NCBI GenBank assembly: GCA_000388065.2
Contig: KB932202.1
Origin: Fonticula alba ATCC 38817
Lineage: Eukaryota; Protista; Nucleariida
Length of the DNA stretch: 23,624 nucleotides
Reading direction: 5' to 3' (one strand)
The first letter of the stretch is position 1. Each line of letters begins with the position of its first letter. Positions 1 to 23,624 of this stretch are shown here, in pieces. The position numbers and the translations under genes are program-made. The notes beneath the pieces were generated by a model that had not been told where the DNA came from, made no database searches, and was given only the letters and a program-made list of their open reading frames with translations.

Positions 1-1
1 G

Positions 2-2844
2 CGCGTGTCAGGCGAGACCGACCTCCCTGGGATTGCCGGCCCGAGTGCCGGCAAGCCCCTGCCGTTGGCCCGGGTCGCCGCCGCCGCCGCCACCGAAGCC
101 CCAGGCACCCCGAGTCGGTCCGGATCGCCCCGGCCCACGCACGCCCCGCCTCCTCCCCCCGCCGGTGCGGCTACCCCCTCCCGTGCAGCGGCTGCGGCCC
201 CGGCCTCGACTTTGGCCCCGGCCCCGGCCACCCCTCGGGCGACGGAGCTCCTTGCGCGACCGGTCCCGGCCCCGGATGCCCCGAGCTTCTCCCTGAAGTC
301 GGCCCTGACGGCGCCCTCCGACAGCAAGAACCCCTTCATGTTTGCCTCCTTCTCGGATACAGCCGCCCGGGCAGCGGCCTCGGTGGTCTTCACGCCGGAG
401 CCTGCGACCTCGGGATCCGCCTTTTCCGCTGCCTTTGCCGGGTTTTCTTCCTCCTCCTCCTCAACAGGCTCTGGTGGATTCTCCCTCCCTCCGGCCCCGA
501 GCACCTTCGGGGGGGCAGCGTCGGCCCCGGTGAAGCCCTTTCAGCTCCGGATGCCCGACGCCCCGGCCACGGGGGTCACTACCCCCTCATCCTCGGCCGG
601 GCCCGCCGCCGGGGCCGGAGTCGCTCCCCTGGCCATGCACCTGCCCTTCTTCACCCAGGCCCTCAGCTCTTTCTCCCATTCAGCAGCCACCTCGGCACCC
701 GACGCCACGCCAGCCCCGGCGGCCACCGGCGACACGGACATGGCCTCCCCGGCGTCGGCCTGCAAACTGGCCACCGGCGTCGGCGCCTCGCCCGACAGCG
801 CCATGGTCATCAGCCCGGCTGGCAAGCGCCCGGCCGATGAGCAGCTCATGAGCCCGTCGAAGGTTCGCCGGCCGGTGGCCGGCAGCGGCCCGGAGACCCC
901 GGCCCGCGCGGCCCCCCTGCATCCTGGCGACATGGCCCTGGCTAGCACCCCTGCCAGTGCTCCGATGCTCACGTCCCCGGCCGGGGGAGATGGTACGCCT
1001 CGCCTCCCTGCTGCACGTGCACAAATGCCTACGCACACACCCGCCCGGGCACGCGCATAGCCATCCTCCCTGTCTGACCGTCCTCTCTTGCCTCCCCCCG
1101 CCTCTCTCTCTCTCTCTCTCTGTCCCTCTCTGTCTCTCTCTGTCTCTCTCTGTCTCTCTCTGTCTCTCTCTCTCGCTTCCTTTCTCGCTCTCTGCCTTGC
1201 CAGCGTCGGCCCCTGTCGCGCATGCCGAAGAGGTCGCCTACACGTCGCTCAGCAGTTTGGACCTGTCCACGGCCACGGCAGCGGCCCTCACTTGCCTCTA
1301 CCAGGTCATCAACTACTCACTGCAGATGGAGGCCGGGTCTGACGGCCTGGCCAGTGGCGAGGCAAATGCCGCCACCGGCTCTGGCGGTGTGCTTGGGTCT
1401 TCGGCTCCGCCTGCCGCCGCCCCGGCCGCTCCTGTCGCTGCCGCTGCCACTGCCACGCCTAGTTCCGGCAGCAGCTGGCAGCGGCGTTTCCGGTCCTTCT
1501 TCAGTAGCTCTTCCTCTTCCTCTTCCTCCTCCTCCGCTGGCTCTTCCAACACCAGTGCCAGCCTCCTGGCCGGAGCGCAGCAGGCCGGCGTGCACCTCCC
1601 GCCACCGATCAAGCTGCGCTCGGCCCCTCCCTGCCCGGGGGGCCGCGCCATCTTCGGCGTCCCCCTGAGCGAGCTGGAGACGGTGACCATTCCCTCTGGC
1701 GGGCCAGATGACTTGACCCTGCCACGCGCGGCACATGCCCTGATGGTGGAAATCCGCCAGCGCGGCCTCAACTCGCAGGGGCTTTTCCGCGTGGCCGGCA
1801 GCAAGAAGCGGACCAAGGTGCGCATGAATGGGCATCCGCCTGCTGGGATCCCGAAGCCGGTGGCTCGCCGGGTGCCCATGTGTCTGACCTCCTCCTCCTC
1901 CTCCTCCTCGTCCTCCCAATCCCGGTCTTTGTCCCCCCGGGTGGCGACGACCCCCGGGCATGGGGGCCTGCCTTTGCAGCTCGTGCGCGAGTGTCTCGAG
2001 CTGAGCAAGTCCTTTGCCGAGTATGAGGAGCTGAATATCTTCGATTTGGCCGATGTTTTCAAGGAGTTCCTGCGTGAGTTGCCGGATCGCCTGATCTCCA
2101 AGGCCTTCACCGGCATCTACTATGGCCTGGCCAAGGCCCACATGCACTCGTTACTTGAAGAGCAGACAGTGCGTGTTGCTTGTGTTCTCGCTCTTTTTTC
2201 TTCTTTTCCTTTTTTTTTTGCGTGTCTCCCCCACCGACTCCTGCAGTGGTCCGATGTGTGACTGGCCGCCATGCTGACATGCCTTGGCGCCTGTGTGTGC
2301 CTGTGTGCATTGGCCCATGTAGCTCGTCGTCCTTCAGCTGTATCACCTCATTCTTCCGGCGCCACACCGGCAGCTCCTCCAGGCTTTGGTGGGGTTCCTG
2401 CACGAGGTGCAGCTGTGTGCGGCCGGCAACCAAATGGAGGTGGACAACCTGGCGCGCGTGTTTGTGCCGAACCTCTTCTACACGGACGACATCGATCCCC
2501 TGGCCGTGATCGACTATCAGAATGTCATCCTACGGCTGTTCTCCCTGTCAGTACTGCACCCGACCGAGGCCTTCCGCGTGCCGAGCGCCCTTCTCGGACG
2601 AGGGACCTTCCGCTTGGCTCTGGCCAACGGCGTCACTGTGGTTTCTGGCGGGGTGCAAGACGCCGAGGCCGCGGCGGCCAGCACCAGCGCCAGCACCAGC
2701 GCCAGCACCAGCCAGGAGAGCATTGCTGTCACGCCGGCTGCCCCTCCATCCAGCGGCATGCGTCGGTCCTCCTCGGCCATGATGCTGTCGATGCTGTTGC
2801 CGGGCGGAAAGTCCGGCCCTTCCTCGGCTGCATCCACCCCCTGA
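2..2844 (+). CDS. RhoGAP-domain protein with long S/A/P-rich disordered N-terminus (5'-partial, >=771 aa, 4 exons in window)
   Basis: Exons <2-992, 1204-1817, 1980-2168 and 2323-2844 (TGA 2842-2844). Donors GTACGC (993), GTGCGC (1818), GTGCGT (2169); acceptors CAG 1203, CAG 1979, TAG 2322 (in-frame alternative CAG 2337). All phases are consistent. The spliced product has RhoGAP motifs IFGVPL, GLFRVAGS (arginine finger), DLADVFKEFLRELPDRLI and NQMEVDNLARVFVPNLF. The frame is open to the window start with no initiating ATG visible. Confidence 0.9.
1102..1174 (+). repeat. (CT)n / (TGTCTCTCTC)n pyrimidine microsatellite in RhoGAP intron 1
   Basis: Read directly: a (CT) run followed by about 5 copies of a 10-bp TGTCTCTCTC unit, inside intron 993-1203. 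Confidence 0.95.
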
Positions 2845-3178
2845 GAGCGGGAGGGGCCCGAGCAAAAGGAAAGGGCGCACACAGGCCGAGGGAGGGGGCG
2901 ACAGGAGCGGGGAGGAGGGCGGGGGCATTCCCGGGTGTTGGCTTTGCCGCCTCTTCGTCCTGCCCTTTGGTGGGACTTCTTTCTCTTTCCCGTCCACACA
3001 CACTCCCCCTTTTTCTCTCTCTCTCTCCATCCCTCATGTCCTCTCTCCCTGGTCCCCACTCGCCTTTCGCTATCTCCCCTTCACCACACCCGACCACACT
3101 TAATATACAGCTTAAACATGTACAGAGCGTCCCCCTCTCGCTTCCCCCCCCCCCTCCACACACACAGCGCTTCGACAC

Positions 3179-3201
3179 GTGTGTGTGTGTGTGTGTGTGT
3201 G
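3179..3201. repeat. (GT)n microsatellite downstream of the RhoGAP stop
   Basis: Read directly: about 11 GT units. Confidence 0.95.
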
Positions 3202-3302
3202 CTGGCAATTACTCCCAGCCGTGCTGCCCCTGCTATCTTGCCCCGTTGTGTCCTCGGCTTTTGTGATGTCCTTCCCTTCTCTCTTTCACCCTAGCCCCCC
3301 CC

Positions 3303-3363
3303 NNNNNNNNNNNNNNNNNNNNNNNNNNNNNNNNNNNNNNNNNNNNNNNNNNNNNNNNNNNNN
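3303..3363. other. Assembly gap (61 N)
   Basis: Run of N flanked by C homopolymers on both sides, between two convergent stop codons (2844 and 3560). Confidence 1.
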
Positions 3364-3559
3364 CCCCCCGGAGCCGCCCCGTGCCCGATTGCTTGCTCGC
3401 CCCTCTCCTCGGCGTGTCTTCCTATCGATCTCTTTGTGTCACTCACAAGGACGATTTTTAGTGGTGGTGCAAGACACACAGCGGGCAATGCTCTCCCTCT
3501 CCCAGCTTCGGAGCAAGGCAGAGGGCAGCCATGGTGAAGGTTATGGGGGACGCGGCTGA

Positions 3560-6500
3560 TCACCGGAGTTGGACATGGTTCAGAGGGCTGAAGTCTGGAA
3601 CCGGGCCGGTGCGAAAGAGCGCGTCATCACTGGCCAGGTCGGCTGGACTCGTAGGTGGATGCAGCTGGTTGAGACGCTCGATGGCCTCTTCGACGAAGGT
3701 CCCAAAGGCGGATGGCTGGTCATGGAGAGAAAATGGCCGGAGCCGGCCGAACAGCTGCTGAAAGATGGCTGTAAGGGGCAGTCGGGAGGAGGCAGAAGGT
3801 TATGGAGGGGGAGAGAGGAAGAGATAGGGTGGTCAGAATCCCAGGTCAGGAGGTGGAAAGAGAGAGAGAGGGAGAGAGAGAGAGAGGGAGGGAGAGGAAG
3901 AGGGAGAGGGAACGGTGCGCGGGAAATGGGGCCGCGCTTGTTGGGCACGCATGCGCACATGTGTGGTCTTGCCTGAGCCCGGCTACGAGAGCCCAGTCGG
4001 CCGACGTGTCACAGCCGAGCAGCAACGAAGCCAGCTGCTCAGCCGGTTCATCATCCTCGTCCATGTCCAGAGAGCAGATCTACCAGGACGAGGCAGAAAC
4101 GGAGGCGTCAGGATCGATAGAGAGGGGGACTGTGCACATTTGCATGTGCAAATCGTGCATGGCGACCACGCCCGGCAATGGGAGGGGCGACATCGGGGAC
4201 GGGGGATAACGTACCGGGTCGGAGGGGATGCGCTTTTGCAGGAGATGCGTCACACGAAGTGAGAAGTGGGCTTTCAGATAGCAGGAGGTGATCAGGCTGC
4301 AGGGTGACGGATGAGGAGGATGTCAGCCGTGGGATATTGCGCGCGCGCGCGCATAGATCAGTATGTGTCAATGTGCGTGTGGGAGGAAGGCTCGTTTCCA
4401 TTCCCCATTTGTAGCATCGTGCGATGACGTGCTTCCATCGCTCCCTCTCTGCGCCTCTTCGCCACCCCAGGCCCCACCTCAACCGCTGCCGCCATGCATA
4501 CCTGAGAAGCTGCAGACTAATTGCAAGAGCCCGCCCGTTGGCTGAAGCCACATCGGCCAGACCCAGCTGCTGAATGAGGTCGTAGCCTTGATTCCGCAAG
4601 CGGAAAATGTACCGGCTGAAGGCCGGCCAGAGGGTGGCGTTCTTTTGGTCGTGCTGCAGAAAGAGGACCGCCGAGCACAAGTACAGAAAGAGGTACCGGC
4701 GAAGAATTTGCAGCAGGCCCTCGCTGCTGTAGTCGCGGTCGGCCGGGGCCGAGCGCATGCGCTCCTGCAGCCGCGTAACCATGGCCGGGATGTTGCGCGC
4801 TTCGCGGAAACGCTGGAGGAAAATTTGCGTGCTGATGACCGCGTCGCCGAGGCTGCGGAGTTGCCTCGACAGGAGCAGGTGGTCACGCTCGGGGGATGGC
4901 GGGCCAACGGCACTGGCCGGCGCCACGGCCGACATGCCATCCCCGCCCGAGACGCGGCCGGTGCGTGCCTGCCGGGGGGGAGGATCGTCGCGTGGGTCGT
5001 GAGTCGAGCTGTCGCGCAGCCGACTGCCGGGACGCGTGCCGGCCGGACGCTTGCGAGGCCGGTCGCCGGGCGAGACACTCCGCGATCGGCCATTTCCAAT
5101 GACACGGTCCCGCCGGCTGACCCGATCATCGCTAGCCGCCAATCGAGTGGGTCCGGAGCGCGCCCGACCACGAGGAGTGTCCGACTCTTCGTCGGTGCTG
5201 TTGCCGCCATTGTCGAGGTCCGAAGAGAGGCCCCGGTTTGTGGTCCGTCCTGCGGGCCGCCCGGCGGGGGCACTGTTGGGACGAGCGGGCCGTGTGTCCG
5301 TTGCTGTGAATGCCTGCTGATCCGCTCGGGCCCGGTCAAAGCGCTCCGCATCCGGGGCCTCGTCATCGGACTCCCAGTTGAAGGGGACCTGGTCGGCGGC
5401 CCGGCGAGGGTGCCGAGACCGACGGAGGTCGGATGCCGGGGAAACCGATCGGCGACCCCTCGAGGAGGAAGGCACGGGGGAGGCCGAGCGCCGACGCCGC
5501 GCGGTGACAGGCCCCGGGGAAATGGATCGCCGAGAACGAGGCGAGGAGGGAGAGATCGAGGGACGCCGGCCGCGGGAAGGCACAGAAGAGGAAGAGGAGG
5601 AGGAGGAGGAAGAGGAGGAGGAAGAGGAGGAGGAAGAGGGGGATGGACGCCGGAGATGGTCCATCTCGTCGGAGGAGGCACGCGACCGGGGGGACGGCCG
5701 GGGCGGCAGCCGGCTTTCGGGCTCCGCGCCCCGCCGGGAGGCCGATGCACGACGTGCCACCGACGGGGGCGACCGCGACCGGGATCGCGATTGGGACTGG
5801 GAATGGGGCCGCGATGGCGACCGTGACCGTGACCGTGACCGTGACCGTGACCGTGACCAAGACCGGAGGGTGCGCGACCGCGACCGCGGCCGCGGCGAGG
5901 GCGATCGCGATGGAGTAACGCGGATTTCCGGACGCCGGGGCCGCGAGGCCGCGGGCCGATCAAGATCGCGGGTGGCATCCGATTGAGATCGAGAACGGGG
6001 CCGGTCGAGTGTGTCGATTTCCGAGGCCGAGTCCGGCCGGAGCCGGCTTGTGGCGGTGCCAGGACCGGTGCCCGAGTCGCCTGCGTGGGCGGTGGCGCCC
6101 CGGTGGAATCGCGACACGTCGGATCCCAAATGACGCCGGGGCGATGGATCGCGCGCCGGAAAGGCCGCCACGGAGCGTAGGTCCGGGCTGCTTGGGTGCG
6201 AAGCGCCTCCGCCCTCGGCCGCCGAGGTGCCGGTGCCGGTGCCGGTGCCGGTGCTGCTGCTACGCCGGTCGCTGCGCTGGCGCTTCAGCGGAGGGGGCGA
6301 GTGCTCAGCTGTCGTTGGCGGCGTGGTGCTTGACAGGAGGCCGGTGCCTAGGATGGTGTGGAGATGGATGTGGTGGCGGGCAGGCCATTTACGGAGTGAA
6401 TACGGCGCAGGTGATGGGGCTGGTCATGCGGGATGTGGGAAAGGGATCGAAAAGAAGGAGCCCAGGGCGGAGGGGGCAGCCTACCCTTGGAAATGGAACC

Positions 6501-7478
6501 CCCACTGTCGGAGGGGCTCTCGGCATCAGTGGTTTCCCCCAGGGACCCAGGAGAGAGCCCCTGTGTGGGGGAGTCTGATATCCGCTTGCGGTCGGGCATG
6601 TGCTTGTCTGCCAAGGCTTTTTTTGGGGAGGGGGAGGTAGAGGGGTGAGAAAGTGCAAGAAAAGGGGGAAAGAGAAAGAAGGAGAGAGGGCGAGAGAGGG
6701 CGAGAGAGGGCGAGAGAGGGCGAGAGAGGGTGAGAGAGGGTGAGAGAGGGTGAGACGGAGCGACATGAGTTGGTGGTGGATGGGCAGATATGTGTGTGTG
6801 TGTGTGTGTGTGTGTCTGTGTTGGTGTGCAAGTGTGCTCGTAAGCACCACAACCTGAGACTTACCTGCTTTCTGTGAGGAGAAAATCGCGTCGAAGCGGC
6901 GGATCTGCTCGAAGACCACTGCCGGCATGGGCTCCGGCAGGATTGCCATGCGCTGAAATTGGGCACAAAGCAAGGAGCGAGAAGGAGGTGAGTGCGGGCC
7001 CAAGGCAGGGCGAAGCAGAAAGCGAGAGAGCGAGAGAGCGAGAGAGGACGCTGGAAGGGGGGGGGGGGTGGATAAAGACGCGGGTACTTACGGCGAGGAT
7101 CTGGTTGGTTGTGAGGGTGTGGGGCTGAGGGAAGGGAGGACAGCCGGGGCGAGGAGGCCGCATATTAGACAACAGCACGACCGGCAAAAGGGTGAGAGGA
7201 GGGAACAACATCGGCGAACGATCGGGGCGCGGACGCACAGGCTGATGCGCGAACCCAAGCAAGGCGTCGGACTGCTGGGAGAGGGGCGGTTGGCCGGCCG
7301 GCTTTAGCCCGAGGGAGCCCCCGGAAGCCGGCGCTACCGGTGCCAGACTCCCGGGGGAGCCGATGGGGCTGGGGTGGCTGTCGCCGCGGCGCCCAGACGC
7401 CGGGGCTCGGGTTCGGACGTGCGAGTAGATACTGAAATTCGAGCTGTCATTGTATGGCGCCGGCGAATCCAAGGGCAT
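3560..7478 (-). CDS. 916-aa protein with RS/Ser-rich disordered region and C-terminal helical domain; putative AF4/FMR2 (AFF)/Ebp1-family transcription elongation scaffold
   Basis: Minus-strand exons 7478-7239, 7124-7092, 6952-6865, 6616-6485, 6347-4502, 4296-4215, 4079-3959 and 3768-3560 (TGA at 3562-3560). They total 2751 nt and all seven GT-AG junctions are phase-consistent. The start ATG at 7478 is tentative because an acceptor-like CTGCGCAG lies just upstream. Gene structure is well supported; the AFF-like identity rests on by-eye comparison with the AFF4 C-terminal domain as I recall it, so it is less certain (about 0.55). Confidence 0.75.
5588..5638 (-). repeat. (GAG/GAA)n coding repeat encoding poly-Ser in the minus-strand gene
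   Basis: Reads GAGGAAGAGGAGGAG... on +; translates as a run of about 18 Ser in the 4108-6171 frame. Confidence 0.9.
5819..5858 (-). repeat. (GACCGT)n hexamer repeat encoding an RS dipeptide run
   Basis: About 6.7 perfect copies on +; translates as SRSRSRSRSRSRSRS on the minus strand. Confidence 0.95.
6681..6814. repeat. Intronic 10-bp minisatellite (YGAGAGAGGG)x7 followed by (TG)n
   Basis: Seven 10-bp units at 6681-6750 and (TG)n at 6791-6814, inside minus-strand intron 6617-6864. It is pyrimidine-rich on the sense strand. Confidence 0.95.
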
Positions 7479-9618
7479 TATCTGCGCAGCCGGGGCGAGA
7501 AGGACAGGGAGATGGAGGAGGAGGCGGGGGAAAGCACTTTCTGCCGCTGACTCGCTCTCTTGCTCACTCCTCTTGTGTGATGCGTTGCTGGATGGGGAGG
7601 GCGGGGGGATAGCCAGAGGTCCTTGTCGAGGAACGGGACGGGAGGAGGAGGTGGAGGAGGAGGGGGTGGGGGAGGAATGGGAGGGGGAGAAAGGAGGGAT
7701 GGGAGGCCGGAAGCCTGAGAATGCTAGAAGCAAAGCCGAGTCGCCGGGGACATCAGGGCAGTCGGTTCTTCAAGGGGACAGGGAGGAAAAGGAGGCTGGC
7801 GGGGGGGGTGCGGAGTGGGACAGGGGGTAGGCGTGCCAGTGGATCTCTCTGGCGACGCAGGGCAGCGACAAACCAGCAAACCAGGAACCGGGGGGCGAGG
7901 GAGCAGGCGCAGGAGGGTGTGGAGGAGTGTCAAGGGCTGCGGAGGCTTCCCCTGCGGGGCCGGGGATGCTTCCCCTTCGGCGGCCGGCGGTTGCGGGCCA
8001 GTGTGCGGCGTGAGAGCTGGCTCCTTCTCCCCTCGGCCGCTGCCTTTCCTGGTGTGTGTATGTGTGTGTGCCGCTCAGGCAACCACATCATGTCTGTTGG
8101 CGACGCCCGACGCACCATGCTACCACTTGCCAGGGGGTCCCGGGGGGGGGGGGGGGGGGGAGGCCGATCTCCCTGTTCTGGCGCGAGCCCGACGCCCTGA
8201 TCCCCCTCGCCCAGGGCCATTGCCCCTGCACCCTCATGGTAACCTATCCAACACCAGAGGGACTCCCGGCCGGCCTGTTGCCCGCCTGGGCGTGTGCGTA
8301 AGCCCGGAGGGGGGCCGGCTCAGGCGTCAGCATGCGCGGTGCCGGGATCTGGCAGGCCCCGGCGGGCGAGGCAGGGCAAGACGCACGATTGGCACATCCG
8401 ACCGCGCGTGGATCGGGCCCGGCCGAACGCGGGGGGATTTTATTTTCCGCCCCGCCCCGCCCCGCCCCGCCCCCCCCCCCCACCCCCCCCTCGGGCGCAC
8501 GCATACACACGCACACCCCCGCTCGCGCGTGCACACGTACCAAGCCGTCCCCGGAACGCGGAGTTGTGGGAGGTTGCCGCGTCGCTGGACCAGTCCGGCT
8601 GTAGTGCTGCCCCCCGTGCCCACCCCCATGGGGGGGGGGGGGGGACTCTGCCGCACTCCAACTGCCCAGTCCCTATCGCCTGGCGCGGCAGCCGGGCCGG
8701 GCCCGCGATCGGGGGGAGGGGGGGGGGGCCCCGGCGGGCGTGTGGATGTGCGATCTTTGCTCATGTCGCTCTTTTGGGCCGGGAAGATACCGCGCCCCTT
8801 GTGCCAGGTCCCCGGTCTCGGGCCGCGTCCCGGATGTGGCGAGGCGCCCGGCCGTCGAGGAGCAGCGGATTGAGGGGTGCGCAGGCGGGACCCGGGTGCG
8901 CAGGCGGGGGCGCGGGGGCGGGGGCGGGGGGGGGGGGCGGGGGGAAGGGGCAGCACGAGATGGGAGAAAACCCCCCGGAGCCCGAGCACGGGCCGGGAAC
9001 ACAAACGCGGACCCGAGTGTACCGGCGATAGGAAACGGGCGAATGCGGCGGCGCGCCCGGGTTCGGACCGGCCCGGGGCGCCCGGCCAGGCGCTATCGTG
9101 CCATCTTAACCCTCGGCCCGGCACCAGTGCCGCCAGGTGTGCGTGCGTAGGTGCGTGCCGAAACACGTACGGCCGCGCGAACCGGGGGTGCGTGGCAGCG
9201 CGGGGGTGATAACGCGGTTTGGGCGGCGCCTGGCGCGGGTGATTTCCCTCGGGCGGAGGGCCGGCAAGCCGGCGGGGGTGTCAGCAGCTTGCTTGTGAGA
9301 GCGCGCGTTCGGGGGGGTGTTTACACACCTGCACTCCCTGGCCGCATGCATCTTCCCCGACCGGGTGGGCTTTTCCTTTTCCCGGCTGGGCCGCCGGGCG
9401 GGGGGGCGGCGGGGGGGGGGGTACTCCTCCGCCCCCTGGCTTTCAGAAAAAAGTGAAAAATAAAAGAGCGCGGCCCTGGGAAGGCATCTTCCCGGCCGGG
9501 TGCCTCCCTGGCCTCTATTTTTGGGCGACGCCTTGTCGGCTCTGCAAGTTGGTGCCCCAGCGCCGGCCCGGCGAACACGAAGGGGCCCCCGTCCCCGGGG
9601 GCAACGCGCGCCCATGCT

Positions 9619-9624
<6 letters not shown>

Positions 9625-9657
<33 letters not shown>
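9625..9657. repeat. (CA)16 microsatellite
   Basis: Read directly in the intergenic region. Confidence 0.95.
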
Positions 9658-9660
<3 letters not shown>

Positions 9661-11022
9661 CGCCCGGTCCGCCCCGGCCCCGACCCGGGCCCGGGCCCGA
9701 GCCCGCCCCAACCAGCCTCCGGGCCCGCCCGGTTTCGGACCGCCCTTCGGTCCTCGGGCATGCGCGCTTGGACCGGGCATCTCTAAGGACGGGAGCGGGA
9801 CATGGGGGAGAGGGGGGGGGCCTGTGCCAGACACACCACGGGCGCTCCAGACAGCTGAAGATGCGTGGGGGATCTCCCCGCCCGGCGCCTCGCCTCGGCC
9901 CACCCCTAACCATGGAATTATGCAACCACCCAACGACAGGGCCACCACGCCCCGCACGGAAGACTCGCCCGGCCACGGATGCCCGCTGCATGCTCATTCC
10001 CGGCCTCACCGGCGCTCCCTGGTCGCATTCGCCGCGAGACCCCGACAGCGGTCCGCTCCTGTGGCAGGAAGATATTTGGTTATCGTTCCTCCGCCCCCTC
10101 CCTGGCCGGTATTCTCGCCCTCCTCTTCTCCTGCTTTTCTCCTCAGCCTCTTCTTCTTCTTCTTCTTCCTCCCGCGCGGGTCTCTTTCTCTCACTTCCTC
10201 CTGGGGCCTTGTGCCTGGGCAGGGGTGTAAAGGAAAGAAGCGCGAAGGCTTCCGCTCCCGGTGTCCCCCCCCCCCCCCGGGGCCGCATCAGTGGGGGCGG
10301 GGCAGTATTAAGCAGCCTTGTCAGATGCCAACCGAGTGCCAGTCACCCGGCGACCTTCTGGAAACATTCTCCCCGCCAAAGGGCCCCCGGGGCCCGGTCG
10401 GGCCACTCATACGCCCCGGCAGGCTGGTTAGCACATGCATACACACCACACACACACTCACACACTCACCACGCCCCCCTTGCGCTTACATGTCTGCACA
10501 CGGCGGGCACCGCGGCCCAGACGCCCGCCCAGTCAAGCTACGCACATGCAGCCGTGTGTATTTTTGTCGGCGTCTTGGACCGAGGAGGGGAAGGGGGGGG
10601 GGGGGGCGGGTGCATTTCGCGCCGTGGCAGGTGTGTCACTGGCGAGCGCTCCGCTTGTGCTATGAGTTGGCAGTAGCGCCCTCGATGCCAAAAGTCATGT
10701 TACCCGCCGTCGTGTGACGTCAAAAGGGCTCCCTGGCCGGGCGTCCGGGCATGGGCTCGATCGTTGGCAGCACATCGGTGTTATTGTTTCTCCCCACCAT
10801 CGTCATCCGTCCGGGCGCCTGTGGCCCCTCACCTCTCTCGCCCTCGCCCTCGGGGAACAGCCACCGGGGCGGCGGCCGTCGGTCTTCTCGCTGAGAAATG
10901 GGACACAGGACCTCTGCTTGCCTGGGAGGCGGGTGGGACTGCATGGGACAGGAGAGGATCGACAAGAAGTCTGGATGGCTAGGGAGGAGCCTGGACGCGT
11001 GTGTCTGAGAAAGAGATAACAA

Positions 11023-11030
11023 GACAGAGA

Positions 11031-11071
<41 letters not shown>

Positions 11072-11183
11072 TGGCAAAGTATCTTGGAGAAGTGGTCCTG
11101 GCGCGAGACGACGGGCGGGGGCAGCAATAAATGCCGGGCCATCGTGGTCACCCCCTCATTAGCTGGTAGTCTCTCTCACTCAC

Positions 11184-11223
<40 letters not shown>
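11023..11223. repeat. Opposed (GA)n (11023-11070) and (CT)n (11170-11223) tracts upstream of the SNARE gene
   Basis: Read directly: two mutually complementary dinucleotide tracts about 100 bp apart, the second ending about 155 nt upstream of ATG 11378. Confidence 0.9.
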
Positions 11224-11225
<2 letters not shown>

Positions 11226-11377
11226 GCTGCTTGCCCTCCTCCGCTGCGGCGGCCCCTGCCCCCTCCCCCTCGCCCCCCCCCCTTTCTCGCCCTCCCGGCC
11301 CCTGCCCCCTCCTCCTCGCCTCACCTCGTTGCCGGCCCTTTCTTCGGCACCTTCCCCCGCCCCTCGTTTGGACTGCT

Positions 11378-12606
11378 ATGCCCTCGATACAGGTGACCCA
11401 ATATTCCTGGTGCGCAGTCGCCTGGCCAGCAATCGCCGTCCCCCCTGCTCCCTGGCGGCCTGCTCACCTTCTGCATCAGGGACAATGATCTTGAAAATGC
11501 CTCCACCCTGCTGAGCGATCTGTCCCGATCGGCGCTCAGCTCGCCGGTCGCCTCGCCCGACGCATATGCCGGCGGCACCGGGTCCCTGCTGGAGTCCATC
11601 CGGTCCATCGAGGAGTCCCTGCGGCTTCTGGAACAGGCCCTTGAAATGCATGTTGCTCAGAATCTCATGTGCGTGTGCTGCCCGCACGCCCGGGCGAGCG
11701 GCCCTCCCGCCGGATTGCGCCACGCATGTGCCCCCGATCGCCGGGCACTCTCGCTGCCCCGGCTGCAAGACTGATGTACATACTCCTCCCTCGGTGGCAT
11801 GCCCGTGGCAATGCCCAGCTCGCAGAAGCAGTATCACCTGCGTAAGGGTAACCTCCAGCTTGTGCGCGGTCAGCTGGATGACCTTCGCCAGACCATCCGG
11901 TACGGGGCCCCCCTAGGGCGCCGCTTTGCCGGGCCCCTGCTGTCCTGCCGGCACGCATCCGCCTGACAAGCTGCCCATCCGCCCCTCCCCCGGCCCGGTC
12001 CCAACAAAGTACCGCCGCCGCAAATGCCCCGCGCAGCCGCCGGGCCTTCGGGGCCGGTGGACGAAGCGACGGCTCCGAAAGCCAGCCCCTTCTCGCTTCC
12101 GGAGCCGAACATTACTCCTACACCGACCCGCAAACGGCGCTCCTCCAACAGCAGGACATCATGAGCCAGCAGGACCAAAGCATCGCACGGCTGGAGGAGG
12201 CCGCCCGCCTGCAGAAGGAAATCGCCATCTCCATTCGGAGCGAGGTCAACGACCAAGTGGGTGCGTGGGTGCCCCATTCTCGGGGGCTGCTCCTCCGTTT
12301 GCCCATGTGCTTCCGCCCGGCTCCCGGGCCCTGGGGGATTGCTCGGCTCCTCACGCTCGGCCTTGGGCGTTCCACTCTATTCCCATCTCCTGCGTGCTTG
12401 CCCCCCACCCCCCTCATCCACTGCTGACCATTCCCCCCCCCTCCCTCTCCTCCCCCAACCCGGCGGCCCCTCCGTCCCCGTTCCACCTCCACAGACATGC
12501 TGGACGGATTGATTGAGAGCTCCGCCAAGACGGAGCAGCGTTTGGTCGAGGAAAATCGCAACATGCGCCAGTACTCCACCAAGGCAAAGATCGGCGGTAC
12601 GTCTCG

Positions 12607-12651
<45 letters not shown>

Positions 12652-13037
12652 GCTTGTCCCCCCGGGGCCCCCTCACCCTGCGCCTCGGCTGGCGGTGTGG
12701 GCGGGTCCGGGATTTTCCGTCTCCTTTCTCCGCTCGGGCGGCTGGGTCGCCGTCGCCACCGCCGAGATGCCAACCCTCCTGCGGGGACCGCCTGGGCACC
12801 AACGCATCCATTGACACTCATCGGATCTCCTGGACCCCTTTTTCTCTTTCCCCCCGCCCGCCTCTTGTTGCGGCCGCGGTCGGGGACACGCTCACACTGT
12901 CACCTGTGTGGGGACGGACGGGGGCGCGCGCGCGCCCCGGCATGGCACCACCCCGGCCGCCGGCGCGCCCTCCAGGCTCCATGTGTCTTGTGGCGTCCTT
13001 GATTGTGGCGGTTGTCGTGCTCATCTTCGTCCTGTTG
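11378..13037 (+). CDS. STX8: Qc-SNARE, syntaxin-8/Syn8-like (N-terminal helical domain, SNARE motif, C-terminal transmembrane helix); stop codon unresolved
   Basis: Exons 11378-11409, 11480-11668, 11819-11899, 12010-12260, 12495-12596 and 12976->=13037; all junctions are phase-consistent. The product begins MPSIQVTQYSWDNDLENASTLL. The SNARE motif is IMSQQDQSIARLEEAARLQKEIAISIRSEVNDQVDMLDGLIESSAKTEQRLVEENRNMR (central Q layer in VNDQ), followed by TM SMCLVASLIVAVVVLIFVLL. It matches the STX8/STX6/Tlg1 Qc class; the N-terminal pattern and length fit STX8 best. Confidence 0.8.
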
Positions 13038-13663
13038 TGCTCTGTGGGGGGGGCGCTTGGGGTGGTGCTCCCCCTCGTGGGTGTCGGGTTTCGTGTCCCC
13101 CCCCCCCCCCCCCCCCCGCCCTGCTCCGGGTCCTCCTTCAGCGCCAAACCACCAGTGCAATATACGATAATCCACCCTTGCGAAGCCGTCTTGATTGTTT
13201 ATGGCGCCCCGGCGCATTCCTTCGCCGGGGACGCGTGCTCGCAAGGGCAAGCGCTGTCACAGGCCCGGGCCATGATGGCCTGGCCCCCTTTTTCCTGCAC
13301 ATGGAGCCGGCCCAGCAGCCGGGGGCCCTGTCGATCTCCGGCTCAGATCGCCCGTCCGAGGCGGGAGGAGGGCAAAAAGAAAAAAGCGCCCCCGCCGCAA
13401 TGCGACATCCAGCCGGGCAGATGCGACGCGGGCTTGCTTGCCAGCCGGTCCGGGCTGGGTCGGATCGATCCTCGACGTCGAATCTGGCCCGCGCGCCCCG
13501 AGAAGGCCTCTCCCTTTTCGGGCAGCGGGCCGGCCCGTGTGCACCACCGGAGACACCCCTCTGCCGCTCCCACCCCTTCACGGGCGCCCCTCCCTCTCTC
13601 CCCTCCTCAACTCCTGCACGCATATTTCATGCGCACGCTTGCGTGTGAATTCTTTCTCCCACG

Positions 13664-13687
13664 CACACACACACACACACACACACA
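13664..13687. repeat. (CA)12 microsatellite upstream of the glycosyltransferase ATG
   Basis: Read directly, ending 85 nt upstream of ATG 13772. Confidence 0.95.
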
Positions 13688-13771
13688 AGCCCCGGCCAGC
13701 CGTTCGTGAGCCTTGCTCTGGCATATGGAGGGCCGCATCTCGGAAGCACCAGGCCTCCATCCTCTCGGGCG

Positions 13772-16700
13772 ATGAGGGATGACGCGCTTCTGCACCCCTT
13801 GCCAGGTCGGCCACCCACATCCGCGAGTGCGGGCTTCTGGACTTTGCGCCGGCGCCTGCGCTTGCCCCGGCGCCTGCGAGATTTCGGCATCCTGCTTGGC
13901 CTGACCGCCGGCCTGCTGTACATGCTGGCCGGCTGGCCCGGGCCGCCCGACGGACGGCATGCGGCCGAACCACCGATCGAGGTCGCGCGCGGGGCAAAGT
14001 CCCCGCCCGAGCGGCCATTGGATCTGGCGCCGGCGGCTCCCCCGAGCCCGGATCCCGCGCGGCTGGACGTGATCGCGGCGGCCGCCGACTCGACGCGGCT
14101 CGGTCGCTTCCTGCGTAGCTCCACCGGGGGTGGGCACTGGCTGGCCGGCTGGGAGCCCCTGCCGATGGTGGCCGGCGCTGCCTCGACCGACTCCGACACC
14201 GGCCCGTCCTCGGACGAGACTTCTCACGGCCCACGATCCGCACGTCACTTGGTGCTCGTGGTGCCTTGGCACGACGAAGCGGACCCCGGCCGCCGGGCCG
14301 AGTACCTGGCGGCTCTGCGGCGGAATTTGGCCCTCCTCGAGGCCGGGCCCCTGGGCTTGGACCGGGTGGTCCTGCTGGTGGCGGCCTCGGGCCGGGAGGC
14401 CCTTGTCCCAGGGTCGGACGAATTCGACTTGCCAGCCTCATCGGATGCCGTGGCCGCCATGGACGCTCTGGCAGGGGCCGACCGGGCCCGGGTGGCCATT
14501 CGCCTGGTTCCCTCGGTGGGGTCGGTCCTACAGGCGGCCTCGCGTGCTGGGGTCCGGCAAACGGACTTGACCGACCTCCAAGGCCGGGTCAGCCTATGGC
14601 ATGCACTGCGAACGGCGGATGCCGCGTGCGCTGCCCTTGGCGACGCGTGCTCGGGGCCTGGACGCCGGTGCCCCCGGCCGGAGTGTGTTCGCATCCTTGC
14701 CAATGCTGACATCTCCCTGGACGCCTCGATCGGGTGCGCACCGTGTGCCTTTTCGCCTGCCGAGGGAAGGGCCTCTCGCCGCATGTGGCGCCGCTCCCGC
14801 GACTAACTCCATGCTTTGTCTTGGCTGCCGGGGGCTGGCCTGAGGAAGTTTGCTGCGCCTTGACCCGTGGCTCGGCCGCTTTGACGGCGATGCCAACTTG
14901 GGTGCCGATGCAATGGCCGAAGATACGCGTGCGGCGGATTTGCTGCAACGTGCCCGGCGATCCCGGCGATCGGTCGAGCATGTAGCCCCTCCGGGGGGCG
15001 GCCCGGCCAGCAAGCGCATTGCGTATTTCCTTTCCCGGTAAGTTGCCTGCTCTCATGCTCAACGCTCCTGCTGCGTTTCCCCGGTCGCGCCTCTTGCTGA
15101 CCCGTGGCCCCGCCACTTCCACATCCACACACCGATGCACACCTACGCATGGGCATGTGGCTATTTTGGGGGGGGGGCGGACCCTTCCCCAGGCATGAGG
15201 CTGTCTCTTCGCCACTTGCGCCGGACATGTGTGGAGAGGCGTATGCTGGCAGCCATGATGTGGTGGCCTGGATGCATGGCCTCGATGAGCAGGCCGACTA
15301 TCGGGTATATCGCGACCGGTCTGCCGGGGCTGGGAAAGCTCCGCGTCCCCTGCCAAAGGAGGATTTGGCCTTGATTCCTCTCGGAAGCGTTGGCTATGAG
15401 AACCGGCTGATGTATGAGTTTTCCGCGTCCGGGCTCTTTATCCCGATGAATCCGTGCTTCAGCATTCGCAGGTGCGTGCCCCTCTGGGCCAAGCCCGTCT
15501 GGGACGCCATGGGTCCCGGTCGGCTGCTGCTGTTGCCGCTGCCGCTGGCGTTGCTGTTCATGTTCCCATGTTCGCTGCCACCGATCCGCACTGTCACCAT
15601 GGTTGCTCCGGCCGCCGTCAGGACTGCCTCCGTGTCTTCCATCGCCCCCGCAACTAACCCGCCTTCACAGCTTTCACCACCACCAGTCTGGCCGCCGCGC
15701 GTGGCGGGCCCCAAGCACGGACCGGTCCATCGACGTGTGCTCTTCCGATCTGTTGCTCCGGCCGCCGTCAGGACTGCCTCCGTGTCTTCCATCGCCCCCG
15801 CAACTAACCCGCCTTCACAGCTTTCACCACCACCAGTCTGGCCGCCGCGCGTGGCGGGCCCCAAGCACGGACCGGTCCATCGACAGCCTGCTGTCCGGCT
15901 TTCGGGCCAACACCGATGGCCGGTCGCTCTATGTCCGGCCGACCTTTCACCATTTGGATCCGCGCCTGGCCGCCGGCCGGCCGGCGGATGTCTGGCGCGA
16001 CCTGTTTTTGGCGTACGACCGCGAGCAGGTCCGCCCGTATGTGGACCTGAAGTTGATCGGGTGGATTCTCCGGCGCTCGGTGCGTCTGGTCGATGATGAG
16101 GCCACCGATCAGGCAAGATCGGAAGAGCGTCGTGTTTTGGCGTACGACCGCGAGCAGGTCCGCCCGTATGTGGACCTGAAGTTGATCGGGTGGATTCTCC
16201 GGCGCTCGGTGCGTCTGGTCGATGATGAGGCCACCGATCAGGCAGGCATTGCGGCCGAGGTGGCCGAGTCCGATGCCGTGGTCGGTGCCCAGCCCGAAAC
16301 CCTGTGCCGGGTGCCGCTGGCCCTGCGGGACCTGGTTGCTGGCTTCTGCGATCGCCTGCGCCGGGTGTCCGGCAACAAGCGCAGCCGATGGGACTGCGAC
16401 CTACTTCCATGCGAGGTGATCGACCCGCGGCAGGCCCTCTCGCAGCGGGTGCGTGTGGCTGTCCTCCTCCGCCGCCTGCTCTTTCTCCTCTTGCTTCCCC
16501 TTGGTGGCTGTTCTTCTCTTCCTCGGGCACTTGTTCATGGCCACATTCTTCCTGCCACTGGCGAGACTTCCCACCAGGACCTCGCCAGGCATTGACACGT
16601 TTGCCCTCGGGGGGTGGCTATTGGCCGATTCCAGTTCACGTGCGGTGCGGCGCCACACCAAATTGTGTGTGAGCGGTGGACTTCGCTGCCGGGTCTCTTT

Positions 16701-18816
16701 CGGCGGCCGGCCGGCGCGCTGGCCAGTCCCGAAGGCGCCGGCGCCCTGCCGGTGCACTATGAGGGACGCTTTGCGGCCGATGCATCCTTCTTCGATAAGG
16801 TGCGCACGCCTACCCCCTCGCCCCTTTCCCCCCCCCCTCGGCCCCGCGCGGCGGTGGGCCTCGCATAGTGGTGTTTGGCGGCTGACACAAACTCCCGGGA
16901 GGCCAGCTGGCCAAACTGGCCCAAGCCAACAAGGTGCAGCACATCTTTTCACACATGGGGGAAAGCCTATCGGGCCATCCGGCCGCCTTGCGCGCGGTCT
17001 TCCTCCAGACGCTCAGCCCTGAGCCGGAGGATCGCTTTGGCTTGGCCACATTGGCCACTCGAGCCGAGCAGTGCACCGACCGGCTGGCCCTGCCGGCTCT
17101 GCCGGCGGACCTCCTGCCGCCGGCCAACATGCCGCCGGTCTTTGGCTGGAGCATCGGACATATGTCGCACTTGTTCCGGGATCGAAGCTGGCACTATCTG
17201 CGGCACTTGGATCTTGGCTCCTTCGCTTCGGACCGCACTGGTACGCATGCGGCAGGCAGCGTGCCTCAGCTGCCCTGGCGAGGGGGGGGGACACCGCAGA
17301 AAGGCCCAGGGACAGGCTCCGCCATGGCCACTGACAGGACCAATCGTATGTCGGGGCAAATGTGGGCAACACGAACGGCGCGCATCGGCACGCACACCAC
17401 ATGTGCACATTCTTGCCTTGCCGCCCTCTCCCCCCACCCCCCTCCCTGCCCATCTGCCCTGGGATGGCACCCGTGACCGGACGCACCAGCCAGCGATTTG
17501 GCCCTCGAGTGGCGCCAGCGCCCCGGGGGGGTGCTCTTCTTGGCGCACAATTGTCGTAACGCCTCGTGGCGAGCCCAGAGCGTCCTGGCTCTGGATCGGG
17601 CTCTCCGGCGAGGGTATTCCCCCGATGCTCGTGGCGGTGCCTTCGATCTGGCCCGGGTGGTCCCGGCATCCGAAGCACCGGGGCGAGTCGAACAGCCCGG
17701 GGGCCCCACCACGGCCACTGCCACCGCCACCGCCACCGGTTCCCAGGCGACCGCCTTCGCAGAGACCTCCTCGGTGTCTGGCTCAGTCGATCGGCCGGGC
17801 CGGTGCCTGAATAACATGGCCTGGCCGCTGCCAGCCCAGTGTCACCCGGACGCCGTGGTCCTCAGCCCACCGCTGCTGGCGGAGTGCCGGGAAATCGCCC
17901 AAACCGAGCGCGAGGGCGGCCGTGCCGGTAAAATCGCCCTCATGCGCCGGTACCGCTTTGTGGTGTCCATCGAGAACGTACATGAGTGCGACTATGTCAC
18001 GGAGAAGGTGCGCCCTCCTGCCTCCCTCGCGTTTCCTCCCTTTGCTCCTGGCCATTTCGCCGTGCTCCTTATCTTTGCCAGCTCGTTGGCAATGGGGGGG
18101 GGGGGGATGCCTGCCGGAGTGTGAATGTGCCCCGGCGTTGTGTCCCACCACGTGCCCCCGTGCGGGGGCACCGGCAAGCTGGGCCTCGCTTCCTTCTGCC
18201 GGTCGGCCGCCGGACCTCATCTTCTTCTGCCTCTGACGCCGGCTGCTTCATGACACTGCCACCTCTCCAGCTGTGGGATGCCCTGGCTGCTGGAGCCATT
18301 CCGATTTATCTCGGCCCGCCGGCCGATCCGCCGGGTGCCCCGCTGGACCCGGCCCCCTGGCAGTGGTGCCACCTCGGGGCGGCGTTGCGCTTTTCCCCCC
18401 GGCCGATGGGCTGCCTGGATGACGGGCCCTTGGCGGGGACTGGGGGCTCTGAGACTGAGGACCCGGTCGCGGACTGGGAGTTCTTGAATGATCGCTCGAC
18501 GGTCGGCATCAACGCGGCCGCGGCCCAGGTTGCCCGGGCCATTCATCGGCTGGAGCATTCGCTGGATCTGGCGGCGCGCTTCTTCGCCTGGCGGTCGGTG
18601 GTCGACGAGACCGCCGCCGGGGCCAAATTCCGGGCGTTCCTGGCTCGGGTGGCCGCCCTGCAGGCACTCGATCAGATTGAGCTGCTACCCAGCCCCGCTG
18701 GCGATCCAGCTCCCGCCGGGCCGAACCCGGGAGGGACATCTGCCCTTCCCCCTCCGACCGAGGAGGATTGCCACGTGTGTCGGCGCCTGCTCCAGTTGAA
18801 CCGCCGGCCGGGCTGA
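13772..18816 (+). CDS. Type II membrane multidomain glycosyltransferase: uncharacterised GT-A-like domain plus C-terminal GT10 alpha-1,3/4-fucosyltransferase (~1154 aa once artefacts are removed, 8 exons)
   Basis: Exons 13772-14733, 14849-15037, 15193-15471, 15821-16448 (minus the 129-nt artefact), 16635-16799, 16934(or 16940)-17240, 17490-18007 and 18271-18816 (TGA); phases are consistent. The N-terminal basic tail is followed by TM DFGILLGLTAGLLYMLAGW. The GT10 alpha-1,3-FucT motif YRFVVSIENVHECDYVTEK|LWDALAAGAIPIYLG is rebuilt across intron 18008-18270. It is preceded by VLFLAHNC...R and VDRPGRC, equivalent to the GT10 xSNC and VDxYGxC elements. Confidence 0.85.
15602..15884. repeat. Artefactual 133-bp direct repeat (15602-15734 / 15752-15884) joined by Illumina adapter
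   Basis: Two identical copies at a 150-nt period; the spacer is TruSeq adapter sequence. Confidence 0.97.
15732..15751 (+). other. Illumina TruSeq adapter fragment GACGTGTGCTCTTCCGATCT
   Basis: Exact 20-nt match to the 3' end of the TruSeq Read 2 primer/indexed adapter; translates as DVCSSDL in ORF 15603-16595. Confidence 0.98.
16006..16244. repeat. Artefactual 110-bp direct repeat (16006-16115 / 16135-16244) joined by Illumina adapter
   Basis: Two identical copies at a 129-nt period; the spacer is TruSeq adapter sequence. Confidence 0.97.
16116..16135 (+). other. Illumina TruSeq adapter fragment AGATCGGAAGAGCGTCGTGT
   Basis: Exact 20-nt match to the TruSeq read-2 adapter read-through; translates as RSEERRV. 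Confidence 0.98.
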
Positions 18817-19445
18817 GGAGAGGGCCACACACACACGCACACACGATATGGGGCCCGGGGGGGGGGGGGGGGCCGGAAGACAAGCCGCGCTCATTGTGGG
18901 CTATCCCGCACACCCTGTGGAGCGCGCGCCCAATAGATTTAACGCACATTTTGGGCCTTGGAATGGGCTAGGGTTGCGCCGAGTCGAACATTCCTTGCGC
19001 CGGGCCGCGGCCCCGCCCTGCTTTCCCCCTGCTGCATGAATCCGTGCGCGCAACAAACGGGACGAGGGGTTCCCCTTCTCTCAGAAGAGAGAGAGCCCAG
19101 GGGCGGCGGGCGCTTCTGACGGGGGGGCCCCCGGCGCTCCGGGCCATGCCCCCAGGCGGATAAAGGGCCCTATCTTCCCCCGGGCTTCGGGGCCCGCGCG
19201 GCTGGGCAGAAGCCCTGCGAAAGAGCCATTTAATATTGGGAGCTTTTTTTTCCCAAGCGGCGAACCGAGGGCGGCGAGGGGTGCGCGTCCGTAGATGCAT
19301 TGTCGCGTGTGCTTTTGCCGGGGGGCACTTCTCGCCGTTGTGATCCGCAGGGGTAGGGCGGCCCAGGGTTCCTTCTCCTATCGAGCAATCTGCCGGTGTC
19401 CCGCTCACTCCGTGGGATGCACTTGGCATATGGGTTGGTGATGGC

Positions 19446-19483
19446 GGTGGTGGTGGTGGTGGTGGTGGTGGTGGTGGTGGTGG
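19446..19483. repeat. (GGT)12 trinucleotide repeat
   Basis: Read directly in the region between the glycosyltransferase and F-BAR genes. Confidence 0.95.
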
Positions 19484-22004
19484 AAGGGGGGGCCAGAGGC
19501 GACAGAGCGCAGGGCGAGCTCGACGCCCGGGGCGTGCAGGCGTCTGCCCCGTGGCAAAGATATTCACTGAGCCCTTGTGGGGCCGGTCGCTCCGATCGCC
19601 GCCAGTGCGTGTGCTTGTGTGTGTGTGTGTGTATGTGGCCTGCCTGTGTGCAGGGGCTTGCATGTAGGGCCAAGCCGGGCGCATAGGAGTGTCATTTCCA
19701 TTCCCCCCGCTCTCCCAGAGGTCAGGATGTAATTTGTGCAATGCGGGCCCGGCCATCTCCCCCTGGCGGGGGATGATGCCCCCCCCCCCCCCCGCTCCTC
19801 CCTGAGAGCCCGATCGGCCGCCATGAGCACATCAGGGGGGGGGGCACCAAGGCCGGATGCCGGTCGAGTCGGGGGCGAGCCAGGGGCGAGCCGTCGGGCC
19901 ATAAACAGGCCATCCCGCCGGCTGGGGGTATTCTCGACCCGATCGACGCGGGTTCCACATGTGTGCGACACCCCAGCTGGCGTGCCCGTGCTCCGAGGCA
20001 TCCTCTTCAGCATCTCCCACCCCCCCCCCTCCCGGACGGTGCCTTTCTTTGCCTTTGTCGCTGGCGCGCCGGTTCGCCTGGTTGGTGAGTCTCCCCCGCC
20101 CTTTGGATCCCGTCTTCTGGGGGCGGATTTTCTCGGGTCGCAGCGAGGGGGGGGGGCACGCTCGCGCCGACATGCTCACCCCCGCGGGTGTGTGTACACA
20201 TGTGCCGGGTCCAATCCCGGTCTTGCAAGAGTGTGGCAGCGCCAGTGCCCGCCTGCTGTTGGGCGGGGGGCTCCCTCATGCTGGCCCACCTCGCGGCCAC
20301 TTGCCTGAAGAGGTTACCTCCTCCCCGGTCCATGGGGCGGTGAATTAAGCAACTCCTGCCAGCCGGTGCGATCGGGTCCAGCCTCTTTCGATGCTCGATG
20401 CTGGCCCCCGAAGGAGGAGGGGACGCCGGCTGGCTTCGGGCTTCTTCCCGCGAAGGCTGCCCCACAGGTGTGCGTCCCCGTCTTCTTGCTTCCCCTTCCA
20501 GGCGCCGGCTGCTTCTGCCATCGTTTCCGGGCCCGGTCGCGTGTGGGCGGCCTGGCCAAGATGCCCGCCGCAGATGGGAGGCGGGGGGGGGGGGGGGGGC
20601 CTCGCGCTCGCGCGGGGTGCCCCTCCTGGGCCGCGGCCGAGGTGCAAGAAATCACCCCAGGGGACATGATGGGGAGCCCCATGGTATTTGTGTGTCTTAG
20701 TTAGGGATTTATATGTGCCCGGAAGGGCGGGCCTGGACTTATCAGTTGCCCCGGGGGCATATCTCGGAGACCCCCCACCCCCGCCAGGGTGCGGCCTTGA
20801 TGCCGCCGTGGTATGCAGCCGGGCCTCCGCCCCCCGAGGGAGGGGGCGCCTTCGCCGGAAGCGACTCCGCTTGCCTGGGCACCACCGGCGCCCTCTTTCC
20901 ACGCGGCACGAAGGCCCGGCTGCTTGAGGGGGCGGGGGGGGGCGGGGGGGGGGGGGCGGCGCCCGGCCAGGACGTCCCGCCATGTCCCCCCGTCCCGAAG
21001 GAAGGCCGGGTGTCAGTATTTTCCAAGCCCGTGCCTGGACATGGTCCTGCCCCCCGCCGAGCGGCTCCCCCCCCCCCCGCCCGGTCCCTGGGCAGATCGT
21101 TGTCAGTAGCCAGGCGACCGGGCTCGGCATGGACCTTCGCGGCGGAGCCCCCTTCCATCACAGGTGGCCAGTGTGCATGGTCACAGCGGGCCGGGGCCGG
21201 CGGCCGCCTGGCCAGAAGTCTCGGCGCAGTTGCCGAACCGAGCCCAGACTGGGGCGGGGGGGGGGGGGGGGCCAGGGAATGTGGTGCCCCCGCGCGACCC
21301 CTTGGTCCGTGGAGAAACAGCCAGGCACATCGCCCCTTCGGTTTCCCCATCGCCCCCCTGCGCGACCCGCCGAAGCCTTCCACCACCGGCGACCGGTGGC
21401 AGGGCCCCGTGCCGGTGCGACGCCCCCCCCCCCGCCCCTCGCTCAAGTTAGATCGCCCGTGCCTGGGCCGTTGTGCAGTCCTTTCCCGGGCCTGTGGCCG
21501 TGTGTGTGGCCGTGTGTGTGTGTGTGTATGCGGCTGCGTAGAGATGAACGTGTTACCAGGTGGCCTGTTGTGCGCGATGGCCCTTTCGATGTCCCCTCTC
21601 TCCCCTGTGGGCATTAGCCACCTGGCCAGTTGGCTGGCCACCCCAGCTGACTGGCTGGCTGGTTGCCGGTTGGCTCCGGCAAACAGCCGGCCCGGCATCG
21701 TCACCGATGGCGCATACATACGCGCGCGCGCGCGCGCGTTGCACTCAACTCGGGCCGTCCCGCGCGCGACCCGGCCGCCACATTATCCTCCAACTCGCTC
21801 CCTCCCCCCCCCCTCCCACGATTGTGCCTCTCCGTCCTTCTTCCTTCCCCTGTCGCTCCCCCCTCTCCACCCGCGCGCGACGCCGGAAGACGACCCTCGA
21901 CCCTCTTCCCCCCTTTCCTAGACACACACACACACTCTTTTTTCCCGCCCCCGCGCCGACCGCCGCCTCCTTCCTGCTCTCCGCGGCCACACCCTCCCAA
22001 GAAG

Positions 22005-23615
22005 ATGACCGCCTCTTCCGGGCCCCCGCCGATGTCCTCGTCCGGCACGCCGACGCTCAGCTTCGCCGACCACTTTTGGGGCGCCGATGACCGTGGCTTC
22101 GATGTCCTCTACGCGCATATGAGCGCCGCCAAGGACACCAGCAAGCTGGTGCTGGAAATCCTCGAGACGCGCGCCCGCTTGGAGGAGGAGTACGCCAAGG
22201 GCCTGCAGCGTCTGGCCAAGGCGATTGCCGGGCTCGGAGCCGGCGGCGCCGAGGACGATGCCGATGTCCCGGCTGCCGTGGTGGAGACCACTGCCCCCCG
22301 GTCCGGGTCCGATGTCCAGATCGCTGGCGACTATGGCTCCACCAAGAGTGCCCTGGTGACCCTGCGCAATGAGATCTCCACCGCGGCGCAGGCGCACCAG
22401 CTGTCGGCCGATACTCTGCGCACGGAGGTGGCCAAGCCGCTGGACGCCTTCATCAGCGACCAGAGCATCGCCCGCAAGCAGCAGGGCAAGATCATGCAGT
22501 CGGCCCAGAAGCGCCTGAAGGAGATGAAGGCCAATGCCCTGCGCGCCAAGAAGAATGAGTCCTCGAAGGCTCGCGCGGCTGAGGTCCTCGCCGAGTCGCT
22601 TGAGCGTGGTACGTTGTCATGGCCCCATGGGTCCCGCCTTTGGGCTCGCTCTTCGGTCCTGCTTTTTTTTTTTGTCCCCGCGGCAGGCGTCATGCTGGTG
22701 GTGATGGAAGCCCTGGTGCTGGATGCTGCCCGCTTTCTCGGGGTCCTCCTCTTCTCTCCCATGCCGATGCAATGCTGACCTATGCCCCTCCCCGCGCCTC
22801 CCGCGCCTCCCGCGCCTCCCGCGCCGATAGTCAATAGTCAGCGCAATGAGAAGGAGGCCGAGAAGGTTCAAAAGAAGTACCGCAAGGCCATGGCCGAGGC
22901 CGCCGCCGCCGAGCGCGAGCACTCCGAGGCCCGGCAGCGCCTGTTTGCCGCGCACCAGCAGTGGACCACCGACATGGTCACCACCGCGGCCCTGTATCAG
23001 TCGCTGGAGGAGGCCCGGCTGGACACGCTGCGCGCTGCCATTTGGGCCTACACCAATGCGGTGGCCACCACTTGCGTGGCCAACGACCAGGTGCGCATGC
23101 CGTCTTCCCTGGCCCGTGCTCCTCCATGCCCGCCCGGTGCCCAGCTTCTCGCACCTGTTGCCCGGCTCTGACGCTCTTTCCTCTCGTTTTTTTTCTTCTT
23201 CCTGCACCCTCCCCCCACACACGCATGCGTGCGTGCGTACATTCGCAGTCTTGCGAGCGGATCCGCGGCAGCCTGGAGCAGTGCCAGTTTGGTCGCGATC
23301 TGGACATCTTTGTCCGGCGGAATGGCACCGGCACCAGCCGGCCGGACGCCGATGGCAACCTCGTGGCCGCTGGCAATCTCGATGCCCCGCCCTCGGCCCG
23401 GACGACCCTCTCCCACCGGCCCCCCTCGTTGACTGGGTCCCTGACGTCGTTGAGCTCCTCGGCCGGATCCACCGGCTCGGCCCCGCCTACGGAGACGCTC
23501 CCCTCGTCGCTGGATGACACGGCGTCGGTGGCGTCCTTCCCCCCGGCGTCCGCCGTCTCGGACGCCGGCGCTCCGCCGCCCTACTTCAACAGCTCCCAGG
23601 CGCCCCTCTTCTATG
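22005..23615 (+). CDS. F-BAR (FCH) protein of the Cdc15/Imp2/PSTPIP type (3'-partial; a C-terminal SH3 domain probably lies beyond the window)
   Basis: Exons 22005-22608, 22831-23090 and 23249-23615, then a probable donor GTTCGT at 23616; phases are consistent. It has the FCH signature SFADHFWGADDRGFDVL...TRARLEEEYAKGLQRLAK and the F-BAR end motif LYQSLEEARLDTLRAAIWAYTNAVATTCVANDQ|SCERIRGSLEQC...DLDIFVRRNGTG. A Ser/Pro-rich linker follows and ends in PLFY, which resembles the start of a family SH3 domain. Exon 3 is missing from the supplied ORF track because it has no stop inside the window. Confidence 0.9.
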
Positions 23616-23624
23616 GTTCGTGTG

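What the first reader, a model, noticed from the sequence alone, without database searches (positions are those of the whole stretch)
13772..18816. Two-catalytic-domain Golgi-type glycosyltransferase: uncharacterised GT-A-like domain fused to a GT10 fucosyltransferase
Animal and plant GT10 enzymes are typically a single catalytic domain of roughly 350-500 aa. After splicing and removing the adapter artefacts this protein is ~1154 aa: TM, stem, a ~370-aa domain with a DxD-like ANADI motif, a linker, then a full GT10 domain (HIFSHMGES, VFGWSIGH, LAHNC, YRFVVSIEN...DYVTEKLWDAL...GAIPIYLG). The layout suggests a bifunctional enzyme that builds an acceptor sugar and then fucosylates it. This is conceptually like the bifunctional Dictyostelium PgtA, but type II membrane-anchored and therefore probably luminal (inference). 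It is a candidate for a lineage-specific surface or matrix glycan pathway.
Basis: partly seen in the sequence, partly recalled or inferred. Interest (0 to 1): 0.75.

Follow-up and report, generated by a model that had tools for sequence, protein, structure and literature searches.

The report
Fucosyltransferase with long orphan N-terminal region
This is an already annotated gene of the slime-mould-like amoeba Fonticula alba that encodes a membrane-anchored GT10 fucosyltransferase carrying an unusually long N-terminal region with no detectable relatives; that this region is a second sugar-transferring domain is plausible but not shown.

Summary
Window 13772-18816 (+) is one multi-exon gene, identical to the public model H696_01677 of Fonticula alba (1163 aa; UniProt auto-name 'Fucosyltransferase'). 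Both Illumina adapter artefacts are real and sit in the public assembly.

The C-terminal part is a GT10 fucosyltransferase:
- Pfam PF00852 scores 42.5 bits against a cut-off of 23.9.
- Sequence and fold matches go to solved GT10 enzymes only.
- Only the GDP-fucose-binding half is statistically supported. The acceptor half is recognisable by short motifs alone.

The N-terminal ~600 aa consists of a signal anchor, a Pro/Ala stem and a ~350-aa alpha/beta region. It has no match in Pfam, PHROGs, NCBIfam or PDB. The core of its first exon finds only itself among 1.84 billion proteins. A profile of bacterial GT2 domains does not match it, and AlphaFold gives a poor model.

The support for a GT-A reading is weak: protein-language-model neighbours (viral, glycosyltransferase-like proteins), a beta-alpha-beta start, and the ANADIS motif. 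'Bifunctional' therefore remains speculation.

A GT2+GT10 fusion exists in Parabacteroides leei, so the layout is not new in kind. No RNA evidence could be obtained. Interest is moderate to low.

The parts
13772..18816 (+). Whole gene (Fonticula alba H696_01677, XP_009493857.1), start codon to stop codon
   Evidence: P0001 maps at 100% identity. One gene is called over this range in GCA_000388065.2 KB932202.1.
13772..14734 (+). Coding segment 1 (residues 1-321): cytosolic Arg-rich tail, TM, Pro/Ala stem and the first half of the orphan alpha/beta region
13883..13936 (+). Signal-anchor / TM segment (residues 38-55), preceded by 9 Arg in 37 residues, which suggests N-in (type II) topology
   Evidence: Kyte-Doolittle 19-residue window scores 1.55. 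The topology is inferred from the positive-inside rule.
14237..14731 (+). Core of the orphan region (residues 156-320). AlphaFold predicts beta-alpha-beta-alpha-beta-alpha at modest confidence. It ends with ILANADISLD (14693-14722).
   Evidence: The exhaustive HMMER search finds only itself, plus one spurious fn3-repeat giant protein. The structure model is and the motif position.
14850..15038 (+). Coding segment 2 of the public model (residues 322-384). Optional: skipping it is also phase-compatible.
   Evidence: no cDNA available
15194..15469 (+). Coding segment 3 (residues 385-476): YAGSHDVVAW and GSVGYENRLMYEF...NPCFSIR, the second half of the orphan region
   Evidence: no relatives by word search
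15602..15884 (.). Assembly artefact 1 (in an intron): an exact 133-nt duplication flanking a reverse Illumina adapter remnant at 15735-15751
   Evidence: RNA reads that laid here were adapter reads.
15819..16448 (+). Coding segments 4 and 5 (residues 477-643): Cys-containing linker. Includes a REV1-UBM2-like stretch at 15936-16028.
16006..16244 (.). Assembly artefact 2 (inside coding sequence): an exact 110-nt duplication flanking an Illumina adapter remnant at 16116-16134. The public CDS skips 129 nt here. The only GT-AG option is 16029-16157.
16635..17239 (+). Coding segments 6 and 7 (residues 644-809): putative acceptor-side half of GT10. The GES block (16940-16966) is the candidate catalytic Glu; the FGWSIGH block is at 17138-17161.
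   Evidence: Motif order agrees with the consensus of 80 prokaryotic GT10 sequences. There is no statistical match and pLDDT is below 50.
17489..18007 (+). Coding segment 8 (residues 810-982): FLAHNCRNASWR, a low-complexity insert, VDRPGRCLNN, YRFVVSIEN, DYVTEK
18271..18816 (+). Coding segment 9 (residues 983-1163) plus the stop codon: LWDAL..GAIPIYLG and the C-terminal helices of the GT10 domain

Best explanation
One gene of Fonticula alba encodes a type II-like membrane protein of the secretory pathway. Its C-terminal ~500 aa form a divergent GT10 (alpha1,3/4-type) fucosyltransferase domain. This domain most likely uses GDP-fucose, because the donor-binding residues (Y..TEK, the PIY.G block and an Arg after HNC) are kept. 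Between the membrane anchor and this domain lie a Pro/Ala-rich stem (~100 aa), a lineage-specific folded alpha/beta region (~350 aa) and a Cys-containing linker (~150 aa). The alpha/beta region may be a very divergent nucleotide-sugar-transferase-like (GT-A) domain, but this is not established. It could equally be a non-catalytic luminal module for acceptor binding, oligomerisation or spacing. Shown: the gene structure, the GT10 donor-half identity, and the absence of detectable relatives for the N-terminal region. Inferred: the luminal topology, fucosyltransferase activity, and any function of the N-terminal region.
For: Single gene: the public model maps exactly onto the window. Exon phases are compatible and the model is 3177 nt in frame. 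Exons show coding periodicity. The intron between the two halves is an ordinary 186-nt GTGCGT..CAG intron. The GT10 half has no in-frame ATG before residue 715 and no TM segment of its own. GT10 identity: PF00852 scores 42.5 bits against a cut-off of 23.9. phmmer finds Arabidopsis FucTA (9s6a, E 3e-7), mango FUT13, human FUT9 and the H. pylori FucT. An HMM built from 80 prokaryotic GT10 sequences gives 69.7 bits over residues 896-999 and hhalign gives probability 98.7%. The invariant E, N, Y, T, E, K, P, Y and G columns are all kept. The AlphaFold model has pLDDT 70-92 around the motif, and all 18 Foldseek hits at E<=1e-3 are GT10 structures, after which E jumps above 0.1. Orphan N-terminal region: nothing in Pfam, PHROGs, NCBIfam or PDB; only itself among 1.84 billion representatives; no hits in the word searches. 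Hint of GT-A: 30 ESM-feature neighbours at 0.97, all viral 235-295-aa proteins, with one cluster named glycosyltransferase and the nearest Pfam-bearing clusters being DUF707 and GT2 at 0.90. AlphaFold also predicts a beta-alpha-beta start at pLDDT 50-76.
Against: No RNA evidence was obtained. Four RNA runs carrying the species label held nothing of the stretch except adapter and poly-G reads, so expression and the single transcript rest on the public gene model alone. The acceptor-side half of GT10 has no statistical support and is poorly modelled, so catalytic competence is not assured. The GT10 model was built from an alignment chosen by the GT10 motif, which makes it partly circular. For the N-terminal region, hhalign against 55 bacterial GT2 domains gives probability 0.2%, no better than the reversed sequence. 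The fold searches are at noise level: best Z is 6.6 to XXYLT1, and atlas TM-scores are <=0.24 by query length (<=0.58 by the match's length), so nothing clear.
Confidence: 0.7

Rival explanations
1. True two-catalytic-domain enzyme. Residues ~156-500 would be an active, very divergent GT-A glycosyltransferase that adds a sugar which the GT10 domain then fucosylates, both in the Golgi lumen.
For: ESM-feature neighbours are viral glycosyltransferase-like proteins. AlphaFold predicts a beta-alpha-beta-alpha-beta-alpha start. A hydrophobic strand is followed by ANADIS. The later blocks GSHD and GYEN..NP resemble the layout of GT2-type enzymes by eye (my inference). The top VIA match is a GT-A enzyme, XXYLT1, at Z 6.6. 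The layout GT-A + GT10 does exist in bacteria (L105).
Against: No family, profile or solved-structure match. The model is poor and the fold hits are within noise. The acidic pair usual in the 'ED' block reads EN. No orthologous fusion was found in any other organism.
Confidence: 0.25
2. Gene-model artefact. Two neighbouring genes, or a gene plus non-coding sequence, were merged by the annotation, and the GT10 enzyme is really a normal-sized protein.
For: There is no RNA support. The assembly is locally faulty, with two adapter artefacts. Four splice choices are ambiguous. The N-terminal region has no relatives at all.
Against: All nine segments show coding periodicity and compatible phases. 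Only 186 nt separate the halves, bounded by consensus splice sites. The GT10 half has no start codon or membrane anchor of its own upstream of its conserved blocks. The public CDS removes the 129-nt artefact exactly, which is what transcript alignment would produce (inference).
Confidence: 0.1
3. Catalytically dead GT10 relative. The protein keeps the donor-binding motif but has lost the acceptor-side catalytic apparatus, and acts as a lectin-like or scaffolding protein.
For: The acceptor half is unrecognisable to Pfam, PDB and a GT10 HMM and is poorly modelled. Large inserts lie between the conserved blocks.
Against: A GES block matches the consensus 'GEs' that carries the 99%-conserved Glu of prokaryotic GT10. 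The order of all blocks is kept. All invariant donor-side residues are intact.
Confidence: 0.15

Closest known systems
GT10 alpha1,3/4-fucosyltransferases (Arabidopsis FucTA/FUT11 9s6a, mango FUT13 7yro, human FUT9 8d0o, Helicobacter pylori FucT 2nzw)
   Same: The donor-binding motif Y.F..(F/I)EN.....Y.TEK......G..PIY.G is shared. The C-terminal Rossmann-like half is similar by fold search. The type II anchor resembles that of eukaryotic members.
   Different: The protein is 2-3 times longer, with ~600 extra residues between the anchor and the catalytic domain. There are large inserts inside the domain. The acceptor-side half is not recognised by PF17039 or PF18025.
Parabacteroides leei GT2+GT10 fusion protein (L105:3923-5818:-, 632 aa)
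   Same: It has an N-terminal extra region followed by a C-terminal GT10 domain in one polypeptide. It is the best BLASTP match among 116 prokaryotic GT10 ORFs, but only over the 60-aa motif and only marginally above the others.
   Different: Its N-terminal domain is a clear PF00535 GT2 (E 3e-33), whereas the Fonticula region matches no GT2 profile. It has no membrane anchor or stem and is half the size. Nothing shows common descent of the two fusions.
Dictyostelium PgtA (bifunctional Skp1 beta3-galactosyl/alpha2-fucosyltransferase)
   Same: Conceptually, it is a sugar-adding domain and a fucosyltransferase domain in one chain.
   Different: PgtA is cytoplasmic, has no TM segment, and its fucosyltransferase domain is not GT10. 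Here only one catalytic domain is recognisable.
Unnamed viral (Uroviricota / Nucleocytoviricota) 235-295-aa proteins, one cluster auto-named 'Glycosyltransferase family protein'
   Same: These are the nearest neighbours of residues 150-620 by protein-language-model features (score 0.97, 193-201 of 256 features shared).
   Different: There is no alignment and no E-value. Neither tblastn against phage genomes nor pattern scans of viral contigs found anything. Their own function is unknown.

Membership tests
CAZy GT10 / Pfam Glyco_transf_10 | PF00852 match above the gathering score | tested here: met
   42.5 bits against 23.9 on P0001, residues 958-999. Exon by exon the scores were only 18.5 and 9.6 bits.
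CAZy GT10 / Pfam Glyco_transf_10 | Donor-binding motif Y.F...EN.....Y.TEK and the following G..P.Y.G | tested here: met
   YRFVVSIENVHECDYVTEK...GAIPIYLG is present. The invariant columns of 82 prokaryotic GT10 sequences are all kept.
CAZy GT10 / Pfam Glyco_transf_10 | C-terminal half of the GT-B fold similar to solved GT10 enzymes | tested here: met
   All 18 Foldseek hits at E<=1e-3 are GT10, then a gap to E>0.1. Caveat: the model was built from a GT10-selected alignment and has mean pLDDT 55.5.
CAZy GT10 / Pfam Glyco_transf_10 | N-terminal acceptor-side half (PF17039 or PF18025) with the catalytic Glu | tested here: inconclusive
   No Pfam, PDB or HMM match and pLDDT below 50. Only motif-level agreement of GES, FGWSIGH and HNC......R with the consensus, in the right order.
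CAZy GT10 / Pfam Glyco_transf_10 | Transfer of fucose from GDP-fucose | not testable with these tools
   Needs an enzyme assay.
GT-A fold glycosyltransferases (e.g. GT2) | Sequence or profile match to a GT-A family | tested here: not met
   Nothing in Pfam, PHROGs, NCBIfam or PDB. hhalign against 55 GT2 domains gives probability 0.2%. The query was a single sequence, so power was low.
GT-A fold glycosyltransferases (e.g. GT2) | GT-A fold in a structure or confident model | tested here: inconclusive
   The single-sequence AlphaFold model has pLDDT 38.6, with only the first ~130 residues at 50-76 and a beta-alpha-beta pattern. The best VIA Z is 6.6, to the GT-A enzyme XXYLT1, among unrelated Rossmann-like hits. 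The atlas and viral searches were uninformative.
GT-A fold glycosyltransferases (e.g. GT2) | DxD-type metal/nucleotide-sugar motif at the end of a beta strand | tested here: inconclusive
   ILANADISLD is present, but that stretch is modelled at low confidence (as a helix) and there are no homologues to show conservation.
PgtA-type bifunctional glycosyltransferase | Two recognisable catalytic domains in a cytoplasmic protein | tested here: not met
   Only one recognisable catalytic domain, and an N-terminal TM anchor is present.
Bacterial GT2+GT10 fusion (L105 type) | N-terminal PF00535 domain plus a C-terminal GT10 domain | tested here: not met
   GT10 is present, but there is no PF00535 or GT2 profile match in the N-terminal region.

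The most novel reading that the evidence does not exclude
Residues ~156-500 would be the only cellular representative so far of an undescribed GT-A-like glycosyltransferase family otherwise seen in phages and giant viruses. Fused to GT10 in the Golgi lumen, it would form a bifunctional enzyme that builds and fucosylates a Fonticula-specific glycan, for instance one of the Golgi-derived stalk matrix.
Probability: 0.2. Interest if true: 0.65.

Novelty: new variant of a known kind. Interest (0 to 1): 0.35.

Why it matters
Fonticula alba belongs to the sister lineage of fungi. To my knowledge (not tested here) it builds its fruiting-body stalk from secreted, Golgi-derived matrix, so lineage-specific Golgi glycosyltransferases are candidates for that material. 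If the N-terminal region were shown to be catalytic, this would be a rare luminal eukaryotic two-domain enzyme containing GT10, and it would define a new transferase family with viral relatives. As it stands, the solid results are more modest. It is a divergent GT10 enzyme with a large orphan luminal region. The public assembly carries adapter-derived duplications inside the gene, which anyone using this locus should know.

Tried and rejected
- Exon-by-exon Pfam and PDB searches gave only weak GT10 motif hits.
The public protein P0001, returned by a tool, was used by id instead.
- Word searches with exon 1, exon 3 and the GT10 region found nothing but the protein itself.
- The ESM Atlas gave no usable hit with the exon-1 core alone.
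- RNA check: four RNA runs of the coded species label were laid on 13700-18900. 0, 28, 0 and 9 reads laid, almost all of them adapter or poly-G fragments, so this was no test.
- PHROGs and NCBIfam found nothing.
- A scan of viral contigs, a scan of metagenome contigs and tblastn against phage genomes found no relatives.
- P0002, the only other HMMER hit, is an fn3-repeat giant protein and was rejected as spurious.
- My by-eye reading of the N-terminal region as GT2-like was not borne out by hhalign against a GT2 profile.
- MAFFT placed the conserved Glu and Arg columns of GT10 on Q839 and A896. I regard this as misalignment caused by inserts, because GES (residues 716-718) and R837 fit the consensus blocks better. 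That is an inference, not a test.
- I first thought the candidate exon at 14850-15038 was phase-incompatible. A recount showed that both including and skipping it keep the frame.
- The REV1-UBM2-like match was judged probable chance. It is partly driven by a His-tag in 6axd, and the key Leu of the LP motif is Arg.


Full report
**What is there**

The window is GC-rich (about 0.56-0.74 across 1-kb windows, ~0.65-0.71 over this gene) and eukaryotic, with short GT..AG introns. Reading 13600-19000 and the ORF list gave a phase-compatible exon chain on the + strand. It runs from the ATG at 13772 to the stop at 18814-18816. My minimal model is 3177 nt, or 1058 aa.

The exhaustive HMMER search was run with the stop-free core of exon 1 (window:14237-14731). 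It returned a 1163-aa protein, P0001, identical over the query. This is Fonticula alba H696_01677 (KCV72279.1, XP_009493857.1; UniProt A0A058ZD19, auto-named 'Fucosyltransferase'). P0001 maps at 100% identity onto the window in nine segments. The NCBI record GCA_000388065.2, scaffold KB932202.1, calls a single gene over exactly this 5045-nt range.

The public model differs from mine in four places:
- It includes the segment 14850-15038. Including or skipping this segment both keep the frame.
- It uses an earlier acceptor at 15819.
- It uses a later donor at 16448, whose GTGCGT fits the local consensus better than my GTGATC.
- It uses an earlier acceptor at 16907.

None of these can be settled without cDNA, so the protein is 1058-1163 aa. 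All segments show GC1>GC2<GC3 periodicity and the introns do not.

All whole-protein searches used the tool-returned P0001 by id.

**Assembly artefacts**

Two Illumina adapter remnants lie inside the gene:
- GTGTGCTCTTCCGATCT at 15735-15751 sits between exact 133-nt copies, within an intron.
- AGATCGGAAGAGCGTCGTG at 16116-16134 sits between exact 110-nt copies, within coding sequence.

Two or more adapter matches occurred in 0 of 100 shuffles. Both remnants are part of the public assembly.

The public CDS skips exactly 129 nt at the second artefact. Only one GT-AG pair, 16029-16157, can do this. Leaving the duplication in would not break the frame, so this exact removal looks like the footprint of transcript alignment during annotation. 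That is an inference, not a demonstration.

**RNA**

The run search listed only RNA runs carrying the same coded species label, and none was shown to hold the stretch. I laid four of them on 13700-18900. They gave 0, 28, 0 and 9 reads. Nearly all of these were partial, and they piled up on the adapter remnants and the poly-G run. This is no test of expression or of a single transcript.

**The C-terminal half is GT10**

Exon by exon, Pfam saw only the split motif (18.5 and 9.6 bits). On P0001, PF00852 scores 42.5 bits against a cut-off of 23.9 (residues 958-999).

Further evidence:
- phmmer against PDB sequences finds only GT10 enzymes: Arabidopsis FucTA 9s6a (E 3e-7), mango FUT13 7yro, human FUT9 8d0o and H. 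pylori FucT 2nzw/5zoi.
- I fetched 120 prokaryotic loci with the degenerate pattern for FEN.....Y(V/I)TEK and extracted 116 ORFs.
- An HMM built from 80 of these ORFs gives 69.7 bits over residues 896-999.
- hhalign gives probability 98.7% over residues 679-1097.
- In the alignment A1, every invariant donor-side column (E, N, Y, T, E, K, P, Y, G) is kept.
- AlphaFold with A1 gives pLDDT 70-92 around the motif, but mean pLDDT is 55.5.
- In Foldseek against the PDB, all 18 hits at E<=1e-3 are GT10 structures, followed by a jump to E>0.1.

One caveat applies. The alignment was selected by the GT10 motif, so the model is not independent evidence.

The acceptor-side half (residues ~660-830) has no statistical support and is modelled below pLDDT 50. 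By eye, its blocks match the consensus emitted from the prokaryotic HMM, and they do so in the right order:

| Block in this protein | Block in the prokaryotic consensus |
|---|---|
| IFSHMGES | VFYSGES (carries the 99%-conserved Glu) |
| VFGWSIGH | FDYAMSF |
| FLAHNCRNASWR | FCAFISSN......R |

About 50 extra residues lie between the first two blocks. I therefore regard the GT10 domain as probably complete and probably active, but this part is inference.

**The N-terminal ~600 residues**

Residues 1-37 hold nine Arg. Residues 38-55 are the only convincing hydrophobic segment. Residues 57-155 are Pro/Ala/Gly/Ser-rich. This is the usual type II Golgi layout, although the topology itself is inferred. 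Six Cys in residues 501-660 and ten in the GT10 part are in keeping with a luminal location.

For residues ~156-500, every family or sequence search was blank:
- Pfam, PHROGs, NCBIfam and PDB sequences.
- Word searches with exon 1 and exon 3.
- tblastn against phage genomes.
- Pattern scans of viral and metagenome contigs.
- The exhaustive search of 1.84 billion representatives, which found only the protein itself and a spurious fn3-repeat giant protein.
- A search among proteins of 640-2035 aa with the GT10 region also found only the protein itself, so no orthologous fusion is on record.

Positive hints for a GT-A-like domain are few:
- By protein-language-model features, all 30 nearest Atlas clusters are family-less, and the three that were listed are viral proteins of 235-295 aa. 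They score 0.97 and share 193-201 of 256 features. One cluster is auto-named 'Glycosyltransferase family protein'. The nearest family-bearing clusters are DUF707 and GT2 at 0.90.
- Single-sequence AlphaFold gives beta-alpha-beta-alpha-beta-alpha for the first ~130 residues at pLDDT 50-76. The whole model is poor, at 38.6.
- The top VIA-align match is the GT-A enzyme XXYLT1, but at Z 6.6 among unrelated Rossmann-like hits, which is within the stated noise.
- ILANADISLD follows a hydrophobic stretch.

Against these hints, hhalign against a profile of 55 bacterial GT2 domains collected from the fetched loci gives probability 0.2%. This is no better than the reversed sequence. The atlas and viral fold searches are uninformative. 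The GT-A reading is thus a lead and not a finding. 'Bifunctional' is one step further removed.

**One gene or two**

These points favour one gene:
- The public call is a single gene.
- Exon phases are compatible.
- An ordinary 186-nt intron with consensus ends separates the halves.
- The GT10 half has no in-frame ATG before residue 715 and no membrane anchor of its own.

I put the single-gene reading at about 0.85-0.9.

**Comparison with what is known**

The protein is a member of GT10 by its donor-side features. It departs from described members in size and in its orphan luminal region.

The architecture 'extra transferase domain + GT10' is not new in kind. Among the long prokaryotic ORFs, L105 (Parabacteroides leei, 632 aa) carries PF00535 (GT2, E 3e-33) followed by PF17039 and PF00852. 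L007 (869 aa) and L062 (580 aa) carry unexplained N-terminal extensions of 300-640 aa.

L105 is the best BLASTP match to the Fonticula GT10 part, but only over the 60-residue motif and only marginally (67 bits against 63). Its GT2 domain shows no similarity to the Fonticula region. Common descent of the two fusions is therefore not supported.

The PgtA analogy is conceptual only. PgtA is cytoplasmic, has a different fucosyltransferase family and has no TM segment (my own knowledge).

Literature searches found no paper on this protein or on such a fusion. One survey used Fonticula fucosyltransferases merely as an outgroup (PMC10481521).

**Verdict**

The best reading is a type II GT10 fucosyltransferase with a large lineage-specific luminal region of unknown fold (confidence ~0.7). 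The two-catalytic-domain reading stands at ~0.25. I rate the novelty as a new variant of a known kind, and the interest as moderate to low (0.35), because the gene is already annotated and the exciting part of the claim could not be substantiated with the available tools.

Noticed in passing
window 15602-15884 and 16006-16244: The public Fonticula alba assembly carries two Illumina adapter remnants, each flanked by an exact duplication (133 nt and 110 nt). The second lies in coding sequence, and the annotated CDS skips it as a 129-nt 'intron'.
   Followed up: yes
window 15936-16028 (P0001 residues 516-546): This stretch resembles the REV1 ubiquitin-binding motif UBM2 (PDB 6axd/6asr, E 1e-4 to 1e-3). 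The key Leu of the LP motif is Arg, and part of the score comes from a His-tag. It is probably chance, and it would be odd in a luminal protein.
   Followed up: partly
window 13097-13117, 18856-18872, 13665-13690, 18822-18845: A poly-C run upstream and a poly-G run downstream form inverted arms around the gene, with (CA)n microsatellites right at both ends of the CDS. Whether this is typical of Fonticula intergenic DNA was not checked.
   Followed up: no
L105:3923-5818:- (Parabacteroides leei NZ_JAMBQG010000018.1): A 632-aa bacterial protein with a clear GT2 domain (residues 9-131) fused to a complete GT10 (PF17039 + PF00852). It is a prokaryotic precedent for GT-A + GT10 in one chain.
   Followed up: partly
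L007:3437-6043:+ and L062:670-2409:+: These are prokaryotic GT10 proteins of 869 and 580 aa. Their N-terminal 640 and 300 residues match no Pfam family, so they are further GT10 enzymes with unexplained N-terminal extensions.
   Followed up: no
window 18817-22004: About 3.2 kb downstream of the gene has no called gene in the NCBI record, although it holds long ORFs (e.g. 20713-21921, 402 aa, no Pfam match).
   Followed up: no
window 957-2258 and 21663-22775: Neighbouring ORFs carry RhoGAP (E 2e-10) and FCH/F-BAR (E 2e-11) domains. The downstream gene is an FCH+SH3 protein in the NCBI record.
   Followed up: partly
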